A DNA stretch of 63,488 nt, filler included, from Klebsormidium nitens (Eukaryota; Plantae; Klebsormidiophyceae): NCBI GenBank assembly GCA_000708835.1. It is 8 parts of 8 records of this genome, joined end to end, with 100 filler letters (N's around TTAATTAATTAA, not from the genome) between each part and the next. Parts side by side here need not be neighbours in the genome. Positions count along the whole stretch, not along the records: positions 43,770 to 52,916 come from DF237799.1; 7 more parts are not named here. The stretch is one strand, 5' to 3'. A program made the position numbers and the translations under genes. This document shows, piece after piece, positions 1 to 63,488 of the stretch; the stretch's first letter is position 1, and each line of letters opens with the position of its first letter. Under the pieces are notes generated by a model that did no database searches, was not told the DNA's origin, and saw only the letters and a list, made by a program, of their open reading frames with translations.

Positions 1-1532
1 TGCACTCACGCAACTCCTCCACAATTGCCGGCCACTCCCTTCGGCCCCCACCAGAGGTGACCCCCAAAAAGTGGACCGATGCTGCAGGTGTTAAAAACGG
101 AACTGTTGAGGCCCTCATCTGGGAGGCCGTCGTTCTGGGTTTGCTTGCAACAGATCAGTCACCACATACCCCTCAATCTAATGGCTTCTCTGTGGCATGT
201 AGGCTTCCTGCACCCTTGAAAACACAGCGCTAGGGAAAGAGCAGCTCGTGGTAGAGCAGCGATCTGGCCAAGCGGTCAGGACGTCCGATTGGTGCCTTGG
301 ACCTCCACCTGACCCTTGTTCAGAGAAGTCGGTCCAAGACACCCAGTGAGAGCAAGATGCACTGCACACGTGGGCTCCTCCTCACCGGTTTTCTGGAGAG
401 CCGCTGCCGCCAGCTTCTCAAACGCCAGCGCGAGCTCGTCCAAGAGCAGGACCCTGCGCCCGGTCCCCTCGTGCCAGATGAACCCCCGAACTACCGCAAG
501 GGCGACGTAGAGTGACTCCAAGCCTGCAGATCCGGGAGCACGAGCAGTCCACTCAGATACTGGAGGCTACACTGAGACAACTGAGGTACAAACACCGAGG
601 GCCCTACGCGTCCGTGCTGACTCCACCACTTTGGCAAGAAGTTTTATAACAGGGTCACACGTTATGCTAGGTAAAAGAAGCTGCCATCTGCCATCTCCTT
701 GGAGAGATGCCAGAAGCGACTGTAACAATAATTCCGAATTCATTGTGGCCGCTGGATTTCACTCTTCCACCGGAGAAAGCTGTGCCCTTACTAACGCAGG
801 GAAGCCCAAGAATTTCCAAACGCAGATTCCTGCTCTTGTGAGCCGCAGGTGCAACTGTTGCTCTGAGCAGATGATGGCCGTGGACATCTCCTGCTCGAGC
901 AAGCGTCGTGGCTGCACCTGCCAGCCACAGCAGGTGGGGACGCTCACCTGTGACGGGGACCAAGTGCAGGTCCCCCACGTGCAGGTCGTCCGCCTCAGCG
1001 TCCGCTTCGTACGCCCTTCGCACCTCCGGAGAAAGCCATTCAAGGGCCTTGAACACACTGGTGGCACCCCAACGCCCAGAGTCGTCGCACAGGCTGCACA
1101 ATTGGGAGAGATAAGAGGTCTTTGCTGATGACCACTTTTGCATCGAGCGAAATTTCGACAGGAAAGGTTCTCTTCGTTCCATTGCTTGCGCTCGCAGTGC
1201 GCACATCTCTGGCCGCTCTTTGGTCTGACGCCAAAAGAGACAGGTGACCCACCTGACGACGATGGCGGGCTCGTTGGGTGCTCCCCTCTTGAGCTTCGTG
1301 ACGTCACCCCTCACGAAGCGGATGTCGTGATCTTCGGCCTCTCCTGGCCCTCAATCCTCGAGATCGAACGGGTTAGGCTCCTCCACGGAGCACGACTCGT
1401 AACCCAGCTCGGCCCACTTGGCTCGCCGCTCCTCTTCAGCTTCTTGGCACTGGCGGAGGAGGGCTTCGTCAGCCGCATTGGCCATTGCAATGAAGGGAGA
1501 CAAACAACCGGTTACAGGCGCAGTCCCCCCAT
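1..1532 (-). pseudogene. CHR10: 3' part of a CHR10/ALC1(CHD1L)-type gene: linker plus macrodomain, with an in-frame stop
   Basis: GT-AG exons 1532-1253, 1093-948, 523-387 and 81-<1 splice to AEEERRAKWAELGYESCSVEEP..D*GPGEAEDHDIRFVRGDVT..EPAIVVSLCDDSGRWG..DLHVGDLHLVPV..LYVALAVV..ASVHF. This matches the ALC1/CHR10 macrodomain (GDVT, DDSGxWG, DLHLGDLHL, ASxH). In-frame TGA at 1351-1353. No SNF2 ATPase motifs seen upstream. Confidence 0.85.
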
Positions 1533-3512
1533 CTGAACACATACAGCTGTGACCGTAGCACAGGCCTAACACTGCGTGTCTCGTTTCCCAACCACAGCAA
1601 AGACAAGGGTGAATCCAGTTGGCCTGGCTCGTCAGCTCGCTCTCACTGCTCACTGTGGCTTCGATGCAGGAGGGATTGGTGCAGATGAATAGCAGAGGCT
1701 TGATCGCATGCCCAGATGCTTGCTGTCGTAGCATGTTGACGTTGAAATCAGCACAGGAGGCGAACAGAGGAGCACGGCTGCAGCGAAAGGAAGACCTGAG
1801 TTGATTGCTGGTGAGCAGACATGGAGAACCGGACTGCCCACCTTGGATCCCTTGGCTCATGCGATCCTTATATACCATGTGCACAAAGGTCACGTTCAGG
1901 TTGACCATTCCGGCAGAGCGCCCCTGGACACAAAAAGATTGTTTAGCTGAGTTTTGTCTTTGCTTTTGCAGAGCTCAAAAGCCACTCTCCGGATACATAT
2001 CAACGAGGTGTTCCTGCTCTCGAAGACGTTGCTGTGATGTGACGCTCAAGATGGCTGCATAGGACGGTGGACATGTGTTCCAATGAGGAGCAGTATATCG
2101 ACCAACGTGGGCAGAGGACAGGCTGCAGCTACCATGTCCCGAACCTTTCATGAATCAGCACCTCGATGAAACAAACACCAAAAGAACCATCTCGTTGACT
2201 TAGACCATCACCAACTTATGAGTAGCAAACCCCTGCCGCACAAAATAGAGCAAATAGCCATACACAGCACAACACTCCTGCTGCTATGCCACAGTGATTG
2301 CAACAAGCAACAAGCAGTTCCGAGTCCAGAATGACATGATCACACAAAACGTCTCCCCGGATCCCCGATCAATGCAGATTTGGAACCACACGTTGTGCAC
2401 GCAACATTACTTCAAGGCTCTGCCAGCGGTGGCTGCCCCGTCCCCATCCCTTTGTCTGCCACCTGCCTCTTCGCAGCACCTCTCATCACTCTTAACTCAG
2501 TGGCGCCTTGTCTCACCTCCGTCTCTACGTCGTCTAGTGCTGGTGCAAAGGAAGCTGCCTCAAGTGTTTGCTCCATCTCAGAGCCCTCGTCGGAAACCTG
2601 AGACGAGAACCCTTCCTGCGCCCCCTCCTTGCCCTTCTTCCCACTGGGCGCTCCACTCTGGTCGCCCTCGAGCTCCTTCTTGGGCGCCTGCTTCTGCCCC
2701 GCAAGCGCTTCCTCCTCGCGTCCGACAGTCGGCACTGGCTCTGCCTCCCCCCCCTNNNNNNNNNNNNNNNNNNNNNNNNNNNNNNNNNNNNNNNNNNNNN
2801 NNNNNNNNNNNNNNNNNNNNNNNNNNNNNNNNNNNNNNNNNNNNNNNNNNNNNNNNNNNNNNNNNNNNNNNNNNNNNNNNNNNNNNNNNNNNNNNNNNNN
2901 NNNNNNNNNNNNNNNNNNNNNNNNNNNNNNNNNNNNNNNNNNNNNNNNNNNNNNNNNNNNNNNNNNNNNNNNNNNNNNNNNNNNNNNNNNNNNNNNNNNN
3001 NNNNNNNNNNNNNNNNNNNNNNNNNNNNNNNNNNNNNNNNNNNNNNNNNNNNNNNNNNNNNNNNNNNNNNNNNNNNNNNNNNNNNNNNNNNNNNNNNNNN
3101 NNNNNNNNNNNNNNNNNNNNNNNNNNNNNNNNNNNNNNNNNNNNNNNNNNNNNNNNNNNNNNNNNNNNNNNNNNNNNNNNNNNNNNNNNNNNNNNNNNNN
3201 NNNNNNNNNNNNNNNNNNNNNNNNNNNNNNNNNNNNNNNNNNNNNNNNNNNNNNNNNNNNNNNNNNNNNNNNNNNNNNNNNNNNNNNNNNNNNNNNNNNN
3301 NNNNNNNNNNNNNNNNNNNNNNNNNNNNNNNNNNNNNNNNNNNNNNNNNNNNNNNNNNNNNNNNNNNNNNNNNNNNNNNNNNNNNNNNNNNNNNNNNNNN
3401 NNNNNNNNNNNNNNNNNNNNNNNNNNNNNNNNNNNNNNNNNNNNNNNNNNNNNNNNNNNNNNNNNNNNNNNNNNNNNNNNNNNNNNNNNNNNNNNNNNNN
3501 NNNNNNNNNNNN

Positions 3513-5726
3513 CGTTCCCCCCCGTCAAGAACTGCAACGACGGGGGGACATTATTCTCTCCGTCGAACAGGATCTCGAGGGGGATGGCCAGCTCCGCGGG
3601 CTCCCTGTCACGAGCAAACGGCTCTTGGGAGCAGGCAGACCTCTCGACGAGCTTCGCGCGCGCACACGGGGACCCACACCACTTCGCGACCACGGTGAAG
3701 CTGGTGGGGTCGGGGATTAGACCCAGATTGAAGAGACGGCAGGCGGGCTGTAGGCCCTCAGTCAAGCTGCACAGGAAGAGGTGACGTGGTCAGAACAAAG
3801 CATAGGAGAGGCCCAGTTCGTCATGGTCGATGCCTTTGAAAGTGCATCAGCTCGTAATAGAAACCCCTTGAAACGGTTGAGGACCTAGAGCGAGCGAGGT
3901 CTCAATGCACAAATTGGGTTTGCTAAACCTGTTCTAGTGAACCAAACATGTCTCATCAAGAACCAGGCAGAAGGACCTGCTTATTGTTAGCCGTTTGTCC
4001 GTTTGCCCAAACCTTCTCCGACTACAAACATGTCCATCAAGGGCACGTTTTCCAATGAAAAGGCCTGACAAGAGATGCATCCTTACCAGCCCAAAAATGC
4101 AACACGACCAAAGCAACCCATGCTTATCTTACGAGCAAGTCGCCTGGTACGTGCTCTTAGGAGGCCTGCCAAAGCTCACGAGGTGCTCAGAACCTTACCT
4201 CCTGCCGATCCAATCTACATATTCCATCCTCGCACCCGGCTCGAATGTGAAGAGCGCGATGGTGGGGCTATGGGTAGATTGAAACTCCCACTTCCAGTGG
4301 ACCGCCGCCAGGTGGCAGTGGTACCACCCCTGCTTCGTCCAATAGCGTGCGTTTTCAAACGTCCGCAGCGGCGCCCGGCCGCAGAAGGAGTCTCTTCGTT
4401 GCGCCGCTGCACAAAAGCCATGTTCGAGGAGACGCTTGTGTAAAATTGGAACAAGGGAGGAGATGGATAAATGCTGTGTCATCAGTGTTGGTCGCCTTTG
4501 GATGCCTGACGGCAAAGGAAAACGAATGAAAAGAGCTCATCACTGATAAGGCCCGAATGCCTGACAGGGGTACAATGACTAAAGGCGTTCCATGACGCCA
4601 GTCCTGGCTTCCAGCACAAGCTTGTATTGGCCTCTTCACTAGATTTTCTGACAGATGCAGTGCATCCAATCTCATGACAACGGAAGCTACGGATAGCTTG
4701 TCTGCCGCTGCGCAAATGACCCCAGTGCTCACTTGTGTCCCTACTTTCTTCCATGGGATGCCGCGCTCAACCAAGGAAGCACGCTTGATCCTCATTCGTG
4801 AGTGCTTACCGACGAACAGTTCGTCCTTCAGGTGGTCCACCACCACTTTCGCAGGCTGTTGCTGCCCGGGATGTCTCCGCCCCACCAGCAGGACTTCGCC
4901 CTCGTGGAGCCACAGGAGGTACTCTGTCTCGAGGCGCTTTCGCCAGCGCACAAAGTCCTCGTCCCCGACGCCAGTGAGGCCCGTGCGGATGGGCTCCTCG
5001 AGTGGCTCTCCCCTCCTGACCTTCTCCTCGATCTGCTGTTGTGCACCTTCCAGGGCGTTGTTGAACGCCGCGAACCTGCGCAACGGAAGAGGGGGTTGCA
5101 TCAGGAGTCCCTATAGAGAGCAGTAGGAGTGCACGAAGTTAATGGTGCTCCACTCAGCACTTTACAACGGTTTCCAAGTAGTCAAGACAAGAAAAGGCCA
5201 TCTGTGACGTTGTTGACCGTTGCACAACGCCCTGGAAATCGACTGGGATCATTGGCATCAGGGAATCAAGAAGAAAGACTGCAGCCAATTCCAGAGTGCG
5301 TGAAGACGCTTTCGTGCGCAGACGCCATGATATGACTGACACCGTTAGGAGGTTAGGAAGACTAATGCTTTGTCCAGCCAAAGCAAGTGGTTACCTGCTG
5401 CGGCTGGTGGAGGGGGGCTGAGTGGCAGTCGGCGGCGAGGAAGGTCGGACTTGAGGGGCTGCCGTGGGGGACACGCGCTCGTGCAACCCAGGCTCTTTCT
5501 GCAGGTTAATCACCAAGTCAGACGAGGCAATGGACCAACCACAGAAACGTGGGCAAGAAGGGCACTGATATCGAGGAACTTCAGATTGGCAACCCTCTGG
5601 ATCAAAGTACAGCCATATACAAAAAGCCAGTGAGTGCAGCCAAAATGCTTGGGAAAGTACTCACTGGAGAGGGGGCGCCGCTTCTTATGCCAGCAGCATT
5701 GCCTTGCAGAGGAAATGGCCTGCGGG
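3513..5726 (-). pseudogene. Decayed multi-exon coding sequence of unknown function
   Basis: Protein-like segments bounded by plausible splice sites (GLLMQPPLPLRRFAAFNNALE..EDFVRWRKRLETEYLLWL..; LTEGLQPACRLFNLGLIPDP..). One segment (about 4200-4400) carries two in-frame stops. No family recognised. Confidence 0.3.
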
Positions 5727-7420
5727 ATAAATACGTCGAGTATTGAACAAAACAACGCATGGAAAGTTGTACCACCCAGAAAGGGGTTGGCAAGACACTG
5801 GTCGTGCTCATGCAAGCCTTCCATGCAGTGTGTACAAAGATACGCTATGCATAGACAGTGTGCCTTGCCAGCTGAAGCAACATTCTGGACGGGTGAAAGA
5901 TGAGGTGGAGCAAGCCATACCAACGTCCGCAAACTTGGGGATGGGCAGTCAAGCGTTCTCAACAAGGACACTCCATAAACAAATCTAGCCACCTCAGAAA
6001 CCTCTACCCTCTCCCTCTAGCAATCATGTACAGATGAACCAACTTTTCAAGTTTCTCAAAGAAAGGGTTTCTAGATCTTGACGCATCTGCACAGGAATCA
6101 AAAGAATTCAGGCCAGAATGGTGGCCTCCTCACGCTCTTCGTCACGTGGCGGCAAGAACACGGTTGCTCTAGCATGCAATGTTACCAGCCTTCGTCTTTC
6201 GTAGCCAGGACCGTACCAGTTTCAATCAACTCTCAGGTCCTCCCGGCAGACGAGATTCTTTTAGAGTGAACGCTGGTCTCATACTTTAGTGAGCCACCTT
6301 GCCCAAATAGAGAAGTGAGGACATTCTTACTGGTCGGTAGTGGTGACCACACTTGCAGTGTCCACCCTGCTATCCGAGAGCCCGCCAAGCGTTGCTTCTG
6401 AGGTGCCTGCACCAATCAGGCTCGGGCCGTTTCCAACCCTGCACCGCTGCCGCTTGCAGACGATGCATCTTCGCCGCCCCATCCTGTTGGGGCTAGACTC
6501 CCCCACTCAAAGCTCGGGTCCTCCAGCCAGATGTCCTCTGCATCTTCCCACCCTGTTGCCATCGCTGTCCGGGAACTTGTCTGCTGCTAGCGTGTTGCGC
6601 TGATTGTTGGAAAGGGCGTTACCTAAAGTCTAGACGTACTCAGAGTCAGAGCTGCTTCACTTGACTCAGCAACACTACTGACATCAACAAGTGGGGTCGC
6701 CCTGTGAAAGGGCGCCGGGGCTTGCCTCTGAAAATCAACGCATTTTACATGGACGAGGGCATGGAAGCCATTGGCCCGCCTCCTTCCTGGTATCCTGGTA
6801 TCCTTTCTGGTATCGCTCTCCCAATGGTGTGCAGGCGGCGGCTGCTCTCTGAGTCCGCGGCTGAAGACGCGGAGCGTGGCGGATGTTCCTGGTTTTGTTT
6901 CTCATCCTAGTTTGGCCAGCCGGTGGTCAGATTGCAGCAATTAAATCTGCCACGGGGCTGAAGCAGGCTGAGGGGACCAAAGAAGGAGCAGCTGAATTCG
7001 TCTGTCAGGTCTGCCAGGGTAGCTGCACGAGTGCCTAGTACTGCAAGCTGGGCCAACTCCCATGTGCCGGTGATCAAAGAATGCGAACATGTGCATCGTC
7101 CTGCACGTTGGCTCAATGTGCTGTGTTCCGCAAATAGGAGCTCGGGCGGCGCATTATCAAAGACATAGTGCAAGCGCTGTTTGGTAGTCTGAAGAACCCT
7201 GGAAGAGTCTGCTTTGGATAGTTCTCAAAAGCTCAGGGCACATGAGGCAACTTTGGAGTATCTGAGCGCGCGTTTAAATTAGATGTTGCCCATAGAAATT
7301 CAATTTCATCTTGCTGTTAGCTTTTGCGCAAGCTCCCCAAATCTTCCACTTTACCTATCTTTGGCATGAAAAGTTTCTGAAAGCAGAGGGTCACTGCGTG
7401 TATTTTGGCCCGCTTCCGCT

Positions 7421-10400
7421 ATGGCGAGGCCAATTGCTGGGGGACTATTCCACAAGTCCAAAACTTTGAACGACAAATATGTGAGTCCTTTCTTCAGTGC
7501 GCTGACCGTCCCATTATTTTAAAGAAGTATTCATGTGCTGCAATTATGCATAGTGCATCCGAGATGGCTCATCATTCTGGCGTCAGGACGTGAGGTTAAT
7601 CTTTGGACCGACATCCGCATGTGACATGCCTGAGGAAGGTCACCTTTTGACTTCAAGAATCGAAGATGTCTTTGCTCACTGAGTGCAGCTCCTTGGGGAC
7701 GAGATTGGAAAAGGTGCTTATGGCCGCGTCTACAAGGGCGTTGACTTGCAGAATGGCGACTTTGTCGCCATCAAGCAGGTCTCCTTAGAAAACATTCTTA
7801 CGGAAGATCTCCACAGCATCATGGTGAGATTGCAAGGCTCCTAATGCTCCATACATTGCAGTTCCATCATTGCAGGCTGTTGATTTTGCCACTCCTCATT
7901 GATGGATGCTGGTATCATTCTGATCAGAGGATAAAAGTTTGTTAACATCATATGACGCGCAAGCATTTGTTCGGTTTCAATCGATCATGAACACCAATTC
8001 ACATGATCGAACCTTGTCTGCGTGCAGCTGGAGATCGACCTACTCAAGGTGAGCCTGATCATGCCCAAGTGTAATAGGCCCCTCGCACAGATCGCGAAGC
8101 TTTCCATCTCAGGGTGGCAAACTATGATGCACTTGAGATCAGCATGGAGTTTTTGAGCGGTTCACGATATTTCCCCCTTATGCAGCACGTTCAATTCCCT
8201 TAAGTCTCATTAGTGCAGATGACGATTTCATCTTTGCTTGTGCAGAACTTGAACCACAAGAACATCGTGAAGTACCGGGGATCGTTCAAGACGAAATCGC
8301 ATCTGTACATCATTCTCGAGTAAGTGTTTTGCTGATTGCTCTCGGAGATTGCTTTTTGGCAGGCTTGCCAAGTAGTGGAACGAGGGTGTTTGTTCGAGAT
8401 TGCTTGACATCTGAAAGCTTGCGGGACTCGTGTTTCTATTACTCTGATCAAAGAGGAGTGCCAGATCAACACATGCTCTGATGCAGGTATGTTGAGAATG
8501 GCGCCCTCGCCAGCATCATCAAACCGAACAAGTTTGGGGCGTTTCCAGAGTCCCTTACGGCTGTATACATTGCGCAAGTCTTGGAAGGGCTTGTTTACCT
8601 CCACGAGCAGGGAGTCATCCATCGAGACATCAAAGGGGCCAATATCTTGACAACCAAGGAGGTAATTTATTCGTCTTTGGTTGTTCGACTGGCTACCTGA
8701 TTGATTTTCTGTGCACTTACGTTGTCGATGCTGAGCGGACGACAGCAGAACAATCTGTTCATTATCCTTCTTACCCTAGTGCTCATCATCGCATCATTGT
8801 ATACAAGTGCACAAGCAAGTCTTCTCTTTAAGGAAGGTTCAATGTGTCACTGACAGGCTGAGATGTCTGCAGGGCTTGGTAAAGCTGGCCGACTTTGGTG
8901 TTGCGACCAAGCTGAATGAGGCAGACGCGGACACACGGTCGGTTGTGGGCACACCCTACTGGATGGCACCAGAGGTAGGCTTGGCTTAAGACCCGACCTC
9001 AAATTTTGTTCTCGCTTGTGCTTGCATAAGCAGTTTAGGAGCTTACTGGTGATTGTAAGAAGAGACAAGAGGTGCAATGGGCCTGCCCAATTATTTCCCC
9101 TCCAACTTAGCCTATGTTCTGACTTCGAAAGCACCAATAGTTGCATGGCCGTGTGTGGAGGTTTTGGTGCCGCAAGTCTCCAGGAAACCGACTCTTTGTT
9201 CGCCGTCAAGCTGAGGCATCTTTTTGTTTGACACTCAAAACCCGTATCATAGCTTTGGTCAGTAAGAACCAATGCTACTGGTTTGCCGACCCTCTAAACT
9301 GGATGCAGGTGATTGAAATGTCGGGCGTAACTGCGTCCTCCGACATCTGGAGCGTCGGGTGCACTGTCATCGAGCTCATGACCTGCTCGCCCCCCTACTA
9401 CGACCTCCAGCCCATGCCCGCACTCTTCCGCATCGTCCAAGACGACCGGCCCCCGTTTCCAGACGGCCTCTCGGCTCTGCTGGTCGATTTCCTCACACTC
9501 TGCTTTCAGAAGGTGAGATCAACATTGATGAACTCAGAGTCTGTAACTTCTGATGGTCGGTGGCTGGAGCAAGGATATCCAAGGATGACAACACTGGGGA
9601 ACATGGTGGCTTACTGCTAATCAGACTGACCAGGATGTCGGAGAAGCTGGCCGGCTTGAACGTTCTATTGCTGATATCCCAACACGGAGAACAGATGGCC
9701 GCTTGTAGTTGCAAGGGATCTAGCAGACAAAGAGTGTCCCCTTGCCAAAGCCGCTCTCCTGCAGCGGACTTAAGACTTATCGCTCACCTGCCCTACTTTC
9801 GTCTGCCCCCTGCAGGATCCGAAGCTGCGCCCCGATGCCAAGCAGCTTCTGAAGCACCAGTGGATCCGCAACTCGCGTCGGCAGATGCAGAGCTCGTGGA
9901 AGGACAGCGCTGGCAAGATCAGCAGCATCAGCCAGGACGTGGCCGCGGTCGTCGTGCGCTCGATCGAGCAGGACGGACATGAGGTAACGTCAGCACCGCC
10001 GCTGGACCTCGAAAACGATCCGCTCGTCCGGGACCCGTTCGAGTCCGAGTCGGAGGACGAGCGCCCGCCTCACAGCCCGTCGATGTCGTCCCCTTCAGGG
10101 AGCGCCGCGGCGGTGGAAAAGAACAAGCCGATTAGGATCAGTAGGCAGAGCCTCGACCGGGGTCTTTTGACTTCCGGGGATCTCGGGCGGCCCCCGAAGC
10201 CGAGCGAGATCGTGGGAAGCGTGTTTGACTCGCCGCGGCCGTTGACCCCGGGGGAGTCCATCCCCGGGGGTGAGATCGAGATGGACGGGTGGGGGGATCA
10301 GGGCGGTAGAAGCGCTCGGGGGCTTGCGCAGCACCCAGACGATCGGCCGTCGACGTCGGGGCTGCAGGTTACGTCGCCACGGAGGCGAGGGCAGCCGCGG

Positions 10401-13400
10401 GCGGCCAATCGGAAGGAAGAGCGGGAGATTGCAGCGGTTATCGAGGGGCGGCGGCTGTCTCAAGAAGGGGACCTCGAAGCGGAGGACGAGGGGGCTACGC
10501 AAGTGGACGAGATCGAGGGGCTGGGGGGGAAACTAGAGGGGCGGGAAAATTACCCGAAGCAGGTCGCCGAGATGACGAAACTGCTGGGGGTGTTGAAACC
10601 GGACCGGAAGGAGGACGCTATCCTGCAGGCGGCCGACCGGCTGTGCATCCTCTTCCGGGAGTACCCGGAGCAGAAGACACAGCTGATCGGGCAGTATGGG
10701 GTGACGCCAGTCATGGAGATGCTGGAAGTGTCAAGCACCCAGGCGGTGTACGCGGTGCTGTACGTGCTGAACCAGCTGATCGAGGGGAACTCGGAGTATC
10801 TAGAGCAGCTGTGCCTGGTGGGGGCCGTGCCGCTCGTGCTGCGGTTCTCGGTCCCGGAGGCACCCCGGCTAATCCGGATGCAGGCGGTGCTGTTCGTGAG
10901 GGAGGTGACGCATGCGGGCGGAATGACGTTACAGATGCTGGTCGCGTGCGGGGGCCTGCCGGTGCTCGTCGCGTTTCTGGAGGGAGACTACAACGACAAC
11001 AAGGAGATTGTCTTCATGGCAATCGACGGCATCTGCAAGGTGAGTGGATATGCTGTCGTAGACTGCTGAAAGAAGTCCCTCCGGTTCGGAAGCCGTACGT
11101 GCATTGTTTGCAGTATAGCTGCGATTAGGCAAGTGCCCGATATGCTCGCCTGTGTTGCTTAACCATTGGCGGAGCTTTTACGGATCATCAAGTATATCGA
11201 CCTCTTTCCTTGTTGTGCGAGATCCAGTCTAAACGAGCGCCGACGGATAGGCGCTGTCTGAACGAGCGTCAACGGATCAGCATGGTTCGTGCTTAAGCCC
11301 CTCCACTTGCAGATCGTTGCAAGAGGGCCGATTGATATTCACCCGGCTCCATTGCAGGTGTTTGAGCTCAAGAGCCCCACCCCCAAGAACGACTTCTGCC
11401 GCCTCTTCGCCAAGTGCGGCGCCCTCGACCGCCTCGTCTCCGCGCTCTCCAGCACCAACGACGAGGCGCAACGTGTAAAGACGTCAGTAGGCCTCTCCCC
11501 TCGGGAGCGCGCCAGCGTGCACGCACGCAACCTGAGCGGGGACTCCGCCGGGCCGTTCCACCGACTGGACGGGTTCGAGCTCAGTCGCAGCGGGCTGGGG
11601 CGCCTGGAAGGCGCCGACCTCCGGGGGGGGGGGTTCCCGTCACCTAACGGCTCGACTGCCAGCCGCGCACCCCTGCTGGGCGCCGGCCACTCCGCAACTA
11701 GCAGCGCGAGCAGCATGCCGGGGGGCGGGCACCACCGGTCGACGAGCTCGTTCGGGAAGGGGGGCCGCGGGAGCGGGGGCTCGGCGCAGGTCGAGAAACC
11801 GTACGGGGTCACGCCGAACCCCGCGGAGGCGTGGGCGGCCGCGGAGACGGCGCGGGGGTACGTGGCGAAGCTGGCGAACCTGCTGCTGGTGTTCTCGCAC
11901 GCGGACTCGCTGGTCAAGGGCTTCATGTGCAGCCTGCAGCTGCTGCACCGTCTGTTCAAGATGATGGAGCGGCTGGAGCAGCCAATCCTGGTCAAGGTGA
12001 GGGCGGACGATGGAGTGCCGTAAAGATAGTGCTGTGATGCGTGAGGCGATGACTCAATGCGTCATACTTCGAGGAACAGATTGTGTCTCCGGAAAGCCGT
12101 TTGTCTTGTGCTGAGACTCTGTTCCTGAGCAGGATTGGCGATTTGTGCAAGGACTGGTACCCGCTGTCTAGGCCCGTAATATTACTTTCCGTACCTCAAA
12201 TGTCAAATCAAAGTCCTTTCCCTTGCTCCAGATGCTCCGGTGCATCAAGAACCTGTCGGAGGACGCCAACACGCTGGAGCCCCTGCAGCGAGCGGGCGCT
12301 ATCCCCTGTCTAGTTCCGATCCTTGCGCGCAAGGAAGGGCCCTTTCTGGCGGACATGCAGAACCAGGTACGCTCTTCGGACGTTTTACTGGCAACCAGAC
12401 TAAGATCGTGTAGTGCTCAATCCTGAAGTGTTTGGAAGTGCTTGGAAGAGGCTGAAGAGCGTTCGACATTGCCTATCGGTGCGAAGAAGAAGCTTTCGAC
12501 ACTGCCTATGGCGAGCCCTTGATCCTGGGCGTGTCGCACCTCGTTTCCTTTTATACTTAAGATTAAAGCCTGGTTTTTAGTGACCGGGCTTCTTAAGAAG
12601 CCGCTCTGGTCCACTTCTTCTCCGGGCGTCAGCACGCTCAACAAGCAGCTTCTTGCGCAGGGCTCGAGTGATCAAAGGAATGCAGAACCAAACCTTTTCT
12701 CCTTACGAACCCGCAGGTCCTGAGCGCGCTGTACAACCTGTGTAAAATCAACAAGACGCGGCAGGAGCAAGCCGCGGTCGCGGGCATCATCCCCCCCCTG
12801 CTGGCTCTCATCCGGAACGGCTCCCCCCTGAAACAATACGCTCTGCCCCTCGTGTGCGACATGGCGCATGCGTCCCGGCGCACGCGTGCGGAGCTCTGGA
12901 AGAACAAGGGCCTCGAGTTCTACCTGGACCTGCTGAAGGACGAGGAGTGGCAGGTCGCGGCGCTCGACTCGATTGCGATGTGGCTCGCGCACGACCACGA
13001 GCAGCGGAAAGTGGAGCCCGCGCTTCTGGAGGTGGGTTGGTTGCCGGTGGCTTATGGGTTGGTTATGAATGGTTTACGGGTTCTGGCGGAGAAATCCTCG
13101 AAAGGGCTGTAGGACGGATGGATCTTACAAGAGTGGAATGCAGAAGACTCTCGGCTCTTGGACATTGGACGTCTGCTTGCGGTTTTCCGGCTGCTCCTGA
13201 TTTCCGCCCTCCAAAAAGGATTCTGCACCATCCTCGCTGCGCTTGTAGCATCTCATCTTGTGCGGCTGGAGTTTGCGGGACTTTCTTTGTAAGGAGGAAC
13301 GAACCTGACAAGCAACCTGAAAAGATTGTCCCTTCCGCTTGTGCAGAAGGCGAATGTCCAAAAGCTGGTAGACTTCTTCGGTGTGGCAAGCGGCCCCACC

Positions 13401-14244
13401 TTCCGGAACATCCTCGAGCCCTTCCTCAAGATCGTCACGTAAGCATGCCTTTTCTGAACGTTTTGGCCCCCAGTCTGCTCAGATTTCTCTCATTCAAGTC
13501 GATTTACCTTTTATGCTGTGCATGGTAGCCTGCTCACATTCCTAAGGCTGGACCCTTGACCGTTATAGGTGCCATGGACCAGCGGCCGCTTCCAAGGGAT
13601 AATTGAAGAGAGTCTGATCTCATTGCCAGCTTCCGTCTCGTAAATTTTGGGTTCCGTGAAGCTGTCCCTCCGGCTTGCTGCGGAAGCTCAAGCACTTTCC
13701 TGGTCTTTCATCACTGCTGAAGCCTTTTGTGTTGCGGATCCTGCAGAAAATCGCCGAAGCTTAACACTGCCTTGGCACTGTCCGGACTGACGGCCCTCCT
13801 TGTTTCCCGGCTGGAGCACGGAGACGCTGTGGCCAAGCTAACCCTCTTGAAAATCATCAAGGTAAGCGAAACTGCTCGTAGCTCGTACTCCAGCGTTCCC
13901 GCACTATCAGAGATGGTTGGCGGGTTAGCCGACTCGTGACTGAGTTCGCCTCTTTAGATACAGAGAGAAAGTTCGGCTTCTGTCCGAATTGGAAAAGGGC
14001 CGATTGTTGCAGAAGCGGTGTGGACATTATTCGAGCGCTCTGATCAGAGCTTGCTTACCCTAGCCTCACTCTTCTGCAGGCTGTGTACGAGCACCATCCA
14101 AGGCCGAAGCAGTTTACTGTTGAGCACGATCTGCCTCGGAAGTTGCAACGGTTGGTGGAAGGGGACAGGGACGGGGAGATGGTGTTGGTGAAGCAAATGG
14201 CTTCGAGTCTCCTCAAGGCCCTGCATATAAACAGTGTACTATGA
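7421..14244 (+). CDS. MAP3KE1: MAP kinase kinase kinase epsilon (Cdc7/SepH/SepA-like STE kinase with C-terminal ARM/HEAT region), 14 exons, about 1151 aa
   Basis: Exons 7421-7480, 7689-7823, 8028-8048, 8246-8319, 8487-8661, 8873-8974, 9309-9512, 9816-11039, 11358-11996, 12232-12366, 12717-13031, 13347-13438, 13747-13861, 14080-14244. All introns GT-AG; total 3456 nt, in frame. [60 protein letters not shown]-terminal LHINSVL*, closely matching plant MAP3K-epsilon. Confidence 0.97.
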
Positions 14245-14451
14245 TCAAGAAGCTGTGCAACGACGGCCTCTGTCAAGGCATGCCCATCGTTCGTCCAGAC
14301 GCCGTTTGTCTTCTACTCACATGCTTTTCAACACCTACATCGAAATTAACCTTTATCAATCAGCTTGCATAATGGCAAGGGGGGCCTGAGTTGGCTCGTG
14401 ACACATCTACACTTGAAGAACAATGACTAGGCTGTGGACCACCTCCGGTGG

Positions 14452-14644
14452 TGGTTTGTTCCATGCAAGTGTCGCTTGAGCAATATCATGGATAGGCACT
14501 TCGAGAAGAAACACATGCAGTATACAACAATGCACAGGCTTCTCGAGTGGTTTGTTCCATGCAACTGTCGCTTGAGCATGATATCATGGATAGGCACTTC
14601 GAGAAGAAACACATGCAGTGTACAACAATGCACAGGCTTCTCGT
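14452..14644. repeat. Tandem duplication, 96-bp period, two copies, 3' of the kinase
   Basis: tggtttgttccatgcaa..ggataggcacttcgagaagaaacacatgcag..gcacaggcttctcg starts at 14452 and 14548 with few substitutions. Confidence 0.9.
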
Positions 14645-15493
14645 CATGGCCATTGCACAGATTGTTTCGAAGTTCATCTGTTTTCACAGTGGCAGCATGC
14701 CATGTTGCCAAAAGGATTCTAGCCGCAACAGTTCTTGTGGGGGTCAATGCACAGTGCATACTGCTGTCATTCATCATAGCCCGAGCTCACGTTCAGCTAG
14801 CTAGTACTAGCCCTAACATAACTTCGACCCAGCCGATCCCATGCAAACTATAACTCGCGGCGCGATAGCTGGCCCCGGACGGTGGTACGTCGACCTCATG
14901 TCGCTCTGTGTACACGGGTGCAGGGCTAGACATGTGCATGTACATGTATATGATTGTTAGTATTGGCGCACACGCATGCAGAACGTAGGCTGCAGATGTC
15001 ACGGTGCGAAATTATCGCAAAGAGGCCGATACGTACCACATTGCACATTAACATATCTTTGGTCTCAATCTTAGTTTTCGGTTGGCGGGATGAAGCTGTC
15101 GATCGGATCGATGGTCCTGATAACCCTTGACCCTTGAACTTGATCCAAAAAGGTCCATATGCAGTCGGAGTGTGTTTGCTGAACCTATACATATTGATAC
15201 AATTCGACTTTAAAACTGCAGGCCCGGCCCGGCCTCGTGCTGCATGCAACAACATACATCGTGCTACCGTCTGGTGCATATGAAACCAATCGCCAAGGCT
15301 ACTATGGAAAACGAATCTAATTCACAAGATTCACTTCTGATGGATGTCAGGACACGGAAGAACGTTGTATTCACCGTGTATATATGGCAGCACATCTTGA
15401 ACGTTTGTCATGCCATAATCCATCGGTGCCAAATCGGCTCGGGTAATCGCTAAGCGAGCAACGCGTGTCACAANNNNNNNNNNNNNNNNNNNN

Positions 15494-17026
15494 GGTGAGC
15501 GTCCCCTGCCAGTGCGCATCGGACGTCCGCAACCTCTAACTGCATTCTCTCGCGTACAGAACTTTGACTGGGAGGAGACCGCAAAAAGTGTCCCCGGACT
15601 CTTAGCTCGTGTCGACGCCCCACTCAGCCCCGCAGCCAAAAGCCGCCGGAGCTCCATTCCCAGCCTGTCCAACACTCCCCCATCGTCCCCTCAACACTCC
15701 AACCCGCCTCAGTGTAACCACTGTGGGCCCAATTCCAACCCCCACTCTTCAGATCAGTGCCCTGGACGCCCGTCCAGAGCCTTCCGCAGCAGCCTGAAGG
15801 TCAACATCAGCGCCAACTCCAGTCGGGACCAGCGAAAGCAAACCCCGGAGCAACGCCGAGAGGCCCAGGCCCACGACATCGACCAAACCCGACTGCAGCA
15901 CGCAGTCACAAGGGCGGATACCCTGTTTGCAGAACACGTAGCCCTGGACGGCACCAAGGCTGTTGAGCGTCACCGCTTCGCAGCCCGGAAGGCCAAGCTC
16001 CAACACCGCTACGTCACCACCAAGCAGCGCGGGGTGTACGAGGCCATCAGGGAGATCCCTGAGATCCTCCCCCGCAATTGGCAGCGTCNNNNNNNNNNNN
16101 NNNNNNNNNNNNNNNNNNNNNNNNNNNNNNNNNNNNNNNNNNNNNNNNNNNNNNNNNNNNNNNNNNNNNNNNNNNNNNNNNNNNNNNNNNNNNNNNNNNN
16201 NNNNNNNNNNNNNNNNNNNNNNNNNNNNNNNNNNNNNNNNNNNNNNNNNNNNNNNNNNNNNNNNNNNNNNNNNNNNNNNNNNNNNNNNNNNNNNNNNNNN
16301 NNNNNNNNNNNNNNNNNNNNNNNNNNNNNNNNNNNNNNNNNNNNNNNNNNNNNNNNNNNNNNNNNNNNNNNNNNNNNNNNNNNNNNNNNNNNNNNNNNNN
16401 NNNNNNNNNNNNNNNNNNNNNNNNNNNNNNNNNNNNNNNNNNNNNNNNNNNNNNNNNNNNNNNNNNNNNNNNNNNNNNNNNNNNNNNNNNNNNNNNNNNN
16501 NNNNNNNNNNNNNNNNNNNNNNNNNNNNNNNNNNNNNNNNNNNNNNNNNNNNNNNNNNNNNNNNNNNNNNNNNNNNNNNNNNNNNNNNNNNNNNNNNNNN
16601 NNNNNNNNNNNNNNNNNNNNNNNNNNNNNNNNNNNNNNNNNNNNNNNNNNNNNNNNNNNNNNNNNNNNNNNNNNNNNNNNNNNNNNNNNNNNNNNNNNNN
16701 NNNNNNNNNNNNNNNNNNNNNNNNNNNNNNNNNNNNNNNNNNNNNNNNNNNNNNNNNNNNNNNNNNNNNNNNNNNNNNNNNNNNNNNNNNNNNCAAGGTT
16801 GCATCAGGGCCCTGTGTACCAGAACCAACCCTTCCCCAAGCGGCCGGATCACCAGACGTACAAGGGCCGCTACCAGCCGGCCCCATACCGCCCGCCACAG
16901 CTTTTCCCCAAGTACCCGCAGTACCTGCAGTATCGTCAGCCGTACCCGCAGCCATTCCAGCCAAGGCCATCCCGGCACCTGGTTTGGAAGTCCAACAACT
17001 ACTACGAGCCCCTCACCCAGGGATAA
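15494..17026 (+). CDS. Partial gag-like ORF with a CCHC-like knuckle and a P/Q/Y-rich C-terminus, split by an N gap
   Basis: Open frame on both sides of the gap; CNHCGPNSNPHSSDQC (C-X2-C-X6-H-X4-C); no introns; TE-rich context. Frame continuity through the gap cannot be verified. Confidence 0.35.
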   Translation, partial: GERPLPVRIGRPQPLTAFSRVQNFDWEETAKSVPGLLARVDAPLSPAAKSRRSSIPSLSNTPPSSPQHSNPPQCNHCGPNSNPHSSDQCPGRPSRAFRSSLKVNISANSSRDQRKQTPEQRREAQAHDIDQTRLQHAVTRADTLFAEHVALDGTKAVERHRFAARKAKLQHRYVTTKQRGVYEAIREIPEILPRNWQRXXXXXXXXXXXXXXXXXXXXXXXXXXXXXXXXXXXXXXXXXXXXXXXXXXXXXXXXXXXXXXXXXXXXXXXXXXXXXXXXXXXXXXXXXXXXXXXXXXXXXXXXXXXXXXXXXXXXXXXXXXXXXXXXXXXXXXXXXXXXXXXXXXXXXXXXXXXXXXXXXXXXXXXXXXXXXXXXXXXXXXXXXXXXXXXXXXXXXXXXXXXXXXXXXXXXXXXXXXXXXXXXXXXXXXXXXXXXRLHQGPVYQNQPFPKRPDHQTYKGRYQPAPYRPPQLFPKYPQYLQYRQPYPQPFQPRPSRHLVWKSNNYYEPLTQG

Positions 17027-17728
17027 GGTAATCCGGAAAGCCAGAAAGGTGTTGCCTTTCTGTTGTTTCAGTTACTAAAGACTGTTGATTGACTGGTGGG
17101 ATTAATCCCAAATTAACCGAATCTACAATTAGTTGGACTGAGAATCTTTTCTTTACTGCATCTGGCTGCCTTTTGTCGAGTGCGCAGGTACAACAATTGG
17201 ACCAGAGACATTGGCTGCACAGCCAAGTGTCGCTCTCTTGTGTCACGTGGACATCACCCCACTGAACAAGGATTTTTGGTTTGCCCCTGGACAGTGTCTT
17301 AACCCACTGACAGGTTTGTCTGGACATTGAAGCTTTGAATTTGTTCAAAGCCTTTGTGTAACAGCTAGTGATAGAGTCCAGTTAGCACACTAGGCGTCTG
17401 TTTTAAGGAGGGAATCTCTAAGAAACATTCGCAGCTGGCAAGCCCAGGGGGAGAGTACCCACCCCCTGTGTTCGGAGTAGATAAGACCCTTGTAGTTATA
17501 CTGTAGTCTACCTTAGAATAGGTGACAGCACTGTCAATCCAAATCATCCCCTCCAACGTAAGTTGGAAGGTCAAAGGAAAGACAGCACTGAAACGTAGTA
17601 CCTATTGGCAGAATCAATAAGACTCTGCAGTAGGATTCAACAAGTTTGGACAACCAAACTCATAAGAACACACAATACATTGTCCAACAAAGGACACTGA
17701 GTGGATATCCAAATAACAACTGTTATCC

Positions 17729-18408
17729 ATGTCCAATCTGGAGTCTGACGTGGGATATCATCTCCGCAGAGACCTTCAGAACCCTTACGCCCAGCGCTCC
17801 TCTTACAGGAACGAAGGGCCGCGGCAACCCTTTGTCCAGTGGTCCCACCGACAACATCGCACAGTGAGAGGTGAGACTTCTGCGACCACTCAAGACACTG
17901 ATACATCAGAAAGTGTTGATTCCGCAGATTCGCATTCAGTTGCCACTGTAACAATGGCACTGAAAGAGCTTGACTCGTTTAGTCAAAAATTCACAGGAGA
18001 GACCAAATCCTCTGTGACTTTGGACAATCTGCGTTCCACTTACGCAGCATGGGAAGCCACACATAAAATGCAAGCCGGCTTTGACAGATTAACAACAACC
18101 GACAAGTTCCATGTTATCATGTCCAAAACCGGTGGAGCAGCACACGATACTTGCTTATCCTTGTTAACTGAAAAGGAAGACGAGTTAGCAAAACATAATG
18201 AATCATTGCAGTCCAATTATCTGACAGATAAAGGCACCGCAGAGCAGGCTATACTACACATGGGATGCACAGACAGCAGAACAACGAGGAGACGCTGTCC
18301 GGCCCACACTTCCACCTGAACCACCACAAGCTGTCAACTTTTTGGGAGATCCGGTTGCTGAACTTTGGATCCGTCTTTTGCAGGCTTACCTCAAGGATTC
18401 CGCCGCCA
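17729..18408 (+). pseudogene. gag-like ORF copy 1, frameshifted
   Basis: ctatactacacatgg versus ctatagccacatgg in copies 2 and 3 gives +1 nt and a frameshift near 18250. Confidence 0.6.
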
Positions 18409-18850
18409 ANNNNNNNNNNNNNNNNNNNNTTGGCAGGTTTGTCTGGACATTGAAGCTTTGAATTTGTTAAAGCCTTTGTGTAACAGCTAGTGATAGAGTC
18501 CAGTTAGCACACTAGGCGTCTGTTTTAAGGAGGGAATCTCTAAGAAACATTCGCAGCTGGCAAGCCCAGGGGGAGAGTACCCACCCTCTGTGTTCGGAGT
18601 AGATAAGACCCTTGTAGTTATACAGTAGTCTACCTTAGAACAGGTGACAGCACTGTCAATCCGCATCATCCTCCCCAACGTAAGTTGGAAGGTCAAAGGA
18701 AAGACAGCACTGAAACGTAGTACCTATTGGCAGAATCAATAAGACTCTGCAGTAGGATTCAACAAGTTTGGACAACCAAACTCATAAGAACACACAATAC
18801 ATTGTCCAACAAAGGACACTGAGTGGACATCCAAATAACAACTGTTATCC

Positions 18851-19660
18851 ATGTCCAATCTGGAGTCTGACGTGGGATATCATCTCCGCAGAGACCTTCA
18901 GAACCCTTACGCCCAGCGCTCCTCTTACAGGAACGAAGGGCCGCGGCAACCCTTTGTCCAGTGGTCCCATCGACAACATCGCACAGTGAGAGGTGAGACT
19001 TTTGCGACCACTCAAGACACTGATACATGGGAAAGTGTTGATTCCGCAGACTCGCATTCAGTTGCCACTGTAACAATGGCACTGAGAGAGCTTGACTCGT
19101 TTAGTCAAAAATTCACAGGAGAAACGAAATCCTCTGTGACTTTGGACAATCTGCGTTCCACTTACGCAGCATGGGAAGCCACACATAAACTGCAAGCCGG
19201 CTTTGACAGATTAATAACAACCGACAAGTTCCATGTTATCATGTCCAAAACCGGTGGAGCAGCACACGATACTTGCTTATCCTTGTTAACTGAAAAGGAA
19301 GACGAGTTAGCAAAACATAATGAATCATTGCAGTCCAATTATTTGAGAGATAAAGGCACTGCAGAGCAGGCTATAGCCACATGGGATGCACAGACAGCAG
19401 AACAACGAGGAGACGCTGTCCGGCCCACACTTCCACCTGAACCACCACAAGCTGTCAACTTTTTGGGAGATCCGGTTGCTAAACTTTGGATCCGTCTTTT
19501 GCAGGCTTACCCCAAGGATTCCGCCGCCAAGATCCAAGCTTATGGAGATTTCAAGGTTGAAGATAATGAGTCGATTACTACAGCTAGTCAGAAAATGTCT
19601 AAGTTAGCTCTAGATTTGAAACAACCACAAACACAGGCAGCTGAGAAGCTACTCAATGCG
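18851..19660 (+). CDS. gag-like ORF copy 2, open until the N gap
   Basis: 270 uninterrupted codons; longest copy. Confidence 0.6.
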
Positions 19661-19902
19661 NNNNNNNNNNNNNNNNNNNNACGCCATACGCGCGCGGACA
19701 ATATACTGGGACGAGTTCGATATGAAGATTCATAGACTCGAATCGTCACAGAAAGACAGCACTGAAACGTAGTACCTATTGGCAGAATCAATAAGACTCT
19801 GTAGTAGGATTCAACAAGTTTAGACAACTAAACTCATAAGAACACACAATACGTTGTCCAACAAAGGACACTGAGTGGACATCCAAATAACAACTGTTAT
19901 CC

Positions 19903-20581
19903 ATGTCCAATCTGGAGTCTGACGTGGGATATCATCTCCGCAAAAACCTTCAGAACCCTTACGCCCAGCGCTCCTCTTACAGGAACGAAGGGCCGCGGCA
20001 ACCCTTTGTCCAGTGGTCCCACCGACAACATCGCACAGTGAGAGGTGAGACTTCTGCGGCTACTCAAGACACTGATAAATCAGAAAGTGTTGATTCCGCA
20101 GACTCGCATTCAGTTGCCACTGTAACAATGGCACTGAGAGAGCTTGACTCGTTTAGTCAAAAATTCACAGGAGAAACGAAATCCTCTGTGACTTTGGACA
20201 ATATGCGTTCCACTTACGCAGCATGGGAAGCCACACATAAACTGCAAGCCGGCTTTGACAGGTTAACAACAACCGACAAGTTCCATGTTATCATGTCCAA
20301 AACCGGTGGAGCAGCACACGATACTTGCTTATCCTTGTTAACAGAAAAGGAAGACGAGTTAGCAAAACATAATGAATCATTGCAGTCCAATTATCTGAGA
20401 GATAAAGGCACCGCAGAGCAGGCTATAGCCACATGGGATGCACAGACAGCAGAACAACGAGGAGACGCTGTCCGACCCACACTTCCACCTGAACCATCAC
20501 AAGCTGTCAACTTTTTGGGAGATCCGGTTGCTGAACTTTGGATCCGTCTTTTGCAGGCTTACCCCAAGGATTCTGCCGCCA
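19903..20581 (+). CDS. gag-like ORF copy 3, truncated by contig end
   Basis: Same protein with several substitutions (e.g. RKNLQ, TDKSES, DNMRS, VAELW). Confidence 0.6.
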
Positions 20582-20582
20582 G

Positions 20583-20682
20583 NNNNNNNNNNNNNNNNNN
20601 NNNNNNNNNNNNNNNNNNNNNNNNNNTTAATTAATTAANNNNNNNNNNNNNNNNNNNNNNNNNNNNNNNNNNNNNNNNNNNN
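20583..20682. other. Artificial contig linker
   Basis: N44-TTAATTAATTAA-N44, stops in all six frames. Confidence 0.97.
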
Positions 20683-20779
20683 CGTGTGATGAGCATGAGT
20701 GCCGGGCAGCTACGATAAGACCCGATGACGAGTGAAACCACACAATTCTAGTCCCCTACAAGGTGAATCTCAACAATCT

Positions 20780-21600
20780 CAACAAAGACCAAGTAGCCAG
20801 AGTAGTTGGCAGATAACGACCAAACAAATTTGGAGAACTTGAGAGATCAAGGACCCGGAAAAGGTAGATGCAAGAGATTCAGACCGGATTTGTGTGTGAA
20901 CCGGTCGATGGTTGTTGGTTGGAGTGAGCGAAGCTTGGCCGTCGATTATAGACACCACGTGGCGAAGGCTTATGGTAGACTTGGACTAGGTTGGAGTAGC
21001 CCTAGCTACGGGATTGAACTTGACTTGCACCATTGTCCTTTGGCAAATCTTTGAAGGCATGGATTGCCAAATCTACTCTGGGGACGGTTTGACCCGCCGT
21101 CTCCATATCCACCTTAATCTCGAAAGTCTCCCACGTACTCCGCAATGCTCTTCATACGGGTCAACGTCAAGCTTGTCAACTTCTTCCTCAATTGGACAAT
21201 CCTTGCATTGCTTGTCTTTTCAAGGTTCTCCTCAAGCTTCTTCCAAGCCTACGAGGAATTCAACCACCCCCACACACAAGCGCCTTCACAAAAAGCGCGA
21301 TGAACTCTCTCCAAGCATCTCCAGGTATGAATGTCAAATTTCATGACAATAGTTCAAGTCAAGCCCAATCCCGTAGCTAGGTCTACTCCAATCTAGTCCA
21401 AGTCTACTATCACCCTTAGATACGTGGATATTAGAATCGAAGGCCTAGCTTCAAGCACTCCAACCAAGTATCAACGAACGGTCCACGGGAAATGGTCTTA
21501 ATCTCTTGCATATATCGTTCTCAGGTTCAAAATCTCCTTCAAATATGTCTGATCTTAATTCGGCAACCACTTGGCTAATTAATCCTTATTTGTCAAGCAC
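20780..21600. repeat. Imperfect inverted repeat, arms about 250 bp (20780-21030 and 21353-21600)
   Basis: gtagacttggactaggttggagtagccctagctacgggattgaacttgacttg on the left pairs with caagtcaagcccaatcccgtagctaggtctactccaatctagtccaagtctac on the right. Homology continues outward to tagcca..agt.gtt. Confidence 0.85.
21030..21255 (-). mobile_element. Ty1/copia gag (UBN2) fragment, frameshifted
   Basis: Minus strand reads AWKKLEENLEKTSNARIVQLRKKLTSLTLTRMKSIAEYVGDFR, frameshift, KVDMETAGQTVPRVDLAIHAFKDLPK. Confidence 0.7.
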
Positions 21601-21844
21601 ACATTCTTTCTCAGCTTAATCCGTCAAGCACTCGAGTTCTTTCATCTTTATTTGCCACGCACTGACCTCCATTTTTCTTCATCTATCAAAGCAATCAATC
21701 GTTTTCATCTTGATCTACCACGCACTCAACTCCTTTTCATCTCAATCTGCCGGGAAATCCACTTGTTCGATCTCATATTTACAAGTGCCAATTGTCGTTG
21801 CTCTCAACGATTTGGTCGTCAATCATTCTTAATCTCAACGGGGT

Positions 21845-22990
21845 CGAACCGTTTTCGAGGTAGAGTTGGCGGTCTATGCTTTGAATGGGTTGCCAAAGAA
21901 GTATGCAACTCAACTGGAGTATCTAGAGTTGAGTGACACGGAGTTGACGTTGAATACGCTTCAACCAATATTCATGCGAAAGGAGCAAAAGTTGAAGAGC
22001 TTGGAAGTGGAGTTAGAGGCTCCGAAGGAGAAGGAGGATGAGAAGGCGTTTGTTGCGTGCAAGGCGTTTGTTTTTAAGCAGGATAGGTATGGGGTGACCG
22101 TTGCCAGGGGATCAAATAAGCGTTAAGTCATCGGAAGGGGAAGGAGGTATGACAACTTGCTACGCCTGCGGTGAGAAGAGCCACGTCCGGGCCTATTGTC
22201 AGAAGGCGAATGCGGAGTGCTTCATGTGTGGTGAGACGGAGCACATTAGCTCGGTGTGTAGAAAGCTCCGGGGTAGTGCAAGGAGTGGCGATAAGGACCG
22301 GCCGGACCAAAAGCAGTTTGCCGGTGTGGCGTTTACGGCGTGGCGCAAAGAGGCGGCGGGGCGGGTGTGTCGCTCGTTGACTCGGGGAGCACCGAACACA
22401 TCACGGCGAGAGAAGAGCCAATTCGCAAGCTACGAGAGGCTTGCACGTACGGAGAGGATAGAGGGGCTCAGGGAGTTAAGCCTTAACGGCGGTGGGGATT
22501 GGAAAGGTCGTCTTGGAGTGGGAGACGCCGAACAGTGCGAGCACGTCACCTTGAATGAGGTTTGGCATGTCCCGAAGCGAGGGCGAAATTGTTTGAGCAC
22601 TGTGCGGAGAGCAACGGACGCGGGAGCAAGGGTCTCCCTTGAGAGGGTAGTAGCCCGGTTCGAGATGAAGGTGTGGTGAAAATTGAGGCGGTACAACACG
22701 GCGGCTTGTGGGAGATTGTAACGGTGAAGAAGCCGCGGGCATTCGTGGCGGTCAAGGGCCCGGCCAAAACGGGGTTTCGATTTGGAGAGGAAGCAAGGAA
22801 GCCGCCGATACTCGCGGGGAGAAAGCTGGTGGAGGTGAAACCGGTTAAGTACATTGAGGTGGACCTTGACTCGGATGACGAAGAGGAAGAGGTCCACCGG
22901 GTGGACACGGAGATGGAGGCGTTGAAGACCATGTCACAACGGAAGCCGTGGGAGCCGCAGCGAAAGGCGTGGGAGCAGGGGCAAAGATAG
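21845..22990 (+). mobile_element. Degenerate Ty1/copia gag-protease remnant
   Basis: LAVYALNGLPKKYAT (UBN2); twin knuckles CYACGEKSHVRAYC and CFMCGETEHISSVC; AGVAFTAW followed by a decayed DSGA-type protease region. Frameshifts and stops present. Confidence 0.8.
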
Positions 22991-25900
22991 CTTTGAAGGA
23001 GACGGAGCGGGTGGTATCGCCGGACACGGACGGCCAACGGTATCCGGATAGAGATTGAGCGGCATCCGGGAGCTTTTGGGAGACACCGACCGAGAAGGGG
23101 TGCATCACGCCAAGGTCCAAGAAAAGAGCGGGTAAAAGAGGTTAGACGTAAGCGGGACATTTCGTCCGCGTGGGAGTGTTGAGAAACGGAGTTGATTGAC
23201 TGCCAAGTTATTGAGTTAGGCTCGATAGAGTTGAGCCGTAGGATCGTGGATTATGTCGTGTAATGTCGATAGTAGGATTGTGGTTTGTGTCGTGTGATAT
23301 TGACCGTGCAATTCGAAAGTTGACTCGTCTAATATCGACCGTCGGATTGGGTGGTGACTCTCGTTCGATGTGAGTCGATTCGAGTAGTATACTTCCCCAA
23401 CTGGTCATTAGTAGTACGGTACTACCGACCACTAGTAGTATGGTGCCCCGCTTACAAGTCCGAGTGGAACATGGTAGGGCCGCCTGGCGACGGCTCCGGC
23501 TAGCCTCTTCCAGGAAGGTGGTATGCAGGCCTCCAAACGAGAATTTTAAAATTTTGGAACTTTCGATGTCGGTACGTACCCTTCCATGCACGAAGCTCGA
23601 CGTTGGAGCTATTGACTTTCGAAGTTTCGACGTTGGTACTTTCCATGCGCGAACGACTTGACAGCTAAGCTGTCAAAGTGCGCATTTACTCCGCATTTGA
23701 TCCCCGTCGCCGAACAAAACTCATACTTAAGCTCTCTGAGGCAACGCATACAGCCATGCCGTCGAACATCAAAGTCGCGAGCGTTCGATGCGAAATCGAG
23801 CATCTGCGCCGCATTGCGCGCCAGTCTGGCAAAGGTCTTCAACGTTTCATGGCAACTATTCTCCTTTTCCTTGTACGTTTTATCGTCGAAAACCCGCCAT
23901 TCGAGCTGAGTAATCGCCAGGCTCGCGCCGCGGCGTCGTACAGCGCCGAATTCAACGAACCCTATATCTCCCCTCATCCTCCGGAAGAGGCTAGCCAAAA
24001 TACAATAGGCCGTAATGTTTGTAGTAGAGTGACCCTTGATGGAAAGGGGTCCATATAGTTGAAACCGACTAGTGGGTGGTGGAAGTAGACCCGACCTACG
24101 TTGGAATACACCGAGCTACAGGATGGGATTGACTTTTGACTAATGTCATGTGATGATATTCATTCTAAGAGATGCTTGAAAGGGAGAACGACGCTTGATG
24201 TGAAGGTGCTTATATGAGAGTGTGGTTAGATCCTAACTTGTGACAAGCATAAGTGAATTTTTGAAAAAACACTTACCGCCAATTTTGCAATATAAGCACT
24301 CAAGAGTGCCATGTCTGGAAAGATACCGGCTTAGCGGCGTCCGTGGGTTTGAGATACGCCTCCCTGCATCAAAGACAAAAGAATATCAGCAGGCAATCAT
24401 TTAAACAGATCGGGAATATAAGGGAGATACTCCACTTTCTTCCAAGCGCAGGAAGAGCTTCAACTAGAAGCATCCTTTTTGGTGAATTAACACTGTCCAC
24501 CAACCAGAATCCTTTGTAGGGGTCTAGACCACTATTAGAGGAAAAGGCCCATTGCAAAGAAGATTCTACGCCACATGGTCACGATTTAGAATACAAGATG
24601 ATGCCCGCAGGAAAGAAGGTGCCCGTTGCAGACAAAATGCACCGGCTTGCTGCAATAGAAAACAGCTCACTGAAAGTTTGGAACTCAGAAAGGTTGTCCG
24701 CAAAAAAGGAAAGAGCCCACTACGAAACAAAAGCAGCGTAGCAATATAAAAACAACCCCCCAATAGTTTCACTATAGAAAGGCTGCCTACATAGCGCCCA
24801 CTACAAGCAAAACACACCGGCTCGCGCGACAAGTAAAAGCAGCCACCAAATAGCAGCCCACCAACAATTTCAACCAAAGAACGCTACCAAAGCACCCGCT
24901 GTGCACCTCTTTGGCCTGCCGAATCGCAATGCACTACATCGTGCAAGCATTAGGATACAAAGCACAGCTAGGGTTCAGTCGACGGCTCCAAACACCTCGT
25001 TGCGCCACTCACTTTTCTTGTCGGCGCCCGCCTCGCTGCTGCCCTAATATTGCATGTCATTTTAAAATCTCCGCAAAGCTGGATGGACCGCCGGCGCTGG
25101 CCACAGGCTTTGCTTGCTAGGCACGGAAGTGGAATCTGGTCGGCGCTCTAAATGCTAAAGAAAACTTTAAGCTAGCACTTTGCAAGGTGAGGTTAGCATG
25201 GTTGTGGTTTCGGCCGTGAATTTACTCCTTGTGGTTTCAGGATTCACAAGTCCTGCGCAGTGAGGAATAGACTATTATCGAATAGGCTTAGGTGCGATAA
25301 TAGTGGTGAATGCTTCCATAAGACTCTTCGAATAAATATTTAAGACTGTACGTATTCTTAGAATAAGTATAAATAGAGTTTCGCGAGCTGGAAGTCCCCG
25401 ATTCCCAACTCGCCTCTAGAAAATTGCAGCAGAATTTTGCTTGTATGGGCAGGAAGGAGAGGCGCCCAAACTCTCCTTCGCCGCCCTCACCAACGTGCCC
25501 AACCAGCCCCGGGCCAACCCCTTTGAGGTTGTGGCAGATGCCTGCACAGGATCTCTTCAGCCCCTCGTCTTCTGGTCCAAGTTGGGATCCACTGGACGAC
25601 CCCAACGACCACTTCACCGACCTGGAGATCAGTGACACTGAGGACAACGAGGTGGTGGCACCTAAGCGGCGCCCCCCACCATCTCCTGCACCTTACCCCC
25701 GGCCATCTGTCACACGGCGAAGAAAGCTTCCTTTGGGTAAGTCCATGGGGGACCTGGGTGGCAACCATGATGGTACCACCTCTGCTGATGCAGACAATGC
25801 TGTAGTTGAAGGTATAATGAGAGGGAATCTTTTGTTAGGGCGACGTGAGCGTGACCCTACTCCTAGCGCCCGCAATGGCGAGATGTACAACTCCATTAAA

Positions 25901-26129
25901 TGCTCGGTTATCCCATGATAATGGTCAACAGCAAAATGGGGGCAATGGTCCCCTAGAGCATCCCATCGTGTCCCCCTCTGCAATGGTCTCAGAATTTCTT
26001 CTCGTATGCTTGCGCCCAATGGGGCGCCAGGTGAAAATCCTCTATCTTCAGAAAGCCTGATGGGGCGTAGAACGTCTTGGGCCCGTATTCGGGCCTCCAC
26101 CGGTTGCAGATCAGGGGGGTTTTAACACT

Positions 26130-26701
26130 GCTGGCTATGGCTATGCACACTATCAGAATACTCCGAGACCATTCCAGCAACCCAAGATTCCTTACCGGAA
26201 GGGGTACAGATGTCGAAACTGTCGAACGTTCCCCGAGGGGGCGGTTGACCAGGTTGACCAGAAACAGCAGCAGCCAGTACTTCAGGTTCTTCGATGGGTT
26301 TGATGACAGCGAGGAACACGCTCAGGCCCTTCCTGTAGGCGCGCTTCATCTGCGTAGCACTGACCACAGTTAGTGGCGTATCACTAACCTCAGGTCTGAC
26401 CTCCCTGTGCAGAGGAGCTCTAGCTACGGTAACCTTTCCGTCGACCCTTCTTAACCAGTACAACAGAACGCTCAAAATCCAGAATGCACTTATGGCCAGT
26501 CATAAATTTCTGACCCAGAATCACATCAACCTCATGGAGCAATGGCATCACAGAGCAGCGAACAGCAGACTGGAAAGTGCCCAGCTTCAGATACACGTTT
26601 GCCTCGCCATCAGTGGTTACAACCTCGTTAGAGCCTAACCGAATTTGCCGAGGAGTTGGGTCAACAGAGATTCCAGTTTGCTTCGCAAACTTAGATGAAA
26701 T
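26130..26701 (-). mobile_element. Ty3/gypsy aspartic protease and pre-RT linker fragment
   Basis: ISSKFAKQTGISVDPTPRQIRLGSNEVV..DVILGQKFMTGHKCILDF, frameshift, VSATQMKRAYRKGLSVFLAVIK..SEYSD. Stops before RT. Confidence 0.8.
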
Positions 26702-26801
26702 NNNNNNNNNNNNNNNNNNNNNNNNNNNNNNNNNNNNNNNNNNNNTTAATTAATTAANNNNNNNNNNNNNNNNNNNNNNNNNNNNNNNNNNNNNNNNNNN
26801 N
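26702..26801. other. Artificial contig linker
   Basis: N44-TTAATTAATTAA-N44. Confidence 0.97.
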
Positions 26802-26875
26802 AGTCACAATTAAAGCAATATGCTACGGCACTGCTACGGTATGCCAGGCGCACCCTATTAAAGGCCCGGGCGACC

Positions 26876-27330
26876 TGTTCAGAAATTCAGGGTTCAGAAG
26901 GAACCCGAAAGAAACTGAAATGAAGCCCGGTTCAGCGTTCGCTCCGGGGCCGCCGGCCCTACTAAGGGGTCCCGCACGAGTTGTTCAGAAATTCAGGGTT
27001 CAGAAGGAACCCGAATGAAGCTGAAATGAAGCCCGGTTCAGCGGCCGCCAGCCCCTAGGGGTCCCGGTCGAGTTGTTCAAAAAATCAGTGTTCAGAAGGA
27101 ACCCGAATGAAGCTGAAATGAAGCCCGGTTCAGCGGGCACCCCGGGGCTGCGGGCCTTAGGCCCGGTCCGGGTCCACTCGTTCAGAAATCCAGGGTTCAG
27201 GAGGAACCCGAATGAACATGAATTGAAGCCCGGTTCAGCTTGTACCCGGCGCAGCCCGGTCCGCCCCGGTCCTCTTGTTCAAATATTTAGGGTTCAGAAG
27301 GAACCCGAATGGACCTGTAATTGAACCCGG
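26876..27330 (+). repeat. Array of five 61-bp conserved repeats separated by 31-45-bp variable GC-rich spacers
   Basis: Consensus tgttcagaaattcagggttcagaaggaacccgaatgaagctgaaatgaagcccggttcagc at 26876, 26982, 27074, 27179 and 27276 (last divergent). Internal dyad TTCaGGGTTC-agaag-GAACCCGAA. Confidence 0.92.
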
Positions 27331-27871
27331 CACACGTTCACCCAACATTGCTAGTCGGTTTTGATGTTAATAGCATGGTCCGGATCTGCTGTGATTTTCC
27401 GTTTGCCATGCCTTTTCGAAATCTGACAGTCAAGATAGCCCTGATTGCTACTCGGTTTGAACGTTTAGCAGGGTTCCGGGCAGTTGCGATTTGCTTTTCG
27501 CAATGTCATTTAATCTCTATTGATGGAAAAATATATAAAATACGGCCGGAATGGACGATTCCGTACAGTGAGTGTGGTGTGTGTAGTATATACAGCCGGT
27601 GGCAACGGTAAATAACGGTGGATCCAGTAGGGAAACGGGTTGTACCAGTAGGACTACCTACTACCGTATTTAAGGTACCGTACACAGGAACGGAGTCCGG
27701 GTAGGTACTCGTCCGGCCGCGGCCCGAAAGTACTCGAAATATTCCGAAAATCCTGCGATTCTGCTTGATGCAGTCGCGCACACGGACTCTCAGACTGAGA
27801 GTTATATATTACCTATAATACTACACTGTTTACGAAGACCCACGGCGGTCCGAGCCCCGGGGGCTCGGTTC

Positions 27872-27972
27872 AGAAGTTCAGGGTTCAGGAGAACCCTGAA
27901 TGAACCCTGTATGAACAGTCACGGGACGTTCATTCAGGGTTCATTGAGGGTTCTCCTGAACCCTGAGTTTCT
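27872..27972. repeat. Near-perfect 45-bp-arm palindrome built from a variant of the array repeat
   Basis: agaagttcagggttcaggagaaccctgaatgaaccctgtatgaac / 11-nt loop / gttcattcagggttcattgagggttctcctgaaccctgagtttct. Preceded by the hairpin ccgagcccc-g-ggggctcgg (27850-27868). Confidence 0.9.
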
Positions 27973-28559
27973 GGAAGCCCCCGGTGGGCTGCCCCCCAGG
28001 TTCACTTGGACCAAAAAGCTATTACACTGTAGTTTAACCACAGATCATAGGGCCCAGTCACTTATTCCGGAAATTCGGGATTCAGGAGGAGCCTGAATGA
28101 AGTCTGAATGAATGATTTGAAAATCCTCAGATGTGCTTCAAAGTTTGCGTACAGGTCCGGTACATTGCAATAGACATACCTAATAGTACTACGGTAAGTA
28201 GCATGATTCGTTCAGGTACGGTACCTACGGTACCTCTGAGTGGTCAGACGCACCGTGGTACCGTTTGGGGCGGTGCTAACTGCATGGAATCTGAATTCGA
28301 TGAATTTTCAAAGAAAATCTGAAGTTTGCGCAAAACGCGCCAAGTCTTGCAGTCGAGCCTTTATAGTCACTGTTCAGATAGCGCGCGATGGATTTCAGGC
28401 GCGCATTGGCCCTGCCTGAAGGAATCCAAATGAAGCCCCAAAAATGGGTGTTCAGGCCCCCACCGGCACAGTATGACCACGGGAATGTCTGCCAAACATT
28501 AGGAAGTAAGGTGAGTAGTTCCCTAGTGCTCCTTGCTTTGACCAGTGCGGTATCCCATG

Positions 28560-29074
28560 GCAATCCAAGGAATCGCCTTATCCCAGGTATCAAGTGCATG
28601 TGTCAATATGTACTTACGTACGGCTCGCTTAGTTGTTTGAACTGCACGTTCAGCGAGGCCGTCGGCTTGAGGGTGATCGCGTGAGGTTTCACGGTGATCA
28701 ATTAGAAGTTCCTTACATAAGGTGTCAAATTCTCCTTGGAATTCTTGTCCTTGATCAGTAAGTACTTCTGCGGGTGCGCCAAAGTGGGTGCAAGCTTAAA
28801 GGAAGGCCTTCGCAGTTTCTTCAGAGGTATTGTCGGGGAGTGGAACGAGCTCCAACCACTTTGAGAAGTGCTCTATCATTACCATGATGTAATGATATCC
28901 AGTTGCTGATGGGGAAAGCGGCCCTGCTAGGTCGCAACTCCATCGGTACCCTAAGCCCATGATTGGAAGGGGCTTGAGTACTGAGTCCTTGATATTAAAA
29001 CTGGTTTTGACGCGGTCACACACTTGACAACTAGCTACTAATTGCGCGATCCGTTCGTGCATTCCTGCCCACAC
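28560..29074 (-). mobile_element. Ty3/gypsy integrase fragment (zinc-finger end plus rve core), with stops
   Basis: WAGMHERIAQLVASCQVCDR..RWSCDLAGP..IEHFSKW..AFL*ACTHFGAPAEVLTDQGQEFQGEF..DHPQADGLAERAVQT: D,D(35)E motifs. Confidence 0.9.
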
Positions 29075-29087
29075 CTGTGTGGGTTCT

Positions 29088-32000
29088 ATGACGCGGAGTG
29101 TGAACCCCGAGAAGTTTCTTTGTGCGCCAGAGATTGGGCTTCAGATTGAGAACTTAGATCTGCACATCAAGGCAGGGTCCAAGCAGGAGCACACGCTTCT
29201 TCTCGACATGAAGGATGGTGGGGGATGGCCGAACGGTGTCAGAGGCAGCAGTGAAATTGAGCCGCAGCACGTCCTGAAGCGCACTGCAGTGGCACTCTGC
29301 GGAGGCATCCAGCCAGATATCGCGCTCAGTTTCCTCACAAATGAGACAAACGTAGCGATGGGACTGTCTGGACGGTTTGAGATGACGGCGCCGCGCAGGC
29401 TGCACGTCGAGAGTCTTTCTGAGCTGCGCACTGAGACGCTGCCAAGACGGAAAGCTGTAAACCGCGGCCCCGAAGTCCCTGCTAGGCAGCTCGTCTTCTC
29501 GGGCACCGAGTTGCGTGGCATGCGGGCACAGGATGCGGAAGCGTCAGGGCCGCCGTCATCAGCGGAGAATGGCAGCTCGGAAAGAGCGCCAGGTCAGTGG
29601 TATGAGAGCGAGATGTTGACATGGGTACAAGCGCGGCAAGGGCTTCCGGAGAGCGATTCCCAGCCAGGGGGCGACGAAGGTGGCGAGGAACTTAAGAGGA
29701 GCCTGTGCGCTTTGCAGCCAAGGAGTACCTTATTGATGCGAGGCTGTTGTGGAGGTACATGGTTTATGTTCGTTGAGTCGGGAATCTGCATGGTCATCTC
29801 CCTCCCAAGGCTGATCATTATTTCGTATGTAGCACCTTGGTGTTCCAACCCAAAGCATCACAGGTAGTTTGTTCTCAAGTTTCTTCGGGATCTTTCACAG
29901 AATGTTGTTCATGTGTCCGTTGTCTTTGCGGATGGCGTGTGCAGTGATTGGAAAGTGCCACCTGTGTTTGATCTTGGAGACGCTGTGGTCAATAATATCG
30001 TCAGCATCGATCTGCTTATTGATAGACGGTGCCTCATGAAAACAGAGTTTTGAATTTTGTATTCATGAGGTGCTTCTGCTCATAACCTGCTCTTGAACTG
30101 GAATGGAGCTCTTGAGCATGAAAGCAACCATGCAGAAACCAGTGTGGCGCCGCAGGTCTGCTGTGAAGCACTAAGACCTTGATTTGTTACCTCTATCGCA
30201 TGTACATAATTCGCCCAACCCCAGAAAGCAGCGGTCTGACTTCGTTTGTTGTGCTCTTATTTGCAGGTGCTGTGCAACAGCTATAGGTGCCGTCACAGGA
30301 TGGAGATTCCAGAGAGTGAAGCGCTGTGCCAGGCGATCACGACGTTCTACACCCGGAGTGACGAAGCGTTCGAGCTGCTGGACCAGCAGTTCCGGCGCTT
30401 CAACACTGCTTCTACGCTGTGCGAGAAGATGGGGTTGAGCAACAGTTTGAGTGAGCAATAACTGGCATCCATGACCTATGGTCGACAGGGACTGAGATTG
30501 AAAGCGGTTGGTCTCTCATTGTAGGGGCCCCTGTGCACACGTGTCGGCGAATTGGTACAGGTTCTATGCTTGGGAGAGTGGTGTCCGCTGGCGTTGGCTA
30601 AGTGTCCTGGTTGCGTTTGTAGCAACGTGCACAGCCTTCTGGTGATTTTACGTAGTTGTTGATTCATGCCGGACGAAAAGGTTTGAGTTCCTGCAAAAGT
30701 TCGTGAGACACGTCGTTGACATCTCCATTCTGCTCACCCGGACGGCTCGCACCAGTTTTCACAGGCGTTAACATTTGCAAGGGGTCAGCTTTTCAATCTA
30801 TTGCTAACAACACGTCTTTGTGTAGCCAGAGCTTGCACACAATCATCTTTTGGAAGATGGAATCGGCGATAAAATGAGGTGACAGGGTAGGGGCCAGAAA
30901 ACGGCCTCACAAGTGCACCCCGACACTCTCGTAGGTCTCTTGGGGAAGGGCGTCGGGAAGCTGATAATGTTCTCGGCCCTCATCCACGGCCTTGCTGAGT
31001 CGGAGACGGCGCTCGCTCTTGGACTCGATCCTGGCGCCGTCCGCATCCTTCCAGTGATCCAGAAGAGGAGCGTGGAGATGGCGCTGCGAGTCATGGACAT
31101 GTTCGACCGTCAAAAGATGACGTTTGTAGGGTAGTAGGAGCTGTTGGACGTCTATGAGGGCCGCGCCGTGGAAGAAGTGAACGAGCCCTGGGCGAACCAT
31201 GCATGGCCGCGGCTGCTGGTGGGTGTGATTTTGTATGGAATTATAGTCCAGGAGTTTAACGTGCTAGTTTCAGTTCCATGTCGTCGCTCGGAATCGCTAG
31301 CTTTTGGAAGGCTTAGCAAAACTCTAGAATCAGCTCCCAACCAGCCTCGGCAAGGACGGTCAAAACGTTCCAAGGACTCGGAACGGCCCTAACATTGCTG
31401 ACAGTGATGTTGACAATGGTCGTGTAGATTGGCGCTATGGAAAGCAGAAGTCCAGGAAATCAGCATGGAGGCCGCAAAGGCACGCTGAAAGAAAAGCGGA
31501 GTGGAAATTAACCTTTTGCAAACAAGCAATCTGTCTCACGTTGCAGTTGTCGTTCCTCTTGCAGCCACCGCTGGCGAAATCCGCCGTGAAAATGCTCAAG
31601 AAGTTTGCCGTCGCTGAGAAGCTGCCCATTACGACGATCAACAAGGCTGCCCCATTCGCGTCCGGTGAGGAGCTCCAGGCGCGGAAGAACCTCGGCGTTG
31701 ATCTGGGCCGCGATCGACCTGTCCCCGATCGAGTACACGCGGCAAGTGGTAGAGTACGTCATCAACTTCGAAGAGGGCGTCTTCGGGCGCGTCGTCGAGG
31801 ATCACGAGGTCGTGCCAAGTAAGTTTGAGCAGTCTGGTGGAATAACCGACATTACTTGTTACGTTTTCATTGCATTGAATCAGTGGCGTGGTTCGTTACG
31901 TTGCACTATTTGTGTCTCTTTTTGGTCTGAAAGATCCTATCGGTTTAACGAGTTCCCTTTTGCTCATGAACCCACCTTCAGACGCCCTGCCTCAAAGTGC

Positions 32001-32883
32001 AACAAATTCATCATACCTTTGGACATAAGAGGTCTGAAATCGCTCGTTCGAAATCAGAAGAGGTCTGAGGTTGCTCGTTCGAAGAGCAGCAAAACTGCGT
32101 GCCCACGCAATTTGACAAATCGACATGGCCACATGCAGACTGTCCGGGCGCGCCCCCGAGCAAGCAGATGCGCGAACGAGGAACAGTGTTCTGCAAGAAG
32201 GTCCTGGAGTCCACTGAGGACAGGGAGAAGTTGATTGGGGCGCTTGAGCGCTGCCTTGGCAACAATCTGGGCATCGAGGAGTTGTGGCCCGGTGGTGTCC
32301 ACCGGCCTCCTCCTTCAGGCCGGGGCGCTCACAGGTGGGGGCTTCAAACGGGACCGCTGCGCGTACTTGTTTGAAGCGCTGAACACTTGTTACAACGGGC
32401 AATGTCCTTAAATGTGCGATGGGAAGACGAACCTGGCCGATCATTTTCGAGGGTTTTCTGCATGCTTCCAGTTCAAGGAGGGAACGTCGACGTGAATCGT
32501 AGTCTGTTTGCCTGTCTCCGGTTGCTATATCGATTGGCGTCGTTGGCAGGGACGTTGGGCTCTTGGTGAGCAGCCCAAGTGCTACTCAGTGATGCAAAGC
32601 TGGCCGGAGATGGGAAACCACTTTTGCCTTGTTGCGCAGGAACGATGACGTCGCCGGGAGTGTCGAAGAGATGAGCGAGGCACAGGACCGGGGCCCAAGC
32701 AACGAGAACCAGGAACCGGGGGCAGGACCGGCTGCAGACACGGGCAACGATCGGTCGCCTCCGACTGCCGACGGCCACCAGGACCCGGGCCTACGGAAGA
32801 GTCAGTGGTCGACGATGCAGAACCAGCAGTCCGTACCGGAAGAGGGCACCGAGCCACCGGCCAAGAGATCGAAGGGGAAATGA
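29088..32883 (+). pseudogene. Multi-exon pseudogene of an unknown family (RSVNxEKFLCAPE motif)
   Basis: Protein-like exons near 29088, 30267, 30910-31228, 31564-31818, 32168 and 32640-32883 with GT-AG edges. Tandem in-frame TAG TAG at 31132-31137 and a frameshift near 31690. Confidence 0.55.
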
Positions 32884-32931
32884 CTAGAGTACGGTCTGTG
32901 ATTGAGCAATCAAGTAAAATGTGTCTGGTGT

Positions 32932-33031
32932 NNNNNNNNNNNNNNNNNNNNNNNNNNNNNNNNNNNNNNNNNNNNTTAATTAATTAANNNNNNNNNNNNN
33001 NNNNNNNNNNNNNNNNNNNNNNNNNNNNNNN
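32932..33031. other. Artificial contig linker
   Basis: N44-TTAATTAATTAA-N44. Confidence 0.97.
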
Positions 33032-33090
33032 TATCATTTTCCGATCGCAGCCTTAGAAAACCAGGCGCGCTACCACTAAGCTACTATCGA
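33032..33090 (-). tRNA. tRNA-like 5' half (possibly intron-containing, or a tRNA-derived SINE head), truncated by contig end; isotype uncertain
   Basis: Minus strand TCGATAG-TAGCTTAGTGGTAGCGCG-CCTGGTTTTCTAA: A-box/D-arm pattern and an anticodon-like loop (TCT or TTC depending on register). T-arm and B-box absent from the available sequence. Confidence 0.35.
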
Positions 33091-34437
33091 TTGCGGCTTG
33101 GGTAGGTAATCAGTAAATATATATATAAATTACCGGCCGGCCGCTGTCAATTTCCGGGTGAAATTTGAGCGGCCAACCTAGGGCCGTGCCCACGTGTCGT
33201 GTCGCCAACCGGTCCCTATCCCCGGACCGCACCGCGGTCGGTCCTGTGGCGCCTCCCGAGTCCATACTACTCAGAGTGGTACATACCTGGCCTAGGGTAT
33301 GTACCGTCGATCTGCGATCTCTCCATCCGCCGTCGATGATCGCATCGACGGTCGGAGTTCAAATTTCGGGCCCGTGGCCAACTCAAATAGGTAGTTCAAA
33401 TTTAAAATTCGACTCACTCAGTCACTCACGCAGTGACCTACCTACCTACCTAGCCTAGACTCAGCCTAGGCCTAGATTCGACACATCATATAGGCCTAGA
33501 CTCGACAATGAAGTAGGTCGCTAGCTAGGTAACCCATGACTCGGGCGCCGTGTTGTAGGGCGCCACATGGCGCGGGCCTTCCAAGTTACCTTCAGATTTC
33601 AGTGCAATGACACCCTGCAACGGCATTGTCCGTGTGCGTTAATAGAGCAGCGGAGCAATGGCGGCCGGGGATCGCAGATGTCAGACAAGAGGCGGCTGAC
33701 TTCCAAATGGAGCGCAACATGTGGAGACAACCCCAAAGGAAAGAGAGCATATGCAACATTATGCTCGGCTTCCAGAACTCTGAATCAAGAGGCTCTAGCT
33801 AGATAAAGTAAGAGATTCAAATAGATGTGAGTCTTTTGAAGATGGCACCGGATGCCGCAGTGGCATAGTAAGTTACCGCCATTTGGGTACGTGCAAGTGA
33901 CTCAAGTGGATTCTCTGAAGAATTGTGTGAGAGTTGTTCATCTTGACTATTATCATTGCAATGTTTGCTGATAGAGTTCTCATGTACAAACCAGCTTTGC
34001 AGCTCGATATTGAGTTGGATCATTCCCACTGATTACCTCAATCGCTCATTTGTCTGCTAATTGTACATTGCAGGATAAGCATTGTTGTCAATCAAGGTCT
34101 GCGTGATGATCAAGAAAGGCAACAATTGAGGGTGAGACACGAGTTATACTACCTTGTCAAGCGTTGACGGTAGTATGTAGGTTGATCTCAATTGATGTCT
34201 TGACCAATTACGTGAGTGCCTGTCATTTTCAATGTGTCTTTGCTGCTGGCGCACAACTTACGCTGGTGAGGGATATGGAGGTTTCAGCGTAATCTGCGCG
34301 CCTAGACTCATTCGGGCGCATTATCTCCGCAGGAACGCGGGAGCAACGCTTATGAAGGAGCTGTTATGTAAGTTCTGAAAGCCGTTACATTTGAAGGAAG
34401 TTTCTACTTTGTTGGTAGCAGATCCATGTTGCAATAA

Positions 34438-34537
34438 GTGGAGGAAAACTAAGCGAAGCAAAGCAAAGTTGGAGCCCCCCTGAGCGGAGCGAAGTCGGGG
34501 CGGAAACTTCGCTTTGCTTCGCTCAGTTTTCCTCCGC
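34438..34537. repeat. 33-bp-stem hairpin
   Basis: gtggaggaaaactaagcgaagcaaagcaaagtt pairs with aacttcgctttgcttcgctcagttttcctccgc: 2 mismatches, 1 G-U, 34-nt loop. Confidence 0.85.
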
Positions 34538-35347
34538 TGCACCGCAGGGCGGAAGTTTTTGCAGAAGTTTTGGGCATTGAGAAAGGCTTTTCGTGCATTC
34601 TGAGAGCATCGTGGCGTCCTAAGTGTCCTAGGCAAAAACATTGTAGCTAGTCGTTTTATTATATGCAATTTCGTCGTTTTGCGCAAAGTTTACGACCATC
34701 ATCCATTTCGAGGTTTCTGCGTAAACTTTGCGCTGGTCCTCAGAATGTTGCCTATGCCGGCCAATCCCTGTGTCTTGCCATGTCAACGTCGCACATATGA
34801 GATTCGTGCCGTATGACATGGTGATGACATGCCGTGCCAATATCGTACACATGCCGTTGCGGCTGCCTGACAACCAGACTGCATGTGCCGTACCACAACG
34901 TGCACCGGGCCCCAGAGTGCCGCACGTGCGCCGGGTACCTGTGCCGCTCCTGCCGTCTCGGCACCAGGACGGCTGCCTGCCGGCACCAACACAACCGAAC
35001 GGCAGGCTGCGGCACCTCGATGACTGCCGGAGCGGCACACCCTGACGGCATGTGCCGTAACTGCCGCCGGCAGCTTGCGGCACCTGGGCGGCAAGCTGGA
35101 AAATTTGCGATGTAGACCTTGGACACTTGGACACGCCGAGACGGGCTCTTCCACTGATGACGTCAGCAACGAGCGACCGCAAAAAGTTTGTGCTAGACCT
35201 TGGACACTTGGACACGGCAGCAAGACCAGCTTGCGCAGTGATGACGTCGGCAATGGCTAAAAGGTGCATAAGGATTTCAATTGTGGTTGGAAGCACCGAG
35301 TGCCTTCATGGATTGCGGACGTGGACGTCAAGTGTTGCAAAACATAC

Positions 35348-36474
35348 CTCCGGATGTGGCCCGCACAGAGAGCAGCACTCCATGATCTGCCGCCCGCACA
35401 GCTTAAAGAAGCCAAGGCTCGCCTTACGCCAACACTCCTCCGACAAGAGTGTCGCATCGGGGTTGTATTGGCGCCGCACATCATTTCCAGCTGCGACGAG
35501 CGAGCTGAAAGCAGCTCCTGATTTCTGAACGGATCGTAGCAGCATTTGACACGCGGCTTGTGTGACGATCAGCCCTCGCGTCCATGCGTACAGTCCGAAC
35601 GCCTCTCCATTAAAATGAACGGTATGCTTCTCGGGGCACGCGCAGCAATAGATCCGGAGCTTGACCTGCACAAGAGTAGAATCCAAACGGTTCCCATTGC
35701 TGACTGGCAGCTTTAATTCAATCCCGACTTCGGCTAGTAGAATCAGGTTGAAGCATCGAAATCTAGCTTGAAACATTGCGCGGCTCTTTATACAAACCGT
35801 CTGCTCTCATTGATGAAGTATTCTTTATGTCGATTCTACCAACTCATGCGTCAGCTTTCCAAGCAAGAAAGACAAAGGATATAGAGCTATGCGCAATTAT
35901 CTTTACCTCTTGCGACCAATACAAGTCGTATATTTGTGCACTCTGCCACAACCCCAACCATCTGGTCCGGCAAAGAGGTGGCGCTCGCGGGCACGGGGCG
36001 GAAAAACTCTTTGCATCACTAAGCTCTTCGAAATCCCGGGCCGTGAGCTCGCTGACTCGAACAGGCCTTTGCAGCAGCGACACCTCGGGGTCGTGGACCT
36101 GCCAGGAGTCCGTCGGGCGAACGAGTTTGGGCACTTCCATCTGCACGCCCTCAGCTTCCATGGGCAACACCGTCGCAGCACCGCGAGAGGCACCATGCGT
36201 GCACACGTTCGAGGGGCACACGCAGAGGTTACACACCGGAATCGAGAACGCGTTCCGATCATCGACCTGGGGAGCGCTCTCCATTTCCCGCCCCCTCTCC
36301 TCAGCTGCATCCGACACAACCTCCCCCGTGCTGCCCGTTGCAGCATCCGGCTCCTCCCTCTCTGTGCCTTTTGCCGCCCAGAACGTTTTGGTTCTCCGTT
36401 TGCCCGATCTCACGCTCGCCTCCCAAACGCCACCGGAGCTTTCTCCTTGCTCCGATCGAGCTCGCTTTCCATTC
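35348..36474 (-). mobile_element. KDZ (Kyakuja-Dileera-Zisupton)-associated CxC cysteine cluster (CxC4/HMGXB3-like), spliced, catalytic domain missing
   Basis: Exons <36474-35907 and 35665-35348 splice to PCPRAPPLCRTRW..AQIYDLYWSQE-VKLRIYCCACPEKHTVHFNGEAFGLYAW..WRKASLGFFKL..CCSLCGPHPE, then a GT donor. Matches the C.C..ydG..gifn..C..CG..P pattern that precedes KDZ transposase domains. Confidence 0.65.
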
Positions 36475-36574
36475 NNNNNNNNNNNNNNNNNNNNNNNNNN
36501 NNNNNNNNNNNNNNNNNNTTAATTAATTAANNNNNNNNNNNNNNNNNNNNNNNNNNNNNNNNNNNNNNNNNNNN
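36475..36574. other. Artificial contig linker
   Basis: N44-TTAATTAATTAA-N44. Confidence 0.97.
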
Positions 36575-36934
36575 CCAGACAGGACACTGGTGGATCCCGC
36601 TCAAGTGTTTGATCCACATGCAGCTAAATCCGCTCTAGATCGCTGCAGGATAAATGCCTAGCGGCAAGCAGTGTAGGCTGTAGCAGGGGACGCAATGCTG
36701 CAGCCAGTGCAAGCTGTCTCATGCAGCTGAATTGGACGTCTTTCCCCATTGAAACCCTTGATTTCAGCCCGTGGTTATCAGGCTGTAACAGCGATTAAAT
36801 CTATTTCGCTTGATCTTCGCCCAGATTCCCGGATTCCTGCTGTTTTCTTGGGGTGCAAGCTCTTTTATCGCCAGCTCAGCGTCAGGATACTTCAACCACG
36901 TCCTTATACTGAGTGCGCCGTAGTTCACTGAGCT

Positions 36935-39900
36935 ATGGCAGCGGCCAGTGTGGCCAATGCTGTGAAAGTCCACATTGATGCGTGGAGTGATATTGCTTGC
37001 CCCTGGTGCTATGTCGGAAAGGTGCGCCACCATTCCCCGGGCCAACATGCAGCTGATCTCTGAAACTGGCAAATGATCAAGCCCAGATGCTGCGCCTCTA
37101 CTTCATTGTTGGAATCGTCGATCAGCTCCACTCTCTCACTGCAACAAATGTCAATCATCATCTATGGAAGCAAGCTCATTCTCAAAACACAGAAGCAAAG
37201 GCGGAGGCTTTGCAATTCCATCCTGTTTCAAAAATCTGTCAATAGAAATTCATACGTTGTACAGATTCTCTTCCTGGAGGAATTGACCTGTCAAACAGCG
37301 GGCAATGTAAGCCTGTTCATAAGGGGAAAATCTCAGTTTCTGCAGGCACGACTCGATCAAGCTATTCGGAATGTGGAGATGAGGTCTGCTGGAAAGCCCT
37401 TGAAGGTGGAAGTAGCATGGTGAGGTTTGCAACTCCATTCAGTTCCTTTCGTTCTGCACCACCTTCTTTTGATAGATGGACAACATTGACTTTGAAATGA
37501 GGTTGCGATCTCAATAGCCATCATAGGCCATTGACTTACACCTACAGTATTAAACTTGCCCTTCTGATTTTTGTACAGGTTGCGGTAGACCTTCTGCGGT
37601 CAGATAAGAAGGGAGCAGGGAACTCAACCCAGGGAATTCAAGTTACTGATTAAGTAAAGTGGGTCCTTTTGTTGCAGCACTCGGAACAGATCTTTCCAAT
37701 GTTGCACCGTTCAACGAAAGACAAGTGGCATTAATTCGAATATTGAGCATGTATTTAGTGTGCCTTCTGCGGGCTGACCAGCTGATTCATCTCCAGATTG
37801 CGAAGAGATTACCTACTCTTCAAATCTGGCTCAGAATTTGTAAGAATCGACATTCTTTGCATCTAGGCATCCTTACATGATCGACCTGGGGACAAACCCA
37901 GCGGGGGAGGACTACCTAGCCTACAACAAGCGGAGATGGGGCTCTGGTGGCTGGACGCAATCATTACGAGGGTGAGGATCGCGTCTGACCATTGCTTGCG
38001 CACAATCCCATTCTTCGGCTTGTAACGACATGGGCCTGAGAAAGGAAAGAAGGGAAGGCAAAGAGAGAGAGCGGATATGTTCAGGCCAGACGCTTGTGGT
38101 GAATCTGAGACCCGATCAAAGTGACATTAGCTGAGCTGATACCTTTATAAGTCGCCCCTTCAACTTCGACATGCACAGGTGCATCTCCAGTGCAAACTTC
38201 AAGGTCGAGAACTGAGTTTCTCAAGTGTCTCAACGATTGCACCCAAAGTACCTCGTCAGAAAGGACATCATCAGGATCATCACTTAAAATTTGGTCAGCG
38301 TTCCTTACATTGAAGCAGTCTTTCGTACCACCCTCGTTTAGGGAAGAGAGTTTTTGAAAGCTCTGTCTCCATGCATCTTTCGGGGGTCTGTCAGCTCTGT
38401 CTGTCGATCCCTTCGCTCTGAGTGGGGGGTTGCTCATGACATAACCTGCTTTCCTTGCCTGGTGTATAGGTCTGGGGCCAGGAACGGGCTGAAGTTCAAA
38501 GACTGGAACCACTGGCCGAATACGCTACATGCTCACAGGTGAGACACGGCTGCAGCAGTCTCTCACGACACCGTGACATCAATACGCTCTTTCAAGTAGC
38601 TCGCCGAGTTTCTGTCGGATGTTCTGTTGGGGGAGTCTTCATCAAAAGGAGACAAGCTCAGAGACGCTCTTCGACCAAGAGCATGCATCAACTTGTGACG
38701 ATCACACCTTGCAACAAGCCGTCTCGTTGTACTCTCGCCGCCGGTCCACCAGGCACGAAACGACGGGTTCGAGATTCCGAAATTGTCCTGGTGAAAACAT
38801 CTCGCACAGCAATCGGACACACCAATTCAACTGTCCCATCGAACGGTCAATCCCATTGCAGGCTCGTCGATCTTGCGAGCAGCGTCGGGAAGGGACCCGA
38901 AGCGGAGGACGTGCTATTCAGGAGAACGTACGAACTCGGACAGAACGTGTCTTCTTTGGACGTCCTGATCGAGGCGGGGCAAGAGCTGGACCTCCCCGGG
39001 GTAGAAGAATACCTGGTCAGCCTTTTCTCCCTCTTGCTAGTTGCGTAGGACGTGCTCTTCCGGAAAACGTACGGACTCAGACAGAACGTGTCGTCTTTGG
39101 ACGTTCTGATGGAGGCGGGGCGGAAGCTGGACATCCCCTGGGTAGAAGAATACCTGGTCAGCCTTTTCTCCCTCTCGCTAGTTGCGTTCGTTCAGGACTC
39201 TCGTGAGTGGAGTTCTACTTCCTCTCAGAGTGAAACGATCGGTAAAAGCGCTTCTGGTCAACACCACCAGATATGTCGAGTTTGAAGTTGGTTTGACTTT
39301 TCGGGCCGGCTTTGCTATCGTACTGGAAACCTAAAAGTTTCAGCCTCGGAAAGAGTCCCCTATCGGGCTAGCAACATGAGGACGTCGGCTGTCCCGAACC
39401 GGTCCGAGAGCCTATATAAGGTCAAGGACGTTGTGTTGAAAGCTCCCGCCTGAATTCAGATTCCCTTTCAGAGTTTCCTTCCTAATGTCACGGACTTGAG
39501 AGCGGCGAAGTTGCTTTCCTATTCTTATCCAGAGAGTTTGATGGACCTTCGCGTCAGGGAAGTATCTGGCGGACCTTCTTTGCAAATTGAAGCTTGTAGC
39601 CAACTCGTTCTGTCGAATCTCAAGTCCCCTTTGCTTGAAGTATCCGATGTTTTAAACTTGAAGTCCCCCACCGGTCAGATCTTCTTCTGCCGCGGATAGG
39701 ACCAGCCGAAGACTGCGACGATCTTTTGAGTAGAGACTCAAGGCGACAACCAACGCACCTGTTCTGCGTTTTGCAGAGGTCGGATCAGGGCCTAGCGGAG
39801 GTGAAGCAACAAGACCGGGACGCCAAATCCCGAATGCAGATCCGAAGCGTGCCGTACTTTGTCCTTCAACAAGAGTACGCCCTCTCTGGGGCGCAGGTAA

Positions 39901-40252
39901 GCAGCAATTACGCCGCTAGCTACATTGAGTGCCAGCGACTTACTTACGGCAATCCAACGCAGAGTAGTCTGATTTTATTTATGGTATTGAGTCTGCGTCG
40001 AACTGTAAGTGCATGACTGATCTCGGGTGCGCATGTTGGCTTTCTTGTGCGTCAATCCGAGGGGATTCAAACGCGTAGTCTGCTGTCGTGTCAGCAAGTG
40101 CTTGTTGGAACTCGTATTGAGGCGACGAGAGAGCATCCAATCCCTCATTCTCTTGTCGACAAGGCGGAAACATAGTTTTCATTTCGTGACTTGATTGCCA
40201 GGACGTCAAAACCTTTCAAGAAGCTATCGAACGGGCTGCCGAAATCCAGTAG
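36935..40252 (+). CDS. DsbA-family (FrnE-like) thioredoxin-fold oxidoreductase
   Basis: Exons 36935-37021, 37346-37419, 37867-37971, 38470-38538, 38862-39015, 39777-39896, 40202-40252. IDAWSDIACPWCYVGK (CxxC), WHPYMID, NTLHAHRL, SVPYFVL..ALSGAQ, all GT-AG and in frame. Confidence 0.92.
38908..39187 (+). repeat. 141-bp tandem duplication of the 3' part of exon 5 plus donor, creating a potential extra in-frame exon 39049-39156
   Basis: DVLFRRTYELGQNVSSLDVLIEAGQELDLPGVEEYL versus DVLFRKTYGLRQNVSSLDVLMEAGRKLDIPWVEEYL, both followed by gtcagccttttctccctc. Confidence 0.9.
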
Positions 40253-41019
40253 GAAGGAGAAATGGTGGCGAAACGTGACCCCATCGTACATGCAGCCAGC
40301 TGTCACGACAACTCAACGAGATCAATGGTTCAGTACAGTACAGAACGTTGTCACGAGTAAGGAGGAACTCAATTCGCTCAGTAGGGATCGTTCATGCAAG
40401 CACCCAATGTCCGAGACAGCGCTGATGAGAAGCAAGAATCAGTATCAATATCCACACCATGCAGTTTGCTAGAGTTCGCGTGAATCAAAGATACTTGCGA
40501 GGGCATATGGAGTGAGTTGAAGATGTCATGCATGCATCGATTAGAGCAGTGGCGCATGCATGGATGAGTGCTGGCACGCGACTGAGTATTGCGACGGCTG
40601 TATATGCACGGCCGACTGCGTGCATTTGTTCATAAGTGCTGCACTGCATGGGCCCATGCTTGACATATGTACGTCCGGTTAGTTAGTAGTCCGAAACTCA
40701 TTTCTAACGGTACAGACTGTTCATGGCCGTGGCCGCAAGGTTATATTTGCTGCACAAATGGCAAAGATCATCTAGAAGATGCAAGTCGGATTTTCACGTC
40801 GTAAAGCACAAGCTGCACGGAATCCTACAGCAGGAACAGCCCTCAATAATGGCGCTCGTGACTAACAAATGTGTCGAGGCTCATGCAAGACGACAGTCAA
40901 CCTGGCCAAAAGGAAGCGTAGCTCTTTGTGCGATTGACGTTCAGGTACGAGTGGCTTGCAACAGACCAGAAGCTAACAATGTACAAGTGTTCAATGTACG
41001 CAACTCGTGGAGCTGCAGC

Positions 41020-42781
41020 CTACGCAGTACTGCAATCCTCAGCAAGCTGTGTCGCCTTTGTGATGTACTCCTGCTTCGCCAAGTCCTTGGACTTGCCTGC
41101 AAGGAGAGAATGTGAATACGACATTTCAATCCTGTTCTGTAGAGCTCTGCTTGCAAACAACAATAGAGCCTGAAACTCACTCTGTTTGTAGGCAGCGACC
41201 AGAAACTTTCACCTCCGCCCACATCTGTTGGTTCTGGACTCCACTTACTTGAGTGCATGCAAACACACACCAGCAGTCTGTACTGAGGCAGGGATGATAC
41301 TTGTGCACAGGACGTTCAAGCCTTCCGAAGAGACTGCAAACCAGTTTTTGACAGGTTTGTAGCCCCCAACGAATAATCTAACATACCTTCGTTTTTCTTC
41401 CAAGCATCCCACTTTGCCTTGCCTTTGGGGTCAAAGAGTCCTGGTCTTGCTGCAAAGAAGATGTCATGGGTGAAGTAATTGCTTGCACCTTGTTCCAGCT
41501 TTGACCTCAGAATATGGCTTTTGGATTGCCAAACAAACTAGACTGAAGACGAGCTGCTTATCATGACGAATAAAGAACGTTCGCAGCACTTGCGCAGCTG
41601 ATCCTCATTGATATGTTTCAAAGCTTGAGCGACCAGTGATTCCATTCTAGGAGATAAGTTTGCTGTCCAACACACAGAAGGCGGCGCCGCAGTCTGCTTT
41701 TGCCGACAGCAGCGAACAACATGCCTCATGGTTTGCAGTCGCTTGTGGACGACGCACAGATGTAATCATATGGATGCCACTACGTTTTCTAGAGTGGTTG
41801 ACAAGCTTCAGAGCAACTTGCACAAGGATTACAACTTCCAACGAAAGGGCATGAAAGAAGACCTATTTTAAACTCACAGGTGTTCACGTCCCCAACGGTT
41901 GCCTGCTTGTACAGCCCGTACACGATGAGAAGGTCATCATCGCTTGGTTTCTTCTTGAAGTTGTTGACCTTCTCCACAGCAGCCAAGAAATCCTCCTGCA
42001 CGCGTGGACAGAATTTGCTTGAGGGCACTCACCAGATCAGCAGTGAGCGGACAGACCTGGGGGTATGAACTTGGTTGAAATGCCCTCTACTCTTTGCCAT
42101 TGAAAATGGATCACTCCGTTATGATGGCTGAAACCCTGCACTTCTTCAATCGCCGTTCTGCCAGAGACCCTGCACTTGCAATTTGAAAACCCTCGCAACC
42201 GCCAGATGTCCAGAGGTCACTATAGAAAACAGCTGATCCATGACCAGGCCCTTGTGAGCTTCCAAAAAGATAGGCGAGTAGATACCCTGTACGGACTTGG
42301 AGGACAGCAACATATAGAGGTCTGAATTGATGGAAAAATGAACAGCTGTGAGATAACCGAGAAACAAGCCAGAGATACAAACAAGCCAACAAATAATAAA
42401 ATCAAACCAATGCTGGCCTCCTTGGGGGAAACCATGCTGAACATGCCGACACGAGCTTTCTGCAAAGCTTTCTGCAAGAGTGTGGGTCTGCGTAGTAACT
42501 TCTGAAACGAAGGTAAAGCACGCTATAGGAGCATGGACAGAAATGAAGAATTGGTGCTAGAATGTGATCTAAGAGCCATCGAGGCCCCTGTCGAGCTGCT
42601 CTGTTTCAGTCAGCAGACAAATATCAGCCCCACTTCGATTGCGGTCCTCAGTACCAGCATTAAAATCCTTGAGTCCGAAATAGATGAACATGCATCAAAG
42701 CTGATGAGACAAACAAGGCCATAATACACAACGGAAGCTGGCACAAAACGACTGGACAAATAGCCCTACCTCGAGCCCCAT
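41020..42781 (-). CDS. ACBP: Small cytosolic acyl-CoA-binding protein, 89 aa
   Basis: Exons 42781-42770, 41995-41878, 41449-41387, 41096-41020 (270 nt): [65 protein letters not shown]. Contains YKQAT and KWDAW motifs. Confidence 0.96.
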
Positions 42782-43669
42782 TGTTGCCCTGATTCTTGTG
42801 TCTCCTCTTCCTTGGCGCTTTGTTGTTGGCGACGATATCCGCGAGGACCCAGCTCTTCCTTCAAACTCGTACTATGCTTTCTTGAGAATCTTCTGAGAGA
42901 GTGAAACTTCAAGCTCCAGAATGTTGAAAGAGTGAAACTACAACACTGACAGTGAGAGTTCGACTCTCGAGCTCAGACTCGACCGGTCCAGGTCAGCATT
43001 TTCGGCTACCGTAGTTCCGGCCGGCCCAAACCCATCATCCGCTGCCGCTCAAAACCTAGAACTCAAGACCCAGGGCCAGGTTTGGTAGAACCCGGCGTCC
43101 GCTTGGTGAGAGACGGTGATGAGCCTCGACAGACAACCGACGGTTTTATTATCAATGTCGAAGCGAGCAGGAATATTATACTGTATATGTAAACATAATA
43201 ATATTAGTAGTCTCTTGAGCGCAGACGCCAGCCAAAATGTTGGCGCAGGCAGAATTGTAAGCGGGCGGACTCCTCATATCCAAACCCGCTAACAAGGTCA
43301 AAACGACTTGGCGAGGTCCCAAAACGCTCTCTACAAGTTTCCGCCATCATTGGGTGTCATTCGCCCGGTCCATTTGAATGCCCAAATGTCCATTTTAGCC
43401 GGGGAAGACAGAGATAGGTTCACTTCGTCCTTGACACTGAGGGCTCCACCGCTTGCGCTGACCCGAAAATTGGTGGAAATGGTAGCCAACGGGCCATATA
43501 AGAGGTTTGTAAATTTTGGTGGACGCGCCCGCCGTGGAGCCCATACGGTCTGCTCGCTACTGGACGCTACATATTCTGGCTGGGCGTCTGCGCCCTCTGC
43601 TTGAGCGTGCACATTGTCATGAGCGATCAGTTGGTCTCAAATGCGGACAGCTACCTGAGTTAGCTAGGG

Positions 43670-43769
43670 NNNNNNNNNNNNNNNNNNNNNNNNNNNNNNN
43701 NNNNNNNNNNNNNTTAATTAATTAANNNNNNNNNNNNNNNNNNNNNNNNNNNNNNNNNNNNNNNNNNNN
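43670..43769. other. Artificial contig linker
   Basis: N44-TTAATTAATTAA-N44. Confidence 0.97.
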
Positions 43770-44595
43770 TAGCGGCAACTGCCGAACAGTTCTGCCGTCG
43801 ACGGGGCAGACAGTGGCTTCTGCATCAGCTGTGAAGGGTGTTGTTAAGGACTTGTCAAAGACGTACACGCTGCTCGGTTTCCCCGGGCACGAGAATCCTG
43901 CAAAGGCGGAACCTGTGAAGTCCTTCCGAGACGGGTACGAGAAGTATCTGCACGACGAAGGGATTAAAGTACAGAGAGCGAAAGTATTCTCGGAAAAGAA
44001 GCTGGACGCTCTCTTGCGGTTTTTGTCGGAGCGCCTGCAAGCAGAAACCGATGCTCTATAACTTTGTACGTTACTGATGGATCAGGCCGCAGTTTTGTAT
44101 CTCTGGGAGTCGTTAGCGCGGGGGAAAGAGTGCGGAGCTCTAAGCGCCGACCAGGTGGAAGGAGGGGCGACTCCTGCGGCCTATCCTGGTTGGAGCAAAA
44201 CAGTCAGGCAGGAGCCCAGCGCACGGATTCCCCTCGCCCAGCCAGCGGCGTCTTCCCGCCTCACTTTCGTAGAAGCTACAGCCCGGTTAGTGAAGGGTTT
44301 GGAGCTAATCGGGGATCACGCGACCGATGGTTACCTGTTCCGCGCCCAGAACCGCCAGCGAACAGGCTTCTCTCCCGGGCCGATCTCCAGTGCGTGCCTG
44401 CGAAAACGGATCCAGCGGCGCCTGCAACAAGCTGGTCTCTTCGAGGGAGAAACTCTGCATAGTTTTTGGAGGTCGGCGGTTCAGCACGCCGCCGTTAATT
44501 TGAATTACAATGTGAAGCAGTTGATGGAATTAGGACGGTAGAAAAGTTACTCTGCTTTCAAAGTATACGTGGAAGAGGTTTGGCAGCGGCGTTGA
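43770..44595 (+). pseudogene. Tyrosine recombinase of the retrotransposon, inactivated
   Basis: One frame: ENPAKAEPV..ESLARGKECG (first Arg)..WSKT..GYLFR..TLHSFWRSAVQH (HxxR decayed to HSFW)..LGR*KSYSAFKVY (catalytic Tyr). Stops at 44059-44061 and 44539-44541. Confidence 0.88.
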
Positions 44596-44668
44596 ACAGA
44601 ATTGTTTACATATCAATGTCATGACCCAGTCCTGCACACCCGTGCCTCATGCCTGCGCTATGCAATGT

Positions 44669-47600
44669 CTACCACCTGATGCCGAATGCTCTCAGCTTGT
44701 ACATCGCTGGGTTTACAGTTCCTTGTGAAACTCTGAAACTGGGCGCACAAATGCTTGCGCTGCGCGGCAACTCCAATGGGCCCGACAAGCAGGCCTCCGC
44801 GCCAATGTTCTGGAGCGCCATCCACCAGTTGGTGGCCGGCGCTTCTGGTACGACGAGGATGCAGTCCGTCCGGAACCGCCGAACCGACTGGATGACGTCA
44901 CTCAGCAGCCGCACGGGGGGAAAGACCCATGCCACGTCGCCCGGCGCCAGCAGCTCGCTCCAGTCGGACCGCATAGCGTCTGCTGCCAGGCCCACCGGCG
45001 CCAAGTGCAGGCTCACGAACCGCTCCGTGATATGCCACGTTTCCGAAGCGAATAGGTCGATCGCCGGCTTTACCCCGAAGTGGATCAGGACCTTGCGCAC
45101 CTCCGTTTCCCCAAGCCCCCAATCTGAGCTGTCCTGATGCTTGCTCAAATCGTCTTCTTCCTGCATCTCCGCCCGCGGCCGCCATTGGGCGATGACGTCA
45201 AAATCCGCCTCGACGCACAGCTCGAAGAGCTGCCTCAACGCCTCGTTCACGTCCGGCGCCCGGCTGTTCATGGCGTTCACAGCCCTTACAGCACCCTGGT
45301 TGTCTCCCAAAAGGAGGACCGCCGAACCCTTGAGCGCGTTCCCCGCGCGCGCGCGCGCCTCTGACAGCACCCGGAGAAACGCGACCATCTCGCGCGCGGT
45401 GCTGGACATGCGCTTCTCCTCGTCGGAGAGGGCCCCGGCTACCGTCAATTTTTCCTTTCCTGGGATCTTGATTGTACCCCCGAACCCCGATTCCGATGCG
45501 TCTGAGCCCGCTTCAACTGCAAGCTGCGCGGGTACCATCGCCGCCCATTCCACTCGTCGAGGCGAAGCAGGAAAGTCCTCGCCGCTTGCCGCGCAGACTC
45601 CGGCGTCACGAAGACGTCATCCCANNNNNNNNNNNNNNNNNNNNNNNNNNNNNNNNNNNNNNNNNNNNNNNNNNNNNNNNNNNNNNNNNNNNNNNNNNNN
45701 NNNNNNNNNNNNNNNNNNNNNNNNNNNNNNNNNNNNNNNNNNNNNNNNNNNNNNNNNNNNNNNNNNNNNNNNNNNNNNNNNNNNNNNNNNNNNNNNNNNN
45801 NNNNNNNNNNNNNNNNNNNNNNNNNNNNNNNNNNNNNNNNNNNNNNNNNNNNNNNNNNNNNNNNNNNNNNNNNNNNNNNNNNNNNNNNNNNNNNNNNNNN
45901 NNNNNNNNNNNNNNNNNNNNNNNNNNNNNNNNNNNNNNNNNNNNNNNNNNNNNNNNNNNNNNNNNNNNNNNNNNNNNNNNNNNNNNNNNNNNNNNNNNNN
46001 NNNNNNNNNNNNNNNNNNNNNNNNNNNNNNNNNNNNNNNNNNNNNNNNNNNNNNNNNNNNNNNNNNNNNNNNNNNNNNNNNNNNNNNNNNNNNNNNNNNN
46101 NNNNCCAGAAATCCTTAGTCCCCGTTAGCCCGTCGTCGAGGTAGCTCGAGATCGGGATGCTTCTCAGCCGCAGCTCCTTGGCCGCTTCCTGCGTCAGCAG
46201 GGTGTAAACGAAGCAGGCTTCCGACCACCCAAAGCACATGCCGTTGTAGTGCATGTACACGTCGCCAACCTTGATGCCGAAGTACTTTCGGAAGGCCGGG
46301 TGGATGAGGAGGTGGTAGTATCCGGCCTTGAAGTCCCAGGTCGTGAAGAAGCCCTGCTCTGTGAGAAAGGTGAGCACCTCTCTCAGGGTTTCGTACTTGA
46401 ACGCCTGGCGTTTTGAGAAGAGGTTAACGTATCGGGCGTTAACCACCAGCCGCCCCTTCGGCAAGTTAACCACCCCCAACGGGTTAACCACCTTCGGTTT
46501 GCCGGCGCCGGGGCCGTAAACTTCGAGCGTCCCGTTGACCACCATTTTTACCACTTCCCCAACGGCGAACTCGCTGTTATCGTAGAAAGACCGGTGGTTG
46601 TCGAACTCTACCGGGTGGGGAACCTGACCCGACAACATTGCGTCCACTTCTGCTGTCCCCACTGCCCGGGCGAGCATCGACTCGACCTGCTCCCGCTTTT
46701 TCGCGTCCGCTTCGTCCGTTCCCACGAACTGCGGCTTGACGCCATTCCGGAGCATTTTTAGGACCCGTTTCGAGGATTCCCTCTTGGAATCTTTCAGCAT
46801 CTCTTCCCAAGCTGGGAGGTGCCTCCCAAAACTGCCGGCGACAAACTCGTCCGGGTCGTACGCGTGCGCCCCGACTTCTTGAGCCAGTCCTCTATCTCCG
46901 CCTTCTGTTCCTGCGTCATCTCCTCGCCCGATCTGGGGCCCGGCGCCAAGTTAAGGTTCTCCCGCATGGCTTTCCGGAGCTGCTCTCCGTCGGGATTGGT
47001 CGCACTCCTTACTCGAAGCCCCATGAAGAACTGGTGGGAGCAATTCTGCAATTGCGCTGCGCTCCCTCTCACGAGAGGGTCCGACACTAAGTCGGGTTCG
47101 CTCTCGTCTTGCTCAAACTCTGGGGCGATCGATTCCGGGTTCGGCGGTTGCGCGGGCGGTTTTGGTAGACTGGCGCCTTCCTCATTTTCTGTGGTTTGCA
47201 GCTTACGGTCGGGCGCTGCTTGGATTGGCTCGCTTCTGCTCGAGCTCGGCGGGATAAGCGTTCCGTCCTGCCGTTCCGAGGCCGTTTTGCCCCGACTCTG
47301 TGGGCTGACCCGTTCGGGTGCGCTGGTTTCGTCCGCCCTTTGCGAAGGGTCGGGCCGCGTGCAGACCGTCTCGTTGGCCTTTTGGTCGGGTGCAGATTCC
47401 CTGCCAAGGTTCAGGAAGGTTAGCTTATGTAGAGCCGCAGCGGCGGTCTCGGAATCGAAGAAAACGTGGAGGTTCTGTGGACGAGAGTATTTTCTGCACA
47501 GGAATAATCTCGGTTCCACTAACCCAAATATGGGGAATTTGACCCCGAAAGCTGCACCGCCCGCGCGGGGTCGCTTTACTTTTGTCGTAGGCCGGGGCAT
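44669..47600 (-). CDS. DIRS-type pol: reverse transcriptase, RNase H and N6-adenine methyltransferase-like domain
   Basis: GRLVVNARYVN, WDFKAGYYH, MCFGWSEA, YLDD; RNase H SDASESGFG..TAREM..GDNQGAV..DDLSK; MT IDLFAS..DAMRSDW..WVFPP. Apparent frameshift near 46850 (LGRHLPAWEEM); N gap 45625-46104. Confidence 0.93.
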
Positions 47601-48203
47601 CTTATAGAGGTGAAAAATTTGTTCAGACGCCCCGGGTTAGTAATCTGCGGCGTCTAACGAGAACTTAACCCGTGGATTAACCGGGTTCGGCAGGCGTATT
47701 TACACCGAGTTCCGCGGTTAAAATTGCGACTCCGATAAGTCGTTCTGGCGGCCGCACGTCAACTCCGCGCTCTCGTCGATCAGAAGGAATCTCCATATCT
47801 GCATCCTTTACTAGTTGAGCGCAACATAAGATCGTTATTCACGTTCATGTGATGCAAAATTCATCCTAATGCCGCCGCACGCCGGGCCACGTATCGCCTC
47901 GCCGGAAGGAAAAGATCTTACTGATTGCATTCATTTTGCTTGTGCAGGCGCCACAAGGAAAGGATGGGCCGAATGAAGAGCCCATTCTCGGGCCCGTGAG
48001 ACTGAAGGACTGCCATGTAACATAACGTCAGTTACGTTCGTCGAGAAAGGAGAGGGCTGTCTTGAATCAGAATACTGGAGCCTTTTCAAACGTCTCGCCC
48101 GGGTCCGCCGACAGTCTTTCTGCTAAATCCTCGTCTCCCCTTTCCATCCTAGGATGTTCTGTTTAAGTTTCTCCTGTGTCTCTACGTTTTCTTGCAAATC
48201 TCC

Positions 48204-49740
48204 TTACCTACGGCCTGATCTATTTGCCGGAGCGCGATTGTCGCGATCTCCTCTATCATCGCGCTCGCGATCTTCAGGGCCTCGCTTGCCCCCCCAACCG
48301 GACCCTTTGCCGGCGCCCCCGGGTCCGTTCCTGTTGACCGGGGAGGAATGAGTCAGCGAAAACATGCCACTTCGGGGCCGCTTATTAACTCTTAATCTGA
48401 GGGCGTTCTTTCTAAGCCTCCGCCTGCCATTTCCGGCTCGCTCTCGTGCTATAATTGGCCTTAAGGCCGCCCATTGTGGGCAATCATCCGTTCGGATGTC
48501 CTGCCCTTTAACGGGCTGCTTGTTTCGATTCATACAATCCTCACTTCGGGAGGAGATGCCGCTAAATGTCTGACCGACAGCACCAGCAAGCTAGTCGTTC
48601 GGCCAGGTGCAGGACGGCCAAAATCGCTAACCTGATCCAGGCAAATTCTTTCCTGCGCCGCCACAATTTTCCAAGATTGTTGCTGCCGAATTCGTATTTG
48701 ACTAGCTCAGCAATACCTGACGAACTCCTAATGAGCCTCTTCTTATTCTCGTACATCGAAGGCTTTCTCGTCGACTAGATTGCAGGACATTCTCACCTGC
48801 CGAAGTTGTTACCGCCGCCTCCGGCGCCGCGCACGACGTTGGGGCGTGCGTGACCCTCGCCCACTTGCTCCGCCGCTTCTTTACGGTGCTCTTCATAAGC
48901 CTTCTTGATCTTCTTCTCCAGGTTGCGCACCGTCTCTGCTGACCACCCACTGCTGTCCCCTGCTTCCTCCAAGGCCAACTTCATGTCGGAGACGAATCCA
49001 TCAGCTAGGTATTCAAGGTCGAGCGACACGAAGTTGATTTGATTCGCGTAGAAGTACACTGCAGCCATCAGATGAGCCACTTTTGGATCGGGCTCCTTGT
49101 AAATCTCGAACATCTGCTCAAGCTTGGTGTGCCACGCCGGTGAATCACGGGGGATCTTCCTGAGTGCTGCCTCCATGTGGGATATCAGGGATCCCTTCTG
49201 CACGAATTCTTTAAATGCCCTCTCTAAGCGAGCAGCTCCCCCTGCCATGTCAGCTTCCCGCATAAACCCAGGGGTTAGCGCGTTGATCACCGCAGCTCCC
49301 GGCGTAACAGCTGGAGGATCAGGGATTCTGACCCTCCTTGCTGGCTGCTGTTCCGGAATCTGCTGCCCCTGAGGTGGCTGCTGAGCCTGGTCTGCATGCC
49401 CCATCTGACCCAAGGGCGCCCCGGGTGGAGCCCCCGGGATGGCCACCTCAAAAATATCATGCCTCAGCCCAAATTCCCGGAGCCCGGTGAGCAGCGTGTC
49501 TTGGGGGTACCTAGTACCCATGCCAATACTGAGCTCCGTCTTATCAACCAGTCTGTGCAAAAGCTCACCCCTTGCGTCTTCTAGCCAGAACTTTCCTGAG
49601 GCGGGATCCACATCTACTACTCTAGCCCAGAGCTTTCTTCCCGAGCCGGGCAATTCATGCAGCAAGTACTCTCCGATCAGCCCTTGCGGTCCTGCTAAGT
49701 GTATGAGGGTAGCCAACTGAGGCTCCATGCCCTGCGCCAT
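48204..49740 (-). CDS. ORF1/gag candidate of the YR element, unknown family, probably spliced
   Basis: 315-aa open frame from ATG 49740, GT donor after 48797, basic R/G/D-rich frame 48533-48204. Clear paralogue at 61724 (ARLE..V.KG.L.SH..WHTK..VAHLM.AVY.YA..VS.DLE.L). Confidence 0.55.
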
Positions 49741-50427
49741 CTCTATGTCTCTCTGGGCCGCTTCTCAGTGCCCTTGTACGGGGGAGGCCCCTTTAGTGTG
49801 AATACCCCCAAACCTACAAATGTCCCTAGAGGGCGCCTCGCCAGGCGCCTCCTCTTGCTTTTGAACAAACACGACCAATAAATTGAGGGTCTAACGCCAA
49901 GAAATTATGTAACGTCTTCTAAACTAGCTGACGCCTCAGCGCCAGGGTTTTAGAGGTTTAACAGCCGTCGGCCGCTCGGCCGACGGGTTGCGCACGCGCG
50001 CGCTTAGTTTTTCCCCGGTCGGTTGAGGACGGCGGCTAGCATAGCTTATGCTACACCGAGAGCATTCCCGGTCCTAAAACACTGTAGGACCTGGGATCAT
50101 CCCGACCGTCGCAGATCTTATCGTGGCGGAAGCAAGCATTCCCCTGCCGGCTGTACAAAGCCCACGGGCCACCGTCACTGTACGGACGGCCGTATACCTA
50201 CCGGTAGGTATTTTAAAAGTTATCCATCGATATAGATTAAATGACATCGCGAAAAGCAAATCGCAACTGCCCGGAATCGTGCTAAACGTTAAATCTGAGT
50301 AGCAATCAGGGCTATCTTGACTTTTCGATTTTCGAAAAGGCAAGGCAAACGCAAAATCACGGCAGCTCCGGACCATGTTAAACATTAAAACTGACCAACA
50401 ATGTATTATGTAGGGTGAACTTGTCAC

Positions 50428-50680
50428 CGGGTTCAGTTCAGGTCCATTCGGGTTCCTTCTGAACCCTGAATATTTGAACAAGAGGACCGGGGCGGACCGC
50501 TCTGCGCCGGGTATAAGCTAAACCTGGCTTCAGTTCAGCTTCATTCGGGTTTCTTCTGAACCCTGAATTTCTGAACAAGTCGACCGGGATGCCTAAGGCC
50601 GGCGGCCCCCGGGCGCCCGCTGAACCGAGCTTCAGTTCAGCTTCATTCGGGTTCCATCTGAACCCTGAATTTCTGAACAA
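50428..50680 (-). repeat. Second copy of the repeat/spacer array (three repeats), within a block homologous to about 26820-27602
   Basis: Reverse complement gives the same 61-bp consensus. Same divergent last repeat and last spacer, followed by about 280 bp of shared unique sequence (50146-50420). Confidence 0.92.
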
Positions 50681-50833
50681 ACGGACCGGGGCCTGGGGCC
50701 GGCCGCATAGCATATTGCTCATAGGCTATAGCCATGTTTCTGAATATTGCATGTACTATAAAAGGACAGAAAATGGTGTCTATTTGATGTCCTGTATTTG
50801 GAAGTTCAGGCCGCCACCGGCACTTAGTCCATG

Positions 50834-51900
50834 CTTGGTGTGCACATCCAAGTTTTCGCTCTGGAGGCCACTCTCCGGTGCACAAAGGAACTTCTCAAGA
50901 TTCACAGATCGCATCAGGTCGTCATACAGATGGTTCAGCCTTTCCAGCAAGAGGAGCGCACAAAATTTTCAGAAGACAGGAGCGTCAATGACCATCTATC
51001 GACGCACAGCATGCCGAGAAAAAGAAAGCAAGGCCAGCGCCAGCAGTTTCAAGTAATAATTATCGCGTGACTGATGATGCCATGCAAAGGGGTCTTCGAA
51101 AAAAGGCTATACGATTCTCTTGTGGTGCTGCAGCTCCAACTGCTTACAGAACTGCCAGAGCAATATTCAAGAAATGAATAACCACTGGAATGTCGAACCC
51201 TATTCTTTTCTCCAGACTGTTATTGCCTGATATTTGCCACTGACCCAAACACACCGTGGATCGGAGCCCCTAGCATGCTAACTGACCTTGAGCATTTTAC
51301 AATCAGGCATAGCACTCGAGCAAACTCCCAGCAGGACAGCACTAGCTAAAAGTACGCCTAGGTAGATCAAAAGGACTAGAGTGTCAAAACTTACACCGGA
51401 CCAAAAGAAATTGAACTTCACGGCGTGCATCGCCTTCCGGTCTCCGCGCTCCTCAACCGCCTTCATGATCTCATTCAGCGCCTTAATCAACGGACTCTTG
51501 TTCGTGCTACTAGGGGAAACAAGAATGTGCCAACGGATCAGCACCTGCGTCCAGTTGATCATCCGATTTGCCAAGGTTACTTCAGCCTTGAACCCAGTGG
51601 CATGCGACACCGCGGTGATCGAGGAACCATCCAATGAGAGCAATCCCTTTTGAACCTTTTGATCTGGCCACTGCTTCGACACACTCTCCAACCTTGGCCG
51701 GTAGCATTGATTTGACATCATTTGGAAGAAGGTCTCCCGCAGCCTCAAGCCGCTTCTCCAACTCTTTCCCCTTGCGGATCGCCATGCTAATTGTAGCTTG
51801 TATACTGTGAGCAGATCCTGCGACCGTCCAAGGAGGAAAACCCTTCCAGAAAACCTCCTACACAAGAACCACAGTTCACCACAGAATGCCTCCCCAGCCT
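50834..51900 (-). pseudogene. Frameshifted gene fragment of the same unknown family as 29088-32883
   Basis: Minus strand 50911-50834 encodes RSVNLEKFLCAPESGLQSENLDVHTK, 21/26 identical to 29094-29171. Upstream coding-like segments AIRKGKELEKRLEAAG.. and FKAEVTLANRMINWTQ..FNFFWS lie in different frames. Confidence 0.55.
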
Positions 51901-52580
51901 GCATGCAGGTGCAGGAGAAGCACGTCAAGTAACGCAAGCTCCTACCTACTTGACACAAAACCGAATTCACTTCTGTCGTAATTTACGAGGCAAACGGGAG
52001 GTTATGCAGATTTCCAGCTGACCGGTTGGCCCTGGGCCAGAAAGGAGGTTTTGGCAGACACTGACAATCGGCGCCCGAACCGCCTGCGCGGATTTTATGC
52101 CTATGTTCACGCAATTTCCGAATATATAAGCTCGTTGAATTGATGGCGTTGCATTAAAAGACCGTGAAACCCTGAAAGCCTACAAGCCAGCTATTCAACC
52201 GAACCCTAAGAATCTCATATGCTTCAAACCACAAAAGCCGGGCGAACCCTCATATAAGTAGATAGTTGCTACAGACGCTTAGGTCTCTAGCCCGTCTCTA
52301 GCTATTCTTCAAAGTCTGAACATATGAACAAGCTGCTCTCCAATGAGAACCCCAGATATTTGCAATACTAAAGCGTGCAAGACTACAAACATACATTCAA
52401 TGATTCCCTACAAACCCCGACGACACACGGATATTGCAGATGTGCAATATCACAGAGGCTGAGTATTTGACGTGCGGCTGCTTCGCACCCCAACCTCCTA
52501 TGCTAGTGATCATACCCGTTCCACAGAGTTGCGAGACGGCTGCTGTTGCAAATGATCTGACCCAATCTGCGACCCAAATT

Positions 52581-52897
52581 GAAACTCCGAAGGTGGGAGG
52601 AGCACGCGCTCCGCACCCTAACCCACCCTAACCGCCATACTAACCCCACCCGTCCCAGTCGCGAAATCGTGGCTGCTGCACAACACCTTGTACACACTGA
52701 AACCCTCAAGGTGGGGAGGAGCACGCGCTCCGACTCCGCACCCTAACCCACCCTGACCCCCTTACCAACCCCACCCGTCACAGTCACGAAACCGTGGCTG
52801 CTGCACAACTCATGACAACACTGAAACCCTAAAGATGGGAGGCAGCACGCGCTCCGCACCCTAACCCACCCTAACCCCCATACCAACCCCACCCGTC
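52581..52897. repeat. Minisatellite, about 120-bp unit x2.6, with CCCTAA-like motifs
   Basis: gaaaccc..ggtgggaggagcacgcgctccgcaccctaacccaccctaacc..ccccacccgtc at 52581, 52699 and 52823. Confidence 0.88.
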
Positions 52898-52916
52898 ATT
52901 GATACGCTACAGGCCT

Positions 52917-53016
52917 NNNNNNNNNNNNNNNNNNNNNNNNNNNNNNNNNNNNNNNNNNNNTTAATTAATTAANNNNNNNNNNNNNNNNNNNNNNNNNNNN
53001 NNNNNNNNNNNNNNNN
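52917..53016. other. Artificial contig linker
   Basis: N44-TTAATTAATTAA-N44. Confidence 0.97.
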
Positions 53017-55557
53017 CGCTGAAGGCGGCGATCATTTGCAGGTTCAGGGGAGGGGCGGTCGTGTGTCCCCACTGGGAGGTCAACTGCCCGACCTGGGTGA
53101 CGAAGCCCGAGTACTTCCGGAGGCTTGCTCCGGTGAGGGGGGGGTGGGTGATCAACCGGGGCAGATCCTGCATGACGTTTGCTTCCTCCCGACCCCTCCG
53201 CCCTCGTCAGAGACGGAAAAATCTCAATAACGAGATCCACTTCGAAGAAGTGGGGAAGAACGTGGTAGGCCTTCGTCCCAGTGTCCGAAGCCTTCCCCAC
53301 GACCGTCGCCGCCGCTTCCGTCCCTGCTTCTACTTTCCCCACACTTGTGAATATCGTGTCAGCCGAGTCCCAAAACTCTGTCGCCTTCGCCTTTTCCCGC
53401 AGCATGCCGACGATCAACGGTGGTATTCCGGCCCCTGCCATCGTGCTTGGACAGGAAACCCCAGGAGAAGTCGTTCCGCTCAAGGGACTCCGCCAAAGCT
53501 TCCGTCTGAAAGATGCAGCGGTTTACTTCCTCCTTAAGAGTCCGGAACTCCCCTGCAGGTCTGGGCCCCTGCACAATCTGTGCAGCAATCCGCATAAGGG
53601 ACGCCGCGGTGAGGCTGCTGTAGAGATGTTTTCCGGTGACGGTCTTCCCCACCGGAAAACTGCGGCACAGGGATTCAAAGTTATCCGCTGCAGCCTGCGT
53701 CAGTCGGGCCGCGCTTCAGGCCATGGGGTTTCTCCTNNNNNNNNNNNNNNNNNNNNTGTTGAAGGCGGCGATCATTTGCAGGTTCAGGTGAGGGGCGGTC
53801 GTGTGTCCCCACTGGGAGGTCAACTGCCCGACCTGGGTGACGAAGCCCGAGTACTTCCGGAGGCTTGCCCCGGTGAGGGGGGGGTTGGTGATCAACCGGG
53901 GCAGATCCTGCATGACGTAGGTGAAGACGTTGTCGCCCAGCGCCGTTGCGCCGCCCGCGTTCAGCATGTTGATCAACTGATCAATCCGGGGCTGTCCCGG
54001 TGTGAACACGTACCACTCCGCCGATGGGCCCGGGGGGAGAGGTTCTGAGGGCCCAGTAACCTGCACAGCCGAGGGCCCAGTCGAGGGTCCAGCCTCGGTC
54101 GGAGTTACCTCCTTCCTCCCTTTTTTTCGAACCCGACCCCTTAGGCGGTCCTTCCACTCGCCGCTTCGACGGGGTGGGCGTGACTGTCGGCCCCGCTGTG
54201 GCCGCAGTCGCGGCCACGGTCGCGGCCGCGGAACCTCCTGCACTGGGCCCCGGCGTTTGCTCCCTCTGTTCCTTTCGAAGACTTTCCGGCGGTTCATCAG
54301 GATTGAAGTGCGTGAAGTCGCTGGGGCGCGACCGCGCGTCGTAGGCGGAGAGGATCCAAACCTGGAAGGCCCGGGGGGTCTAGGGATGAGTCAAGAACCT
54401 CAGCACTGGGGGAACGATGAAGTCGGGGAACCACCGCAGAAACCGGAGGTTCTTTCCGTCTTTGACGAGGGCGAAGGGGTCGGGAGGAAGTCGTCCAGCC
54501 AGCATGCTGAAGTACTCAGAGTAGAGGCTGATCTGGAGGGCCCCCGGCTTCCTTTTGATTGGGTAGAATGCAGGGGTCCCGAACATGGCCGCAGGGGACT
54601 CGTGCGCGCGCAGTTCGCGCAGGGTATACTTCCCTTCGCCTGTTCCGGAGGCTCCCGGCTTATGCTCCATGACGTGGTAGCGGATTGCGCGGAACTCTGC
54701 TTCAGGGATAAAGAAAGACATCCAAGCACCGTCCGCGTCCTCGTAGGAGCCCATGTAGCTGGTGTAAGCCCAGCGCGTCCATCCCCGAGGAGGTGGGGGC
54801 GCAGCCGGGTCCACAGAAAAGTAGGCCGCAAGAGCATCTTTGTCCGGAAAGGACGACAAAAGCTCTTCCGTGGCTTCGCTCCCGTCTCTGTCCGGCGGAA
54901 CGTCTACCGCCGTCATCATCCACGCCCCGATGAGGTCATCTGTTTCGGGGTTGATGAGGAAGAGGGGATCGCCGGGGCGGAGTTGGTTAAGCCGGACGGA
55001 GGCGTGTTGGGGGATCTCAAACCTGTAAAACTTGAGATGTTTCCCCCCGCCGCTCAGGGGCGGGGGGATCTCAATCACGAGATCCACTTCGAAGAAGTGG
55101 GGCAGAACGTGGTAGGCCTTCGTCCCGATGTCCGAAGCCTTCCCCACGACCGTCGCCGCCGCTTCCGTCCCTGCTTCTACTTTCCCCACACTTGTGAAGA
55201 TCGTGTCAGCCGAGTCCCAAAACTCTGTCGCCTTCGCCTTTTCCCGCAGCATGCCGACGATAATTGTGGTGTTCCGGCCCCTGCCATCGTGCTTGGACAG
55301 GAAACCCCAGGAGAAGTCGTTCCGCTCAAGGGACTCCGCCGAAGCTTCCGTTTGGAAGATGCATCGGTTTACTTCCTCCGGAACTCCCCTGCAGGTCTGG
55401 GCCCCTGCACAATCTGTGCAGCAATCCGCATAAGGGACGCCGCGGTGAGGCTGCTGTAGAGATGTTTCCCGGTGACGGTCTCCCCCACCGGAAAACTGCG
55501 GCATAGGGATTCAAAGTTATCCGCTGCAGCCTGCGTCAGTCCCGCGCTTCCGGCCAT
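53017..55557 (-). pseudogene. Long intronless multicopy ORF of unknown function, disrupted
   Basis: Main copy 55557-53757 with an 8-nt deletion near 55378, a stop at 54380 and a later frameshift. Variant partial copies at 53225-53735 and 53017-53190. Confidence 0.55.
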
Positions 55558-55569
55558 GGGGTTTCCCCC

Positions 55570-55669
55570 NNNNNNNNNNNNNNNNNNNNNNNNNNNNNNN
55601 NNNNNNNNNNNNNTTAATTAATTAANNNNNNNNNNNNNNNNNNNNNNNNNNNNNNNNNNNNNNNNNNNN
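55570..55669. other. Artificial contig linker
   Basis: N44-TTAATTAATTAA-N44. Confidence 0.97.
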
Positions 55670-55909
55670 CGGGTTGTTTCACCTGTCTGGCCAGAACGCG
55701 TTCGCATATTTCCGAGCTGGGTGGTCTGCTGTGACAGTTGCCTGGTCGCAGCATCCAAGGCAGCCTCTGCTTGGGATATGATACTGCTCAACTTTTTGCA
55801 ATCTCGATTTTTGGCACCAGTCTGCCCACTGAAGGTCTTATCAGGGTGGTCTTGTTTGGCGCTGTCAAGCAAAATTCTTTTTGCGAGATCAATGTTTGCC
55901 AGCGTCTTT
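55670..55909 (-). CDS. Exon with a J-domain-like HPD motif
   Basis: After ccgcag acceptor: KTLANIDLAKRILLDSAKQDHPDKTFSGQ..KKLSSIISQAEAAL (helix-HPDK-helix). Runs off the contig. Confidence 0.35.
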
Positions 55910-56433
55910 CTGCGGATTGGTCAGGCGCACACTCAAATGCTGACTAGCCCGACGAAGCTGTGCAGAGTAGTAGTGCAACAGCGTAGATTACAAGGATGGG
56001 GCAGGGACTTATTGTTAACATGGCCGCTGCGTTTGGATGAAAGCGAACGCTTGGATTGTCATTTGTGGAAGCCTCTTTTATGTGGCTTAACAAACGCTAT
56101 TGATCTCGTGCAGCAACTGCTGGGGCAAGTACCTCTGGAGTTAGTGAGTACCGTTCAAATCTTTCCAATTTTCTGCTGGGCTAGAGCGTCTATTTGCATA
56201 TAGGTTGGCTGTCATTCAGCTGCCTCAGAAGTTGAGCTGGACTGCGACTCAAACCAGGAGGGTCAGCCTGTTCGTGCAATCCTTGCCAAGAGGCATCTGC
56301 GGGTCTTGGTAAAGCCGCTTGAGATCACCTTACTGTGCAAGTCTGTAGACCCTTCGATTGCTTATACGCATGCTTTATGCAGAGGACAATCTTGCTTGGT
56401 GACTGTACGGAATTCTTATTTTTCTCTGTGCAG

Positions 56434-59102
56434 TTTCGCCAGCTCCGCAGGATTTGTCGGACTTCTGGATGGCTCTGCCGAATGCTGCTTGGTCCGATGA
56501 CGGAAAGGTCATGACGCTTGCTATGGGGACCAACTTCCTGGGGCATGCAAGGCTCGGCAACCAGTTGTACCTTCGAGACTGCTATCCAGCTTTACAGAAG
56601 GACGTGTCTGAGCTGTTTGCGCAAGAAGATAGCAAGGGGAGGAAAAAGAACGGGGCGGTGGCGATTATCGGCAACCCAGGTGAGAAGAGGACAAGTATCT
56701 TGTCTCTGAGAAGGGGTTTGGGCTATGTTCTGTGAGCTCTTATATCTCGCTTCTTTTGGAGGTTCTGACGAAGCATCCAGACTGCACAATGAGTAGCTGA
56801 GTATTTTTCCTTGCAGGGATAGGCAAGTCCATGTTTGGATACCTGCTTCTGTACCGGTGGGCAACTGAAGACCCGCCACGGCCTGTTGTGATTGTCAAGC
56901 GGGGATACCGTACAAAGCCGACGCTGCTTACGAGAAATGGATGCTTTGAGCTGGATGCGAAGTCCCTTGCAGACCAGCTGCGCCGGCCTGAAGTGAGGTA
57001 TGGGTCATTCTGAACGTCTTGGTGACGCGCTGAAGCATGATAGGTGCATAATTGTTGCTCCGCAATTGCTGTATGTGAGTCCCTGTAGGATGTTGTCTCT
57101 GGGGTTAAACAACTGGGACAGAATCTGATCCAAGGGAGCTCTTACTGATTGCAGGTATCTGGTAGACGGTCTCAACCCCATGGATGTTGGCGACCTGCCT
57201 ACCAGGGCACAAATGGTCCTGGTTACGTCCCCAGACCCAAGAATCTACCAGGTGAGGCATGCTGGAATCTTGTTCAGAGTTGACCATGCTGAGGTGTCGA
57301 CTTGCACGTCTTGGGATACCTAACAGCGACCTCTCAAGATTTGTACGTTTCATGGTCTGGACTCATAAAGGCTTGATGGTCTGAAGATTTGTTTGATGGT
57401 CTGTCTCAGAAATTTGTATGCCGTTCTTGTTGTTGGTAGGAGCCCTGGAAGTCGTGGGGGTATCGGATGCGCTATATGGACGTGTGGAGCTGGGACGAAC
57501 TGGAGAGTTGCCGAGAGGGCGTCTTCCCAGACCGGGATCCCGACGAGTCAAAGGCCCGGTACGACAGGTATGGACTAGCAGCTTGCTTTCAACTTCAGTG
57601 AGAAACATTCACATTAGGGATATGTCAGGAGTTCTTTTGCTTTCTTTCCCAGGAGTTGCATGCTTTCATGCAGTCCATGGTGCACCGGTCCTTTCAACGC
57701 TATACANNNNNNNNNNNNNNNNNNNNNNNNNNNNNNNNNNNNNNNNNNNNNNNNNNNNNNNNNNNNNNNNNNNNNNNNNNNNNNNNNNNNNNNNNNNNNN
57801 NNNNNNNNNNNNNNNNNNNNNNNNNNNNNNNNNNNNNNNNNNNNNNNNNNNNNNNNNNNNNNNNNNNNNNNNNNNNNNNNNNNNNNNNNNNNNNNNNNNN
57901 NNNNNNNNNNNNNNNNNNNNNNNNNNNNNNNNNNNNNNNNNNNNNNNNNNNNNNNNNNNNNNNNNNNNNNNNNNNNNNNNNNNNNNNNNNNNNNNNNNNN
58001 NNNNNNNNNNNNNNNNNNNNNNNNNNNNNNNNNNNNNNNNNNNNNNNNNNNNNNNNNNNNNNNGCGTCTTCCCAGACCGGGATCCCGACGAGTCAAAGGC
58101 CCGGTACGACAGGTATGGACTAGCAGCTTGCTTTCAACTTCAGTGAGAAACATTCACATTAGGGATATGTCAGGAGTTCTTTTGCTTTCTTTCCCAGGAG
58201 TTGCATGCTTTCATGCAGTCCATGGTGCACCGGTCCTTTCAACGCTATACATATCCTACCCGGTCTATGGTGCACAGGTCCTTTGAATGCTATCCAGAAA
58301 TTGCTGATGTTTTACAAGATCCTCGTTATCCTGCAGATGGGGCGGCATCCCGCGTTTTGTCCTGGAGAAGGTGGACTCGGACGCTCAGGCTCTCCTCGAG
58401 AAGGCAATCTCCACCACACCTTTGAAAGTTCTCGTTGATTCGGTCGGTTCACAAGCGGCCCCCAATGAAGCGAGCCACAAACTGCTCCATCTTCGTGTCC
58501 GAGGAGACTTCGAAACGACCGTGATGGTGATGGCTTCGGTATACGTGACCCACAGGGTTGCGTATCAGATCTGGAAGAACGAGAAGGAGGCACTAAGAAC
58601 GTTTCTCAGCTCATCAGAAGGGGAGGGGCCCGTCGGAGCTCTGAGGGGCAACTTGTGGGAAGGGTTTTGCCACGCTAGACTGATTGAGGGCGGTCAATTC
58701 AGGATCAGGGATCTGTCCGACCCGTTGCTGTCCACCTCGGACAAGATTTTCCATCGTCCTGCCGCAGCCCCCTTGGTCTTCGACAACTGGGAAGATATTC
58801 AGGGCAAGCAGGACGGGCAGTACTTGAGACCTCGGAGCAAGACAAACGAGTCTGTCGATTCTGCAACGCAGCCTAATGTCTTGTTCCAGATCACGGTCAG
58901 CAAGAGGCACGATCTGAAAGGCGCTGGGATGAAGAAGGCAATAGAGTTCTTCCGGCAAAACGGGCCCGGGGCTGTTGAGCTGTACTTTGCCGTGCCTTCT
59001 GACGCCTTCATGAAGTTCCAGGGTTCAGACATCAAGCAATGTCCCGGAATTGCGGAAGTGAGGAGAGCAGTGAAGCAACTTGCCCTTGAAGTTAGCCTTT
59101 GA
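56434..59102 (+). CDS. Crinkler/RHS-like protein: P-loop NTPase plus restriction-endonuclease-like domain; N-terminal exons unresolved
   Basis: Exons 56434-56679, 56817-56997, 57155-57251, 57440-57567, 58337-59102. LYLRDCY, IIGNPGIGKS (Walker A), YLVDG (Walker B), LVTSP, WSWDEL, WGGIPRFVL, GNLWEGFCH, NESVDS..LFQITVSKRH..LYFAVP. Confidence 0.88.
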
Positions 59103-59735
59103 GGAGCAGTGAAGAGCCCTTCAGTCGTCGCGAGGGTGGTCCTCGAAACGTTTGAGAGGTCTAGTTGCTGTATGAGGGCGACGCTAGACTTGAACAAGTT
59201 GATGTGGACATTCATCTCGACATGGACTCAACCCCTCTCGTTGATACATCCTTGTTCACAACGTTTGTGGAAGCCTTTGTATGTGCCGTTCAGGTTTTGA
59301 GCAGCTTGAATGCTTAAAATACCTCAAATCTCTATACACAAACGGTAAATGAGTATGCGGGTTTGTCAATTCTGCGCATTTCCGAGGGGCGGGCTTTTGG
59401 TTATTTGAGCAATAACCTGCGCGCGCGCATATGAGAGCATATTGCTTTTAGCCGGCATGAGAATGGTGAGCTTGTATGGTATCATGTATAAGAAGAATGC
59501 CTGTTAGGGCGAAGGAGCGGCGCATACTGATCTGATTGCATGCCTTCAGAAATCTTCGATCGAAGTGCAAAACGAGCCACTTTGAGTACCGGAAACTCTG
59601 TCAGTGCCTGCAACACATCGAACCAGACACGTGCAAGTTAATGCCGCGTGTGTGGTCGGTTGTGCATGAGCATGCCCAGCTTAGCATCGCAGATGTTGGC
59701 AATATGCAGTTGAAAGTGGAGCCGCCACATTAGTA

Positions 59736-59890
59736 TATGATAATATTAACAATGATAATCAACATATAAAGCAAGACATTAGCCAAGCCAACTCAATATC
59801 GAATCAGCGGTGCCACAACACCTCAAATGTCAATGACGGGACCAGAAGCTGCGGCCGTGAGAAGATCTCCGCAATCGATAAAACCTATTA
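59736..59890 (-). mobile_element. Diverged second copy of the LINE 3' end
   Basis: ccaagccaactcaat..gtgccac..cacctcaaatgtca..ctgcgg.cgtga matches 60091-60177; decayed A/T tail. Confidence 0.65.
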
Positions 59891-60049
59891 AAGCTAGAGG
59901 TCTAGCTCCTAGATTGTTCTAAACAGCGCGAGCTGCCCTATTATGGACAGCCCCTTTTAGCCAACACAACGGTGTTAAATGTGGGCCACTCCCAGGCCGT
60001 CACGTCATACCCCCCAAGACCCAAAAGAGTGAAGGTGGTACCAGCCATA

Positions 60050-60490
60050 TAACAATAACAATAACAATACCAATAGCAACAATGGTCGTTGGCCAAGCCA
60101 ACTCAATGTTGGATGTGAGTGCCACGGCACCTCAAATGTCACTCCTCACTGCTATGCCTCACTCCTGCGGTCGTGAACAAATCAATGCGACTGACAAAGC
60201 CGGACATGGCCAAAGGCCTCGCACCTAAAGTGCTCTGAACTGCGCGAGCCGATCGATGATGAACGGCTCTAGCCTGGCTACGCTGCAAGCTGACCGAAAT
60301 GCGCTGCCTATAAAAGCACAGCAGACGAGCAGCCTCCTCTCCAACCTGACTCTCATCACTGACCCTCAGACCCGCTGCACGCTGAGCGCACATACGGAGG
60401 AGCCGATCAAATGGACCACCAAAGCAGCCTGAGGGGTCGAAACCTGAAGTCGGAGACCCAAGTGGTACCAGTTCGATCACCGGGCATGCA
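60050..60490 (-). mobile_element. 5'-truncated non-LTR retrotransposon 3' end (RLE-type, CRE-like) with a (TTGTTA)n tail
   Basis: ELVPLGSPTSG..ARLLCFYRQRISVSLQRSQARAV resembles the terminal qRiSvaLQRxnA motif of RLE-bearing LINEs. Short 3' UTR, then ttgttattgttattgtta at 60050-60083. Confidence 0.7.
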
Positions 60491-60544
60491 CTCCCTAAGT
60501 ACCTAGGGTTATTTCTTCTTCCTCAAAAAGGCAATTACGAAATG

Positions 60545-60757
60545 GCATCTTTTTCAGGTAGGGCCTTACATACATACATATTGGCAATTTGATCCGAGAG
60601 GAAAAACTCTGTACTGCTAATCTGTTATATTCTCTTCTCCAAAAAGTCAACTACAATATTGCATCTTTTTCAGGTACGGCCTTACATATATACATATCGC
60701 CACATGGGAACCAAAGGGAAAACTCTGTACTACTAATCTATTATAATTCCTTCTCCG
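60545..60757. repeat. 116-bp-period tandem duplication with a partial inverted copy at about 60768-60795
   Basis: gcatctttttcaggta.ggccttacata.atacatat..aaaactctgtact.ctaatct.ttata at 60545 and 60661. Confidence 0.85.
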
Positions 60758-61723
60758 GAGAAGAAAAATATAACAGATTATAGTATGAACTTTTCCAATC
60801 TCGGCCGAGTTTGCTGATATGTATGTATCTAAGGATCGCCACTCGGCACATATTGGCTGGTTTGGTTAGGACAAGACGCAAGCAAGACACCAAATTCTGC
60901 CGTCCGTCTCGTCCATCCTGTCCTCCTGTCGATGCGTGCTGTCAATTACAACATTTTGGAATATTCTAGGTGTGGTACAATATAAGTCGGGAGCGGGACA
61001 GGAGAAAGTGTTGCCAGTAGTCCCATTTCCCCCGTCGAAGCTTGCTATTAACATAAAATTCCGACAATTCTACAAGTATTGGCAGTTACCGTAGTGGCAC
61101 GGGAATTCGCGGAAAAATAACTAAAAAAGTGGATACGCGAAAAGTTTGGCAAAATGCGGACCCAGGCCGCGAAAATGCCGAGAAATGGAGACGGCTACAG
61201 AGGACAAAAAAGGCCTGACTTCAAGCATATAAGCCCCGATAAGGGGGGTTATAGGCTGATTGCGAAAAATGTAAAAACCTGCTCAAGCTGCCCGCGAAAC
61301 TGTAGAAAGTTCGAAAATAACTATTCGCGGAGCCAACACGCTGCCACTACGGTATATGCCGGGAGAAAGGCAACTTTCTCCTGTCTGACCCGTCATCGGA
61401 ATGCTCGCGCGTCGAGCGATGAACAGCCAGCGGCCGCAGTTCCGTTGGATTACGCAGGAACTTTAAGCGCGGAATGCGTCACCCCGCATCATAGCTGTGC
61501 GCATGACCGGGGTTTAGACCACCGCGGCCGCCTGACCGCACGCACCGCGCGCGGCCGCAAGAAGACGCGCTGGCGACCGCGGGCAGCCCTCACCGACAGG
61601 GAGACGTCTTGTTCAAGTAAAGAAGACGTCCTCCTTGCTTTCGAACATTACAGAGAGAGCGCCAGTGGCGCCTCCTAGCTAACTCTACGCTCCTTTCGAT
61701 TGGTTATTTGGCCGCGAACTAGC

Positions 61724-62703
61724 ATGGAGAGAGAACTAGAAACGCTAATTGCCATCAAGGGGCTCCCTTGGCTGGTGGGAAAGGACTTCCAGGTGATGTT
61801 CGAGGGGAGACCGGTCTAAACCATCCTGTCAGAGCTTCACCCAGATGGCACTTTCTCTGGTGTAGATGAGCACGGTAACCGTTATCCGGGCACCATCCCT
61901 CCTGCGGACTTAAGGATTGGCAGGGGTACACGCCTGAACAATGACCCTGTGATTGAGGCCCTGAAGGAGTACAAATTGGAATGGGAGCAGTACACTGTGG
62001 CCATCCCTGGGTTTGGGGCCTTCCCCGCCCCTCCTCGCGAGCAGCCACAGCCGGGAATTCGACCTGAAGGGTATGCAGTGCGCTTTGGGGTTCCCCCTAA
62101 TGCGCAGGCGTTTCACCAGGCAGGACCGGGTCAGGCTGACGTCAGACCCCCCCCGGTTCAGATCCCGCCGAACTACGGGTTTGGGGTAAACCTTGAACAA
62201 ACCCCGGCTGCCCTGCCTGCACAGACGCCGGCAATGAGAATCTTGCAAGGGGGTTTGAATAACCCCTATCATCCTGCATCCACTGCCAGGTTGGAGAAGA
62301 CGATTCGACAGTTGGTGTCTAAGGGGACTCTGGAGTCTCATTTGACGTCCGTCCTGAGAGAGATCAACCCGAAGCTGACCGCATGGCACACCAAGGCGAC
62401 CTACCTCTTCGACATCTACCAGGAGTCGGATTCTCAAGTGGCACATCTGATGTCAGCGGTTTACCTATACGCCACGCGACTCAACTACGTCTCGCCGGAT
62501 TTGGAGTGGCTCTCCAACGCTTTCGTGGCGGAGAGAAAGATGAAAATCGAGCAGGCAGGGGACAGCACGACCTGGACGGCGGAGACGCGGGCGACTTTGG
62601 AAGCGGACATCCGCCATGCCTTCTTTGATAGCAAGGCAAAGGCGGACACACTGCTGGGGAAGGGTGTAGTCCGCCCCCTCTTCGACCCTGACAAGCCGCC
62701 CAG
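61724..62703 (+). pseudogene. Paralogue of the ORF1/gag candidate, one in-frame stop
   Basis: MERELETLIAIKGLPWLVGKDFQVMFEGRPV*TILSELHPDG.. aligns from the N-terminus with 49740. TAA at 61817-61819; GT donor after 62703 at a position equivalent to the other copy. Confidence 0.6.
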
Positions 62704-63488
62704 GTAAGACATCCGACGATTCTCCTCAAGCAGAGGCCTGTGGCCATCGGGTTTACCTCGATAGAGTGCTCGAATTTGATGGTGCAGAAATTTTGGCCCG
62801 GTATGTAATTCTGTCAGGAATTGTCAAAACACACCTGTGGTAGAGAGTCTGGCTGTCTCTTCGGAGGACAAGACTCCCTTTTGAATTCACTGTAGAGAAG
62901 TGCAAACGCCAACCGCGTTTCGAAAGTATTAGACTGGAGTTGTCATGAAAGCCCTTTGGGCAAAACCGGAATCAGACGGGGTGACGTCAGAATCGGACGC
63001 TCGATCGGCGGATCGGTTAGAGCCAATTGTTCAGGCCCTGTGGGCAAGGCGAAAGGGATGCTGATGGGATCAGAACTCAGAGCTTGCTGCTCGGCCATGT
63101 GAGCCTCCGTGACGTCATCCGTCGGACTGAATGTCCAGGCCCTATGGGCAGAATCCAAGCGGGTATCCTGCTTTGGAAAAGAGGGCAGAAGGCCCAGCCA
63201 TGTGCGCACGGATTAAGGCATAAACGCCTCTCGAAATGTGAGACAAGCCTATAATAGGCTGGCATGTGTCCTAACGCCGGTTTGGCCGGCCTGCAGGAGA
63301 AACAACGTCAGCTACCAGGGCGCATGGAACGCTCCGCCTCCGGGCGGAAGACCAAACTTCGGAGGCGGAACGGGCGGCGGCCGCGGAAGGTTCGTGTGAC
63401 GGTTGGACAGGGTTTACACGCTGCCTGTCTACTTCACATGTGCGGAAACCATGCGAAGCTTTCCAGCACGCCTTGGGATCACCTCAGC

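Follow-up and report, generated by a model that had tools for sequence, protein, structure and literature searches.

Retrotransposons of the DIRS order, as exemplified by DIRS-1 of Dictyostelium discoideum, contain a gag-like ORF, a pol gene for reverse transcriptase (RT), RNase H, and a methyltransferase (MT) domain, and a gene for a tyrosine recombinase (YR). An MT domain is among the features of DIRS elements (PMC3266345, PMC5890265), and DIRS-1 itself is subject to antisense transcription and RNAi control (PMC7192593). Within the PAT group, an antisense YR is the hallmark of kangaroo of Volvox carteri (PMC4157794, PMC3266345), as the original prediction for the locus described here had stated. 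Szitenberg et al. (2014, PMC4157794) concluded that the YR became inverted on at least two occasions, and a common orientation is therefore no proof of kinship. Among the elements of green algae, TOC1 of Chlamydomonas reinhardtii is a non-autonomous DIRS element (PMC9940879), and DIRS and Ngaro families have been recorded for Klebsormidium nitens (10.1101/835561).

Here, we analyze a locus of K. nitens in a window of 63,488 nt (the whole stretch of DNA that was analyzed), of which positions 43770 to 52916, referred to as the piece, derive from DF237799.1. We conclude that positions 43770-50722 very probably hold a degenerate copy of a multi-copy DIRS-order YR retrotransposon family of Klebsormidium. 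The family is new; the kind of mobile element is already known, and the inverted YR has already been described for kangaroo.

Results

All parts of the predicted element, i.e., a YR retrotransposon with an RT-RNase H-MT pol and a convergent antisense YR, were found at their predicted places (Table 1). RT and RNase H are encoded in one pol, an MT-like domain lies C-terminal to RNase H as in the DIRS1 and PAT groups, and a YR, broken in this copy, is present, while a DDE integrase and an aspartic protease are absent, as in the DIRS order. Specifically, a Pfam scan of ten ORFs of both strands gave no rve or RVP match, and the piece as a whole yielded no match to a DDE integrase, a protease, a tRNA, or an Rfam family. 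In the proposed layout, ORF1 in the gag position would be followed on the minus strand by a variable region of ~1.8 kb, which is poorly conserved, and by pol with its RT, RNase H, and MT-fold domains; the YR gene would lie past pol on the opposite strand, pointing inward from the 3' terminus of the element.

Table 1. Features of the element and its surroundings (positions in the window)
Feature	Position	Strand	Basis or remarks
YR pseudogene	43771..44595	plus	Homologues, family HMM, translation
Spacer between convergent YR and pol stop codons	44596..44668		73 nt
MT-fold C-terminal domain of pol (predicted)	44672..45136	minus	AF2 model, VIA-align
RNase H domain of pol	45152..45532	minus	Foldseek, VIA, conserved D/E/D/D columns
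RT connection segment, WDDVF...WNGRRWYPRS	45478..45624	minus, frame 2	tblastn and HMM matches
Assembly gap inside pol	45625..46104		480 N; ~108 aa (~324 nt) of RT palm/thumb absent
RT N-terminal part, fingers and palm to YLDD	46105..46950	minus, frame 2	Pfam RVT_1, homologues
Frame-0 ORF, 280 codons, low complexity	46797..47636	minus	Exon 3 of KFL_008500030
Spacer from ORF1 to frame-0 ORF, unconserved	47637..48792	minus	Holds public-model exon 2 (48325-48215)
ORF1, 311 aa, intact	48793..49728	minus	Complete single ORF, homologues
Tandem array	50432..50693		2.6 copies of ~100 bp, 79% matches, TRF score 302

The YR has 67 homologues, many of which carry PF00589; the family HMM gave a score of 416 (E 1.5e-128), and the homologue P0037 matches Phage_integrase with an E value of 3.9e-9. 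The catalytic-type motifs common to the homologues are ARGKE, WSKT, HSFRR, GRW, and KVY. In this copy, the reading frame is interrupted by two stops (44059-44061 and 44539-44541), the second of which takes the place of W in the conserved LGRW, and the arginine of HxxR is replaced by tryptophan (TGG at 44467-44469), giving HSFWRS in place of the HSFRRS of intact homologues. The N-terminus, which comprises ~125 aa in full-length homologues, is lost to the edge of the piece at 43770, which corrects the original prediction. The natural YR stop is a TGA at 44593-44595, while the pol stop codon is at 44669-44671, with the last coding base of pol at 44672 on the minus strand. These two stops define a spacer of exactly the predicted length, and a repeat scan detected no second copy of it anywhere in the piece; accordingly, the gap between MT and YR lacks internal repeats of the kangaroo form and is single-copy in the piece.

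Thus, in ungapped sequence, the YR is inverted relative to pol, as in the PAT/kangaroo elements. This position is established for this copy alone because just one copy is readable as DNA, and rearrangement is frequent in dead copies. Hence, the antisense YR could in principle be non-native, having arisen where two truncated copies meet tail to tail or by a local inversion in a family that is otherwise an ordinary same-strand DIRS1- or TOC3-like one. However, pol and YR both reach natural, family-conserved stops, and two independent truncations would both be needed inside the ungapped nucleotides between them; neither gene is followed by a further fragment of pol or YR; the gene order ORF1 ... 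YR is found again on scaffold 617; and pol plus YR occur on compact contigs of 5.6-7.8 kb. We therefore consider a rearrangement very unlikely and favor an antisense YR that is native to the family.

The RT matches Pfam RVT_1 with an E value of 9e-6 and 26 bits, which is under the 29.6-bit cut-off, and one third of it falls inside the assembly gap; it is 65-76% identical to P0014, P0020, and P0025, all of which have PF00078. YLDD is encoded on the minus strand at 46143-46132, immediately before the gap. The alignments of P0014, P0020, P0022, and P0025 stop at 46105-46120 and restart at 45624, with 108-109 residues unmatched between, and the two edges of the gap are therefore collinear parts of one pol. 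Judging from these alignments, the run of N overestimates the missing sequence. Frame 2 is read on both sides of the gap; this agreement depends on the arbitrary number of N. Using tblastn, P0002, P0014, P0020, P0022, and P0025 each gave two overlapping matches in different frames, placing a frameshift from frame 2 to frame 1 near 45528, where homologues show WYPRSVAIEAGSDAS across the site. In addition to what was predicted, a second frame change at ~46870-46960 separates the frame-0 ORF (47636-46797) from the frame-2 RT. The C-terminal third of the frame-0 ORF is weakly conserved in other copies and continues into the RT frame; P0102 matches it at 47126-47010 (E 1.6e-7), and in P0120 and P0117, the frame-0 stretch and RT read as a single frame. 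We suggest that this ORF is probably an N-terminal extension of pol.

The RNase H domain contains the motifs SDAS (45505-45494), TAREM (45400-45386), GDNQ (45307-45296), and EEDDLS (45160-45143). It matches archaeal and retroviral RNase H in Foldseek (E 4e-6) and has a VIA Z score of 12.9, and the D/E/D/D columns are kept in the alignments of homologues. The domain C-terminal to it has no Pfam match. In an AF2 model (pLDDT 81), this domain is predicted to have a class I SAM-dependent MTase fold; the top-scoring structures include N6-adenine MTases, at Z 8.4-11.3, and VIA-align of residues 161-315 gave PCIF1 (Z 11.3), KsgA/Erm (~10), EcoDam (8.8), M.TaqI (8.7), and T4 Dam (8.4). As distant relatives, animal DIRS-like RNase H-MT proteins (P0030-P0032) match at E 1e-13 to 7e-5. 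The MT motifs are IDLFAS (45061-45044) and VFPPV (44926-44912); because motif IV is FPPV instead of (D/N/S)PP(Y/F/W), activity is doubtful, and the domain is probably inactive.

ORF1 is the sole reading frame still open in this copy. In the AF2 model (pLDDT 62), it is predicted to comprise a Tudor-like beta-barrel (residues 1-95), a disordered P/Q-rich linker, and a C-terminal helical bundle; the barrel matches Tudor domains with Foldseek E values of 0.02-0.2, TM scores of 0.6-0.73, and a VIA Z score of 7.4. ORF1 contains no cysteine and, therefore, no zinc knuckle. A profile search recovered 47 relatives among 1.84 billion representatives.

ORF1 was predicted to be spliced and intron-bearing; rather, it is a self-contained ORF, and splicing is a feature of the public model KFL_008500030. 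The start MEPQLA and the stop after NF[GA]R are common to the independent homologues P0100, P0103, P0104, and P0105, which thus begin and end where the single ORF does, and ORF1 is not demonstrably spliced. We nevertheless considered a fuller model, in which the element begins at or beyond the 102-bp array and the ORF1 mRNA is spliced to downstream exons, possibly giving an ORF1-pol fusion. KFL_008500030 links 49740-48811, 48325-48215, and ~47471-46797, where exons 1 and 2 are each followed by a GT donor and exon 2 is preceded by an AG acceptor; the exon 3 acceptor was not seen. The P0117 and P0120 models from a sister subfamily likewise link ORF1 to pol, and an element of ~7.7 kb would leave ~0.7 kb upstream of ORF1. 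However, gene predictors force GT-AG junctions and skip stops in transposable-element copies; homologues on Logan and JGI contigs terminate at the same ORF1 stop, with the conserved tail; exon 2 and the spacer lack a conserved protein match, with no protein or HMM match across the whole spacer; and no array-like repeat turned up elsewhere in the piece. We therefore regard the spliced model as unlikely and retain ORF1 as a single, probably unspliced ORF.

The upstream repeat array of the original prediction, a candidate part of the element, was located 700 nt upstream of the ORF1 ATG. Its unit is not unusual in DNA fold (z = -1.0). Internal short tandem repeats are known for TOC1. The AT skew switches sign near 49900-50000, ahead of the array, a hint that the array may lie outside the element. 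Besides two tandem arrays, there is no direct repeat of at least 20 nt in the piece, beyond which the element's 3' end lies and in which its 5' end is undefined; similarly, a seed-11 scan of the piece, which lacks the element termini, found no inverted repeat of at least 20 nt, and a looser scan of 46700-52916 found 12 weak pairs of 14-21 nt. Consequently, terminal or internal element repeats were not found within the piece, which lacks the termini.

Relatives of ORF1, pol, and YR co-occur elsewhere in K. nitens. Scaffold 279 carries GAQ86252 (pol) and GAQ86253 (ORF1) as adjacent accessions, and scaffold 617 carries GAQ90233 (ORF1) and GAQ90235 (YR) two genes apart. On JGI contigs, with links inferred from equal "longest contig" sizes, ORF1, pol, and YR are found together at 7,818 bp (P0105, P0009, and P0046), P0110, P0014, and P0083 at 7,685 bp, and pol and YR at 5,569 and 29,999 bp. 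Approximately 10 homologue-bearing contigs measure 7.3-8.1 kb, consistent with an element of ~7.7 kb; the ORF1 start and the position where the YR is expected to begin are 6.3 kb apart. Thus, these data support that ORF1 belongs to the element. It had been proposed that the prediction would fail if other copies lacked the upstream segment; for its 47600-49740 part, other copies do carry ORF1 beside pol. Intact family members exist in other Klebsormidium data.

At this locus, the public models GAQ91773.1 (KFL_008500020) and GAQ91774.1 (KFL_008500030) match with 100% identity; both are annotated as hypothetical proteins, and one of them fuses pol with the recombinase gene read in antisense. That ORF1 is intact and that two loci are annotated as ordinary hypothetical proteins would also fit host genes or domesticated derivatives, e.g., a recombinase-derived DNA-binding protein, rather than a transposon copy. 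This we consider extremely improbable because the family is multi-copy and divergent, with nearest relatives 67-87% identical on dozens of contigs; the YR and pol of this copy are broken, and the defects of other copies are different ones (HSFCRS in P0034 and P0041); and the gene set is typical of retroelements. Rather, the two models are transposon artifacts.

Discussion

By analogy with other DIRS elements, a sense genomic RNA would be translated into ORF1 and pol and reverse transcribed, YR expression would be driven by a separate promoter within the 3' terminal region, and the cDNA would be inserted via YR site-specific recombination rather than by a DDE integrase. Convergent transcription could yield dsRNA or mutual regulation. 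The present copy is dead, as predicted, and incapable of this mechanism because YR has two stops and has lost its second arginine and pol has one or two frame breaks. The predicted Tudor-like barrel of ORF1, together with the lack of a zinc knuckle in this gag-position protein, suggests chromatin or RNA binding, a role that is testable.

The YR may also be compared with ALOG-type DIRS1-like retroposons of Ectocarpus and marine animals, in which RT-RNase H is likewise followed by MT, an MT termed catalytically inactive by Iyer and Aravind (2012, PMC3537659). By eye, the YR shares with their supplementary alignment the helix pattern, HxxxC, GNPxK...V..[YF], W[GS]KT.R, GYLFR, EGETLHSFR, and WKS...F..Y. 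Full-length homologues retain HxxxC (as HSQSC or HSARC), whereas the zinc ribbon lacks its CxC half and has an insert ~11 aa shorter; moreover, the gag of ALOG-type elements contains a zinc knuckle, and their YR lies on the same strand as pol and is fused to MT in animals. The Pfam ALOG_dom model gave no match. In the Atlas, the cluster nearest to the N-terminal domain of the YR is an ALOG_dom one, with a score of 0.95 and 177 shared features; only one of the 10 best family-bearing matches agrees in family or clan with the top one, by which the tool rates this family as probably wrong. We tentatively raise, as a rather unlikely possibility, that the Klebsormidium family is a streptophyte-resident relative of ALOG-type DIRS recombinases, with an HxxxC half-ribbon and the ALOG helix pattern. 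Iyer and Aravind (2012, PMC3537659) stated that complete ALOG-type elements were unknown in streptophytes and proposed a recombinase of this type as the ancestor of the plant ALOG transcription factors (LSH1, G1). If true, no living transposon would be more closely related than this family to the source from which a group of developmental regulators in land plants arose, and the family would combine this with an unusual inverted, kangaroo-like layout and a predicted Tudor-like ORF1; this possible link is the only part of wider reach.

Compared with DIRS-1, the element has the same order-level content; however, in DIRS-1, the inverted terminal repeats are accompanied by an internal complementary region, and the YR ORF is co-oriented with pol and overlaps it, while here the YR is antisense and the termini are missing. 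TOC3 and TOC1 are, like this element, algal DIRS/PAT elements without a gag zinc finger, but in TOC3, YR and pol share one strand (PMC4157794). An unnamed PAT-like element of Daphnia pulex likewise has an inverted YR that no internal repeats separate from MT (Szitenberg et al. 2014, PMC4157794), in an animal host. Kangaroo is similar in its gag-position ORF without a zinc finger, its RT-RNase H-MT pol, and its opposite-strand YR (PMC4157794, PMC3266345), and also in its green-lineage host; it differs in having internal split repeats between MT and YR, where the Klebsormidium copy has the short unrepeated spacer, and in its chlorophyte rather than streptophyte host. Because the termini are missing, split direct repeats are not seen in the Klebsormidium copy; the likeness to kangaroo is one of gene layout, and the assignment to PAT/kangaroo rather than to the DIRS1-like elements, as in the original prediction, needs these repeats and an RT tree. 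Altogether, the kangaroo-like layout with an antisense recombinase now extends to a streptophyte alga and bears on whether the YR inversion dates far back in the green lineage or recurred, the latter being the view of Szitenberg et al.

ORF1, pol and the recombinase form one element of K. nitens

Here, the analysis was restricted to positions 43770-52916 of the window (Table). The translated RNase H-MT region has 100% identity to GAQ91773.1 (the partial Klebsormidium nitens gene model KFL_008500020; scaffold of 31,706 bp), and the first exon of GAQ91774.1 (KFL_008500030), encoded on the same scaffold, is ORF1; therefore, the host is the streptophyte alga K. nitens. ORF1 had been proposed to be part of the element, and it is indeed linked with pol and/or YR on other scaffolds and contigs. 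Specifically, GAQ86252 (pol) and GAQ86253 (ORF1) are adjacent on scaffold 279, while GAQ90233 (ORF1) and GAQ90235 (YR) are located on either side of one gene on scaffold 617. Judging from equal "longest contig" values, JGI contigs of 7,818 and 7,685 bp would each carry ORF1 together with pol and YR, and those of 5,569 and 29,999 bp would carry pol and YR. Because roughly ten of these contigs are 7.3-8.1 kb long, we suggest a unit of about 7.7 kb. Two profile scans of metagenome contigs (pol profile A2 and YR profile A5) and one scan of viral contigs gave zero matches; therefore, the JGI/IMG relatives are absent from those collections. In 46950-48790 and 49765-52916, family HMMs detected no extra fragment of pol, YR or ORF1, the Rfam and tRNA scans of the piece returned nothing, and Pfam searches with all ORFs gave no match for ORF1, the frame-0 ORF, the MT domain or the YR pieces of the window.

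Coordinates of the features of the element and its surroundings
Feature	Coordinates	Strand	Remarks
YR	43771-44595	plus	stops at 44059-44061 and 44539-44541; TGG of altered HxxR at 44467-44469
pol stop	44669-44671	minus	
Assembly gap	45625-46104		480 N written
RT frame	46950-46105	minus	frame 2
Frame-0 ORF	47636-46797	minus	low complexity
ORF1	49728-48793	minus	311 aa
102-bp array	50432-50693		
Open frame upstream of array	51281-51982	minus	234 codons
Second tandem array	52590-52898		2.6 copies of about 125 bp; abundant CCCTAACCC-type motifs; to piece end

ORF1 is a complete single ORF

The original prediction described ORF1 as spliced; the spliced form is that of the public model KFL_008500030. 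ORF1 and its homologues P0100, P0104 and P0105 have the MEPQLA start in common, and ORF1, P0100 and P0103 share the NF[GA]R stop, where P0101 ends in ...AR and the two JGI models, P0104 and P0105, have different ends. Based on this shared start and stop, ORF1 is a complete single ORF. Mapped onto the window, KFL_008500030 joins 49740-48811, 48325-48215 and about 47471-46797, and we read a GT donor behind each of the first two exons and an AG acceptor ahead of the second, while no acceptor of exon 3 was observed. Gene finders impose GT/AG splice sites. The middle exon of this model and the 1.15-kb spacer have no match to any other protein.

Among 1.84 billion representatives, a profile search identified only 47 relatives of ORF1. 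Those whose source was checked come from K. nitens, JGI/IMG and Logan, with the exception of one repeat-rich protein of Biomphalaria glabrata. In this protein (P0138; KAK6970479.1), 13 tandem stretches match the ORF1 profile at ORF1 positions 46-114 (E 7e-9), which may stem from repetition of a barrel domain or from sequence composition. The structure model of ORF1 is modest (pLDDT 62) and has three parts. Residues 1-95 (pLDDT about 80) are predicted to form an N-terminal beta-barrel resembling Tudor domains, the matches being the LBR Tudor domain (Z 7.4 over 66/66 residues) and PHF1, RDM15 and 53BP1 (about 7); by Foldseek, the TM values are 0.6-0.73, yet E is merely 0.02-0.2. The middle part is modeled as a disordered P/Q-rich linker. 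The predicted helical bundle matched generic helical bundles only (Z <=9), with no specific match, and a capsid-like fold is neither supported nor contradicted. Because ORF1 has no cysteine, it lacks a zinc knuckle. ORF1 had no usable match in the Atlas and nothing meaningful in BFVD.

pol is interrupted by a gap and a frameshift

At the edge of the assembly gap, the last residues of the RT frame are ...SSYLDDGLTGTKDFW, and on the far side the same frame starts with WDDVFVTPESARQAARTFLLRLDEWNGRRWYPRS. That frame 2 is read on both sides depends on the arbitrary count of N and proves nothing. Four homologues with an uninterrupted RT-RNase H (P0014, P0020, P0022 and P0025) align to 46105-46120 and restart at 45624, leaving 108-109 residues unmatched. 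Because all four stop and restart at the gap edges, we conclude that the flanks belong to a single gene, in collinear order and with the same orientation, and from this alignment about 324 nt are missing in the gap versus the 480 N written. The predicted frameshift is also present: the pol reading frame shifts near 45528 (frame 2 to frame 1), just past the gap, where the homologues read WYPRSVAIEAGSDAS unbroken, and the frame is open from ~45528 through the stop.

Upstream of the RT, the frame-0 ORF shows weak conservation in its last third (P0102, E 1.6e-7). In P0120 and P0117, two K. nitens models that belong to a sister subfamily, the corresponding stretch is in one frame with the RT; in the window, the two frames differ somewhere in 46870-46960. 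This change could be a second frameshift, a programmed frameshift, or a patch in the P0120 and P0117 models. KFL_008500020 (P0001), which covers 43770-44480 (minus) and 44672-46755, splices across the assembly gap, and its C-terminal exons (44396-44271 and 43949-43770) are translated from the YR antisense strand; this model is an annotation artefact.

Modeled by AlphaFold with 16 family members, the RNase H-MT region comprises two domains (mean pLDDT 81). RNase H occupies residues 31-155, with a VIA-align Z of 12.9, an rmsd of 2.5 Å over 113 residues and a Foldseek E of 4e-6; its conserved acidic residues sit within SDAS, TAREM, GDNQ and EEDDLS. Residues 161-315 match the class I SAM-methyltransferase fold, and adenine-N6 enzymes are prominent among the structural matches (Z 11.3 for PCIF1, about 10 for KsgA/Erm/DIMT1, 8.8 for EcoDam, 8.7 for M.TaqI and 8.4 for T4 Dam). 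Because of these matches, the proposed MT domain is real at the level of the fold. Family-wide, motif IV is FPPV and not (D/N/S)PP(Y/F/W), while motif I is DLFAS. Iyer and Aravind called the methyltransferase-like domain of DIRS elements catalytically inactive (PMC3537659), and these motifs agree with a probable inactivity here.

The antisense YR is decayed and has a possibly ALOG-like N terminus

The YR translation has 67 relatives, many with Pfam Phage_integrase (E 3.9e-9 for the relative P0037). Its natural stop and the pol stop on the opposite strand are separated by 73 nt, matching the earlier figure. Alignment with intact relatives bears out both predicted stops, of which the second replaces the W of LGRW, as well as the loss of HxxR, with HSFWRS in the window versus HSFRRS in relatives. 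The final 17 codons (KSYSAFKVYVEEVWQRR), including the presumed nucleophilic tyrosine, come after the second stop. Two YR homologues of the family, P0034 and P0041, have HSFCRS instead of HSFRRS; therefore, the same arginine codon decayed independently (R>C in those copies and R>W in the window), as would be anticipated where a CGN codon contains a CpG and lies in a methylated repeat.

The full-length relatives P0094 and P0099 have about 125 extra N-terminal residues, which are cut off here by the piece edge, and 43771-44000 covers only the C-terminal half of the N-terminal domain. The nearest Atlas cluster for this domain of full-length relatives is ALOG_dom (score 0.95, 177 shared features), but of the ten best family-bearing matches only one agrees with the top match in family or clan, a pattern that makes ALOG_dom probably wrong. 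By eye, the N termini of P0094, P0096, P0098 and P0099 follow the alignment of ALOG and ALOG-type DIRS recombinases of Iyer and Aravind, with HxxxC kept and CxC absent. The Pfam ALOG model did not match the domain, and a PDB sequence search with its profile gave 0 matches at E up to 10. This DNA-binding domain may be ALOG-like. According to Iyer and Aravind, no complete ALOG-type DIRS elements were known in streptophytes (PMC3537659).

Tandem arrays and extent of the element

The predicted 102-bp array is real, and one unit folds no better than shuffles. The AT skew switches sign near 49900-50000, which argues weakly against its membership in the element, whereas the length estimate of ~7.7 kb argues weakly in favor. 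Long direct or inverted repeats in the piece are limited to the two tandem arrays. The start of the frame-0 ORF (47618-47638) is 75-76% complementary over 20-21 nt to AACCCTGAATTTCTGAACAAA, the motif at the core of the array units, at 50559-50578 and 50661-50681; given its shortness, this may be chance. Adjoining the array, minus-strand 50652-50876 gave a weak tblastn match to the YR N terminus (P0078 and P0096; E 7e-4 and 0.005) covering its W.P.H...C...LP.TG part. The family HMM did not reproduce this match, which is probably due to chance; a genuine match would mean that part of a further recombinase gene is left here. The open frame upstream of the array has no family match (DUF3987 only at E 0.014), and we found no link between the second array and the element.

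Comparison with known elements

DIRS elements are defined by RT-RH(-MT) plus YR, and PAT elements have split direct repeats (PMC4157794, PMC3266345). In kangaroo, the YR is inverted, the gag zinc finger is missing, and internal repeats separate MT from YR; a PAT-like element of Daphnia has an inverted YR too, and inversion is inferred to have happened more than once (PMC4157794, PMC3266345). In K. nitens, DIRS and Ngaro families have already been reported at the level of repeat class (10.1101/835561). Because DIRS-type features and an inverted YR have already been described, we conclude that the K. nitens element represents a new family within a known kind of element. Kangaroo is the most similar to it in layout, and the family may belong to PAT.
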